Shown in pieces: positions 1 through 64,000 of a DNA stretch of 64,000 nt. The DNA lies in assembly GCA_010015805.1 (NCBI GenBank), contig ML978125.1, forward strand, positions 558,001-622,000. Direction: 5' to 3'. The notes below the pieces were generated by a model, which worked only from the letters and a program-made list of their open reading frames with translations, made no database searches and was not told where the DNA came from. The translations under genes and the position numbers were made by a program. The stretch is from Rhizodiscina lignyota (lineage: Eukaryota). How positions within the stretch are numbered: position 1 is the stretch's first letter; the number at the start of each line of letters is the position of its first letter.

Positions 1-408
1 CCAGCGTTTTGGAGCCAGATAGGAAGATAATTGTTGTTAATTCCTTGCGACACGACCTTGGGGTAGCCGCCGTAAGGAGGGAAGACGTCTGTTACGTTCG
101 TATTGTGAGCAGCCTTTCCAGTCCAAAGATTGGCCCGTGAAGGGCAGCAGATGGCGACGGTGCAGAAATGCTTGAGGAAAAGAGTGCCCTCTTTGACGAG
201 ATGTTTCTGCAGGAGGGGCATGTACTCCAAAGAGTGCATATGCCTAGAACAATTAGTCTCAGTTCTTCGGAATCTAAATGCGGATGCTTAATTGGACTCA
301 CAGGTCTTGATCATCGGTTAGGATGAACAAGATATTGGGCTGCTTCGCAGCAATTGCTTGCTGGCCAGCGGCCCAGAGAAGAGCGAAGAGAACTGAGAGC
401 AACTTCAT
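1..408 (-). CDS. Secreted arylsulfatase, 5' part (gene continues beyond the window start)
   Basis: Manual translation from ATG at 408 gives signal peptide MKLLSVLFALLWAAGQQAIA, then KQPNILFILTDDQDL. A GT-AG intron lies at 244-301. Exon 2 reads HMHSLEYMPLLQKHL...HFCTVAICCPSRANLWTGKAAHNTNVTD, containing the sulfatase CxPxR formylglycine motif. Not present in the ORF track. Confidence 0.92.
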
Positions 409-1191
409 GACATCCGCTCTTCTCGGTTCTTAGAGAAATTGGTTAGTTGAGGAAGGAAATTCATATGTTCAGTAAGTATTTCACGTTTTGCGCTACTCCA
501 CAAATATAACCATAAAATCCGCTCGTCCCTCCAACTCTTCCAACCAGGCCGACAACGCCGTGAATCGCACCATGTCATCACAATTCTCCGCAAGTGGACG
601 GCACAAGGAATCAATTGTCCACTGGGGGTGTGAAGGCGCAAATGACGGCCTCTAACGGCGCGAGACGCGCTCAGATCAGCAGAAGACGCGGACCTCCCGA
701 CATCGCGAGACGCGTCTTGTTCCTGAGAATACGCAATCTGCACCATGGAACCACGGCACAGGAACCAGTCATAGCCTTCAAAGTTTCACATGCCGTGGAA
801 TCTAGAGCACGGAAACTTACCGGCTCAGTACAGGACTCGAAAATTTCAGCGTCGCTGCGCGCCAGGCCCCAGAGGTGCAGATGTTCGACAGCTATCCCCA
901 GAATCACGTCAATTCTGGCGAATCACGCCAGCGGCGCCCAGATCAATTCCAAAGGCGAACTCACGATGTGGAGACCGGTCAATATCAATGATATATGAGC
1001 TATGCAAACTATCTGATAGGGAAAATAGGCGGCAGTCTCGGCATGTTCCCAACAAACCAGCCAACTCCGAAGCACCTACCGCAACGAGACATGTCAACTT
1101 TGCTGAGGAGTCATTCCGGCGAGATGTCATATCAAAGTTCATTTGACGCTCTCCGTCTTCGCTTGAAAGCCTGGCGGGCACCCACACACAT

Positions 1192-3280
1192 ATGGCGGCT
1201 TCAGAAAATTCGTTATCGGCATCCCCAGTTGCTATAGTGAATCAAGACACTGCTGTCGAAGATACACCTCTGCTTGGACATGCAGAACCCCAGAAACGCG
1301 TTAGACGAAGCTCCTCTCTAGTTGGAAATACACAACATGGATATCACACTATTCCTGCGAGTACCCCCGAGGCACCTGTCGATGTTCCGCAGCATAGCGT
1401 TCGCGTTGTGATTGGTATCCTTTCGGTATTGCTCATAGGTAAGAGGTAGCTCAATGCCTCTCCTCTCCAGGCTGTGAGATTAATTCGCCAAGGCGTTTTC
1501 ATATCGCAGACGGATTTTACATTGTTGCTCGCTACTATTGGTGATATATCGTCTGAATTCAATGATTTGCAAAGCTCAGCTTGGCTCTTCTCCAGTTTTG
1601 GGTTGGCTACGTGTGTTGCTCAGCCTCTGGTATGTTCAACTCCTCGCGCCATGAATCCGCTAATATGTCGAAGTACGGGAAGCTGAGCGACATCTTTGGC
1701 CGCAAGACGATGCTCCAAGTCGCATATTTCCTCTTTGCTTTGGGCGGTCTGATATGGTATCCACAGACCCTCTTTTCATCCAATACTCAAGTATCTGACT
1801 CTTTTCATAGTGGAATCGGGAGATCGATGCCTGAAATCGTCGTCGGCCGAGTCATTCAAGGATCTGGAGGTGCCGGCATGGTTGCACTTGTATCGGTACT
1901 CATCACTGGCAAGCTAGTAATACCTCTCGCTCAAAGTAAAGATTCTAATAGTTACAGATCTTGTCCCCCTACGAGAAGTTGCTGCTTACCGAAGCTATGT
2001 TAATATCGTCTCAACTGTCGGTCGATCTTCAGGAGGACCCATTGGAGGCGCATTGGCTCAAACAATCGGTTGGAGGTGGGCTTTTCTCATACAAGCGCCC
2101 TTGACCGGAATTGCTATGGTTTTAGTTGCTTGGAGGCTCAACATTCAACCTAAAATGAAGAGCACTACCAAGGCCGATGAAGATCAGAGCATCGGAGCCA
2201 AACTGAAAAGAATTGATTTCGTTGGGGCAATATTCATGAGCACTACCATTCTCGCCGCCGCAATGATTCTTGACATGGGTGGTGATAAGGTCAGCTGGGC
2301 GTCACCGACGATTGGTATCCTCGCTGGGGCGACAGTCTTGAGTGGGATCATGTTCTACGTTACGGAGAAATATTGGGCAAAGGAACCGATATTTCCTCTA
2401 CACCTTCTTTCCCACAAACATTTGGTTTTGGACTATGTCCTACTGACAGTGCAAGTTTGTTCACAGATCGCGGTCAGTTCCCTCGCGTCTCCGAACACGA
2501 TATTCGCTAACTCAGTTTTAGCTCATGCTATACATTGCATTGTATTTTCAACTCACGAATAATGCGAGTGAGGCGGTGGCGGGCGCCTATATGGTGCCAT
2601 CAGTCATGGGCAACACTGTCGGCGGTCTTGTTACTGGATCTTATATTAAACGGTATGTGTTCCTGTAGGCTGCCAACGACCGAACTTTCTAATAAAGAAT
2701 CCCAGCACCGGTCGATACAAACTTCCGATCATCATCTCTGGCTTTTCTGCCATTCTATGTTTTACGCTCCTTCTCATCACTTGGCACGGCAACACGCCTG
2801 TTTGGCAGGCGTTCTTTGTCTTCTTCGGAGGGTTTGCAACAGGAATTGCCAATTCGGCCGTTTTCGTAGATTTGGCCGCAACGGTGGACGAGTCGGAAAT
2901 TGCAATTGCAAGCTCTGGGCTCTATCTCAGTACAAACATCGGAGCAGTGGGCGGTGTGAGTGTAGCAAGCGCCATCTTCGGAAACTCTCTCAAGACCAGG
3001 TTAGCGGATCTGCTCTCCAACTGGCCCGATGGACAAAAGGTAAGCTCCAAGCCCCTCGGATTCAAAAATGGTGTGACGGAGAGTTAACCGCTGTCGTCAG
3101 GTTGCCGAGAAGGCGGCTTCAAACATAGAGTATGTCCAAGGCCTCACGGGTCAACTCCACCGGCTTGTAATATCGGCATATGTCTTCGCCTTTCGACAGG
3201 CATTTGTATTTTCACTTTGTTGCGCAGTTTGTGCGCTCCTCCTTGGCTTGATACTGAAGGAGAAAAAGCTGCATCGTTGA
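1192..3280 (+). CDS. MFS drug/H+ antiporter-like transporter (14-TMS DHA2/Vba-like), multi-exon
   Basis: Spliced exons give YGKLSDIFGRK (MFS motif A), GRVIQGSGGAG, DLVPLREVAAYRSY, GGPIGGALAQTIGWRWAF and AKEPIFPL. There are about 7 short introns, one of them GC-AG (1909-1957). The last exon ends ...LKEKKLHR* with TGA at 3278-3280. Confidence 0.9.
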
Positions 3281-3980
3281 AATAGAGATCGAGAGAGATA
3301 TAGAGGATAAGGATTGAAACGAAACATTGGCTATGCAAAGTCATTATGCTGGATAATCGCTTTGTCCAACCAACGACACGCTCAACGGGGAAGCTGTCGT
3401 ATGAAGGAACTGGTTCTTCCTGAGCGTATGAGATCTACAACGAGGTCTCTTTTCCGCGACAGCGAGGAGAAAAGCAGCTTTGATAAGTTACTTCCTGACA
3501 GCCTCAAATGTAAACTCATCAATACGCGGAAGCTTCTTGGCGTTGAAGACAAATGTAATAGAGTGGGCTCTGTGGCAATTTCCGAACTCCAAAATTAAGT
3601 CTGATCAAAGTGCTGGGTGACAAAGGAACCTCCCTGATTCTTTACCGGGTCAAGAACTCTCACGTAAATGCCACGTTTGATACTCAAAAGTCGTAGGTAT
3701 ACCTAAACGGGACGTGACTTCCTTGGGGAAAAGACATCTTGATCGACGTCCAAGGTCGGGTCAATGCCGGTCCAACGTCTTCCACCCAAATTGCCTTTCC
3801 CCGTTCTGAGCAGCACGCCATCCGTCTCAGAAGTGACGTGTTGCAACTTCGCACATTATGGCTGCTACGTAGAATATATCGCCAAGGTAGGCCGAAGCAC
3901 TCCTTAGACTCCTCGTGTCTGTTTGAATTTGCTGTTTCAAATTGGATTTCCATTTCGTTGGGCCTGGTTGTACAAGATCT

Positions 3981-5712
3981 ATGGGCCGCTCGCCAATCAG
4001 GTCGGTCGCTGTTATTGGCGCTGGAGCAGCTGGTAAGTTCGAATAGCTCTGTGTTATCTTTCACAGTGCTCTCATATTTTGTAGGTGCAGCAGCTGCAAC
4101 AGCACTGGCCTCCGAGAATGTTTTCGAGGTCATACGTGTGTTTGAACGTCGAGAGGTTCCTGGGGGAACATGGTACCGACTTGTTCATCTAACTTCTCTG
4201 AATATTTGGCCGACAAAATATTAGGATATACGATGCGGATCCTGGAACGATTGAGCTCCATCCTGGAAAACTCCCTCCCGAAGTTGATACCCCACTGAAG
4301 ATTCCGAAGACGGTGCCCCGAACCACTCCTCCGTCTTCACAGTATCGCTATGATAGAACTCCAATCTACGCAGAACTCACGTGCGTTGAGGCAAGAGTAA
4401 TAGGCCAATCCGAAAGATAGATCGCTTACGTGCCCACAGGACTAATGTTCCTGCTATTGCAATGTCATTTTCAGACGAGCCCTTCCCGTATGGTCCATTC
4501 GTACCGCATTGGATACCCAAACAATACATAGAAAGTTACTTTTCATTGCGGCGAACCGATTCCTTTCTTGTCTTAAACACAACAGTTGAGGATGTAACCA
4601 GTATCCCTGCAAAAGGCGACCCCCACGATAGATGGAGATTGACTCTGAGACGGCACGACTCGATAAGAGATGTAGACGTTTGGTGGGCCGAAGAGTTTGA
4701 TGCGGTAATCATCGCTAATGGTCACTATTCGGTGCCAATTGTAAGCGCTTTCCCGATCAATTCTTCCATTGGCCATCCTTTTGCCGTTGGCCGAGTATTC
4801 TGTCAGAGCTAACGTGTCGACACGTAAAAGATACCTGCAGTCAAAGGCTTGAATAACTACATTAATAAATTTCCCGGCATAGTCTCGCACTCCAAGTCCT
4901 ACCGGACTGTTGGCCAATTTGCCAACAAGCGGGTGATTGTAATTGGCAACTCCGCTTCTGGGCACGATATCACAACCCAGCTTGTGGAATCGGGGAAGCC
5001 CAAGCTGCCTGTCTATCAATCCCGGCGATCCAAGTCTAGATGGGATGGCGCAGGTCCTCCGCCAGGGATTGAATGGAAGCCAGTGATTGAGGAGTACAAC
5101 GCCGAGACAGGCGAGATTCTATTCGCTGATAATACTCGTCTAACTAACATCGACGCCGTCATCTACTGCACCGGCTATGGCCCGTCTTTTCCGTTCTGGA
5201 ACGTCGAAGCTAATGGTGGGCCACTGTACGATTATGCGAAAGGCCATCTGAGGGAGAATTACCAGCACACATTCTCCCGTGTATTCCCTCATAATCTGGG
5301 GATAATGGGCTTCCCACGCGTCCTCACATTTCGTTCGTTCGAATACCAAGCAATTGCCCTGGCGCGTCTGTTCGCAGGCCGGCATTCCAAGCCTCTACCG
5401 CCACTTTCTGAGCAGGAGGACTGGGAGAAACGAAGAGCTGAGCTTGTCCAAAGGGAGAGACGGAAATTCCATGACATTGAATGGGATGAAGGCGAGACGA
5501 TGGATTGGTTTCGGTTCCTCTTTGAGCTGAGCGGGTTACCTGTCCTCGAAGATCTGGGCCGGTGTCCACCAGTACTAGGAGATGCCACAAGATGGGCTAT
5601 TGATCATGTTCGGAAGTATCCAGAGCCTGGTAGAGAGGATGGAGAGGGCGACCTGGAGGAGGAAGGATGGGTCATCCTGGAACAGCGCAAGGATAGCTTG
5701 CACTTTATCTAG
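3981..5712 (+). CDS. Flavin-containing (thiol-specific-like) monooxygenase, FMO family
   Basis: ATG at 3981 gives MGRSPIRSVAVIGAGAAG (FAD GxGxxG). Other motifs are VFERREVPGGTW, DAVIIANGHYSVP, the FMO signature FPGIVSHSKSYR, NADP-binding VIGNSASG and DAVIYCTGY. Four introns. Confidence 0.92.
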
Positions 5713-5714
5713 TA

Positions 5715-5804
5715 GATTGAACCGGTGCCTTTAGATTCCATGTGATGGCTGAAGTTTTGCTTCAGTCTAACGCGCTCCCAGCTGCGCCATTGCCCAATTT
5801 ACAG
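5715..5804 (-). pseudogene. Inverted, 3'-truncated copy of the neighbouring tRNA-Phe(GAA) gene, including its intron and 5' flank
   Basis: Its reverse complement matches 6217-6308 except for two 1-nt deletions. It lacks the last 13 nt of the tRNA (3' T-stem strand and acceptor strand). Confidence 0.9.
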
Positions 5805-5834
5805 TTGCCCAATTTACAGTTGCCCAATTTATAG
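5790..5834. repeat. Three tandem copies of the 15-mer TTGCCCAATTTACAG
   Basis: Units at 5790-5804, 5805-5819 and 5820-5834; the last has C>T. The unit is the reverse complement of the tRNA 5' flank plus its first bases. Confidence 0.9.
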
Positions 5835-6000
5835 ACAAAGGAACATCTCCTGTACCTCAGCTAAATTCCTTACCTCTTCTCGCGCCACAAGCACGCACCG
5901 CCACCGCTTAGTCAGACACTATTTCAAATTACGATACACGTACAGAGCTCTCACGTTTGAAACTGGAAATGAACATTACTCGAGTCACTCTGAAAATATG

Positions 6001-6029
6001 ATAGAATAGAGGATACCCCTCTATTCTAT
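6001..6029. repeat. Perfect 12-bp inverted repeat (hairpin) in an AT-rich patch
   Basis: ATAGAATAGAGG (6001-6012), a 5-nt loop, then CCTCTATTCTAT (6018-6029). It extends imperfectly to about 5989-6042. Confidence 0.8.
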
Positions 6030-6225
6030 AGTGATTTTTAGATTATTTTAATTAGTCTTTTGATATATTTTGTGCAGATATTTCAGAAATATCAATCGGC
6101 GCAGTTTCTGAGCCTCGACGCCCCCGCTCGGGAGTCTCTGGGGCTGTTCACGCAACGAAAATTCACCGGCAACCAGTAAGCGCTAGCTACATAATCCAAT
6201 CAGGTTTTTCTCCCATCTGTAAATT

Positions 6226-6321
6226 GGGGCAATGGCGCAGCTGGGAGCGCGTTAGACTGAAGCAAAACTTCAGCCATCACATGGAATCTAAAGGTCACCG
6301 GTTCAATCCCGGTTTGCCCCA
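6226..6321 (+). tRNA. tRNA-Phe(GAA) with a 23-nt intron (6263-6285)
   Basis: Cloverleaf: acceptor GGGGCAA/TTGCCCC, D arm GCGC/GCGC, anticodon stem TTAGA/TCTAA with GAA at 6259-6261, T arm ACCGG-TTCAATC-CCGGT. Mature length is 73 nt. Confidence 0.96.
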
Positions 6322-6322
6322 A

Positions 6323-6328
6323 TTTTTT
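6323..6328 (+). terminator. Pol III oligo-T terminator of tRNA-Phe
   Basis: T6 run starting 2 nt after the discriminator base. Confidence 0.8.
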
Positions 6329-8748
6329 GGCGTTTTCTTTTACTACTGCTTTCTTCTGTCTCTCCCCCTTTTTTTTAAACAAAATTTTATAGTCAACATG
6401 TAATCTTACAGAGTGCATAGGGAAGGAAGGTGCGACTGTGGGATGACTAATGCGTGATCTTTTGCAACTGCCAAACGTGGATTTCCGTGAAAGGCTCAAC
6501 ATTGAACTAATAAGTTGACATGTAATGCATACCACACATACCACACATGTAATGCATGCCCCAGATTGTACAAGCTTTTAAGGAATGACGATGTGATTCA
6601 CAACTGAACTATCTATCATACCGCTTGACGCCTCGCCTGATACGACATGCTCTTCACAGATTCATCTCATTTATTTCGCTTCGGGCTAGTTATACATCTC
6701 GGCGATCTATTAAAGCCCAATGCCTCTATTGTATTCGCATGGAAGGAGGCATTAAGCGTCATCCTTCTGAAGGCAACTAGCAACCAGTAACGGTTCACAC
6801 GCTCTCGACCTCCGGATCGAAGATATTTGAAAGTGGTAATGGTAATCGATGAACGCGCTGTCTTTAAATCAAATTATGAAAGTCATATGGCATTGGGTGC
6901 TCTCAATTTGTACTTGGCGCCCATGGCGCCAAGTTGCTGGAGAAGTTCTTCGATTATGCATTGGAGCTCTTTCATTAGTTCTCTTCTTCATCAAGACTCT
7001 CCATCGCTCACTCGATGGTCCCAGTTCCTGGCTGATACGGATCGTTTAGCTAAAGCCATCAGACTTGAGATCGACCGCGCGAGCAAATGACCAAGGTAGG
7101 CGCCATCCACTTTGACTATCCAGCTCGTCGATTTGTTGGCATCTCAAGTATCTGATTATGCTGGTTGCGTCACGCACATGCTTTCAGGGATACGGGATGT
7201 TTTGTGTTGCACAGCTGCAAGACATTGGTGAACTGGAAATATTTCCAGATCCATTTCTTCGTTTTGGGATCTTGCCATTCGAGTCTACAGCCGAGTCTGA
7301 AGGCGTCTTCCCAGTCAAGGAATGGCCCCGCGTCCAGCAGAGGTGCAATATGCACAGGCTGCCTTTCGCCCTTCGGCGCGATATGGGATCGTGACGAGGG
7401 GCCAGGGATGCAAGTTTGCGTAGCACCTGTAAGCGCATAATAACTGACGGATCGAATGGCCAAAATACCAAGCCACAACATGAAGGCCGTTTCCGCACCC
7501 ACACTTCGAGATTGAGGTGTACGAGGTTGGTAATATGGTTGAGGTCCATGGACGAAAGAGTCTTGTTGTATGAATAAGTTTTCTTCGTGCACACAGACGA
7601 GAGCATGAATGAAAGCTTAGTTCGAGATGACTTGGAGTGTGGTTGTTATACATGAACAGATTCAACAAATATACTTCGTATTTAGAGAAGAGCGCGTACA
7701 TCATAGCGGCGGGATGTGTCGCCGCTACGCAACTATTCCTTTGTGGTCCACCAAGGGGGCTAATCCGATGAGTTGAAGAGGCCAACCTTCCTGCAAGCGC
7801 GAAGTAGATTTTCGGATTTTTCTTATTCCTTCGAGGTCACGGAGGACGCACTATGCAGTGGAAGCGCAGCAGGGCCAGTTGGAGCTCGATGCAGCCGCTG
7901 GAGAGAATCGAGTTCCAATTCGCTGCAGCAAGCTATTCGCTTGTTCGAGAGCAGATTTCGATGCTACTCCTGGAGGAGACGCTGGAAGAGGTGTGTACTA
8001 TGTGTTGTCTCAAGACCCAGGCGAAGTGAGCAACCGAGGAAGCGATGAAGTGCCAGGACACCAATCTAGGACAAAAAGTTAAGTTATAATGCTCTTGGCG
8101 CGGTCAGAGACCGGTCAGGGATTGGGTTGATTCTCCATGAAAGAATAGAGGTACTCAGATAGAGTGTCTGCTTGTACCTATTTCCGAGGAGGTTTGTTCT
8201 CCTTAATATTTCCTGAAACCATATTTTCAGGGCCTGCCGGGTCGCGTATCCTGTGTATCTGGAATCGATATCTCAGACGGAGAGGGATTCGCTCATCATG
8301 GAATGGAATGCTGAAAACGATAGCTGCGTGGCATGTTTGTGATCGTTCAGTGTTTCTGCCTCTACAGCGTCCCAAGAGTGAACGCATCGGCATTGAAATG
8401 AGGAATATCCGGTCGTGGCGGGCTATGAGAATGGAAAAGGAGGCAGTTAGGCAAGGCTATCATATCATCTGAATATCTGATCCCTTTTGAATCGATGCAG
8501 ATACCAATTTCAATAAATGACATGGAAGCCCACAGTATCGCCTAACCGTACAAGTCCCAGGAAAGATATGGTACAGCTTATGGTGCGGTGAAAGTTGAAG
8601 CAGGTACGAAAGGTCTCGCCGCACCTGCCTCGACGATCACAAAACCACTAGCGCGCCAAGACCAACAACGCCTCCACGCCCGCCCTCCCTCGGCCTCCAA
8701 TTGATATCAGAACGCCAAAAAGGAATGCAAATTCGAAGCAAAAAGAAA

Positions 8749-8836
8749 TGGACGAATGGGGGATCGAACCCCAGACCTCCCGCAAGTTGGATCACGGTTA
8801 TGCGAAGCGGGCGCTCTACCACTGAGCTATACGCCC
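8749..8836 (-). tRNA. tRNA-Ala(CGC) with a 16-nt intron
   Basis: Reverse complement reads GGGCGTA-TA-GCTC-AGTGGTA-GAGC-G-CCCGC-TT-CGC-A-[16 nt]-T-GCGGG-AGGTC-TGGGG-TTCGATC-CCCCA-TTCGTCC-A. It has the G3:U70 Ala identity pair and a T5 terminator at 8740-8744. Confidence 0.95.
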
Positions 8837-9148
8837 TGAGGGTGAAAATTCAGCTGGTCTAGGGGTCAAGGATTTTGATATACTAAACCGCTTATAGAAG
8901 CTGATTGCAACCCTTGCTTCCCCGGATAAATAATAATCCGCTCCGAAAGGACCGTGCTCCTTAAGTTTTCAGAGGCCATCAAAGCTACGAACTTTCACGT
9001 AGACAGCACCAGGCTACGATAAACACGGCTTCGTCCTCTTCCTCGCTAGTTCCCAGCGATATCACACCCTCCTCTACCAAAGGCTGCTTTGCTGGGCCTA
9101 TCTCGATTCTATCTATCCTGAAAAAGTGCGTCGCAGCATTCATTCAAG

Positions 9149-12100
9149 ATGGCGGACGGCAAGAAGGAAAACAACTTGGCCCAGTTCAAGTACTCGGCCA
9201 TGTCAAACCTGGTTCTCCAGGCAGACAGAAGATTTATCACACGCCGAGGCGACGAGAACACTGGCGATCCGGAATCACTGGCTGGGCGCATCAACATACG
9301 CGACATGGGTTCACGCATCACACGCGACGAGGCCCCTGTGCAAAAGAAGAAGCCCAAAGGCCCTTCAGATATCGAGAGGGGGAGCATAAGAGAAGGTGAA
9401 GACGTCCTGGAGCGGGAGCAGAAGAAGAGGAAGCGTGGCGAACCTGCCCAGTTGCGCGGAGCGGGCATTCTATCAAATCAGGACCTTCTGATTGAGGACT
9501 TGAGATATCGCCCACGGACACCTGCGACACGCGCGACGTATGACCTGATAACTACCATCGTAGGGAGGAATCTTGGTGATGTACCGAATCACGTCACGAG
9601 GAGCGCGGCAGATGCAGTTTTGGAGTTCCTCAAGGATGAGTCGCTGAAGGACTTCGATAAGAAGAAGGAAGTGGACGAGATTCTAGGGACAACACTGGGC
9701 TCGAAAGAGTTCAACGAGTTGGTCAACCTGGGAAAGAAGATCACAGACTACGATGCGCAAGACGAGGACGAGAACATGGAAGACGGCGATGGTGCCGACG
9801 GAGCTGACCTCGATGAGCGACAAGGTGTGGCAGTCGTCTTTGATGAAGAGGATGAGGATGAAGAAGGTGCTGGCCAAACATACGAAGTCCGCGACGAGGA
9901 TGACACATCAGACGAAGAGGCAGAAGGTGGGGGTGAAGATGGCGAACCCACAGATGCAGCTGCAGAAGCAGGAGCCGAGGAGGATGGAGTGGACAAGGAT
10001 GAAGAGATGGTCATTGACGGAATGGGCACCGCGGAATCAAGCAAGGAGTCTGCAGAGAAATATATCCCAGCGCATGAAATCGACGCGTACTGGTTACAGC
10101 GTCAAATTGGTCAGATTTATGACGATCCACACACGCAACAGGAGAAGACGCGGGAAGCGCTCCAAATTCTGTCGGGCGTTGGAGAAGATGGTGAAAATAA
10201 GCCTCTCCGTGAGATTGAGAACGACCTCATGGAGCTTTTCGATTACGAGCAGCACGAGTTGGTCTCCAAATTAGTGCTGAACCGAGACAAGGTTGTTTGG
10301 GTCACCCGATGGCGCCAGGCTGCTGAAGATCGCGATGCTAGAAAAGCGATCGAGGGCGAAATGATAACCGAAGGGCATCGAAACATTCTCACCGAACTCC
10401 GATCACGAGAAGATCCAAGCACCATTGAAGACAGTGCTGGACCGAAAAAGATGAAGCTCGACCTCATGGACATTGATATGTCATCGCGCGCTAATGGTAA
10501 TGGGCAGCCTGCGGACGGTGCAAGAGACGGTGGCCTTGTGGGTGGTTTGCAACCAAAGCGATTGATCAATTTGGAGAATCTGGTATTCGATCAGGGCAAT
10601 CACCTCATGACGAATCCCAACGTGAAACTCCCTCAAGGATCAATTAAGCGAACGTTCAAAGGGTACGAAGAGATTCATGTACCTGCTCCAAAGTCGAAGC
10701 GTGGACCAAACGAACAACCAGACATGCCTACTAGTGCTTTGCCGGAATGGGCTCGCATCGGGTTTGGCTCATCTGCAAAGCTGAACCGTATTCAGACTCG
10801 ATGCTATCCTTCTGCTTTTGGAGACGATGGCAACATGCTTATCTGTGCGCCCACTGGCTCTGGTAAGACCAACGTCGCAATGCTTACCATGCTCCGCGAA
10901 ATCGGAAAACACCGAAATCCCGAGACTGGCGAAATCGCCTTGGATGACTTTAAAATCATTTATATCGCTCCTCTCAAGGCTTTGGTACAAGAGCAGGTGG
11001 GCAATTTTGGCAAGAGATTGAAACCATACGGAATTACCGTGTCAGAACTCACTGGAGACCGGCAACTCACAAAGCAGCAAATCGCGGATACTCAGATCAT
11101 CGTCACAACACCCGAGAAATGGGATGTTATCACACGGAAAGCCACGGACACAAGCTATACCAACCTCGTGCGGCTTATTTGTATCGATGAAATCCATCTT
11201 CTTCACGACGACCGTGGACCAGTACTCGAGAGTATTGTGAGCAGGACAATTCGACGAATGGAGCAGACGGGAGATCCAGTTCGTCTGATCGGACTGAGTG
11301 CTACGCTACCAAACTACCGCGACGTGGCGAGCTTCCTCCGTGTTGATCCAATCAAAGGCTTATTCCATTTTGATGGTTCCTTCAGGCCGTGCCCGTTGAA
11401 GCAAGAATTCATCGGCGTAACGGATAAAAAGGCGATCAAGCAGCTCAAGACGATGAACGACGTGTGCTACACGAAAGTGCTTGAACAGGTTGGACAAAAC
11501 CGTAATCAGATGCTCATCTTCGTCCACTCAAGAAAAGAGACTGCAAAGACTGCAAAGTACATTCGAGACAAGGCGCTTGAATTGGAGACTATCGGCCAGA
11601 TTCTGCGCAGTGATGCAGCAAGTCGGGAGATTCTTCGACAAGAAGCGGAAACAGTGACAAACACTGATCTCAAAGATCTCATGCCGTACGGCTTTGGCAT
11701 CCATCACGCTGGAATGAGTCGTGCTGATCGAACTTCGGTCGAAGACTTGTTTGCCGATGGGCAGCTCCAGGTGCTTGTCTGTACAGCTACCCTTGCTTGG
11801 GGTGTAAACCTTCCCGCGCATACCGTGATCATCAAGGGGACGCAGATCTACTCTCCCGAAAAAGGTAGCTGGGTAGAGCTAAGCCCACAAGACGTGTTGC
11901 AGATGCTTGGCCGAGCAGGTCGACCACAGTATGACACCTTCGGAGAGGGTATCATCATCACAACACAGACTGAGATGCAGTATTATCTCTCTCTACTAAA
12001 TCAGCAGCTCCCGATCGAGAGTCAGTTCATGAGCAAACTCGCCGACAACCTCAATGCCGAAATTGTGCTTGGTAGCATACGCAACCGAGACGAAGGTGTC

Positions 12101-15100
12101 GAATGGCTCGGCTATACCTACCTCTTTGTTCGCATGCTTCGTTCACCCGGACTTTATAGCGTCGGTGCTGATTATGAAGATGACGATGCTTTGGAGCAGA
12201 AACGTGTAGACCTCATTCACTCGGCTGCTTCTGTCTTGGAAAAGTGCAATCTGATCAAATACGACAAACGAACAGGACGGCTGCAATCCACTGAGCTTGG
12301 CAGAATCGCCTCCCACTACTACATCTCCCACAACTCGATGCTGACATACAATTTGCACATTTCGCCTTCGATCACCACCATTGAACTCTTCCGCGTCTTC
12401 TCATTGAGCGAAGAGTTCAAATATATCCCAGTCCGACAAGACGAGAAGTTGGAGCTCGCAAAGCTTCTAGGACGCGTACCTGTACCGGTTAAGGAGAGCA
12501 TCGAAGAACCTCACGCAAAGATCAACGTCCTGCTCCAGGCATACATTTCTCGCCTCAAACTCGACGGCTTGGCTTTGATGGCAGACCTGGTATACGTAAC
12601 TCAATCCGCCGGCAGAATCTTACGCGCGATTTTTGAGATTGCGCTGAAGAAGGGCTGGGCTTCTGTTGCCAAACTTGCCCTCGACTTGTGTAAGATGGCA
12701 GAGAAGAGGATGTGGCCAACAATGTCACCACTTCGCCAATTCCCAAGTTGCCCTCGAGACATCGTGCAAAAGTGCGAGCGTATCGATGTGGCATGGTCGA
12801 GCTATTTTGACCTCGATCCTCCTCGCATGGGCGAACTGCTAGGCATGCCAAAACAAGGCAAAACTGTGTGTGCATTGGTCGAGAAATTCCCAAGACTCTC
12901 CATCGAAGCTCAAGTACTCCCAATGACACGAACAACTCTTCGTGTCGAGCTCACGATCACGCCTAGCTTTGAATGGGACGATTCGATCCACGGCGCTGCA
13001 GAGATGTTTTGGATTATGGTTGAAGACACCGATGGCGAGGAGATCCTCTACCATGACCAGTTCCTTCTCCGGAAGCACTACGCACAAAGCGAGATGAATG
13101 AACATCTTGTCGAGTTCACAGTCCCGATCTCTGAGCCAATGCCGCCCAACTACTTCCTTTCTCTAATTTCGGACAGGTGGATGCACTCTGAGGCCAGGAT
13201 ACCTCTGTCCTTCCGAAAGATCGTTCTGCCAAGCAAATTCCCGGCGTATACTCCGGTACTGGACCTCCAACCTCTTCCTGTCTCTTCTCTGAAGCGACCC
13301 GATTTCCGGGCACTATATGAGGACTTTGATCAATTTAACAAGGTACAAACGCAGGTCTTCAATTCCTTGTTCACGACCAATGACAACGTCTTCGTTGGCG
13401 CTGCTACGGGCATGGGCAAGACGGTGTGCGCCGAATTTGCCATTCTTCATGCATGGTCTAGCAGTGACGCCAAGAAAATTGTCTACATCGCACCATTCCA
13501 AGAACTCGTTGATATTCGACTTAAAGATTGGCAAAAACGACTGGCTCGAGTAGCTGGTGGCAAGAACATTGTGAAACTCACCGAAGATATGAATATAGAC
13601 TTGAAGCTGCTCGGGGAAAACGACCTGATCTTAGCCACTCCAACGCAATGGGATGTGCTATCTCGAAAGTGGCGAACAAGAAGAAACGTTCAAGCGGTAG
13701 AGCTCTTTATTGCGGACGATCTTCACATGCTTGGAGGGCAGGGGGGCTACATCTACGAGGCCATCGTCACACGCATGCAACTTATGGCAAAGCAACTGGA
13801 GTTAAACTTGCGCATTGTGGGCCTGGGCGTGTCCGTGAGCAACCCTCGAGATCTTGGCGAATGGATTGGAGCGACAAGACACAACATCTTCAACTTCAGC
13901 CCTCACATACGCTCAGTCCCGCTCGAATTACACATCCAATCTTTCTCGATCCCGCATTTCCCTTCACTCATGCTGGCAATGGCCAAGCCGACATACCAGG
14001 CTATTTTGCAGCACTCTCCTGACAAACCCGCAATGGTCTTCGTTCCAAACAGAAAGCAAGTCCGTGCAACGGCTGCAGATCTTCTGGCTGCTTGTGTCGC
14101 GGACGATGATGAGGATCGCTTCTTGAACGCGCCAGTTGACGATATTTCTGCCATTCTGGAGAAGATTGGTGAACGTTCGCTTGCAGAGTCGCTCTCTCAC
14201 GGCATCGGCTATTTCCATGAAGGCTTGAGCAGCTTTGACAAGCGCGCAGTCGAGCATCTCTTCAAGGTTGGCGCCATCCAGGTTATGCTCGTGTCACGGG
14301 ACTGCTGCTGGCAGATCGATAGTACAGCATACCTAGTCATTGTCATGGGTACACAGTTCTTCGACGGTCGCGAGCATCGATACATTGATTATCCTATCAG
14401 CGAAATGTTGCAGATGTTCGGTAAAGCTGGCAGAGTTGGAGAAGACAAGACCTGCAAAGCTGTCCTCATGGTTCCGGCCGTCAAGCGCGACTACTACCAG
14501 AAGTTCTTGAAGGAAGCCTTGCCCATGGAAAGCCAGCTGCAATCGTTCTTGCACGATGCCTTTGTTACAGAGATCAGTTCGAAACAGATTGAATCCATGC
14601 AGGAAGCTATGGACTGGGTCACTTACACTTACTTCTACCGACGAGTACTAGCGAACCCGAGTTACTACATGTTCCCAGATGCCTCGCATGAAGGTCTCAG
14701 CACGCACCTCTCGGAGATAGTCGAGTCAACCTTGACCGATTTGGCGGAAGCAAAAATAATTGAGCAGGACGAAGAGGAAGACGCCGTACTGCCTACGAAT
14801 CCAGGCATGGTTGCGTCTTACTACAACATCAGCTTCGTCACGATGCAGACGTTTCTCCTCTCTCTGAACGACAAAACAAGGCTGAGGGCCTTCCTGGAGA
14901 TTGTCACATCTGCTGCCGAGTTCGAGAGCCTCCCAATACGACGACACGAAGATCATGTTCTCCGACGGGTATACGATCGTCTGCCGATCAAGATGTCTTC
15001 CGATCCCGTCTTCGAGTCTCCGCATTTCAAGGCCTTTGTGCTTCTGCAAGCGCATTTCTCAAGGATGCAGCTACCGGTGGATCTGGCCAAGGACCAAGAG

Positions 15101-15829
15101 ATCGTTCTGAAAAAGATCTTGAATCTACTGGGCGCATGCGTCGACGTCCTCTCTTCTGAAGGTCACCTCAACGTTATGAAGGTGATGGAGATGTCGCAAA
15201 TGGTCGTACAAGCCATGTGGGATACCGAGAGTCCCCTCAAGCAGATACCGCACTTCGACGATCAGCTGGTCAGGATTGCGAGAAAGGCCGGAATCCATGA
15301 CGTTCTCGAATTCATGGAGGCCATGGACCCCGATGAGAATCCCGACAAAGACAAGCTCGTCGAGAAACTTGGCCTGAACGACGCGCAACTCCGAGATGGC
15401 GCGAGGTTCATTAACAAGTACTACCCGAGCGTCGAGTTGGCTATGGAAGTCGAAGAGCCCGACAACGTCGTCACTGGCATTCCAAATATACTCAACGTGA
15501 CCATCGAGCGGAACCTGGATGAGGACGAAGAGCTAGTGACTGAAGTGCATGCGCCGTTCTTCCCGGCTGAGAAGACGGAAGGCTGGTGGCTTGTTGTGGG
15601 AGATGAAGAGACGCATACATTGTACGCAATCAAGAAGGTCACTGTGGGCAGGACTACAAAGGTGAAGCTTGAATATACGTTGCACAGGCCTGGCGAGCAT
15701 GAGTTGACGCTTTATTTCGTGAGCGATTGCTATTTCGGGCTTGATCAGGCACCGACATTCAAGGTTACTGCGGCGGAGGCTATGGAGCAGGATGAGGGTG
15801 AGGAAGAAGAAGAAAGCGATGAGGAGTAG
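9149..15829 (+). CDS. BRR2: U5 snRNP DExH-box RNA helicase Brr2 (SNRNP200 orthologue), intronless, 2226 aa
   Basis: N-terminus YSAMSNLVLQADRRF. Cassette 1 has APTGSGKT, DEIHLL, GLSAT and QMLGRAGRPQYD. A second degenerate helicase cassette and two Sec63 units follow. Confidence 0.98.
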   Translation: MADGKKENNLAQFKYSAMSNLVLQADRRFITRRGDENTGDPESLAGRINIRDMGSRITRDEAPVQKKKPKGPSDIERGSIREGEDVLEREQKKRKRGEPAQLRGAGILSNQDLLIEDLRYRPRTPATRATYDLITTIVGRNLGDVPNHVTRSAADAVLEFLKDESLKDFDKKKEVDEILGTTLGSKEFNELVNLGKKITDYDAQDEDENMEDGDGADGADLDERQGVAVVFDEEDEDEEGAGQTYEVRDEDDTSDEEAEGGGEDGEPTDAAAEAGAEEDGVDKDEEMVIDGMGTAESSKESAEKYIPAHEIDAYWLQRQIGQIYDDPHTQQEKTREALQILSGVGEDGENKPLREIENDLMELFDYEQHELVSKLVLNRDKVVWVTRWRQAAEDRDARKAIEGEMITEGHRNILTELRSREDPSTIEDSAGPKKMKLDLMDIDMSSRANGNGQPADGARDGGLVGGLQPKRLINLENLVFDQGNHLMTNPNVKLPQGSIKRTFKGYEEIHVPAPKSKRGPNEQPDMPTSALPEWARIGFGSSAKLNRIQTRCYPSAFGDDGNMLICAPTGSGKTNVAMLTMLREIGKHRNPETGEIALDDFKIIYIAPLKALVQEQVGNFGKRLKPYGITVSELTGDRQLTKQQIADTQIIVTTPEKWDVITRKATDTSYTNLVRLICIDEIHLLHDDRGPVLESIVSRTIRRMEQTGDPVRLIGLSATLPNYRDVASFLRVDPIKGLFHFDGSFRPCPLKQEFIGVTDKKAIKQLKTMNDVCYTKVLEQVGQNRNQMLIFVHSRKETAKTAKYIRDKALELETIGQILRSDAASREILRQEAETVTNTDLKDLMPYGFGIHHAGMSRADRTSVEDLFADGQLQVLVCTATLAWGVNLPAHTVIIKGTQIYSPEKGSWVELSPQDVLQMLGRAGRPQYDTFGEGIIITTQTEMQYYLSLLNQQLPIESQFMSKLADNLNAEIVLGSIRNRDEGVEWLGYTYLFVRMLRSPGLYSVGADYEDDDALEQKRVDLIHSAASVLEKCNLIKYDKRTGRLQSTELGRIASHYYISHNSMLTYNLHISPSITTIELFRVFSLSEEFKYIPVRQDEKLELAKLLGRVPVPVKESIEEPHAKINVLLQAYISRLKLDGLALMADLVYVTQSAGRILRAIFEIALKKGWASVAKLALDLCKMAEKRMWPTMSPLRQFPSCPRDIVQKCERIDVAWSSYFDLDPPRMGELLGMPKQGKTVCALVEKFPRLSIEAQVLPMTRTTLRVELTITPSFEWDDSIHGAAEMFWIMVEDTDGEEILYHDQFLLRKHYAQSEMNEHLVEFTVPISEPMPPNYFLSLISDRWMHSEARIPLSFRKIVLPSKFPAYTPVLDLQPLPVSSLKRPDFRALYEDFDQFNKVQTQVFNSLFTTNDNVFVGAATGMGKTVCAEFAILHAWSSSDAKKIVYIAPFQELVDIRLKDWQKRLARVAGGKNIVKLTEDMNIDLKLLGENDLILATPTQWDVLSRKWRTRRNVQAVELFIADDLHMLGGQGGYIYEAIVTRMQLMAKQLELNLRIVGLGVSVSNPRDLGEWIGATRHNIFNFSPHIRSVPLELHIQSFSIPHFPSLMLAMAKPTYQAILQHSPDKPAMVFVPNRKQVRATAADLLAACVADDDEDRFLNAPVDDISAILEKIGERSLAESLSHGIGYFHEGLSSFDKRAVEHLFKVGAIQVMLVSRDCCWQIDSTAYLVIVMGTQFFDGREHRYIDYPISEMLQMFGKAGRVGEDKTCKAVLMVPAVKRDYYQKFLKEALPMESQLQSFLHDAFVTEISSKQIESMQEAMDWVTYTYFYRRVLANPSYYMFPDASHEGLSTHLSEIVESTLTDLAEAKIIEQDEEEDAVLPTNPGMVASYYNISFVTMQTFLLSLNDKTRLRAFLEIVTSAAEFESLPIRRHEDHVLRRVYDRLPIKMSSDPVFESPHFKAFVLLQAHFSRMQLPVDLAKDQEIVLKKILNLLGACVDVLSSEGHLNVMKVMEMSQMVVQAMWDTESPLKQIPHFDDQLVRIARKAGIHDVLEFMEAMDPDENPDKDKLVEKLGLNDAQLRDGARFINKYYPSVELAMEVEEPDNVVTGIPNILNVTIERNLDEDEELVTEVHAPFFPAEKTEGWWLVVGDEETHTLYAIKKVTVGRTTKVKLEYTLHRPGEHELTLYFVSDCYFGLDQAPTFKVTAAEAMEQDEGEEEEESDEE

Positions 15830-16013
15830 ATCGCAACTGGAATGGAGAGGGAGAGAATATATCCACGTTTGCACGAGGAACGGCGCAAAAGTTCACTTCT
15901 GAAGATAAATGGGTATATTCGTGCTTGATACTGTACTCTAGGCCTCGCGACGCTTGATCGCGAGCAAATGCCCAAATATGATGCTTCACACTTGCAATCA
16001 ACTCCTGATGCAC

Positions 16014-16787
16014 TTAGTGACATGCCACTGTCTTCGCCGCAGATCCGCCCCCAAATGCTAGATATCCGATGAACGCACCAACCGCAACCGCGAGCATAAC
16101 CCAGCCGTTGTATGTCATAAACAGGAGCCTGTTCCCGCATCAGTTGCCACCTCTAACACCGGATTGTGGTAACTTACATGATGAAGAACGAGTAGAAGAC
16201 CTGCACGGCATACAGCACCGCCTTGATGATCTTGCTCCGTTGCTCCACTTCCGTTGCACTCCTCCCTGGCCATAGTAATGAGCTCGATTCGCCATCTGGA
16301 TCTCCTTTGGAGAGTAATTGACTCAGCATGCGTGACTTGTGCATAAAACCAATACATGTGAAATCCCAAGCGCCTGGCACCCCTCTGCACAGTTGTTCTA
16401 GGACCCATTCCCTCGGTGGCCTCCTAACGGCCCTCCGCACCCTCCTGAAAGAAATTGTTTGTGAGACTTACTCGGCAATGTCTCGATCCTCCGCGCCGTC
16501 GACGCTTCGTATCGTCTTGAGATCTCGCGGACGAGCTCGTACCCTGCGGTGAGGAGGATGACGCCGATGAGGGCACCGATAAGGGAGCCGGTGCCGGAGA
16601 CGTGCCAGCTGCGGAAGACGATACAGAGGTCTTGCGTGTCCCAGGTGAAGAGCATCTACAGAAAGACTAGCTGTTAGCCTCCAGAAGGAGCGGAGGGGCC
16701 AGAGGGGACCTATCGTACATTCATGTTGCACCGGTGACCCATGTTGCCGTGGTCCATGCCGCCATGATCCATATCGCCGTGATCCAT
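16014..16787 (-). CDS. Ctr-family copper transporter (Ctr2-like), 4 exons
   Basis: Met/His-rich N-terminus MDHGDMDHGGMDHGNMGHRCNMN|MLFTW. TM2 carries the MxxxM motif (FFIM|LLFMTYNGWV), TM3 has GxxxG, and the protein ends ...KTVACH*. Confidence 0.92.
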
Positions 16788-17084
16788 TGCGTGTGAGAGT
16801 GAAGCGAGTGTAAGGTCAGGGCAATTCTGTGCAAAGAAAGGTGTGAGAGACTGAAGGAGTGAACGGTATCTTATGGTTGTCGTGGGGGTCTCTGGTGATA
16901 CACTTTGAGTCGCGTGTCCCTCAGCCAATCAGAGGAAAGCAGCAGGGGTTATCAACGCGTTGATATGAGCAAGTATGATCACGCAGGACAAAGACTTTAC
17001 AAATAATGCAAGATGCTGAAGGCATGGTTTTCATTGTATTAAAGCTATGTACGAAGGACAAGTGCGATGCTTTTCCGTAACCTA

Positions 17085-18334
17085 TTAGCTGTGGAGCGCT
17101 GAATATCCCGCCATTGCCAAGCTGCGAGCGCCAGTAGCATCAGATGAGCCAGACCAATAGAAAAGACCCGCTAATCCATTCTCCCTCACGTACTTCGCCT
17201 TCATTAGCACCGTCTCTGGATTGTCGTATGACACGAACCCTCCGTCTCCTCCAACGCAGTATGCTGCCACGGCCTTACTATCCACTTGCTCTTTCGTGCC
17301 GGGGCGTGGAAGGTCTTTGTAATCAAATGTTCCTTCATTTCCACCACTACCTGTGTACTTATCTCCAGCTTTCGTTGCGCCGAGAAATGACCGACCGTAG
17401 ATTGGAACACCGAGAAGCAGCTTGTTTGCCGCAACACCTTTTGAACGGAAGTAGGTGACGGCTGTCTGGCACGACAGGCCCTGCGTAGGGTCATTGAGGT
17501 GTGCAGGATCGTAGAGCTGAGACTGATAACCAGCCGTTGGAGTCCATGAACCGGAGAAGTCGTAAGTCATGATGTTCATTAGGTCCAGACTCTGTGCTGC
17601 CGCTGCCAGGTTGATGTTCTGGAGCGCCCAAGCGCCGTTTGAGAACGCCGCAGACATGATGTAGAGTTTTGCAGGGAGTACGCTTCGCAGAGCTTGTAAG
17701 AGTAACACGAAGTTGGCACCCTCTTGTGGAGTGGAGGGATACTCCCAGTCAACTAGAGGAATTTAGTACAATATTGAAAATGCGCCCATGTGGTGTGAAC
17801 TCACGATCAATGCCGTTGAACTTGTGACTATCAATGAGGTGCTTAGCTGTGTTCACAAAAGTCTGCCTCGATGCTGGTGTGCTTGCAGCTGCAGCGAAGT
17901 TTGCGCTTCCAGAGCCTCCTCCAAAGGAGAGGATGATTTTCAGGTGGAAATGCTTTGAATCGCGAAGATTGGTGAGTGTGGAAAGGCAAGTTTTGTTAGC
18001 TGGGACTGCTTTGCCATTGGCATCGAGTTCTGGGTCGAGCTGGACAGTACCGTTCGAATTGACACTTCAATCGGTCAGAGACACCCATCACGCGTTGAAG
18101 AGCATTTTGGACTTACATTGCGAAGGCGTAGAAGACGTGAGAGATGACATCACAATTGACATTGGTAGGAAATTGGCCGTTGCAGTTTGGATAGAAGAGA
18201 TACATGCCATTAGCGAACATTGAGATTGGCTTCAAAGCTGGCTGTGCTGCAGCTTTCTTGCCCCCATGGAGAAGACTTTGGAAGCCATGGAGGAGCGCAC
18301 TTGGACGGTGGGGTCCGTAAGGTACGCCTGTCAT
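17085..18334 (-). CDS. GH18 chitinase (no obvious signal peptide), 3 exons
   Basis: Motifs SHVFYAFA, KIILSFGGG, the spliced catalytic motif FNGID|LDWEYP, IMTYDFSG, LLGVPIYGRSF, FVSYDNPETV and GLAGLFYW. The start Met is uncertain (18334 or about 18220). Confidence 0.9.
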
Positions 18335-19229
18335 AGGATTGTGCTATATGAATTTTGGCTTGCTGAAATTTGGAATTGTGCTTTTGTATAGCCTTGATCT
18401 TGAGAGTCGCTTAGGAGAAGAGGAACTGACAAATGGAATCAAGGAGAAAAACGGTTCGAAACGAGGAGAAGAGAGGAATTACCAAGTTCTGAAAGGGAAA
18501 TGACTTCAACGAGTGGAATGTGGAAAGAAGGAGATGGCTGTGTCTGTATCATGAGACTTCGGGTAACCCGATGGGAGCTTCCTGATATATGGCCCTCCTT
18601 CAAGCCTGCCTTCCGTCCCGCTCATCGGTTGGGCCGGGCAGTCAAGCGAGAGGAGCTGGGTTCGACATGCCCTTTGGGTGCAGAACAACACGATAAGTGG
18701 AAGACGGCGGAGTGATGATCAGAGGGGAGGTGCTGTCGGTTAGTTCCGTATGAATGCGCCTTCGATGGCGATCGCTGGATGATATGCAGGCCGAGCATGA
18801 TTTGGTAGGCCTTGACTCGCTCGTGCATGTCGTTTCCCCTCCTTGGGGTCCAAAACACGTGCATAATGAGAGATATATTCGATGGCTGAGACATCCTGAC
18901 ACCCTGACTTTGTCGCTCGACGCCAGGCGTGGAAGGGATCAGAGCACAACCCTAACCCTGGCTGCCCGTGACCAAAACGGTGTTATGTAGCGTGACGGAG
19001 CTTCCATCGGAATCTTCTCGCAGCATCTGCGACGCATCTCTGAAATCAAAAGGCACACATTCAACCTTCCAAGCCCTGCATCCGATAAGCTACACACGCC
19101 CGACATTTCAGAGATCGGCAACGCGCAGCAGTTCTGCCCCCCGCCAAGCTTCATCTTGACTCGAATCGCAACTCAAATCGCGACTCAAAAGTGAGGCGCG
19201 AGGGATCGAGGTCGATCGGGAACGGCGCC

Positions 19230-20039
19230 ATGGCTGCAGAGCTTCAGAATCCCACTCCAGTACCGGAGGCGCCCCGAGAAACGCCAGCTTCTGGCTACAG
19301 TTTCAGTTTCGATGAATTCCTGAAGAGAGAGTACCGATATGGCTTGGATCCAAACCGCCCAGTCTGCAAAGCATACCTTCAAGGCCATTGTCCGTTGGGC
19401 AATTCTTGTCCAGACAAGCACAATGCGGCGGGCAATACGTTCCAAAGGTCCGATTACTATCAGTCCCGTTACAAGATGAAGAGTGACTTACATCCCTCTA
19501 GTACCTTGGTATGCAAGCATTGGCTGAGAGGCCTGTGCAAGAAAGGCGAAGCCTGCGAGTTTCTCCACGAATACAATCTACGACGAATGCCAGAATGCAA
19601 CTACTGGTCACGATTCGGCACATGTTCAAACGGCGACGACTGCCTCTACCTTCACCCAGATCCAGAGTCGAAGCGCGCTCCGTGCCCACACTACGAGCGC
19701 GGCTTCTGCCCTCTCGGCCCACATTGCGCGAACAGACACGTCAAGAGGGACAACATCTGCCCGTTCTACATGGCTGGCTTCTGTCCGGATGGCAAGGCGT
19801 GCAAGGCTGGCGCGCATCCTCGATTCCCAGAGGACCTGAAAAAGCCGGAGGTCAAGATCATCAAGTCCAAGGAGCAGTTGGAGCAAGAGCGGCTGGAGAA
19901 GGAGGCAGCGAGAGAACGAGAGGAGGAGCAAGAGCGCGAGAGAGGCGACAGCATGGGAGGACAGCAGAGATTCGGAAAGGGTGGCTGGCAGAAGCAGAGA
20001 GGCGGTCGACAGAAGAGACAGCGGAGAGGTAACTTCTAA
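19230..20039 (+). CDS. YTH1: mRNA 3'-end processing CCCH zinc-finger protein Yth1/CPSF30
   Basis: Five CCCH fingers, including VCKHWLRGLCKKGEACEFLHEYNLRRMPEC. There is a possible in-frame intron at 19448-19501. Confidence 0.95.
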   Translation: MAAELQNPTPVPEAPRETPASGYSFSFDEFLKREYRYGLDPNRPVCKAYLQGHCPLGNSCPDKHNAAGNTFQRSDYYQSRYKMKSDLHPSSTLVCKHWLRGLCKKGEACEFLHEYNLRRMPECNYWSRFGTCSNGDDCLYLHPDPESKRAPCPHYERGFCPLGPHCANRHVKRDNICPFYMAGFCPDGKACKAGAHPRFPEDLKKPEVKIIKSKEQLEQERLEKEAAREREEEQERERGDSMGGQQRFGKGGWQKQRGGRQKRQRRGNF

Positions 20040-22124
20040 AGGCACTTGCATTTTTGGTGATAATACATTCTTCAGCAGGGCGTCGGTTCGGTATACCCAA
20101 AGAGCGCGTTAAGACCTCCAACGATCTCACGTCATAACAGTTTCGATTCGTCAGTGCCCTTTTGCAGGCATACATTACAAGATTTCGGGAGAGGAGTTTA
20201 AAAGTCCGGGATTATGTATAACGGGAATGCATTTGAGGACGAGCCGAACGAAGATGGAAACAATTTGCGGACTGCCGATTGTGCTTTCCACCAACAACAA
20301 AGTTTGTGCTCCAACATTGAGCAATGTTTCGAGACCCAGCGAGGGTGAAGACGACGGGATGCGGTATCCGCTAAACAGCTCAAAATGCATGTGGTCAGGG
20401 TGTCAACATTTGCTTTCTTCGAGCGCCTTTCTTTCATATGTCGTCCATGACAACGATTGTACTATACCGCTCAGATTAGCTACAGTTGCGCAACGGCTCG
20501 CCTAGACCTGTGGTTCCCCGCTTCAACGATGTGAGCAAACCCGGGACCTAGCGTCGAGCCGTTTCGCGCCTGTAATATAAAATGCAAGGCAAAGTCAGCC
20601 AAAGCTGAGCATCACCAAGGAAGTTTTCATCATTGTCCGAAGACTCAGAGTGCACACGTACGTCGTCCCCCGAAGGGAACGACTGGATCACTTGCTATCT
20701 AGAACAAAGACCGATGATGAGACCCTCGACGCTGGCAAGCACCTGGCATCTGGGGCTGATCGATGAATGCTTTGAAGAATGCGAAGCACCCTATCACCAA
20801 GCGATGAGGCTGCCTTTGAACAATGGAGGCTGGATCAGCCGGTCGATGAAATCTAACAAGGCATCAGGGGTATAGGACATGATGGAGCAAATATCGAATG
20901 GTTATTGACGTATCACCGCATATTGCGAGCAGACACACGAAAGAGGGCAGGTTTTAGGATGAACAACGAACGGGGAGTGAGCATCATGCTGTATTTAAGC
21001 AGACTCATGAGCAGCAATGAATCAAATTCGTTGAATGGGCAACGAGCTCTTGGGAATTAGAAGGATTGGTTCAAGTCTACCGTTGATCATGTCCGCGAAG
21101 GAGTCGTGATTGCTATCATTTCGACCCCGCCGCGTACAACAGTTTGATAAAAGAAGCAAGAGAGATATTGCTAGTGGTGAAGGAGCTCTTCATATTGCCA
21201 TACCCTTTAACAAGGCCACATAAGTGCTCTGTAGAGGTGTGCAGTACAGAGCTGCAGTGCAATCTATCTCATCACATGGAAACGACTGAGCTAGAAAAGC
21301 AAACGTTGAGATGAGGCTGAAGTCTTTGGGAAAGGGTGTACTATTGAGGAGGTTGATTAAAAATCGCTGCGGTGTAATGAGACATGCAAGGAAATTCACT
21401 AGAGAATGTAGTGTCGTCTCAATGTGAAGATGTTGTGATTACGAGGCGTCATCTCAGCTGGAATGTACGAGCGCCATGAAGAAGAAACCATGAAGATCGC
21501 AGCTTTTAATCTCTCGTAGGTCAAACGGATGCTCGAACTGCTCCTCAATGACTAGGTAATTACAAGTTTGGTCTCCGTTCAATGGCCTGTCATCTATCAA
21601 TGGCTGTAATCGATATGGACGGAGTTGGCATCTAAGTAGCTTATTACAAGCGCCATAAGTAATTGCGCCATCACCTCAGCGAGTGATGATCACGGGCAGC
21701 CGCTTATCGTTGCATTGCATAGAATTTTCGTGGAGATACCAAAGACAGTAATATTCCATGCTCTTCTGCCTCTAGTCGCATACCGCCAGCCGCCGCTGTA
21801 GAAGAAATTGTGCCGTGTATCCATCAGGGCGACAACGGAGCGATGCCGTTTGTCGCTGCGCCTCCCCGCAAAAAAGCCTTTGTAATCGCGCCAAAAGCCG
21901 GCGGCGCAGGTGGCGCTCGCGTCATGGGGACGTGCAGAGCTGACTTTTAACGTCTTCCTTCCCGCCGCACCAGCTTAAGAGCGCCTTTCGTCATTCTCGA
22001 CACGCTGAGAATGGTTGATACAACTTGATACTTGCGAGTTGTCGCTATAAGCAATTAATCCAGTGCCCTCGTCGTATTCCTTCATAGACATTGGGGCGCT
22101 TTGCGCGCTTATCAATTCGCCATC

Positions 22125-23822
22125 ATGGGCCTTTCAAAGTCAACAAGAATACAGATCCTTCTAGGAATCGACGCAGTCTTCTTCCTCCTCGAACTGGTCG
22201 TCGGCTATGCAGTCCACTCCCTCGCCCTCGTCGCAGACTCCTTCCACATGCTCAACGATGTCCTCTCACTATGCGTCGGACTGTGGGCTGTCAAGGTCGC
22301 GGGCCAAAAGACGAATTCAAAGATGTACACATACGGCTGGCAGCGAGCGGAGACACTGGGAGCGCTCATCAATGGCGTGTTCCTGGTAGCTCTGTGTCTA
22401 TCAATCTTTCTCGAGGCCATTCAGAGGTTTGTCGAGCCCCAGGAGGTCTCGTACCCGAAACTGGTCCTCATCGTTGGTTGCTTTGGTCTGTTATCGAATA
22501 TCCTGGGACTCTTCCTATTTCACGATCACGGCCACGATCATGGACATTCTCATGAACATGCGGACGAGCTAGGTTCAGCGGAAGAAGGTCATACACACTT
22601 CAGCTACGACGATAGCGAACATGCGACTGTCGCGGACGAGACAGGAAACATTGAAGACGTACTACCTCAGAATCGGATAGCAAACTTTGCAACGACCAAA
22701 CCCAGAGCTGTTGAATGGGATGAAAGTGCTAATGGCCGCACCAGCGAAGAAGCAAGAGAGGCAAGAACAACGAGCCCCCACACCCCTCGGAGAAATCGAC
22801 GTAAACATAGCCAGAGTGGCTCGAGGTCTCGCGGATACTCTGGTCTGGAAGATATTTATGTGCACCCTGCATCATTCCGCAAGGATATCATTGCAGCGAG
22901 CAGGCTGGATGACGTTCACTCTGTGTCAGGCACAGATACCGACCCTGACGAGGCTGTGGCGGATGAGGATAATGGTCCAACCGAAGAATCGCCTCTGCTA
23001 AAGAAGTCGAAGAGCAGAGAGTCGGGTGGCCGTAAACACCATAGACATTCCTCGCAAGCCAATGGCAGCGCTTCGCTGCATAAAGACCACCATCATGCCC
23101 AACCGCAAGACGCTGAAGCCAAGGGTGCCCATTCGCACGGCGACCTCAATATGCGCGGCGTATTCCTCCATGTCATGGGTGATGCGCTGGGCAATATTGG
23201 TGTCATCGCATCTGCTCTGTTCATCTGGCTTACACCCTTCCCGTGGCGCTTCTACACCGACCCTGGTATCTCATTGATCATTACCGTCATTATACTCTGC
23301 TCTGCGATTCCTCTTTGCAAAGCAGCTTCTCGGATTCTTCTTCAAGCTGTTCCAGCTGGTATCAGCATAGACGATATCAAAGACGATATCAACGAGTTAC
23401 CTGGTATCATCAGCTGCCATCATTTGCACGTGTGGCAGCTCAGCGACACCAAGCTTGTTGCGAGCCTCCACGTGCAGGTCGGCTTCGACTTTAAAGGCGA
23501 GGGCTCTGCGAGATACATGAAGCTCGCCAGATCGATCCGCCGATGCCTACACGAGTATGGCATTCATTCATCCACCATTCAACCCGAATTTTGCCTAGAT
23601 CCAGAGCATCCTTATCCACCAGCGTCCGATGTCGACAGCTGTAGCGATCATGGTCCAAATTGCGATGGAAACCACCCTGGAGGTAGCAAAGATGGCAGCA
23701 AAGGTGGTAGCAAGACTGGAAGTTTAAGACATGAGCCAGACGCCTGTCTGCTGGAATGTGGGGATGAGTGTGGCGCTGAGAGGCAATGTTGTCCAGTTAG
23801 AGGCGACGGAGCCGGCGAATGA
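22125..23822 (+). CDS. ZRC1: CDF-family vacuolar zinc/cobalt transporter (Zrc1/Cot1-like)
   Basis: Motifs SLALVADSFHMLND, YTYGWQRAETLGALING, His-rich loops, LNMRGVFLHVMGDALGN, HHLHVWQL and GIHSSTIQPEF. Confidence 0.93.
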   Translation: MGLSKSTRIQILLGIDAVFFLLELVVGYAVHSLALVADSFHMLNDVLSLCVGLWAVKVAGQKTNSKMYTYGWQRAETLGALINGVFLVALCLSIFLEAIQRFVEPQEVSYPKLVLIVGCFGLLSNILGLFLFHDHGHDHGHSHEHADELGSAEEGHTHFSYDDSEHATVADETGNIEDVLPQNRIANFATTKPRAVEWDESANGRTSEEAREARTTSPHTPRRNRRKHSQSGSRSRGYSGLEDIYVHPASFRKDIIAASRLDDVHSVSGTDTDPDEAVADEDNGPTEESPLLKKSKSRESGGRKHHRHSSQANGSASLHKDHHHAQPQDAEAKGAHSHGDLNMRGVFLHVMGDALGNIGVIASALFIWLTPFPWRFYTDPGISLIITVIILCSAIPLCKAASRILLQAVPAGISIDDIKDDINELPGIISCHHLHVWQLSDTKLVASLHVQVGFDFKGEGSARYMKLARSIRRCLHEYGIHSSTIQPEFCLDPEHPYPPASDVDSCSDHGPNCDGNHPGGSKDGSKGGSKTGSLRHEPDACLLECGDECGAERQCCPVRGDGAGE

Positions 23823-24825
23823 AGACTTTTTATTTGTGTTTCCTTTTCTTCTTCTCTTTACACCTCTTTGTCGCAGAAATGCTTTAATAGTGCTTCTTCT
23901 GCATCGCTTGGCGTTATAGGCTCGCAAGATGGCCACAATGAGCTCGATGGAGGAGCTCTCATGTATAGTACCCTTTCAGCAAATGCATGCCTTTCGAAGT
24001 AAATGCGGATCCTCGCTCGTCAAAGCTTAGACGAAGTAAATCCTGTTTTGACGAATCATGCGAAGCTTACGTACTTGTACTATGTCTTTGCTCAACGTAC
24101 TATATCATTAGGTTAGTAACAAACTCTTCGGCTCAAACGACCTCTCCATCGATTAGGAATTTCCTGTTCTTGAAATACGGCCCTCTTTGAGATAAGTTAG
24201 CGATGTGTAGTAATACTCGTTCTGAACACTTTCTCCCTTAAAGGGTATGTATGACCTTAAGCATTGACCAGATCCTCCGCCTACCCTCCGCCCTGGTGGT
24301 GTCTTTCCTCCGCTGACGCCCTTCAATCTTCACCGGAGCCAGCAAGAACAACCTGTTTCTACAAGAGTAGCCACTAGGAAGATTCTGTTTAGACTCCCTT
24401 ATCTGTCAGCCTTCACTCCGGACGTAATCTTCACTCGGAGACCCCAAGACCACGGTGTCTCCGGCAAGGCGTCTGTCGCACTTTCGTGCGTATTCCGTTG
24501 GCTATCGCTATCTTCCTTGTCTGGGCAGTGTTGCGAAACTGGCATGCCTGATATCACGTAAATGGAGATAATATCTCCATAGTGCTTACCCGCCGTCGCA
24601 ACAGTTCAGCCGCTTCCAGTGGGCCTGAATCCTAAGCCGAAGAGCTGTAGGACGTGCAAAGAGCGGAGGTCGATCAACGCGTACGATGTCTCGCAGTGCG
24701 CCTTAGTAATCACGGTGTTTCTCATATATTTTCCCTTTCTCTGCATTTAAACAGCTAGAAACCGCGTTCATTTACTTGTCTATTCTCACATCTCCCGGTT
24801 GTTGCGCGTCGAATTTCATCTCGCC

Positions 24826-26025
24826 ATGGCAGAAGCATCGAACAAAGAGCATCTGCTCATGGTGAGCCCCGTCCCACTGGGCCCGCCAGTAATGGGAATG
24901 TTCGCAAAGAGATTCCCAGATATGAAGGTCGACGTCTACGTTCCAGAGGGGAGATCACCAATACCACCGGAGAAGTACAAAGACGCAACCATCGTAGCGA
25001 CGTACGGAGACTACATCCCGAAGCCAAGCGACGCGCCGCATTTAGAGCTCCTCCACCTCTTCTCAGCGGGATCAGATCAGATGAAAGACCATGCGGTGTA
25101 CACGGAGTCAGAGATCCCAATTACGTGCACGTAGGTTTCCGGCCCTTGGTGTGGCGAGGAATGAGGGACTACCGGGGCTTGGAAGATAACGGGTTCCAGG
25201 TCTGGAGTACATGGACCGCAGATCTCAGAGCTTGTTTTCATGACTGCTTTGACGCTGAACCATGGGTTTGGCGAGCACTACGACAATCAGAAGAAGAAGC
25301 TCTGGCCGGACAGGCACTTTTCGGAGCAGCCTTTCAGGACGCGAGATCTGTGTGGGCAGAGGTTGGGTATATTGGGTTATGGTAGCATCGGCAGGCAGGG
25401 TTCGTTGATTATGCAATGGGCCGCAATAATTGGAACATACTGAAACTGACTCTCTGCAGTTGCAAGAGTTGGAAAGGCCATGGGAATGGACGTGATAGCA
25501 TACACTCATTCTGCAAAAGACACGCCCGAGAAGCGAAAAGACCAAGGCTACTGGGTCCCTGGAACTGGAGATCCAGATGGCTCTTTTCCGTCTGCGTGGT
25601 ATCATGGAGCGGACAAAGCCAGTCTGCACGAGTTCCTCAAGCAAGACATCGACTTCCTGGTCATCTCTGTTCCCCTCACAAACGACACGAATGCCCTCCT
25701 CGGCGCCGAGGAGTTCGACATCCTCTCCAGGAAACAAGCGCTCATCTCCAACATCGCGCGCGGTAGCGTCATCGACCAGCCCGCCTTAGCAGACGCTCTA
25801 AAGGCAGGCAAGCTGCGCGGCGCCTGCCTCGACGTGACGGAGCCAGAGCCGCTGCCGGCGGACGATCCGCTGTGGGATGCGCCAAATCTGGTGGTCACAC
25901 CGCATGTCGCGGGTAACTCGACGAATTATATCCGGAGAGCATTTGAGCTGTTCATGGCGATTGTTGAGCGGAAGATGAAGGGGGAGAGGATGTACAATGT
26001 TGTGGATCGGAAGAGGGGGTATTGA
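24826..26025 (+). CDS. D-isomer-specific 2-hydroxyacid dehydrogenase, 3 exons
   Basis: Motifs SAGSD, T|SGVHGPQISE, GILGYGSIGRQ (NAD-binding), NIARGSVID, LDVTEPEPLP and TPHVAG. Confidence 0.93.
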
Positions 26026-27164
26026 TGTGGTGGAGCTGCGAATTTGTGTCTTGCTCCAGGTTGAGCAACGTTGGAAGGCGTTTTGAGTAACGTTATACCA
26101 TGTGTAGCGCACAGACGTCTAGGCTTAGAGTATTCAACCAGCGTCGATAGATAGAAAGGACGTGTGTTACCGCGTGTCGGCCCGCCTCCTGCTGTACCAC
26201 TGCAGCTTCGACTTCGACCTCTTGTCGTGAAAGCTCCACCTCGCTTGATGCACATCAATGCTGCATCACGAACAATGCTTCATCACTGTACTAACTAGTC
26301 CCCAAAGCCAATATCGTATACTCCCTTGCATATATTTACACGAGATAGATTGAGCAAGGCTGCCATTACTCGTGCGCGTTGTGGGGTGCATGCAAGATCC
26401 GCTGTGGCGGGTCACTAGGTTCAAAAGAATAGACAAGCCTCGTGGCACATGCATGTAATCGCCCAAATCTAATCTCGATGTCTGATGGGGCCGAGATCTC
26501 TAGAGGGCCGAGATGGAGGCTATTGTGTCCCGAAGAAATCGCTTACTGGGCGTTGACAATGACGAGAGCAGAGTCATGGCTTGAAGAGTACATTTGACTG
26601 GAAGTTTCCCTTTGCAATATACAACCCTGGGCTTCTGTCCTCCGTTACTCTACAGCTCGGCTTTATGTACAATACATTGACTGCATAATGCATGGGACAC
26701 ACACAGTATGGTACAGCCCTTGCGGGCGCGCCCTTGTATAGATCTCCCTTGTATGTACCTCCCCACCCTTCCCCAACTCAAAGGAGGGTCTGTAGTAGGC
26801 AACTCAAATCATAAGCCGACTGTCAAAGGAGCGACATAGAAGCCGCCAAACCGTCAGGCCACCACCACTTGGTGTGACCATCATCACTTTTCCGCGCCCG
26901 GCCGCACCGTGGCATGCCGTGGAAAAGGATAAAACTCCGTCGCTATGATCGCAGAAGAAATAGGCGCATAGCGTACAAATTCCGTCCCGTTAGCAAATGT
27001 TTCGCAAATTCTCCTCGACCGGCGTGAGTAAAGCGAGTGGCGATGAATCGAAGTGTTGGGTATAAGTAAGATTTTTAAATCCGTAAATGTTACGTCGTTA
27101 CTCGTCGCGCCGACCGAGTCTCCTCATTATGAAATTCGTTCCGCATCCATTACATCCGTCTCTT

Positions 27165-29184
27165 TCATATCCGATTCCGGTCTGATGTCTCGAACTCGTC
27201 GTCGCTTTCCTCGTTTGGCGGGTGTAAGCCCAATCCACCACGAGCATATGTGGACGTTGGATCCCATTCTCGTATTCTGGACTGCCGACTCTCTCGTGTA
27301 GATCGACTGTCCCGTATCATCTGCGATGGGGTTCGAGGGCTGGAAAAGCTCATGGTTGGGCTCACATAGTCTCTGTCTCTTTCCATGGATGCAGTCGTCC
27401 CGCTTCTCGATAACGGTGGAGTTGAATAGTCTCTGTGGGTGTTGGTGACCGACACACTTCTTGATAAGGAAATGTCCTTGCCGAAGTCGGGGCTCTTGCC
27501 GAAGTAGTCAATGCTCTTGCCGGTGTATGAGGCAGATGTGACGGCCGTCTCTGTTGGACTGATGACCGCTGTTTCGGGGGTGTTGATAGTCAGAGGGTCA
27601 CGAGATCCGACGCGCATCAGCTCGAATGTGCGCTGATCGCCTGAGAATCGTTTTGCATCGAGCGAGACGAACTCGCGGTTGGGGAAGAACTTTGCGCGGA
27701 ACCACTCCACCCATCCAGTAAACATGGTCCAGCGAGCGAGTAGGACGAAAACTTGAACTCCCGCAAGCTAAAGAAGTCAGCACAAAGCTTCTCCGATGTA
27801 AGAACCAGAGATCGACTTACACCAAGGAGGAAGAGAATGGCAACGACAGTGGCTTGATTCACCAGCGCATCTTGGCCCAGATTAAGACACTTCTCTGTCG
27901 CCTTGCCGTCCTCAAACAAGCAGAGTATCCATGGCATGACATGGGTAATGTCATGCCTTTGAGTGACCTCGACAATGACGCTGTCCATGTAAATGAAGAC
28001 AATGGCGAAGAAGACGACGTCCGCAAGAATGAAGACGACAATCAACATGCTACGCCATTGCAACCAGACGACTTTGCGAACGCGGCGATAGACAGCCTTG
28101 GCAGAGTGCGTCCGCAGACTCGAAGTATACGATGGGAGGGCAGAGCTGCCGTTCGTTTCCGTCTTCTCATCGCTCCACATGTTCTTCAGGTACACATTGA
28201 TGCAATAAATGAAGCTATGAGATGTAAGCAGTCGTCGACTGGAGGCGGTTAAGAAGGCTTACGTTGCGCCCTGAATCATCGCTGACAGACCAGCAATTGC
28301 TAGCAGTGGAGCCCAGAAGACCCTGATTGAATTCTTCGAGTTTACGTGGCATGTGTCGCCGAATCGGAAGGAGAAGCCGGTGAAGATGACCGTGAGGGTG
28401 AAAAGGAGTGCGACAACGCCCCAGCCACCGGCTTGAGCGAAGTAGAAGAACTTTTGCCCAGGAATAATGTCCCAGCAGATTTGAAGATGCATTGAAAGCG
28501 CGCGGACGAAGACTGTCGCAATTAGCTGCGCGCTCGGAAGTATGTGCAATGTTGTTCCTTACTCCACACCGTAATAGCAAGGCCACCAGAAATTAGGAGC
28601 GCTCCCGACCAAGCGCATGTCAGGTTGGAGTACATGTCATTCGGTGTGATTTCATTGAAACACTGAGGCGGCTGTACCCCAAGTGGGACGATAAAGCCCA
28701 GCTGTCTTGCGTTAGCATATGCTGTGAATCACGTAGCGTCCAGGAGACTTACCCCTTCGACAATGATGGCAAGAATCAAACATATACTGAGATAGTGTCT
28801 GCGTGTCTTGTCCGCAGGAAGTACAGCGAATGTTATAAGAAGAAATAGACAAAAGAAAAGGCCCAGGGCGTTGAGAGATTCTCCGACACGATACCATGTC
28901 TTGAAGCCTACGCAGAATGTCAATTGATTTTTTCCTTCAACGAAACTGTTGATTCCCTTACTCTTAGGGTAGATGAAATCCGTGGATGGACATGGCAGAC
29001 AGCAGATGAGATCTTGTTCTATCTGAGGTAATGGTGCGCATAGACGGCCAACAACGACTAGAGTCAAGTTAGCGTTTCCCTTCCATTAGATATATTGGTC
29101 TGACATACGTCCGCCAGTCGTAGGAAATCTAGCATTGTCGAGAAATGGTGCTGGACAAGCACCCGAGAGAGAAGAATTTGCCAT
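27165..29184 (-). CDS. 7-TM G-protein-coupled receptor, GprM-like, multi-exon
   Basis: Spliced N-terminus MANSSLSGACPAPFLDNARFPTTGG|LVVGRLCAP...CCLPCP, then TRRHYLSICL, CFNEITPNDMYSNLTCAWSGA, LSMHLQICW, FRFGDTCHVN and YRRVRKVVWLQWR, with a Ser/Thr-rich tail. Confidence 0.85.
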
Positions 29185-32100
29185 GATAGTCGAAGACTGT
29201 CGTCTTCACAGGGTCGCTGTCGTCCAAAGGTTACGTTCTTGATATCACCACATGGATGAGCGGCAGTAAGGCCTTCAGGCCTCGGTGAATCGTGACTGTA
29301 TGTTATACAGCGCAAAGAGTAACCCTATTCCAGGAGAAGGATCGTCCGGATGGTCGCGTAGGCCGAATTGAGAACCAATTGGAAAGCAAACGTCGATATT
29401 TGGTAAAGACTGGCGACAGGTATGCGACTCCTTAATGCAAGCAATGAAACTCGGATCGAGTAACGTGGAAACGTGAGTTCGGCAGCTGCACGAGATGCTT
29501 TGAAACCGTTATGAGGCGTACGGTGGATCGTCGAGCGGTCGATAGACGATTGCGGGTGTGGCGCGGTGACAGATGGTCGGAAAAAGAGAGACTGCGCAAC
29601 GATGTTATGTTCGTCGATATGTATACGGATGACGTCCAGAGAATTGGAGGCGGAGAGGAATGGCAAATGTCGAGACGAATCGAAAATCTGGAGAACGCGA
29701 ACAGGAGAAAAAGGGAAATAGGTGCCAGCAAGTAGTTTAAAGGTACCTACAGCGGGTGAGGAAAGCTCGGCCGCAGGGGAGCAGCGGCGTACGCGATGGG
29801 AGATGTGGTTGGGTAGAGAGCATTTGGGATGAGTGCGCGCGCGACTGAGCATCAAGCCAGTACATCCCTGCATCCGCCTTCTGCATCCCTGCGCCTCTCG
29901 ACGAGAGACTCCACACACTCAGGAGAGGCACGAGAGCTAACGCTGATTGCTCCGTACCTCCTCAGTAGTCGAGTGACGAGGGTCCATGGCCGGGTCATCC
30001 ATACAGCTTCTTATGTGCTCTCGGTCCAGGCTCTGAGCCCAGCGTTTTGAATACGTACTGCCATGCCGTGACGCCTATTGCAACTTGCCAAATGGAGATC
30101 CCAGAAGAGCTTCTACCACTCAAAGGCGGTTGCGAGGAGTACGGCTGTACCTACTGCGCTGCTCCAGCATCAGTTCAGCTGGATCGACGGTCACGCTGTA
30201 GGCATGCGGCCGCATCGTCGGTAGCGAGTGTGGCACAGTGAAGCACCAGATCTCGTGCGACTATGAGCGCATGAAAAAAGGTGCGAATTCTGCAAGGACG
30301 CTTCGGAGAAGACGCAGAGAAAAGGGCGCTAAATATCGGGCTGATCCGCGAGTGGGCGATGGAAGGATGGAAGACGCCCAGATCGGGCATATCCAGTCGA
30401 TTTTTCCACAGTACAGCTCACTGGGCATGTGGCTGAGCGAGGCAGTGCAGTCAACAACATGTAGTTGAAAAATGCCCCTGTGGCTAGTGAGCTCATTGTG
30501 CGTGATGAATTGCCGTGGAGATCCGGTGCTCTGCATGCTGTACTATTTTCAAAGCGAGCTGCGAATTGCGCTGAACTCGCGTGGTGGAGAGAATGATGGT
30601 GGGCAAGGGCTGTCTTGGCCGTCCGAAGCGCCGCACTGTCATATTGCGATCCACTTTTCAGCCAATCATAGTGGAGAACGCGCTTGGGACCTCTCCAGCT
30701 CCTAAACCCAGCATCTCTGTCTGCATCCGGCTCGTCATCGTGATGCTAGTGCCATGGCTCATGGCGCGTAGGTGTCCCTACGAGCAATGAAACTTCCAGT
30801 CTCCATCTGGACTTTCAACCCCAGCAGCCATCACTGCTTCACGATATGTGCGTGGAAGAGTTTGCAGTTCGCATCACCTAATCGCCGTTCAATGGGCCCA
30901 CATCCACCTCTTGCCGAGAACACACCTCCTAGCGGCCGAGGGAGACGTTTCAGCGCTGGTTAAAAATCGCTATGACAGGCCGTCAAAGGGCATGGGGGCC
31001 AGGTAGCCCGTCCCAGCCAACGTCCACTCGCTTCCCCACAGTTGCTGGGGTGGCCTAGCCTGAGGCATGAATCCAAAAGCCCGTTTGCTTGTCATTGCTG
31101 ATGCATGAAGAGCTCTGACATGGCTTGTTCAGGTGGAAGCTTCTATCCGTCGGATTCCTAGGACGTCTAGATCGGCAGAGAGGAGCTCGCTTAGAGAGAG
31201 CAAAGACGCCGAAGATTGCCCATCAAAAGCATATCAAGGTTGTAAGTGTTTCACCATGACGGATTGAGGCTTCACGAGAGGTTGGCGTATGCGTTCGGAT
31301 GCAACTCCACCCCTTCGCTCACGCACTGCGGGTCGGTTGAGGAGCTTACCTACCTCTGAAGCATGTGAGGTGATAACTCTCGTCGTTTCGTCATAGCAGG
31401 CGAGGACACAAGCATCACGAGGTCCAGAGGAGAGTTTCACCATTCTAGCTCGCTGTTTGGCCAGCGCGTTGCCGCCGCCTCCACGAGTCCACGCGTTGCA
31501 ATCGCACACCTTCCATTCTGGATGGCAGTGGAAGACAGCAGCCCACCAGCGGCAAACCGTTGCTTTTCGCAAAATTCGCAATCTCAAACTCGAGCCGCTT
31601 TCAATAGTTTCTCTCGTACAGTCAGAATTGGCAAAATGAAGAACTGTCCAGTGATATATCGCTAGCTCCCGCGCCGTCCAAGTCCGTTTTCCGTCATCTC
31701 GAGCTCAATTTCCTTTCTCTTCTCAGCAGACAGGGGCTGCGCTTCAACGAATACCACATGGTGATTTACCGCCTATCGCATTTTTTTCCTTGATTGCCGC
31801 AGTTGACGTCAAGCATAACTTCCAAATATTGCGCACTTTCTTTTGAAGCATCAAATTATGGTTGTTGCAATGCGCGGAGCTCGCCACCTCCTTGCGACCC
31901 ACCTTTCCACACTGTTGATGCAACCGTCAACGGCACGAGCACACCGCACGGCATGCAACAGCACTAGCTGGGTAAATACCCACCGAAGCACGCCAGCGCT
32001 TCTTCTAGAAGTCCTCCCCGCCATCGCACTGCACTCTCTGGAGTCTCTGCTCCGCGCTATCGCAAAGGGACGGGGGGCACAGAGATAGCGTGCTTTTATG

Positions 32101-34883
32101 GGACGCCTCTTTTCGGGATGTGCCAGGATATGCTTTGACCTCGAACCGCGCCCCCATGTCCATCAACCTTCACGTACGGACCAGCGGCACGGTAGGGAAG
32201 ATGTAGCGGAGTGGATACTCAGGTACCACGTTGTCCTTCCCTGTAAGCTGGCCCGGCAAAGCTGTCAACGGCACTTAGTGCTTACGTTGGGAGCGGGTGG
32301 GAACGGTGCGCGTGGAAAGTCCCCTCTTCGTCTCTCTTCTTACAACTTCACGCGCCTCCTCACCATGTCGTGCATGACTGGGGATAGCGAAGCGAGCACG
32401 GACAGCCTCTGCGCTGCTGCAGGTACCGTACAAAGTTCCGGTCTCCCCAAAGTGTGACGGTTTGATCTTCGTCTCTTTTTCCTTGAAGTCATCACCACGC
32501 CGTACTTATCAATGCACTGGCGTTCCCAATGTGGCTTTCCTTCCCACCTTCTTGTTTCATGACGCCGGGAATGGACTCAATGTCATTGCGCAAGAACATC
32601 TTCACTGCCGCGTGCGGCAGTGACGCATCGGAGTAGAGTCCAGAAGCAGCAATGTGCTCGCGATATCACCATTCAATGACGATACCTCATACCGGGCATT
32701 GCTAATGATCCTCTTAAAGCCACTTCCTCGAATGTCAAATCTTAATGCAGATTGTAAAGCATGGTCAATATGTATCAACCTTGATTCCTTGCTTTTCTGC
32801 GAGAGCGCCATTCGTCTTTGCACAGTATGACTGCATTATATGGGAATGCTCACCGCCATCTCACTTCGAATGCTTCCCGCCCATATTACAGCCCTATCTA
32901 TGCCCTTGTTACAACATGATGTGAAGTCGAAGGGATCAGATACGGTAAATGAAAGCTTATGTTCGAGCGCCGACGGCTACTCTCCAGCCGAGAAGGGTTT
33001 TCGCACATCTGAAACTACCGCAGCCCATACTGTGCAAGCCCTCTCTATCACTTCGACTAAAGAGGTGGTCACGAATATCAACCACGTCCGGCAGTGACCG
33101 ACTTCGTCCGTGCCCACTATCTCCCGCCTTGCCAGAGGACTCCACGAGCATCAAACGTCGACTCCCCACTCTCCCCGAACCGACCGAGGCGAGTGGCGAC
33201 TCTACCCATCACACTATCATTGTGAAGCGGGAAGGCCCTCCATCACGGAGTCTAGTCGCGCGCAGACCACATCGACTTGCCCTGTACCCACGCCTCCCAC
33301 CTCGCCAAAAGACCATCACGAACATCAAACACTTATCCCCACTCCTCCTGCCCAAGCCGAGGCGACCTGGGACTCCAGCCACCTCTTTTTGCCATGTGTC
33401 GGAAAGCTGAGACCCTGAAGGCTTCACGGACGTTGACTAAGAGGACGTCTTTCCCACTCTTCATGCCACTGACTCGTTCCCGCGCGACTGTCTTTTGAGA
33501 AAAAAGAAATGCTCGACGTCCAGATCGACGCCCACCTTCCTTGGGCAGTAGTAGAGCCGCTGGATGTAGTACATACTGGATACAGCCAGCGCGCCGTAAC
33601 GCGGAGGACTGACTCGGTGCCAAATATACACACTACGGGTAGTGGTCCCTGGAAGGGGCACGAGAGCCGAGAACTGGGAGGTCATGTAGGAGCGCTTGAC
33701 TCGATCGCTCATCATCATTACAGATCGACCTGAATGGTGCTGCCATGGGAACAGCAAGAGAGTTTACTGTGACGATCGACACAGATTGATGAGAGGACAT
33801 AGTAGCATAGCACAAAACTCTTCTTATGTATTTCGTGAGGGATATGCCGCACTCATTCAACCATCTCGAGCTTCGATCAGTCCCATCTTTTGCCTCAATA
33901 GCGACTCTGTCCAGTAGGAGCATCTCTGTCCAATCTTTCTCAGGGCTTCATTTAATGCCAATCAAGAAACATGGCCATACCACTATCGAGCAATTCATCC
34001 ATCACCTATTCGGGGTCTATCACTAGTACCTTCAGAGCGCAGTCACAAACGTGCGGATAGAATCGCATTCAAGATTTAGCTTTAGTGCGAAGTGATATCC
34101 ACTCGCATCATTGAGTAAGGTAGGTGTTGTATGTAAACATTACCTCTAATCGCTTTATCAAACAATCACCACAGCATGCCTCTCGGGCAGCTCCGCCTTC
34201 CTCCTCCATTCAAGTTTGTACACCCGGTACAAGAATCCCCCCCAATTATCCACAACCGAAATGCAAGTAGTCCCATCCGGAAAGACAAACGAAAAGCAAA
34301 AAAAACCACGCTCAACAAATTGACCCGACCGAGCAGTATGCGGAAAAGCAAAATCCCGAGACTCCCAGATGTGCAGCACTGCAGCAAAAACATGAAGGTA
34401 TCTGGTACAAACAAAGCAAAGCAAAACAAATGAAAGTCGTCGTTCGTCTGAAAAGACCCCGCCCGCGCTTAACCATGTGACCTGCGGGAAATGCGAATTA
34501 GAAAACAACTCCTCGACGATGCTTGGTATTTCCTGGTTTTCGAAAAATGCATAAGGAAAGGTTCGTTGCGTGTTTTGTAGAAAAGGTTTGTACGGTCTGT
34601 ACAGGGTTGATATGGAACTCTCACGGAGAGGTTGATAGAGGTGTATGTAGTTCGACGTCGATTGTTGTTCGAGAAGCATATATCGACGATGGGCCTGCCG
34701 TTCTGGGACATGGTATGTCTCTTGTCCGCATCGGCGTAGCGATGGCTAGTCGAGCTAGTACGAGCTGGAGACTGTGGATATTGTTGGACTCCCTGCTCGT
34801 GGACGTCCAGAGAACTGGCAGAGAGATGTATGAAGACGAAGACCGGGTCTGCAAGATCAAGCTGCACTATGGAGTACAGCCGA

Positions 34884-37276
34884 TCAAGGCGGCGGCCCAT
34901 TAGCGAAGCTCTTCTTCCTCCCAAACACTTTCCTCGTCCTGCTCTTGTCTCTCTTTCCCTTCCCCTTCTCCCTTCCGTCTTTCGTCGACGGCCTCGACCT
35001 CCTCCCCTCATTCGAGCTCGCATCGTCCATGTACTTGTCCTTGTAAATCCTGATTCCCAGTTAGCACTTCAACCCTACACTCCAAACAAAAGCAGAAAGG
35101 TGCAAGCATACCAACTATTCCCCGCCATACTCATCCCCCTCCTCTCCGCCTCCCTATACAAGCCCGCTGCGCGCTTCAAATCCTTCCGACACCCCACTCC
35201 TTCCGCATAGCAAAACGCCGCCTCGGTCAGCGCATCCGCATCGCCCCAATTGCCCGCGACCTCGAAGCAGCGCAGTCCCAGCGCGCGGTCCTGCCGCACC
35301 CCCCATCCGTTCATGTAGCTCATGCCCAGCTCGTACACGCTCAGCGCGAACTGCGCCTTGTGCGTCTTGCGGTCTGATAGCACGGTGGGGTTTGCTTGGC
35401 CTCCGCTGCGCTTGATCAAGTCTTCGTCGTCCGCGCATTCGAGCTGCGCCGAGTCGACGGCGCGCTGGAGCCAGCGCACGCCTTCGGCTTGTGAGGCGCG
35501 CATGCCCCAGCCGTGACGGCAGGCGAGCGCGTACAGCAACATGGCAGTAGCGTGGCCGGCTTTCGCGGCGATACGGAGATGGTAGGTGGATTCTTGGAGG
35601 GAGCCGGCTTCGTGGAGTTCGATGCCTTTTTGGAGGTGCTGCTCGGGCGTTAGTTCTTGGGCGGTGGGCTCCAGCTGGGTAGGTCTGAGTTGCGCTTTGA
35701 TGGTACTGGCGTCGGAAGAGGTCGTGATTGATGCGTTGCTGGGTGCGATGGAGCGGATCGTTTTGGTCTTGTCGGGGGTGGCGGAGGGAGTTGTGGAGGG
35801 AGTGGAGTGGGTTTGCTTGTGGAGAACGCGGCGCTGGCGGGGGGAGCCGGTGCTGTCGGATGCTTGGTGGATTTGGCGAGGCTCTTCGAAGGAGACGCTT
35901 GTCTGGATGGGGAGGAATGGCGGCGAGTCTTCTACGTTAGGAGTGTGAAGACGGCGGTTATCTGGTGAAGGCGAGCGGCTGAGGGAGATGCGACTATTCT
36001 CGAACGAGTCGGACCATTCGAACTGCTTGAGAATGAAGTCTCCAGGCGCAATCGATTCCCTATTCATAGCTCTTCCGCGAGGCAACGCATATTTAGTGTA
36101 TGTATATGCTTCCACTTGGGCAGGGTTTACATCCGAGTCGCCTGTGAAAGAATCCTCGCTGGCTATGGTGAGGGGAGTCTTGGGCATCTCGTTTGACATG
36201 GGAGTCAATGGGCTGTCACCGGTATTTTGCCTTGAAGGCACGTCCAATGACGGGCGCGTGCTAGTGCTGTCCATGGTACCTTGGCGGTACGAAATGCTGG
36301 TTTCGTTGGTGCCTCTATGATCCAGAGAAGGCCGGCTCGTTGAACTCATTGGTCGTGAGAAGTTGAAAGACGGTCGCGGCGCACTGGTCCAGGAGCTTGC
36401 TGAAGCAGCGGATGGTGATCGAGGTAAGGGTACTGCGTAAGGGATGGCCGGAGAATGCGATCTCGAATAACTAGAGTTTGTCGATGGTTTTCGGGGAGGC
36501 AGAGAGTCTAATGATCCGGCCATGGAGAAAGGCTCGACGTCATCTGAGCTGTCGTAGACTGATCGGATGCTGGGAGAATGCTTGAGAGCATTCATCTGCA
36601 TGGGTGACCTGGGAGGCCTAAGACTCTGGTTTGGAGACGTCACAGAGTCAATTGACAATGAGTCGAAATTTGCAGGTGGCGATATTGCCATTCCTTCCAG
36701 GCGCGAACTGGGTGTCGTTGGAGTCGGGTTGACGATGCGAGTCTCGATTGGCTCTGGCGACACAGCTCTTGGAATATCAAAGTAACTCATAGGCTGCCTC
36801 GTCAACTGTGGCGGCTCGGTCTCCTCTTCTCCAATGCCAGATAAGACAGGCTTGTGGTTCTGCTTGGGAAATGAACCATCATCATTATTGCCTTCGATAG
36901 TCGGATACTGTGACCTTGGGCGAATATCAAGTGGCGACTCATTCAGCTTTCCAGTATTTGGCGTATCATCGGCAGGCGACTCAACCGCGCTGGACGTTTC
37001 AGACGATGTCGACCTGAAGTACCCAGGCCTCTTCGCAAACTCATTTTGGATAGTGAGGGGAGGCAGCCTGCTTATCCTTCGTCCATTCTGCTGCTCTTCC
37101 TCAAACTTCCTCGCCAGCAGGCGACTCTGAAGAGCAAAGGCATCAAGGGGCGACAGCGCAGGCGGAATGTCGCCAGTCTTTGGCGGTGCGAGGTCGCCAG
37201 GTGATTGCGTGGGTATTCGATGCTCGTTGAAGGATGTGCCGGTGAGGTCGAGGTTTCTCGGTCGCTCGAGGACCAT
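34884..37276 (-). CDS. Sel1-like-repeat protein (Dsf2 / S. pombe Nif1-like), 2 exons
   Basis: A long Ser/Pro-rich N-terminus precedes SLR repeats: HLQKGIELHEAGSLQESTYHL, LYALACRHGWG, YELGMSYMNGWG and GNSW|IYKDKY. The last exon ends with TGA at 34884-34886. Confidence 0.88.
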
Positions 37277-38563
37277 TGTGACGTCGATGGTGGTGAGATC
37301 GTGAAGAAGGGTAATTAGGGCAAAGAGTGTGGTTCAGCGACCGACGGCGTTCTCGAGACGTCGCTGCTTCCGCGGTCGTACTCGTTAGGCGTCGGTCGCG
37401 GGTCGGTCGAGTGCGCTGAGTGTATGGCGTGGTTGTGGTGAAGGAGAGTGCTGGAGGTGAAGAGGTGCTTCTTCGCGGACCCTGCAGGACGCTGACATGG
37501 ACGCTTGCAGCGCGTGGGAGAGGCTGAGCTTGTCTTCGTCCAGTGGCGAGAGCGGGTCGTTGGGCTGTCAGACGTTTAAGCTGCGAAGACGGGGAAGGGA
37601 GTGGGCAGACGACAGGGGCGTGTTTCGACTGCTGCGCTGAAGATAGATGCTGGCAGCGGCGCAGCGCGAGCGATTGACAGGCGGCGGATTAAGGATGTCG
37701 GTGAGTGGAAGATTTGAGAGCGTCCGCTGTCGTCGCGGTGGAGGCTCGGGGAAGTGCAGTGTCTTTCGTCAGTCAGTTGGCAGGACTCAGGAGGTGCTTG
37801 CTTGTTGCGTGCTGCCTTTCGCCTTCCTCGTCACGGGCAGCGCAGCGCGGCCCCTGTTCCTTCCAGAACAAAGCGTCGCCCAGTTTCACAGCAGGGAAAT
37901 TGGCCGGCCGCCCAATCACCGCATTCACGCAAGCAGAGCCAGCTCGCATTTGACGGGCGAGATGAGGAAATGGGCCATGTGAGCGACTTCATCTGCGCTG
38001 CTCGCCCTCTCTGCCACTCTCTGCGCGCTCTTTCCCTCGGTGCCTCGCCCTAACTTCTTTCGGCTCGGGGGCGATTTTAGCGCGGCTGCCCCAGACCGAG
38101 TGGTGCCTTCCACGCGCAGATAAAAATATGCGCCACTGTCGTCGCCGGGAAGGTGCTGCAGGCGCTGTTCCTGCATCCAGACCCCGACGATCACCCTCGC
38201 CGCTCTGCACTTCGTGAGATCCACCACGCTCACGTCAAAGGCCCGCCGGAAATGCGGATGCGGAGCGTGGAACATACTGCATTACAGTATCTGAGTGAAG
38301 AGCATTCCTTCGCCGCCCAATCCCACGTTCTAGGCCAGCTCTAAACATAGCCACCAACAGAAGTCGTCACTGTGCTTTGCTACCCGCCGCCGCTCACGCA
38401 TAAGCATGAAGCGATACATGAGATGGTCCTCGCCGATCTGCAGATGCAGAGATAAACCTACATAACCGCCAGGATCTACTATCAGAAAATCTTCCGGCCC
38501 CTCCCGCCGCTTCCGCTCCGCCCTTCTCGGACGATGCGCTCAGAAGTCTTGCCAATTGATCGC

Positions 38564-40027
38564 TCAACTGATCGTCGTGCTCCGCTCAACCTTCTCCCAA
38601 GCCGCCACACTGTCCTCCATCCGCGCCTGCGCCACCTCATCCAGGGACACTCGCCGCATCCCGAGAATCCATCCGACCAGGCCACCCGGAACGAAGCGCC
38701 CAACCAAATCGTAGATAAGGCTGCCCCGGCCCACTCGTACCACCTGTTGTGGATACCGCTGCGTCAAGTTGTCGAACACGGCGTGATGCAACTCGCGCAG
38801 TGAGCTTCCTTTCGGCGAGCTGCCACTCTCGGTGAAAATGCCATTGTTCATGCCGATGCGTCCTTGCGAGAGGAAGTTCTGCGCGTAGAGGTTGCGCGCG
38901 GAGAGTGGCCACATTAGAGTTGCGCTGCTGGATAGAGGCAGCATGTGTGTTCTTTCGCCGATGGTGCTGCAGTCGAATGAGCCGAGACGGAGCTGCGTTA
39001 CTGGTATGCCGAGTGTTCCAAGCTCCCGTTGTAATGTGTGTGTGAACCCTTCCAATGCTCCAACGACGGCGGTCTCCACGCCATGGAATGCAGGCCTGAG
39101 TGATGGGACGATACTCGGTGTGAGGACGAGGACGCGAGCCTTGTGCGCACAGACTGTAGGGAGAAAGGCTTGCGTCGTCGCCACAGTGCCTACCACCTTC
39201 GCGGTCAGTGCATCGGACCAGAGCTCTGCTGATACCGTCTCAATCGGTCCTGACGGGTAAACGAGATCCGGGACGAGTACAAGTCCCGTGAATTGTAAAT
39301 GACGACTCGTGCCGTCGCCGTGCGGTGTGGCCAACAGCTGATTGAACCGCTCAATCGCAAGCTGCGACGTCAAAGGCTGCATATAACCAGTTAGCACGAT
39401 TTGGTGCTCTCTTGCCTTCAAATCATTCTCCTTACCTCAACGAGTTCCAAATTCAACGGCCTGACATCCCCTCGCGCCAACTCATCCACCTCCTGCTCCT
39501 CCTCTACACTGTGCACCACCACGTACACAATGAACCCGCGCTTCTCCAAATCCATCGCCAAAGACTTCGTGACTGCTGCACTCGCCGGCCCCGCTACAAC
39601 CACAACCTCCTTCCGCGCTCCATTCCCCGCCCTCTTCGCCCGCCTACTCCTCCTCCTAACATTCCTCTGGTAATACACCAGCACCGCGCCCGTGCCAAAG
39701 AACGCGACAATAGCAGCTGTGAGGGCGCGATTACGCGATATCCATACTCCTAAACGCTCGAAAAGCGTGGTAGGCACGGGGAGAGGTGGTGCTTGGGGCT
39801 TGGGACGCGCGGACTCGGGCAGCCAGGGCGAGTTGGAGAGGGTGGAGCGGATTTTCGAGGCGAGGAGGTCGATTTGGCGGTCTGTTGCTTCGGCTGCCTC
39901 AGTGGAGAATTTGCGGATGTCTTTGGAGACGGAAGAGAGCTGTGGAAGGTGAGCTTAGACTCGTACGAGAGTTGGAGGGGGGAAAGCTACTGACGAGGTC
40001 GAGGAAGTGCTGGTCGTCGCTGGTCAT
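38564..40027 (-). CDS. DUF1776-family fungal protein (SDR-like fold), 3 exons
   Basis: Starts MTSDDQHFLD; has a TM segment, RRAKRAGNGARKEVVVVAG, SLAMDLEKRGFIVY, YPSGPIET, LRELHHAVFD and VGRGSLIYDLVG. Confidence 0.8.
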
Positions 40028-40310
40028 TGTGATGGTTACTGTGTATGATTAAAGTAATGGAATTGGCAAGAAAAGGGGAATATGAAGAAGAAACGGAGAA
40101 AAGGGTCGCCAATATGTTATTGATATACAGGCCCAGTCCCGATCACGATAATGATAAAGAATGGGATGATGCTGAGTGATGGGGCAGCCCTGTGTCCAAA
40201 AAAACGTGGCGTGACGCGCTAGGATCAAGCCGTTCCTTTTCGGGAGCTTGCATTTCCTTTCCAACGCGCCGTCATCTCCACACTACGCCCTTTTCGAGCA
40301 AATCTCCAAG
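40028..40310. promoter_or_regulatory. Compact bidirectional promoter (DUF1776 / ORC3) with ACGCG MCB-like cores
   Basis: 283 nt separate the divergent ATGs. GACGCG occurs at about 40214 and AACGCG at about 40263; neither is a full ACGCGT. Confidence 0.4.
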
Positions 40311-42618
40311 ATGGACCACGAAAAATGCTTCGTCTTCGAGCCAGAAGACGAACATCCAACGAAGAAGCGGAGAATTGGATCTGATGATTGGATAAATACG
40401 TGGAAGCTGAGAAAAGAGCTCTACGAACAGTTTTGGGCGCATCAACGCTCGAAAATTGAGGTACATAGGTTTTGTCCTTGTATGTTTATAGCCACTGACA
40501 TGTGCGTAGAGCGTTCTTAACAGAGCAAATGAAGAAACTGTCACCAAAGTCTTGGGTTTCATCACGAGCTCCAAGGCTCCAGAATCATCGAAACTCCCAG
40601 CTGGCCTAATCTCAGCTGGACCCAACATTGCTTCTCATGGCGCATTATTCCGCCAGATAGCGACCAAATTGGGAGCTGCTGATGCCACTATCTTTGTGGC
40701 TTTGACCTCGAGCGAGTGTTCGAATCTCAAGTCTCTCTTGAAGAGCTTGATTGTTAAAGGGACGACTCTGGGCGACGACGAAGAAGATGACGCTCAAACA
40801 CCCCATCGAAAAGGACCAAAGCTACTCAACTATGACTTGCAACTCCTTCATGACCATGTCAAGCAGAACGCAATCGAGACTGTTGTGATAACTTTCCAGG
40901 ACACAGAAGCCTTCGACGGTCATGTACTGTCCGAGACTATCGAGCTCTTCGGACTGTGGCGTAACAGAATCCCATTCGTGATACTTTTCGGCATCGCTAC
41001 ATCTACAGACGCTTTTCAAGACCGGCTTTCACGCTCGGCACTGCGGTGTCTCCAGGGAAAAGAGTTCGATGTCGTCCAGACGGACGATCTGTTCGAACAA
41101 GTCTTTCTAACCACCATTGACGGCAACGAGAGGCACTTGTGGATTGGACCAGAACTCATGAGTACGTTTCTAAATCGGCAAAAGGATCACGCCCAGAACG
41201 TCACCGAGTTCATCGATGCCTTGAAAGTATGTTAACCTCACCGAACATCTCCACATTGCGCTGATCATGGCAGTATGCACACATGTGCCATTTCTTCGCC
41301 AATTCTGTAAGCATATTGATGTCCACCGAGGCACATGGCAAAGTGGAGATTTCTCGCCATCTCTGCTACACCTTGCGACACCTGCCCTCTTTCGAAGTGT
41401 GCGTATCTTCCTCTTTAAATGCGAACAATACTTTCAGAGAATCTAGGGGCTTTTTGGTACCTCGACCCGACAGACCTCCCCTCAGTATGCGGCATTATTT
41501 GTTTGATGATGTTGCGCTCGAACGGCTGCTCAACGACACCATGGTCTACAGAGACACCCATTCATTTCCCGACATGGTACGCGCGTTGCGAATGATACGT
41601 GTCATACTCTCGAAGATGCCGAGATACGCTCACCACAAACTGTCGGCCCTGTACACAATGATGATTGGCGGAAATCTCTTGGACTCCCCCATGGTCAAAG
41701 AGATGATTGCGTTCCTGAAGCGAGCACCGTCGAACGTGCTTCTCGAAATACTAAACGATACCATCGGTTTGCTTGTGCTGCATCAAGTCGAAGATGCCTA
41801 CTATTTCGAGACCCGTGACGAGCTTCAAAAGCTCATCAACGACGCTAAAGCCACCGATGCTCCTTTACGCAGCGCGTTTGATGAGCGGAACGAAACTCTA
41901 AGGACTACCGTTATAGCGAAGAAAGTGGAGCTCAGCAAGCAGAAAGCCACGCTATCGAAGAACGACGAGGCATACTCTCAGATTCTGCAACGCTTTACTG
42001 CACGCTTGGACGAGTGGTTGGTTATGACCCTATTCTATCCCGACGAGCTCATGTTCGCAGAGGTCTTCATCTACGACATCAAGTCTCCGTATCGAGCTGC
42101 GTTCTCTCCCAAGACGCGCTTCGCTGTCGAACGCGCCTTGAGCTCACCGCGTGACTACCTCGAGTATGAGTATGACTGCTACGACCTTTCGGAAGAAGAA
42201 TGCGAGAAACGTGAGGTATACCTTTCTACCTCTCTGCAGAATAGCTCATAGCTTATCACCCGCTTACTAAACTGCAAAACAGGCTGCAAAAGAGGCTGCA
42301 GAAGAGGCTCGAGACGCTGCGCTATCAGCTGCAGCGCCCGCAACGGCGATTATGTACCAGCTCTATCTCGAGTCGGGCGCTTTGATGAACGCGAGCGATC
42401 TGTACTCTGCGTATCATGCGATCCTGGAGGAGAAGACGGATGATGAGGAGCTGATCAAGTAGGTCTTTCACAAGTGGGTACAATTTGGAGCGATGGACTG
42501 ACATGGTTTTAGGGCTTTGTTCCAGCGCTCACTGGCAGAGCTGAAGTACATGGGATTCATCAAGGACACGAAGAAGAAGGTGGATCATGTTGCTAAAGCT
42601 GCGTGGAGTGGTCTTTGA
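40311..42618 (+). CDS. ORC3: Origin recognition complex subunit 3, multi-exon
   Basis: Motifs MDHEKCFVF, LPAGLISAGPNIASH, KLLNYDLQLL, RIPFVILFGIATS, RFAVERALSSPRDYL and ATAIMYQLYLESGALMN, ending ALFQRSLAELKYMGFIKDTKKKVDHVAKAAWSGL*. Confidence 0.92.
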
Positions 42619-43874
42619 GTTGCTAGGTGGGTAAGATGGCCACCTCTTCTGCCTGAGGGCCAAAAAGGTGAATGACGAAATGAAAGACTGTGAGAAACCT
42701 CTAGGAGGAGGTATTGAGTGGAGCAATTTGGTGTCGAAACGGAAATGGCCGCCGTACAAGGAGCACTGGTATACGAAGTGACGTTGAAAGCCTCGGCGAA
42801 TACTGCCTGCTCCACAAAGACTCAAGCTCTAATGAGAGCGCGGAGTATACATACTTTGTTTATGACGATAGCAAACTTATCCAGTATACATAATTAGCTC
42901 ATATCTCCCCTGTTGCTTGTGCCTTCCACTCTGTTTCCGTCTCTCGCTTGACCTCCAGATCTGGAACCTGAACGGCCTGATCTCGCATAGCTCTCTGGGA
43001 CTCTCTCGTTCGCTGCTCTTGGCCCTGGAGAACCCAATATGAAGCCTACGACCAGATCTATGTAGATGACAATACATGCGACGGGGAGCAGGATGCGCAA
43101 AAGAGAGCCAAGAGGTACAAGAGATACAAGGCATTCAAGGCACCAAAGGCATTCAAACATTGTCAAAACTAAATCGAGCTCTGATTATCAGTGGAGCTAT
43201 GATACCAGAAGCTGAACCTAAGTTTATATCTTTGTCGCAAGCTGACGCGATCCGCTTCAGTCTGCATTTGGTGATTTGCCTTGGCTGGGCAGCGTTTTGG
43301 AGAATCGGAGAGCACTGGGCAAGCATCAGCATGGCAAACATCATGGCTCGCATAGAGGGCGGTAGAAAGGCAAATAAATGCTCAATTGTCAAACGGCCAC
43401 AATTTCAGCAAATGAGGATATCCTTCAACTCTCTGCTCCCTGTGCGGAGAGGAAATTACACCTTGCATCCCCATGAATTCTGAGCCTTGGCATCATTGAT
43501 ATAATTGCAGTATAGAAGATTACCCATTATAGGGGTTGAATTTAATAGATAAGGTATACTTCTATCAAATACAGAAATTCTAGGTAGGTGATATTCACCA
43601 AAGAAATATCACTTGCCATCTCCTTTGCGCAAGACGATTTGACATGCTGCGTCCGTCTCTGAGAGTGATTTGATCGATCATCGCGGCCATCAGTCTACGG
43701 GTCCAGACTCATCAATGTTACTTATTCAACGTCCAGTATCGATTTAAAATGGCAGATACCGCGATCATGGTTATGAAAATCGTACATGTTTGGTAGCATC
43801 CGCAATCTGAGGACCTTGACCTTGTCCATCGTTCGGAAGGCGAGCCAATCAGGAGCATTTCTTTGACGACACTC

Positions 43875-43927
43875 CACTTCACTTCACTTCACTTTACTTC
43901 ACTTCAATTCACTTCACTTCACTTCAC
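43875..43927. repeat. (CACTT)n pentanucleotide microsatellite, about 10 units
   Basis: CACTT tandem array with two variant units. Confidence 0.9.
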
Positions 43928-44704
43928 ACATAGAATGGACTTTGAGCCCCCTTACTATCTACAAATGATATTCCCATATAACAGCTCAACTAACCGCTAT
44001 ATCCTTGACTATATTAAAAATCAAGTCGCTCAACTGTGGCTCCTTTAGTGATGGTGGTAATGAACTTTAGCAGCTTCACGCACGCACCACTTCACGATAT
44101 CAAGGTTGACTTCAGGCCGTCCAAGTGCTCGAAACGCCATCCTAAACATGATCATGATGAAAGAATTTGTATAGATTACCTTTCGCCCAGGTGATAGTGC
44201 ACGTGGTTCGCAAATATGCCCTGGTCCCCGTGGCCACTCCGATCACCGGCGACTCGGGAGCCATTCACATACTCCAAACTCGTATCATAGTTCCCAAAGC
44301 GGCATGTGTCCCTTGCATTTAGCGCCGGATCGCTCCGAGATCGACGCTAACTGTGCCTCCAGTTTCCAGTTTAAGGTTGCAGCAGCCCAACGCACGGGCC
44401 ATATCGTGATATCAACATTCGATTTTTACTTCGAGTATCATCCCCCCAAGCCAAAAGATGCTGAGAGAAGTTGAATTGAATATCTCCTATGTCTCCTCTT
44501 TACCGGTCGATAGGAATCAGCGCTCGTTGATTGCAGTTCGTGTGCTGATGACTCCTCTTTGCCCGTTGATTTCCGAGACATTTAGTGTCAACCACTAGGG
44601 TAACACCTCGACAGGTGGCAGAAGACACTCATTGGCCCAGCCACCCGAATATCAAAGCATGTCATCCTGGTGCCATTGACGCCACCGCTTTGTAATCAGC
44701 CGCT

Positions 44705-44770
44705 AGGACCAGGTCCTCAAGGTATAAATATTTCTCAACTTCCTTCGCTCTTCCTCTTCTTTTTCTTCAG
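44705..44770 (+). promoter_or_regulatory. Pol II-type core promoter (TATA box plus CT box) with no credible downstream ORF
   Basis: TATAAATA at 44723-44730 is followed by a ~40-nt pyrimidine tract. The palindrome AGGACC-A-GGTCCT lies at 44705-44717. Confidence 0.55.
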
Positions 44771-44774
44771 CACC

Positions 44775-45200
44775 CTCACATCAGCTGTTTGGTCAACGTC
44801 GCCGTTTGGGCGTTAATGAACAAGCCGCCCAAGGTACCTTTCCCTCAGGGTCTGTGTGAGAACCTCGATGTGAGCGAGTCCTCTTATCGAGGCCATTTCC
44901 TGGCTCGTGATGCAATGGGACGCTGTTGCATCGCGGTTCGGGGATGGCTCTCGAGCTCCCTTGAGCGCAGCCAGTATGTGCTACTGCTTCCGGCCATGGT
45001 TGGCATGGGCCAACATGGAGTCGCAGTTTCCTAAACGGCTGGCTTGCGACTCATTGGAGTTAGTTTAGTTGCATGTCTTCTCTTCGCTGTCCAATGTGGT
45101 CTTCTCCCACGTTGTGATGGAACACTTTGCCCCCGACGGGGGGCAGGTCAATCTTTGGAAACCCCCTTTTGAAAAATTCAAATTTTTCACCCTTTTTTTT
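44775..45200 (+). ncRNA. Candidate structured non-coding RNA, class unassigned
   Basis: At least 8 consecutive hairpins, including a 25-bp stem with 7 G-U pairs. There is a possible 5'/3' closing helix, an Sm-like AATCTTTGG and a terminal T8. No credible ORF. Confidence 0.55.
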
Positions 45201-45718
45201 CATTGCTTCTTTCGCCTTGCGCGGGAGGATGAGGAAGAAAAATGGGACTTGATCAGGACAGTCTTCGACTTGCGCCAAATTTCACTTACTCTGAAATGAT
45301 ATGTACTCTATGGCTTACTTACTCGAGCAGAGTTGCTGATGATGGTTGTTCTGTGAGGCAAGTTGAGCGACGTTCCTTGGCTGGACGTTTTGCCTTCCGT
45401 CCTAACCGGATTTGGAGAATGCGACATCTTGAACTACTCGGCATGGTGCAAGTAAGCCTTTTCACAAAGGAGATAAATCTTCTCAGTATTCTGCAATATA
45501 TGTATAATCGAGAATTAGGTCCTGGTTGCGAGAAACGCTGTTGGCTGCTGCGCCGAATTTCACAAGTGTCCCGGGGTCGTCTCTGCAAGTTGCGGCAGCC
45601 TTCTCATTCGGGTCTAGCTACAGCGTGCCAACGCCAACATTGCCTTAGTGGCAGGAGAAGTGCATAATATATTCAGTAAATGCATGTTTCCAATGTACAA
45701 GGATGCTTTTGTTTCCCT

Positions 45719-48700
45719 CTATGCATACATATCCTCATCGTCACCAGCCGCATCGCCAAATGCCCCCGAACCATGGCCATCTACACTCTTCCCTTTCCCT
45801 TTCCCCTTGACAGCACTGCCATTACTCTTCAAGTAGTCCGTCTTGATAACGTACTCGTCCTCCTCATCGTCCTTCTCCTCGTCCACGACGCCATCGGTGC
45901 CCGTCGACCCAGTACTGGGCACGCGATACACGCGCTCCGGACTCTCGCTCGCCTGTGAGCCCGGGCCAAATCGGCCTTTGCCTTTCCCAGCTACATGTGC
46001 GACACCGCTTCCTCCACCGCTTCCCCCACCGCCGCGACCTCGGCTGATACTGCGCGCCTTGATGCGATCCTTCGCTTGTTTCATCCATGACCCTCTTCTC
46101 TCCTTGTCAGCGGCCTGAAGACTGGGGACCACCAGATTCTCCTTCCCACCCGAGCCTGCATTCAGCACTAACGCTTCATTGTTCGCGCTGTCACCAGCAA
46201 CCTCATCCTTCTTATCCTTCGCACCAACCGTCGCGCCCTCAAACGCGCGCCTCACGCGCTCGTAGTGCCACAGCTCATCCTTGCTAACGCTCGGCACGAG
46301 CTCTCTCTTCGCGTTCTCGAAGTCCTCTTCCACAACTACAACCTCCGTGTCCTCGTCGCCTGCTAGGTGGTCGAAGAAATACGCTATTGAAATCGGGTCG
46401 GAGTCGGGAGGTAGTGTTTTGTTGTGCTCTGCGACTTTGGCGTCGACGTTTCTTGCTTGCCGTGTGATGGCTTTGAGCATGGCGTCTGAGCAGAGAGCGT
46501 AGAGGTCGGCGCCGGTGTAGGTGAACGGTAGTGTTGATGCCACTCGGTTGAGGGAGAGCGAGGGGTGGAGGGTGAATCTGGTTTAAGTTGTCAGTTCCCG
46601 TTCCCAAACGCCTGAATGAAAGGTGCACATACTTCCTAGTCAGCGCCTCCAAAACCTTCAACTGCCCCTCATGCGTATCGTTAACTCCCAGGTAAAGCAT
46701 CTTATCGAACCTACCCGGTCGCAGCAACGCCTGGTCAAGCAAGTCCGGCCGATTCGTTGCACCAATGACAAAGACGCCTTGCCCACCACCCGCACCACCA
46801 TCTTCTCCTCCGCCGCTCATGCCGTCCAACTCGGCGAGCAGTTGCGACACAATGCGGTCCATCACGCCGCCACTGTCACCCTGGTTGCCACGTTTCGGCG
46901 CAACAGAGTCAAGTTCGTCAAAGAAGACTACACAAGGACGTGCATCGCGTGCGCGCTGGAAGACTCGTCTGACGTTGGCTTCAGATTCACCGATGTACAT
47001 ATTCAGCAGTTCTGGTCCTTTGACGGAGAAGAAATTGAGGCTGAACTCGGTCGCGATGGCTTTCGCGAGCAACGTCTTGCCAGTACCGGGTGGACCGTAG
47101 AACAGTATGCCAGAGCGCTTCTTCATGCCCTTCGCGAAGAGCTCAGGCCGTGAGAGAGGCAGCTGAATGGTCTCGATGACGGCGGATTTAACGTGTGACA
47201 GACCGCCCACATCGCTCCATTGCACATTCGGGATCTTCGGTGCGCCAATTGAATCCGCGAAGTTCTTGCGTGCGGCGTCGACTGCGGTCGTAAGGTCGGC
47301 AGATGTGAGTGTGAGGTTTGTTGAGTGTCCGGCTAGAGTAAGGTCTTTCAGCGTTACTTCCGCCAATGGCAGTCCGGTATCGATATCAGACTTCCCAGAT
47401 GTGAGCGCCTTGTTGGCACTCGCAGTGATCTTGTCGAGCCTACTTTGTCTAGCAATCAAGGCGCGATCAACAACATCAACCAGATCCCCGGCCACTAGCG
47501 CAGCTGTCTTGACGGCAACCGATGACAGTGCAACGTCTGGCGCAAGACGGATACCAGCATCTTCGACAACGCCACGAAGTATGCCTTCTCGCTCACTCTC
47601 GTCTGGCGCTGTCATTTCCAACTCATGCGTAAAGAGACTACGAATGCCCTCAGGCACCTTCTCAATCTCCGTGGTAGTTGCGATCAGGACTCTCGAGTCG
47701 CCCAGTATTTCCCTGAGTGCGGTAACCATCCTCTCAGCGTCCAACTTCTCAACATGCTTAATCAACAGCGCAGTAAACTCTTTCCCACAACTCAAAGCGC
47801 GTTCCGCTCGAGCTTTTAGGAATGCTTCCGTTTTAGTGTCGCCTCCTTCTGTCAGGATATCAAAAGCGTCAATAGAGAAGGTATGTAATCCAAGGTCTTC
47901 ACACGCTTGCATCGCTGTGGTTGCTTTGCCAATATTACGTTGAGTTGAGGTGAGTAATATAGCAACTGGCGGTAGGCCAAGATGAATGGCACGAGGAGAC
48001 ATCGCAGCAGAGATGAGCTCTCTCAAACGGCGTCGAAGGCTAGAGATATATGGTGTCGGCAGATCTGTAGAGACAATCCCACCCCCAGGTCCTCTGGCTT
48101 GCGATCCAGCAGGCTTTCGTAAGCCAAGATAATATTGCCAAGTATTGCTGACGGTGGGAGGGATCTTTGCCTTTTCGCCTCCGGCCTGAACCATTTTCGT
48201 GTTCGAAGCATCAACAAAAGTGACGCCACCCCAGATGTCTTCCTCTTCCGCCTCAATCTTGTTGGACGATACGATGTCTCCCACTTTGAACCAACCCACT
48301 CCACTAGCCGCAACGGTCTTCCCAGAGTCGGCTCCACACTGCGCGTTGCTTTTCACTTTTGAGATCAGTTCCTCATTGGTCATGTCGTCCGCATTACCTC
48401 CTTCGAAGACCGCTTTGCCAAGTGACTCGTCAACCGCAATACCCACGAGATCTCCTTTCTTCACAACACGTCGTTTCCGCTCGAAGAAATCTTTCAAGCC
48501 GGCGAAGAGACTAGGTTGGACCAAACGGTCAGACGACAGTGGAGTTGCTATTTTTACTAAGGTAACCTCTTTCGCTAATGGTGGTAAGGTTGAGGACGGG
48601 ACTTTGCCTTTTGAGCCTGCATGTGGAACGGAGCCGTCTTTGGTATTTGTCAGTGCCGAAATCTTAAGATGCGTAGGTGAACCAAGGTTTGCCAAAAGCA

Positions 48701-50322
48701 GAGGTGGAAGATGGACCAAGGAAGTAGGTGGAAGCAGATTGCTACCACCTAAAAATGACAGAGGTCTTTCGTCGGTCTTGTGCACGATATATTTGTTGTC
48801 CTTCTTTGACATGAACTCTGGCAGACCAAATATCTTCGCTACGCGCCATTCTTGCAGTTCATCTTCTTCGTTTGTGAAGGAGGCAAGGTGCCAATGGCCA
48901 AAGCCATCTCGCGATGACTCTGTAGTGGATTCAATTCTGACCCAGTCGCCCGAGAAGCATCCCAACTTGACGAGTGCAGCTGTGTCAACGAAAATTCGCG
49001 CTTCGTCGTCATCGTCTGTTCCAGGTTTCGGATATAGAAGTTCATCTGGGATATGGTCAAGCAGGCCATATGCTTTGAAAGTCTTACTCTTCACTCCGCC
49101 TCCTCGAACTGTGGATGTTGAGAATGTCGAGTAGATTGAGCCTGGAGTAGCTATACCGTTTGGAAATGGCTGGCCAGGCCTGGGTGTGGCGGATGCTTGC
49201 GACATCATCCCAGAAGTGTGAGAAGGTAACGATGGCGCTGATAACGATATAATGTCCTCTGAATCGTCTGAGAGATCATCCGCATCGGTCTCAGATGCCT
49301 CTGTTTCACTGAAGGTCGAGGCTTCATCAAGCGGTGTAGATGACTGCGTCTGTATTTCCTCGGTTGCAGAGTAGAACTGCTCATTCGAAGTATCTTCATC
49401 CTCCTCCGCAATGCCGTTGGTCAGTGATGGCCCTCGTTTATGCCCAACGGGCTTTGTGATAATCTCTGCATCTTTGCTCTTTCCTTGCAAGATCACAACT
49501 CGCGTGCTGGGGAGAACTATGCCTTGCGAAACGGGTTCACAGATTGTAATCTTTGCCGGAGGTGGAGGCACATGTGTGATGGGGTGAGCTGGAAGTGGAA
49601 GAGGTAGCAAATCTCCTGAGTGGACGAGACGAGGAGCGCTGAGAGCACCACGAACAGCGTCGCGCCACTTCCGCTGCCTCAGAATATTTTGGCTCGCATC
49701 GCTCAGTTCCGTAGCATTAGCCTTTTTGTCATTCTTGATACCAAATCCACCACCAAATTTGTTGTGCACGTCCTCTAGCTTCCTCAAAGCTTCTGTGTCC
49801 AGCTTCACATATATCGTCTCGAGGCCAAGTGGTACAACTTCAGATATGCGGATCTCAATTGGCGTGTCTTTCTTCTGCAAGGGTTTGTTTGGAGATAGGT
49901 TCCGCAACGTGGTTGCGAAGGACTGGAGGGCGAGCGAATTCGCAGAGAATTGGAGGGACGAATGCGGCCGTTGGATCAGGGTATCGTTTTTGGTAGCGGA
50001 TCGCACCGGTAGGATCGTCCACTGCGTGGAGTCGACGGACATGGCAGTGAGAGGCATCCATGGTGTAATAGCGACATAGTAGACGCGATTCGCGCTGTCA
50101 TCCGATGGTGCTATAAAATATCAGCATCTTCAACGAACTTCCATGCTACGAGTGCTTACTCCTGAGTCCCGGGAACAGGTCTGCGAAAAGGTCTTCAGAC
50201 AGTATCCCAACGTCCTGCTTCATCCGCTCATCAAGCAGCAAGTGAGCAGATATCGAGGGCCTATTCAAACGTCTCCGTCTGCGTCGCTTCCGGTGCATGG
50301 GAACTGCGCTTCGATTCTCCAT
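45719..50322 (-). CDS. PEX6: Peroxin Pex6 AAA+ ATPase, 3 exons
   Basis: Exon 1 reads MENRSAVPMHRKRRRRR...DVGILSEDLFADLFP. Further motifs are SIGAPKIPNVQWSDVGGL, GPPGTGKT, FFDELDSVAPKRG, ALLRPGRFDK and YTGADLYALCSDA. Confidence 0.96.
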
Positions 50323-51183
50323 CGCGCTTCCGCAACTTGTGACGGGCTAACAAAGCACGACAGACATAGAGCAAGGACGATAATTATGCTGCGAGGGCCG
50401 TCTACAGATATCTCGAAGGCTGGTGTCGGCGATTTCTCAAAGCTTGCGAAAAATAGCCGACAGGAGCCTGACTCGACGGGCCGAGGTTCAGATGAAGGAG
50501 TGGGTTTGCAGGGCGACGAAGACAACTAATCGCGAACCTCATATTCCGAAGCGAACTCTCCAGCATACAACACCAGGAACGAACGCAGTGGCAAAGCGGG
50601 AGTCGTTCAGACACCGCCCGTCGCCGGGGCTTGGGGTTGAATTGAGCGGATGCGGAGAAGCTCAAGGCACGCGCGCACGATTCAGGGACCAGTTCCACGT
50701 GAAAGGGCCTTATCCGAACGTCACGTCTGTATTTCGCCGACAATTGCACAGATTCGGCGCATTTAATGGACTTTTAGTCCCTTACGCATCTCGTCCAATC
50801 GCTGCATGCACGCCACCACCTCGACGGTTCGATATGTACAAAGAGAGAGGAGCGCTCCCGTCCCACCCAACTCTGTCACGGCCGAGCCGCTTGTCAAGCC
50901 TTACTTAGACCGGCAGGGGAAACCCGGGTTGACGCAATGCCGCAGATCCGCAGGTTTGGACCTTCAACACTGTGGCTGATGGCGATGGTGTATGAAGGGG
51001 CAAATTCCATCTTCCCATCTTCCCATCTCCCTTCTCACTTGTCTCCATGGAAAACATCCACTAAGTTATGCATATCTTGCATCACTCCATGATAATCCTT
51101 AGCAATCACAGACCGCCGCTCTCTCAGTCCTCTCCGCGTTTCTTATCGTCGTATTTCCTCGCTACTTGGCACCGGAGCTTACA

Positions 51184-53589
51184 ATGACAGCAATTGAGAC
51201 TGTCAAGAGCACTACCAAAGACATTAAAGCGAAGATCAAGTCGAAGGCCGAACCTGCGATCGAATTCGCACATCAAGCTGAGAAACTGGCACAATACACA
51301 CCCTCACAAGAAACCGAAGCCACTGGATCCACACAAGCGGTCGAGGCAAAGTTCATAACGGGCCAGGATCCGGTCGTCGTTACCGCGAATGGCGGTCGAT
51401 TACCGGCTGTGCCTCTCGAGGAGGCTGTGAAGCTGAATCAGTTGAAGGATATTTTGGAGGATAGGGACCCGAACGAGAGCCTTCCGACTCAGAATGGCAC
51501 AAGAGAAGCGAAGGATGGCACAATACACGGAACAACGATACACGGTGCCAGGCCAAGTGTGGGTTCAGGAGATGATGGCCGGTCTGGCCAGAGCACTGAG
51601 CCAGAAGCGCCTCTGAGAGAAGCATTACCTCCAAGCAGGACGAATCCACTCTTCCCTCCCTTACCAATGTACGGACCTCCTACTTCGTTGAGAGATCTGC
51701 AATCTTGGACGTTCCGGTTATCATCGTCGATATTGTCCCTCTGCTTTCTGGGTGTCATTGTTCTTGGAGCAATGTTCACGTGCGTTCCACAAATGATCAA
51801 GATACTCTTCGCGTATGTTAGGTTGCAGGACCCGGATTCTGGAAGATCGTTCTACGACGAGGAAGTGCGGAGAGCAAAATTGCGAAAAGAAGCTGAGACG
51901 GAATGGAAGCGACGGAAAGACAGTCAGGAGCCAATACGTCGCAGTTCCGGCCAATCTCAAGAAGGAGATGAGGAGAGCAGTGTACATGGCACTACGACAC
52001 CCCAAGGTACTTCCATCAAGGAGCGCTACGTTCCCACCGAAGGCGGACCAGATCCGCTTGTCTGCGACGTGGGATACTATGCTCGCGTTGAGGGGCTCGA
52101 CTCAGAGACGTTCCTTGTTCAGACTGAAGACGGCTTCATTATCGAATTATGGCATCTCTACAATCCACTCACATATACTCCAAAACCCGAGTCCGATCGC
52201 CAGCCTCATGAACCTGACCTCTTTCCTGCCCATTTAGATGAGACGATCAGGGAGAGAGGTGAAGGCTACGCTCAGCATTATCCACAAGGCAAGAAGAAAT
52301 ATCCCGTCTTACTTCTCCATGGTCTTCTGCAGAGCTCGGGGGCGTTTTGTTGCACTGGCTCTAATAGCTTGGCATTCTACCTCGCGAAGTCAGGTTACGA
52401 TGTCTGGCTCGGCAACAACCGCTGTGGCTTCCATCCTCGACACAACCTGCTGAAATACAGCGACCCGCGCATGTGGGCATGGAACATTCGTCAGATGGGC
52501 GTGATGGATCTCCCAGCTCTAGTCTCGAGAGTCTTGACAGAAACAGGCTTCAGCAGATGCGCGCTTGTTGCGCATAGTCAAGGAACGACGCAGACAATGG
52601 TCGCGCTTGCGAAAGAGCAGAGACCTGAATTTGGCAGAAGACTAAGCTGTGTCTGTTTGCTTGCACCTGCAGCATACGCAGGGCCATTAATCGGCAAGAT
52701 GTATTTCAAGTTCATGCGCGTAATTTCTCCGGCGCTGTTTCGCTTGATATTCGGCATTCACGCATTCATACCCTTTATGATGACGATGCATTCTCTGCTA
52801 CCACCAAGGTTGTACGGTTTCATGGGCTACCGTGTGTTCAGTTTCCTATTCAATTGGTCTGACGATCGGTGGGAGCGCAAGCTGCGCAATCGCAGCTTCA
52901 TGTTCGCTCCTGTGTACGTGAGTGCGGAGAGCATGCGATGGTGGCTCGGACGAGAATGCTTTGCAAGGCAAAAGTGTATATTGGCTACGAAGAGGGAGGT
53001 GCGAATGGAGGATGAAGAGGATATGAAAGAGGATAGCGAAGAGGATAGGGAGGATAAGAAGGAGGATGAGAAGGATCAGCAGAGGCAGGCTAGTGATGCG
53101 TCACAGCATAGATACTATGAGGAAGGAAGAAGTCATCCAAGCGAACGGAGCGATCCGACAGAGGAAAGGGCAGATACACCTGAAAGCAGCGGTGCTAATG
53201 CCAACGGAGAAGCTCCAGCGACCAATGGTGACAATACATCATCAAAGCCAACTGAGGAGCAACAGAAAAAACTCGAGTCCGACCGTGGTCGATTCGCATG
53301 GTACGACTCGAACGCGCCGCCGATGGCTTTTTGGGTTGCCGGATCCGATGATCTTGTCGATGGTCGCCGGCTGTTGAAGAGGTTTGAAAGAGGAAGAGAA
53401 CCGTATGTCAATGTTGTGCATTCCAAGATAATAGAGGGATACGAACACCTGGACGTTATTTGGGCTATAGACATGATAGACACTGTTGGACGAGAGGTTG
53501 CAGAGGTCATTTGGAAAACCGCTGCAGAGGATGCCAAGGCGGTTTGTCGGACGCCGATATTGGATAGAGCGGAATACACAGCACTTTGA
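51184..53589 (+). CDS. Alpha/beta-hydrolase lipase (sterol esterase Yeh1/Tgl1-like) with an N-terminal TM segment
   Basis: Motifs VQTEDGFIIELWH, LLHGLLQSSG, GYDVWLGNNR, nucleophile elbow AHSQG, GSDDLVDG and YEHLDVIWA. Confidence 0.92.
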   Translation: MTAIETVKSTTKDIKAKIKSKAEPAIEFAHQAEKLAQYTPSQETEATGSTQAVEAKFITGQDPVVVTANGGRLPAVPLEEAVKLNQLKDILEDRDPNESLPTQNGTREAKDGTIHGTTIHGARPSVGSGDDGRSGQSTEPEAPLREALPPSRTNPLFPPLPMYGPPTSLRDLQSWTFRLSSSILSLCFLGVIVLGAMFTCVPQMIKILFAYVRLQDPDSGRSFYDEEVRRAKLRKEAETEWKRRKDSQEPIRRSSGQSQEGDEESSVHGTTTPQGTSIKERYVPTEGGPDPLVCDVGYYARVEGLDSETFLVQTEDGFIIELWHLYNPLTYTPKPESDRQPHEPDLFPAHLDETIRERGEGYAQHYPQGKKKYPVLLLHGLLQSSGAFCCTGSNSLAFYLAKSGYDVWLGNNRCGFHPRHNLLKYSDPRMWAWNIRQMGVMDLPALVSRVLTETGFSRCALVAHSQGTTQTMVALAKEQRPEFGRRLSCVCLLAPAAYAGPLIGKMYFKFMRVISPALFRLIFGIHAFIPFMMTMHSLLPPRLYGFMGYRVFSFLFNWSDDRWERKLRNRSFMFAPVYVSAESMRWWLGRECFARQKCILATKREVRMEDEEDMKEDSEEDREDKKEDEKDQQRQASDASQHRYYEEGRSHPSERSDPTEERADTPESSGANANGEAPATNGDNTSSKPTEEQQKKLESDRGRFAWYDSNAPPMAFWVAGSDDLVDGRRLLKRFERGREPYVNVVHSKIIEGYEHLDVIWAIDMIDTVGREVAEVIWKTAAEDAKAVCRTPILDRAEYTAL

Positions 53590-54404
53590 GGCTCGTCAAT
53601 GTCTAGAACTGAATCAGATTACTGCGTCTTCTAGATCGATGCTTACTTATCTAGAGTCACGCCGCGTTTAGCCGCCCTATTTACGCGCGGATCATTGTAC
53701 GTAACGACTTTGCGCGAATACTTTCAACCCAAGTCATTATCGAGCGTTATTATTCGACCAACTATCCTTGCCATCTAGGCGAAGGATTCCAACCACTGGG
53801 CGGTTGCGTAGTTGTTCTATTGGACAATTTTCAACTGAGAGCTGTATCTTGCATATGCTATCATGCAACTCTACGTAGACCGAAGACGCCAGTCTCTGGC
53901 CAAGCACGTAGCTTAGGTTTCCGTTCTCATACAAGTATACGAGCTGCCGGTTTGAGTGCAACGAGGCTGCACCTTCAATCCAAATTTTACTTGTGCATGA
54001 TTGCATTGGCTTGAACAGACTACAGGACGGCATTTCGATTCGCAACTTCAGCGCGCATACTTCGGAATGGCAGGAACTACTGAGAAGATTCAGCCTTGGA
54101 AGGCGTTCCCTCCATCAACGAAATCAGAGGGCAATGGCTACAAGTACCCCGAAGTAAAGAAAGGCGACATGATGATCTCCGACAGTCGCAGCGCTGGTGA
54201 GCCCATCCCGGAGGATAAGCCGGCTCGTGTTCTGAGTGCAACAAATAGAGCAGAGGTGAGTAATTCAGAACTGATGGTCGCAGGTAAAGGCTAAACAATG
54301 GCATACAGACTCAGTTCCGGCCTGCTTGGGAGCCTGAGCAATGATAAATTTCAAGAGACGTTCCGAAACTGAACACAATCCTTACCATATATTTCTACGA
54401 TTGA

Positions 54405-55442
54405 TTACCATGCTACAACGGCACGCATCTCGATGCTTTCTCGATGGAAGTCGTTACAAGAGGGTGGCTTTGTCATGAGGTCAAATGCCGCGTGCGGAGT
54501 ACCTGCACTCGTTTAGTTCACTGTTGATATTAGAAGTCTGTAACAGAATTATAATACCGGGTGTTGCGCCTTGAGAAGAACGGCTGTCCACGTTTTTAAA
54601 GATGAGCATTTCCGAGGGCAGCTGCCCAGGTAAATAATACCATTCCTGGCTTCGGTTGAAGAACACCTGAAGAATCTCGAGACTGTCGCCGGTTTCTTCT
54701 ACAACGTCTGCAGCCATGGTGTCCGTATCGAAATCTACAGATGATGCATCACATACAGCTAAAGGCCAGTCGTACAGAGGGCCTCGGATCGGATGCCATA
54801 CACTGTACTCCAAAGTCAGTCTGCGTCAAAGGGAGAATGGGAAACAACGTACTTGACATATTGCCATCTACGGCCCATTATTATCTCCGCGCGGCTTCCC
54901 AGTTCTCCTCGAATGATATCCTGTGCGGACTCGAGGCTATAATCTAATTCAATCCTTTAGTTTCGAGGATATAATACTGTACGTCGTAGAGACAGCATAC
55001 CTAAATGCGCACGAATCGTAGGTTGTACATACTCATAAGCCTCTCCAGTTGCAATCGGAAACGAGTTATGCCTCTTACGTTGTTGCACATTGATGATCTG
55101 AACGAAAGATGCTCTTAGGACTTTTTTCAAACAAGCCTCAACTTCTGGAAAATGTATGGCTTTGACGAGGCCTGGGTCTCCATAGTCCTCGTACTTCATG
55201 GCACTGGACATATTACAAAACTGGAATCCGCATTTTTCATAGGACAAATTGTGACACCGCATATTCCGGATCTTGACATGGTGATGTTCATTTTCAACAT
55301 TCGTCGCTGGAAAGTCACCTCCGGTGTCATATCGTATGGTGTAAGGCTTTACGGAATCGTATAATGGGAGGCGCGCGAGGAAGTGAATAGTTGCGTCGAC
55401 ATTCTCTTCAGCCTTATCGAGGCTGAATGCCACTTCGTCCAT
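54405..55442 (-). CDS. AsaB-like hydroxylase/desaturase (often annotated as CmcJ-like methyltransferase), 4 exons
   Basis: Motifs LYDSVKPY, TNVE, RAHL|DYS (HxD), RWQYVN|VWHPIRGPLYDWPLAVCDASSV and WYYLPGQLPSEMLIFK, ending TPHAAF...RESIEMRAVVAW*. Confidence 0.85.
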
Positions 55443-56013
55443 GCTGGGGAAAATTATTTCGTGTTAATGAGAAGGCGAGGCTGTAGTCCTCCCTGCATTT
55501 TGACAGCTCATGCATGTAAAGGTAGACCTTCAGCGAGCTACAGCGCCTCCGCTTAGGAATCCAATCCTGAACGATCTCCTTATCGGTTTAAGAGCGAGGC
55601 TGATTTCCATCACGCGATTCTGCAATCCTGGGATGATTCGATCAACATATTGCAGTCGGGCGTAAATGTCGTGGGGGGCTCAATGGCCACGTAGCTCCTG
55701 AGCTACGGCAAGCTACCACTCACACTTGCAGCTGTCACCTCTTCGCGGACGAACAATTCAAGGGTGTGCTTCTGCAGAGTTAACCACCTGACGCAACTAT
55801 GCACCCCGCCGAAAGCTCTATATGCATGTCAAGAGAGTGTTTCGGGCTGGGAGGATGATGCCCGCCGCGGAAATCCCTTACGCTAGCGTGTGCTGTAAGG
55901 GCACTTCTGTTGCGAAACAAGACAACATTACCAGTTATCTGGATACCCGCAAGTATGGTCTTTTCTCGAAAGTCAACCTAGATCTTGTTTCGCTATGATT
56001 TGCTTGGAAGAGC

Positions 56014-58699
56014 ATGTCTTGGTCACTACCAACTCCGCCGACATCACCCACGTCACAATCGAAAGGCTGGGCCGGGCCCGCGTGCTCAAGGCTTCGGAGG
56101 GACCTCGAGGCAGAACTTGTTCCAGATGACCCAGACGTGCCTGAACATAAGAGGTTCTTTCCAAAGAGTAGAGTAAAAGCACTCTTCACTCAAGACAGCA
56201 TCGAGGCTGTTTTGCGTTGCGCTTGTCCCGACTGCCAGGAACAGCAGCATCTTGTTGGGCGCAGGCATGCTTCAAGTACTACCGATACCATCCTGGGATA
56301 CCCAAATCGGAGCAGTTATGGGAATACTGGGGCGGTAAATATATTCGCCGCGCTGGTCTACATCGAGTATCCAGCTCTGATCAATTGCTTCCTCGAACGC
56401 CAGATTGGCGATTGGCAATTGGCCGAAGCCCCTGATGAATTCAGCACTGAGAGAGTTCAAAATATCTTTGGCCCTGCGGTAGTTGCTAGGTTCCCTCGAC
56501 TGGCAAGAAAGTTCAACTGGGCAAAGCATAAATTTGCCGTTCCCCACCTCCGCGATGGCGAATACAGAGTCTTCTCGAGTGGCACCATCCTCCCGTTTGT
56601 GAACGAGACTTTGCTCGGGCGACGCATCGAAACTGGCGAGATCGTAAGCGAAGGCAGCTACGGCAAAGTCTATGCCTTCGAGGTGCAAGAAGAATATGGG
56701 AGTTTCGCGGTAAGCGCGGTTAAGAGAGATATCTTGGTTCTTGTACTGACTGTGACAGGACTTCCCCGGAATTAGACGCTTTGCAAGGAAAGAACTTCAT
56801 GCAAACACTCCATATAAGCGCTTCAAAGCGGAGCGCGATAATTTAGTTGCGGTCAAGAAGCTGCAAGATGATCACCTGGTTAAGATTGTGATGGCTTACA
56901 GGCACGGAGATGTCTTCAATTTCATCTTTCCCTTGGCAAAGACAAACCTCCACCGCTACCTGCGAGATCCAGAATATCGTCCATATCTGGGTGCGAGATC
57001 CTTTATAGATCATCCGCTGTGGCAGCAGCTACTTGGCCTTGCGCAGGGTCTATACAAAGTGCAGCACTTCGAGGAGGACTCCTCAGCACATGAACATTCT
57101 AGGTTCGGATACCATTTCGATTTGAAGCCGTCAAATATCTTAGTGGAAGAATCAGAGCGTCTTGTCATCACCGACTTTGGCCAGGCAGTGTTCAAGCTGG
57201 CAAAGGATTCGACGACTTCAAGAGTGGTAGGGATGGGTGGCACAGAAGCATATGCCCCCCCTGAGCTCGACGACATTGAAAAGGGGCTGAACAGAAAATA
57301 TGACATCTGGTCTCTGGGTTGCATCTTCATCGAAGTTTTAACATTCGTAACAAGAGGCAGGATTGGTCTACTCGAACTTGATCGAAATCGGATTTCCATC
57401 GCTCCAGGGACCAACAACACCGATGATGGCTTTTTTCAGCGTAATGTTTTCTCGCACTCCTATGAACTCAAACCAACGATCATCGAACACATCAAATCGC
57501 TTGCATCGGTGCTTCGTAGCGAATCAGAACGTGCGTTCTTTGCCAAGATCCAAGAGTTGATCCTACAAATGCTGGAAGTGGACCGTAACTCGCGTTTGAG
57601 TTCCAAGGATGCCTGCATTCGTCTGCTCGATATTCTCAATGACTCTCGGTCAAGAGAGGGCGTTGTTATGTCAGATACACCTCAAGTGCGTTCGGTGTCC
57701 GACTGTCCAGGCATAGAGGTCGGCAGAGAGCTGGTGGAGCGGCTTCAATCAGTCTCGTTCAAAGTTGATCGGTGCTGGGAGTCAGGCCCTGTGAGAATTA
57801 CCCAAGACGATTTCCAACTGCGGATACAGAACCTCAAAGGCGACAACAAGGAAGGCACGCCTCTTGGTAGCCGCGATTGCCTGAGGCTGGTGCCTGACTA
57901 TGCGCTGCGGAGGCCCGATTTTACTTCCTCTTCAGACACTTCTTTGTCTCTCGTGCCGAAGGACCCGAAAAGCGGAGATCACAAGAAGTGCAAGTTTGAT
58001 TTTGGTCACAATTTCACTGCTTCCGCAGCGCTCCAGGAAGTTTTCTTGGGCCAAGAAGTAATGCAAATGGCAAAGATTAAAGCCGCGGTACTCGTCATCC
58101 GTCAGAAGAAATCCGTTGTGAAAGGGTTCAACCGATGGCGCAGTTCCAGTAAGAGTAGCATCGAGCTGAATGACCTTGGGAAAGCATCATCAGTTCAGTT
58201 GTGGAGGGAAAGCCATCACAGAGACGTGACAATTCCGATGCAGTCACGCAGGAGACAGTCGCCACGATCGATTAGGCCAGGGCCGCCAACCAGGAGAATT
58301 GTCGTCTTCTTCGATAATTCCATCCTTATTCTCCGAGTCGCGAAGAACGTTCGAATTGACAAGACACCACTATTTTCCAGCCCCACCGACTCTCAATGCA
58401 CGCTTGTTCTGGTTCCAACTGACACGACTGCGGATCCCTCATTTTCAGCTTCGCTTCTACGGAAGCCCTCGGGAGAGCCCGCGCCTTCCTTTACGCTGAT
58501 GAAGGACGACTTTGAATCAGAGGAAGCAGAAAATGAAGTGGAGTGTAGCTCATTAACCTTACATTTCGACTCGCCAGTAGAAGCACAGTCGTTTTTCGGA
58601 AGGTATATGGCAGTCAAGCAGGAATGGGTGCAAGAGTCGAAGAAGATCAAAGCGCTCCAGAGCCGTGTTGCTTCTGATTTCGATTTCGTACGTAAATAA
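56014..58699 (+). CDS. Fungal-specific Ser/Thr protein kinase with a long C-terminal domain, 2 exons (intron 56710-56758)
   Basis: Gly loop SEGSYGKVY, FARK lysine, catalytic HFDLKPSNILV, DFG, GTEAYAPPE and YDIWSLGCIFIE are all intact. Confidence 0.9.
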
Positions 58700-58713
58700 T
58701 CGCAAATATCGTA

Positions 58714-60579
58714 TTACGAATGACTAGATCCGTACGAGTATCTTCCTTTGAGCGTGAATCTATCTTCGGTATCACCACCTCCCCGCCCTCCGTTACGCCT
58801 GATGTACCAGAAGTATATAAGCAATGTGGCAAGCAGGAGAGTGCCAGTCAAAAAGAAGAAGACCCAAAACTCTCCTGCGAAGTGAATCGAGAAACCTTTG
58901 CCCTCTGAGTGAACGGAGATGTAGTCCATACCCATCAAAGACTGCGGTAGTTGTTAGCTCATGAGAGAAACTCTGCCGTTAAAGCACGGGGGAGGCAACT
59001 GACTGCCGCAAATGATGCCGGCAAGTAGACCAAGGTGAGGAAAGTGATCCATTTCATTATGTCCGTATCGCGGGCAGCTTTACGTGTAAGATCTAGCATT
59101 ATCACATTCTCATCCCTCGACAAAGTTGATATATCTGTCATAACGTGGCTGTTGTGTTGGAGACTAGCAAGGCACCGGAAGTCCAATATGGTTCGTGTCT
59201 TGATCTCAAGTCAGTACGGTGATGTGCCAGATCTCGACGGGGACATACAAGAGCAATTGTGCCATCGAGCCTCTTCAGTAGGCGGTCTACTCTCTTGACT
59301 TGTACACCTGCTTCTCCAGACAAAGAGAGCAGATAGTTCAAATCTGCCGGACCATCGGAACCATCACCTGTCGGTAGATGCGTAAATTGTCTTTGAAGTT
59401 CCTGAAGAACTTGACAATCTAACTCGAGCGCATGCGCAAGCTGCTCACATTTATCCTGGAGCACTTGGATACCTTGAGTGTCTGCAATCCCAATATTGGC
59501 GGCGGGAAGGATGGGGTCTCCTTTCTCGTCCATTTGCGTGAGTTGCGCCTTTGCTTTCTGGCGGAGGTTAACTAAACGCAAAGACACCAGAGCTTCGTCT
59601 ACTTGCCATTTTGAAATATCTCTTCTCGAGGTCGCTAATGTACCATCGCCAGTTTTCCATGCTACATGAAAGAATCATCTCGTGCAATGCTTGAGGGGAT
59701 ATCTGGCCTCCATGTTCACGCATGCACGTGAGTCGCCGTCGAAATGTCACAGAAGGATTCAAGATAATGAATGTATCTCCGGAGGAACTGCTGCTCTTGT
59801 GGTACACGCCCATTTTCCTGATGGACCATGGGTCGACGTCGACGCCATCCTCTTCCTTCCGGCCATGTTCCTCAACCTGTTTCGCAAGATAACATGCTTC
59901 TAGCAGCTGTCAGAACCTGTTCGATTCGGTAGCATCGGGGATGACAGTTGAACTGGTATACCATGGACGGAATGCTTGCCATCATTCCTAAGATAGATTC
60001 CGCCCGCAGAATCATCCTCAAAACCTGTTCGCTGTCCGAAACTCCGGAGAATCTCAACAAATGGAGGAAATACATTGAACGCTGTCAGTAATTTCCTGGT
60101 ACTGCTTTCATTAATAACCAAGCGGCCCCACGAGCTTTGCTGTGGAATAAGACTGAAAGTGCGTCAGTCATCATTCGATTCAGTCCCCGACGGTACTTGC
60201 ATCAAACGAAGACACTTGTTGTCAACATCCAAGCTCTACAGTAGCATGCTCTTAGCAGGTTTATCATAGCATCTGGAAGAGGGTTCATTACACGGAGATG
60301 GTCTTCCAGCGTCGACTCTCTTTCTATTATCCTTTCAGATACTATTTTATATTAGTCGATTGAGAGAAGTTATGCCAGCGAAGATGATGGTTTACCTGAC
60401 GACGCAAAATCGATGATTTTGATATTGATCTTCTCGGACTGGGGCACAAAAAGCCTCTTCGAGTCATGACTCAACTGCTGACGGTACGACGAGAAGTTGT
60501 ACTCATGGCCATTGAAGCCCGACTCGCTGAGATTCTCCGGATAACGCTCCCATCCCTCGAGACTCGACTTGCTAAGCAT
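58714..60579 (-). CDS. Fungal CorA-like membrane protein (two C-terminal TM helices), multi-exon
   Basis: Motifs WERYPENL, SWGRLVI, FVEILRSFG, WSIRKMGVYH, NWRWYISDLE and DTDIMKWITFLTLVYLPASFAA|SLMGMDYI (GMN-like), followed by TM2 FWVFFFLTGTLL. Confidence 0.82.
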
Positions 60580-61219
60580 TTCAAATGCCAAACATGTCGT
60601 ATGGGGCCTGTATTGGGCTTGACATTGATATCAGCAGGTAGTGTGGCGCTTCACGATCGCTTAAGGAAGCGTCTTTAGGGCTCTTCTTCCGTTTCGCACG
60701 GCGCAGCATTCAGGTGATCCTCAGGCATTCCGGAGTACGGCAAAGGTGGACGTTTCGCCCAGAGGTGTGCTGGTTGGCCCCGCTCGAGATGTCCAATAGG
60801 AGGTCTTTGGGATGCATCTTCTGACTTGTTTACAGCCTCGTCGTGCATTGTTCTTTCATGGAATGCCCTCTGGCAAGCCCCAAGATTCTCCGGCGATCCT
60901 TTCCGTAGAGGTAATCAGCCAACAGCCTCGTCGCTGTCACCACGCCCGACTACCTGCATCTCTAGCTGCAAGAACCCCACACTCGCCGACCAGGATAATG
61001 GCCAACGAAGACCTTCAGTGGAATACTCGCGAGGCAGATTTTCGAGGCAAGGCTGGATGTCTTTGCCTCGTTGCCTAAGTGTCTGCGGGCTCACCATGGA
61101 AGGGCACGAATACTTGGACTTGATCGTTTGACTGGTAACACAAAATGCGGGCCAGTGCCGGCTCTCTGGGCCAGCCGCCAGCGGTCACTTGAAGTTTGTT
61201 GGATCCGTATTTTCTCACG

Positions 61220-63520
61220 ATGGAGGTGCCCCAAAACAATACCGGAACGGGCCGCTCCACGAACCCACCCTTTACCGATGTCAGTGGCGGCGCTGGCAGC
61301 CAGAGCTGGAATACAGCCATCTCCGGTCCCGGTACTCAGGGGTCAAAATCGTCTTCTCAGAAACCATTACGACCTTACGTTGAACCACTGACCGGTAGTA
61401 CTCCTACTCAGTCAGGAGACGATGACTTCTCCAAAGAGCTTTTTCCGCCAGACCATGTCACCGAAGTCACAGCGTTCACCGAGAGCACCGTCGTTCCTCG
61501 AAGAAATCTCGGATTTCTTCAAACGACCTCGTTGATGCTGAATGGATCCCTCGGCGGCGGCTTCTTTTTCACTACGCCAGGCTTTGTCCTTGCACTAGTC
61601 CCGAGCAAGAGGATTTGCATAGTGCTTTGGATTGTTGGTGGGATTTACACATATTTGGGGTACTTATTTGCCAGAGTTCCTGGAAAAGCCGAAGCTGATT
61701 CTATTCAGAGCAACAATCTTTGCGGAATATGGAACGGCACTTCCATACAATGGAGGTGCTTTGGTATATGTAGGCTTACCCCCAGCTTCTGAACTCACGA
61801 CCCTGACAACTTTCAGTTTGACGAAGTATTCCACCGGCCGAGAATGCTAGCGACAGTCATCTTTTCAGTTTGGTGGATATTGTTTGCGACCACCGAAGGC
61901 AACTGCAAGGGCATTGCGCAGACGATCTTATCGTTGGCCAACGGCCAGTCCTCTTTCGAACCTTCACTCGGACTGCTCAATTTCACGGCAGTTGTGATTC
62001 AAACTGTTGTATGCCTAATACTGTTCTTTGCGCGCCGCCTGGTTTTCGCATTCAACACTATCATTGCGTTGTTCAAGATCATATTAATGGTCTTTATTTT
62101 CGTAGCGGGAATGGTGCATGCGAGTCGCGGCTCGAATTCCGGGTTTAAAGACTTCAACAAGGAGTATCCGGGATACAGCAATTCGCAAGCACTCACTGCT
62201 ATGGTCTATATCATTCTGTGTTACCAGGGCTGGGATAACGCGAACTATGTAAGAGAGCATCCGATCAGCCAATGTGCGATTACGCTAAGATTACCAAGGT
62301 CACCGGCGAGGTTCACAGGACCAAGCAGACATTGAAATGGGCTAGAATCACAAGTATATCTATCATCGGTGTCTTGAACACGCTAGCGACCTTAGCTTTT
62401 GTAAGATTTCTCATTAAAAGCAATTTGCTAGGGGAGTCGGCTGACATCATATGCAGTATAGCGTTGCGGACTTTGCAACGGTCACAAATGCGGACGGACA
62501 AGCTAATTCTGCACTCCAGTGGGCACAGATCGTATGTATCCTTCTGTTTGAGCTCACGATCAGGGTGCTTAATGTTCAGTCAGGTCTTCGGGTCTTCCAG
62601 GGGAATGAATATAGCGACAGGCATAGCTAGTTTTGGTACACTGGTATTTATCACGTACACAACAGCAAAAGGTATGATACTACATATACAACCATTTCAG
62701 CCGCTAACCGGGATCTAGTCAAACAAGCTATTGCCTGGCAACGCATCATCCCATTCTCCAACTTCTTCGGCCGACAGGATCCATATTTCGACAGTCCTGG
62801 CGGTGGCCTCTTTCTCCATTGGATCATTAGCGTGATTGCCATTTTGGCCCTTGGTGACATGGGTTCAGAGTCGAGACTCTTCTTTAGCGGTATCTACTCA
62901 TGGGGCTATCAAGTTATGTTTGGTGAGTTTTAATGCATCCCGAGAATAATTGCTGGTGGCATAATTGACTGGTGCAGTGTTCTTGGGTATTGGTCTCCTG
63001 CGATTGGAATACCGCATGCGCCTGTACGACGACAACTGGAGGCCGTCATATCTGAAGAACAAATTCGTACTGATATTTGTTGCGGCCATATTCGTCGGCA
63101 TCAACATAGTGATTTTGGTAATCACAGCACTTCCGAATGACCCAGGACAAGTTGCCTGCTTCTATTGGCCGGTCGCTATTGCGGGTACCGTAGTTTTCAG
63201 CGTCATGTATTGGGGCATTCTTCGCGTGTTTCAGCCAGACAATTCCAAGCACAGGAAGGCTCTGGCGTCCCGAGTCGGCTTCGAGGTTAATGTGTACGAG
63301 TTGGGAGATGAAGTGCCAGACGACATGAGGTTCGCAATGTATGAGGCCGGACTAGATGGTTCCAAACGCAGAGTACAGTACAAGGTATGATATTACAGAT
63401 CTCAGAGCATCCTCGAAGTTCTACAGCTAAGCACCTTTCTAGGTCTCTGGTCCGATTTCGCGGTGCCTTTCTATCATTCAAAGCGTCAAGAACTCTCTCC
63501 TCAGGTTCTTGGCTTATTAA
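61220..63520 (+). CDS. APC-superfamily amino-acid permease (Mup1-like), multi-exon
   Basis: Motifs RRNLGFLQTTSLMLNGSLGGGFFFTTPG, FAEYGTALPYNGGALVY, YQGWDNANY|VTGEV, KQAIAWQRIIPFS and GGLFLHWI. The last exon ends ...RFLAY*. Confidence 0.85.
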
Positions 63521-64000
63521 TAGCGTTCTGCCTTTAGTGTTAGCTGCAGAGTACATCAGGAATAAGGCTGAGTACATACTCAAAAATCTGAATATATTGC
63601 TGATCGCGGGATAATATTTGAACTGGTTTCTTGTTCCTCTTTACTGCACAAGTACCTGTTGGCCTTGTTGGCACAGTGTACTCGGCTTAAATCGGTCTAT
63701 CTCTCCAAGCCAGCGAGGGGATGCCTCTCCACAAGGACAATCTGACTGAAGCACCGTTCTAAAGGTGCCAGCATTGCACCTCTGTTGATGTATGGTCAAA
63801 ACAAAGCCGTGCACTTGTAGCCGAAGCCGCAGCATTTTTCAGCGCAGTGCCCACGATATAAGGCAAACAAGTACGGTATTCGGGGGTGAATTGGATGCTT
63901 CAAAGGGCATCGCCCAACATTTCTGCTCTGGAAAACCTTCATTCCAGGCCACGGATAGATGCTTCCGCATTCATTAGATGCTGCCACAGTCAGAATGTTG

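Follow-up and report, generated by a model that had tools for sequence, protein, structure and literature searches.

The question raised by this locus is whether a tight cluster of hairpins between two fungal genes belongs to an RNA gene, to a protein gene or to DNA that folds well and is never transcribed. Well-supported stand-alone structured RNAs and hairpin small-RNA genes are few in filamentous fungi. The locus offers a clean test case, as it has, beside canonical promoter-like motifs, a strand-specific hairpin that far exceeds the background around it, and no credible coding alternative. An initial annotation had proposed an independently transcribed RNA of ~400 nt at this place in the window, by which we mean the whole stretch of 64,000 nt that was analysed. 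Our results point to a plus-strand transcript that probably acts at the RNA level. The best single explanation would be a lineage-restricted plus-strand hairpin RNA with its own TATA/CT promoter, serving as a precursor of Dicer-type small RNAs, and we give this a rough probability of 30%.

Genomic setting of the hairpin cluster

The window is nuclear DNA of a fungus. The hairpins lie in a gene-free gap of ~2.2 kb (~43480-45719) between two convergent genes, and the cluster alone stands out there. Such a gap is long for a compact fungal genome. No frame inside it had gene-like codon usage, compared with scores of +0.3 to +0.45 for the PEX6 exon under the same codon profile. The neighbours had been named as ORC3 and PEX6, and our domain searches bore this out. 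The features around the cluster are as follows.

40510-41232, plus strand: ORC3_N domain (E 4.6e-34) of the ORC3 gene, upstream of the hairpins, with more exons past 42513
43868-43930: (CACTT)n-like pentanucleotide microsatellite ('cacttcacttcactttacttcacttcaattcacttcacttcacttcac') inside the gene-free gap
45719, minus strand: stop of the last exon of an AAA/PEX6-type gene, downstream of the hairpins, in which a 55-nt intron was confirmed
6226-6321, plus strand: tRNA gene of 96 nt, found with Rfam
8749-8836, minus strand: tRNA gene of 88 nt, found with Rfam

Both tRNAs probably contain an intron, because they measure 96 and 88 nt against a model of 71 positions. RIP indices were normal at the locus, and a RIP relic was rejected. 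The stretch was single copy, with one contig of run X1, which looks like the source of the DNA, covering it at a likeness of at least 80% and the other matches measuring 20-43 nt, and on this ground a MITE or SINE was rejected.

The nearest named proteins to the PEX6 of the window all came from Dothideomycetes (Aulographum, 82%; Aplosporella and Macrophomina, ~80%), and the closest PEX6 proteins of all (P0009, P0011 and P0013) showed 85-87% identity. The host is therefore Dothideomycete-like, and the assumption of an Aspergillus is wrong. A further fungal PEX6 (P0012), 82% identical to that of the window, carries the label of a bacterial MAG, Terriglobus roseus; the probable reason is a fungal contig that was binned with bacterial DNA by mistake.

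Parts of the locus

The locus itself was divided into the following parts.

44631-44635, minus strand: ATTGG (a CCAAT box on the minus strand), ~90 nt upstream of the TATA box, a putative promoter element and a 5-mer expected by chance
44723-44730, plus strand: TATAAATA, a TATA-box-like motif read in the sequence, with a function presumed from knowledge of fungal Pol II promoters
44738-44770, plus strand: CT-rich tract (pyrimidine box) with a T5 run at 44760-44764, the likely start region
44745-44877, plus strand: weakly structured 5' leader (z -1.16, 28 of 200 shuffles equal; z -1.48 on the minus strand)
44816-45034, plus strand: ORF of 72 aa, beginning at the first ATG after the TATA box, which is the only ATG in 44731-44830
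44887-44954, plus strand: hairpin A, 30 bp (7 G-U) with a GACG loop, -44.2 kcal/mol (z -7.91 on the plus strand, -5.49 on the minus strand)
44955-45060, plus strand: hairpin B, long and branched, 38 bp, -49.8 kcal/mol (z -3.96 on the plus strand, -4.72 on the minus strand)
45087-45120, plus strand: hairpin C, 13 bp with a 7-nt loop
45128-45145, plus strand: hairpin D, TGCCCCC-GACG-GGGGGCA, a helix of the minimum free energy (MFE) structure
45146-45259, plus strand: 3' region (z -1.48 on the plus strand, +1.59 on the minus strand) with an A/U hairpin at 45170-45189, T5 at 45183-45187 and T8 at 45193-45200, possibly the end of the RNA

The motifs and stems that the initial annotation had listed were all present in the sequence, including TATAAATA at 44723-44730 and the CT tract that follows it. 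These two elements lie 160 nt upstream of the hairpins, in the same orientation as the strand bias described below.

The CT tract, taken as 44735-44777, can pair imperfectly with a GA-rich stretch 450 nt downstream of it, at 45225-45252 (25 nt at 72%, 18 nt at 83%). The 18-nt match has 45225-45242 as the partner of the tract, and this pairing is unused in the MFE structure. A terminal helix or TIR-like ends may result from it, or it may reflect mere polypyrimidine and polypurine composition.

Folding of the locus

The hairpins are statistically exceptional. The core (44887-45145) on the plus strand folded to -125.5 kcal/mol with a z-score of -5.97, and 0 of 200 shuffles were as good. The longer segment 44775-45165 on the plus strand reached -163.2 kcal/mol (z -4.24; 0 of 100 shuffles as good), and 44745-45270 gave z -5.16, so that all three z-scores are far from zero, as the proposal of a structured RNA would have them. 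When 424 windows of 391 nt were compared across the 64 kb, 44875-45265 had the lowest composition-corrected MFE on the plus strand (-4.28 SD, the next being -2.36) and also the lowest on the minus strand (-2.87 SD). As a yardstick for the -4.3 SD of this segment, the second tRNA gene (8749-8836) reached only about -2.3 to -2.7 SD in the same scan.

Hairpin A was the most stable of 9,133 windows of 70 nt on the plus strand (-6.45 SD, the next being -4.92), and on the minus strand it fell outside the 12 best clusters of the 70-nt scan. Its defects are two 1-nt bulges and one 1x1 mismatch, its loop has 4 nt, and there is no pocket of the H/ACA kind. Together, hairpins A and B fold to -95.1 kcal/mol. 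Hairpins C and D (45087-45145) gave z -4.11 on the plus strand and -2.16 on the minus strand, and the 70-nt window starting at 45081 was among the 10 best plus-strand clusters.

The significant structure is restricted to these four hairpins, ~260 nt in all. The view of the locus as one closed domain of ~400 nt is not borne out, since the 5' and 3' flanks are ordinary; the closing pair CCAAGG/CTTTGG is absent from the MFE structure. The proposed 25-bp stem at 44892-44948, with its 7 G-U pairs and GACG loop, was seen in the MFE structure, and the 10-bp stem at 44994-45018, the CAATGTGG/CCACGTTG stem at 45092-45114 and the TGCCCCC-GACG-GGGGGCA helix at 45128-45145 were likewise present. Instead of the small hairpins proposed at 44955-44966, 44967-44987 and 45018-45052, the MFE structure has the one long branched hairpin B. 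The GAGTCGCAG/TTGCGACTC stem (45019-45027 with 45044-45052) is an alternative to hairpin B, and the two are mutually exclusive.

In this region, TGAGCGCA (44962-44969, in the MFE structure) and GAGTCGCAG (45019-45027, in the stem of the initial annotation) compete for the partner 45044-45053. The competing pairings at 44962-45053 may be a two-state element or a coincidence.

Strand bias of the stems

Hairpin A forms 30 pairs, including 7 G-U pairs, on the plus strand, against 22 pairs and no G-U pair on the minus strand. Over 44880-45065, there are 10 G-U pairs on the plus strand and 1 on the minus strand (two-sided binomial p ~0.012). A search of the whole window for inverted repeats with Watson-Crick pairs only did not bring up the hairpins among the 25 repeats listed of the 27 found. 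The G-U excess on the plus strand and the result of this repeat search suggest that the stems are largely of the RNA type. The composition has to be considered in reading this excess, because T exceeds A on the plus strand (159 against 94 in 44745-45270), and this favours G-U pairs by itself.

The minus strand is also significantly structured (core z -4.80, hairpin B z -4.72), which indicates that a part of the signal is plain DNA palindromy. Folding as single-stranded DNA gave z -5.64. The claim that the fold is biased in the direction of the promoter thus holds for the core (z -5.97 on the plus strand against -4.80 on the minus strand) and for hairpin A, and does not extend to hairpin B, which is unbiased.

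Known RNA families and transcript class

None of the covariance models of Rfam 15, which include those for RNase P/MRP, SRP, snRNAs, snoRNAs, Afu_* sRNAs, telomerase RNAs, ribozymes and riboswitches, reached its gathering score at the locus, and in the whole window only the two tRNAs did. Even at E <= 10, the segment 44400-45500 gave four matches at chance level, with 11-20 bits against gathering scores of 48-75. The initial annotation had seen by eye none of the diagnostic motifs of the families that it considered. Our motif search likewise found no Sm site, C/D or H/ACA boxes, m1/m2 of snR30, A/B boxes or P4-type GAAAGTC. A C box (RUGAUGA) was absent from 44700-45300, and the sole one in the gap, at 44154, lacks a D box (CUGA) with the right spacing. 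Weak matches to snR42 and snR83 at 45104-45263 end near an ACA at 45257-45259.

For a telomerase template, the longest match in 43480-45720 was the 7-mer CCTAACC at 45401, and telomere patterns of 8 and 9 nt occurred in the window at chance level and only outside the gap; these patterns assume a TTAGGG-type repeat and a template of at least ~1.5 repeats, and the repeat of the host species may differ. Telomerase RNA, snoRNA, Sm-class RNA, Pol III boxes and the hammerhead core were rejected as candidates, as their motifs are absent. The segment 44766-45166 is free of T4 runs and is followed by T4, T5 and T8. This carries no weight for Pol III, because 457 of 1,272 windows of 401 nt on the plus strand are also T4-free; a Pol III reading drawn from the T4-free body was set aside as not distinctive.

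Coding potential

The 72-aa ORF is probably not a gene. It had no homologue by word search and no Pfam match. In an exhaustive HMMER search against 1.84 billion representatives it had 7 matches, and the 5 examined were translated tandem repeats. These tandem-repeat matches (P0002-P0006) reach E 1.8e-30, and two of them look like translations of what we take to be CRISPR arrays. The ORF appears to be translated palindromic DNA, and tandem-repeat matches of this kind are a trap for searches with orphan ORFs. Its codon score per codon was 0.079, compared with 0.197 ± 0.099 for real genes and 0.014 ± 0.087 for random small ORFs, 20% of which score as high. All three plus-strand frames are open over long stretches because A is scarce. 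A word search with the downstream frame 45069-45296 gave no homologue either.

The best coding score in the gap (+0.30) belongs to a minus-strand ORF at 45063-45281, which had no Pfam match; the score is probably high owing to the purine-rich composition. Splice-like signals were seen on the minus strand (GTAAGT at 45322 and 45289, ACTAAC at 45064, with a CAG ~20 nt on). A minus-strand gene was rejected, as signals of this sort are about as frequent as chance predicts and the ORFs next to them have no coding signal or family.

Search for relatives

A search for paralogues or small-RNA targets within the window gave a longest match of 14 nt. Scanning metagenomes with the locus's 112-aa frame brought up 474 pattern stretches, none of them a relative, and the exact 28-mer of hairpin A occurred 0 times in contigs of prokaryote genomes and 0 times in viral contigs. 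Literature searches turned up no account of a comparable locus in Dothideomycetes.

For comparison with other fungi, 80 loci were collected with a domain scan for the PEX6 lid. Their PEX6 D2 domains are 71-79% identical to that of the window, which makes them relatives at the level of the class. The gap was compared with these loci by blastn and nhmmer, and hairpins A and B by a covariance model built from their single sequence; each search recovered only the window itself. Synteny was sought by tblastn of 62 ORFs of the window (37000-46600) against the PEX6 loci; at E <= 1e-5 only pieces of PEX6 were found, and at E <= 1 nothing meaningful was added and no ORC3 was seen at the PEX6 loci. No covariation was found in this comparison set of class-level, non-syntenic loci. 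Because the relatives are of this kind, the lack of matches in the PEX6 loci says little about conservation.

No equivalent cluster of hairpins was present in the 3.5 kb downstream of PEX6 in the 19 regions scanned, which are those of the 30 best PEX6 loci that remained after 11 with less than 1 kb of downstream sequence. Three hairpins at or below -5 SD were found in these regions, on the opposite strand. One lies in an ORF of GCN repeats, and the two others in unrelated GC-rich or probably coding sequence.

Discussion

The fold z-scores, the plus-strand preference, the absence from Rfam and the want of credible coding evidence are consistent with an independently transcribed non-coding RNA. 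In the mechanism that we propose, transcription would begin near 44760-44780, directed by the TATA box (44723) and the CT tract. A leader of ~120 nt with little structure would precede hairpins A-D (44887-45145), and the transcript would end in the U-rich stretch 45167-45200 or beyond. An RNase III/Dicer-type enzyme may cut hairpin A, and perhaps hairpin B, into small RNAs of ~20-25 nt. The locus would be a single-copy, lineage-restricted and non-protein-coding unit. Everything beyond the fold itself, namely promoter use, transcription, the RNA ends and processing into small RNAs, is inferred.

A locus like those of the fungal milRNAs fits best because hairpin A is a near-perfect duplex of 30 bp with a minimal loop. 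Hairpin A is a foldback without secondary stems or large loops, which the branched hairpin B is not, and the intergenic position of the locus is without overlap with a TE, a CDS or an Rfam family. The predicted branching of hairpin B and the small size of hairpins C and D, which would be too short for a Dicer duplex, are against the precursor mechanism.

In line with the initial annotation, the locus may instead encode an intact structured RNA of an uncatalogued class, with its own promoter, that would work as an RNP scaffold, decoy or regulator. This draws on the same structure, strand bias, promoter motifs and non-coding evidence as the small-RNA precursor and agrees with the lack of an Rfam match; the adjacent hairpins of varied size and the exclusive pairings at ~45044-45053 suit a folded RNA better than a Dicer substrate. 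However, no conserved single-stranded motif (Sm, C/D, H/ACA, m1/m2, A/B or GAAAGTC) was found, nor were relatives or covariation in the 80 class-level PEX6 loci; moreover, the significant structure covers only ~260 nt, and the MFE structure lacks the closing helices that had been proposed. We consider it possible without being likely. A broader form of this proposal, an uncatalogued lineage-specific structured RNA with its own TATA/CT promoter and plus-strand-specific hairpins active at the RNA level, which could be the first polycistronic hairpin small-RNA precursor of its kind or an RNP scaffold without kinship to any Rfam family, seems doubtful to us. The locus may also be untranscribed and functionless DNA, in which imperfect palindromes arose from template switching or small inverted duplications and the TATA box and CT tract are coincidental. 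That template switching makes hairpins in one step is reported in parts of two papers (PMC8794818, PMC10710096). Both strands are outliers (core z -4.80 on the minus strand, the 391-nt segment lowest of 424 there as well, ssDNA z -5.64), no conservation was detected in the 80 class-level PEX6 loci or in the metagenome, prokaryote and viral collections, and 3 of the 19 regions scanned downstream of PEX6 also contain hairpins near -5 SD, in coding or low-complexity DNA. Against this, four independent significant hairpins sit within 260 nt; a 10:1 excess of G-U pairs on the plus strand and stems missed by a search for Watson-Crick pairs only are unexpected under neutrality, and the orientation agrees with the TATA/CT tract upstream. 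We regard the neutral origin, too, as possible without being likely. If the locus is not transcribed, it would teach that z-scores of folding and G-U asymmetry can be misleading when taken by themselves.

The remaining explanations place the hairpins in an mRNA, in an intron or in a known family. An mRNA for an orphan small protein could encode the 72-aa ORF (44816-45034), or 94 aa if 44870-45068 were spliced out. In its favour are the position of the start codon, which is the first ATG downstream of the TATA box, a codon score (0.079) above the 5th percentile (0.036) of real-gene chunks, and the borders GTGAGC (44870) and TAG (45066-45068), whose use would put the ORF in phase with the open frame 45069-45296. 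Such an mRNA is improbable all the same, given the lack of a homologue or Pfam match, the tandem repeats among the examined HMMER matches, the 20% of random small ORFs that score as high and the openness of all three plus-strand frames; besides, T stands at -3 of the ATG and the N-terminus is not like a signal peptide. The same borders could mark a structured spliceosomal intron of 199 nt (44870-45068), a degenerate introner-like element (ILE) in an unrecognised gene. ILEs of Dothideomycetes were reportedly first described in 2012, and the host is Dothideomycete-like. The GT...AG borders bracket hairpins A and B exactly and keep the frame, and the 199 nt, with -95.1 kcal/mol for A and B, compare with ~50-70 nt for regular introns (three confirmed). 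Collemare et al. 2013 (PMC3609843) describe ILEs as exceeding regular introns in length and as folding, by prediction, into unusually stable structures; many near-identical copies also define them there, and the present stretch is single copy. The putative branch site ACTCAT lies inside a stem and differs from the CTGAC or CTGAT of the three confirmed introns in which a branch site is clear. The flanking 'exons' have no coding signal or homologue, and the putative intron does not take in hairpins C and D, so this reading is very improbable. Least credible is a member of a known family, for instance RNase MRP/P, SRP RNA, an snR30-like snoRNA or telomerase RNA, that has diverged too far for the models to detect. 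Size, own promoter and gene-free setting would suit it, and so would the weak snR42/snR83 matches near the ACA at 45257-45259, but nothing reaches a gathering score (11-20 bits at E <= 10 against 48-75), the diagnostic motifs are absent and the best telomere template in the gap is a 7-mer.

Comparison with known systems

The RNAs of RNase MRP/P, SRP, snR30/U17, U3 and fungal telomerase resemble the candidate in being multi-hairpin RNAs of a few hundred nt from stand-alone genes, and differ in that the locus has no match to their models and none of their diagnostic motifs. With ILEs, the locus shares the class Dothideomycetes, unusually stable structure, extra length and GT...AG borders (44870/45068) that keep two frames in phase. 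Unlike ILEs, which have hundreds of near-identical copies, it exists in one, its branch site is weak and its structure extends past the putative intron. Hairpins made by template switching, which include de novo miRNA genes, are similar in their long stems in unremarkable non-coding DNA, as far as parts of PMC8794818 and PMC10710096 describe them, and the process could have given rise to a hairpin locus that is young and unconserved. A fresh template switch would leave perfect Watson-Crick arms on both strands, whereas 7 of the 30 pairs of hairpin A are G-U pairs, on one strand.

The small-RNA precursor is best compared with the fungal milRNA loci treated by Johnson et al. (eLife 2022, PMC9757828). 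Portions of that study describe fungal hairpin small-RNA loci as short hairpins with minimal length between the duplex arms, often intergenic and without an Rfam homologue, and show that annotations are weak, as 394 and 272 of 1,727 reported loci passed minimal rules. Measured against these portions, the candidate differs in having four consecutive hairpins, with a branched B and with C and D too short; the 4-nt loop of hairpin A is extreme for a milRNA locus, and no conservation was seen in the 80 class-level PEX6 loci. It is alike in its intergenic position, in the short unbranched duplex of hairpin A with its minimal loop, in the lack of an Rfam homologue, in its apparent lineage restriction and in being presumably driven by Pol II.
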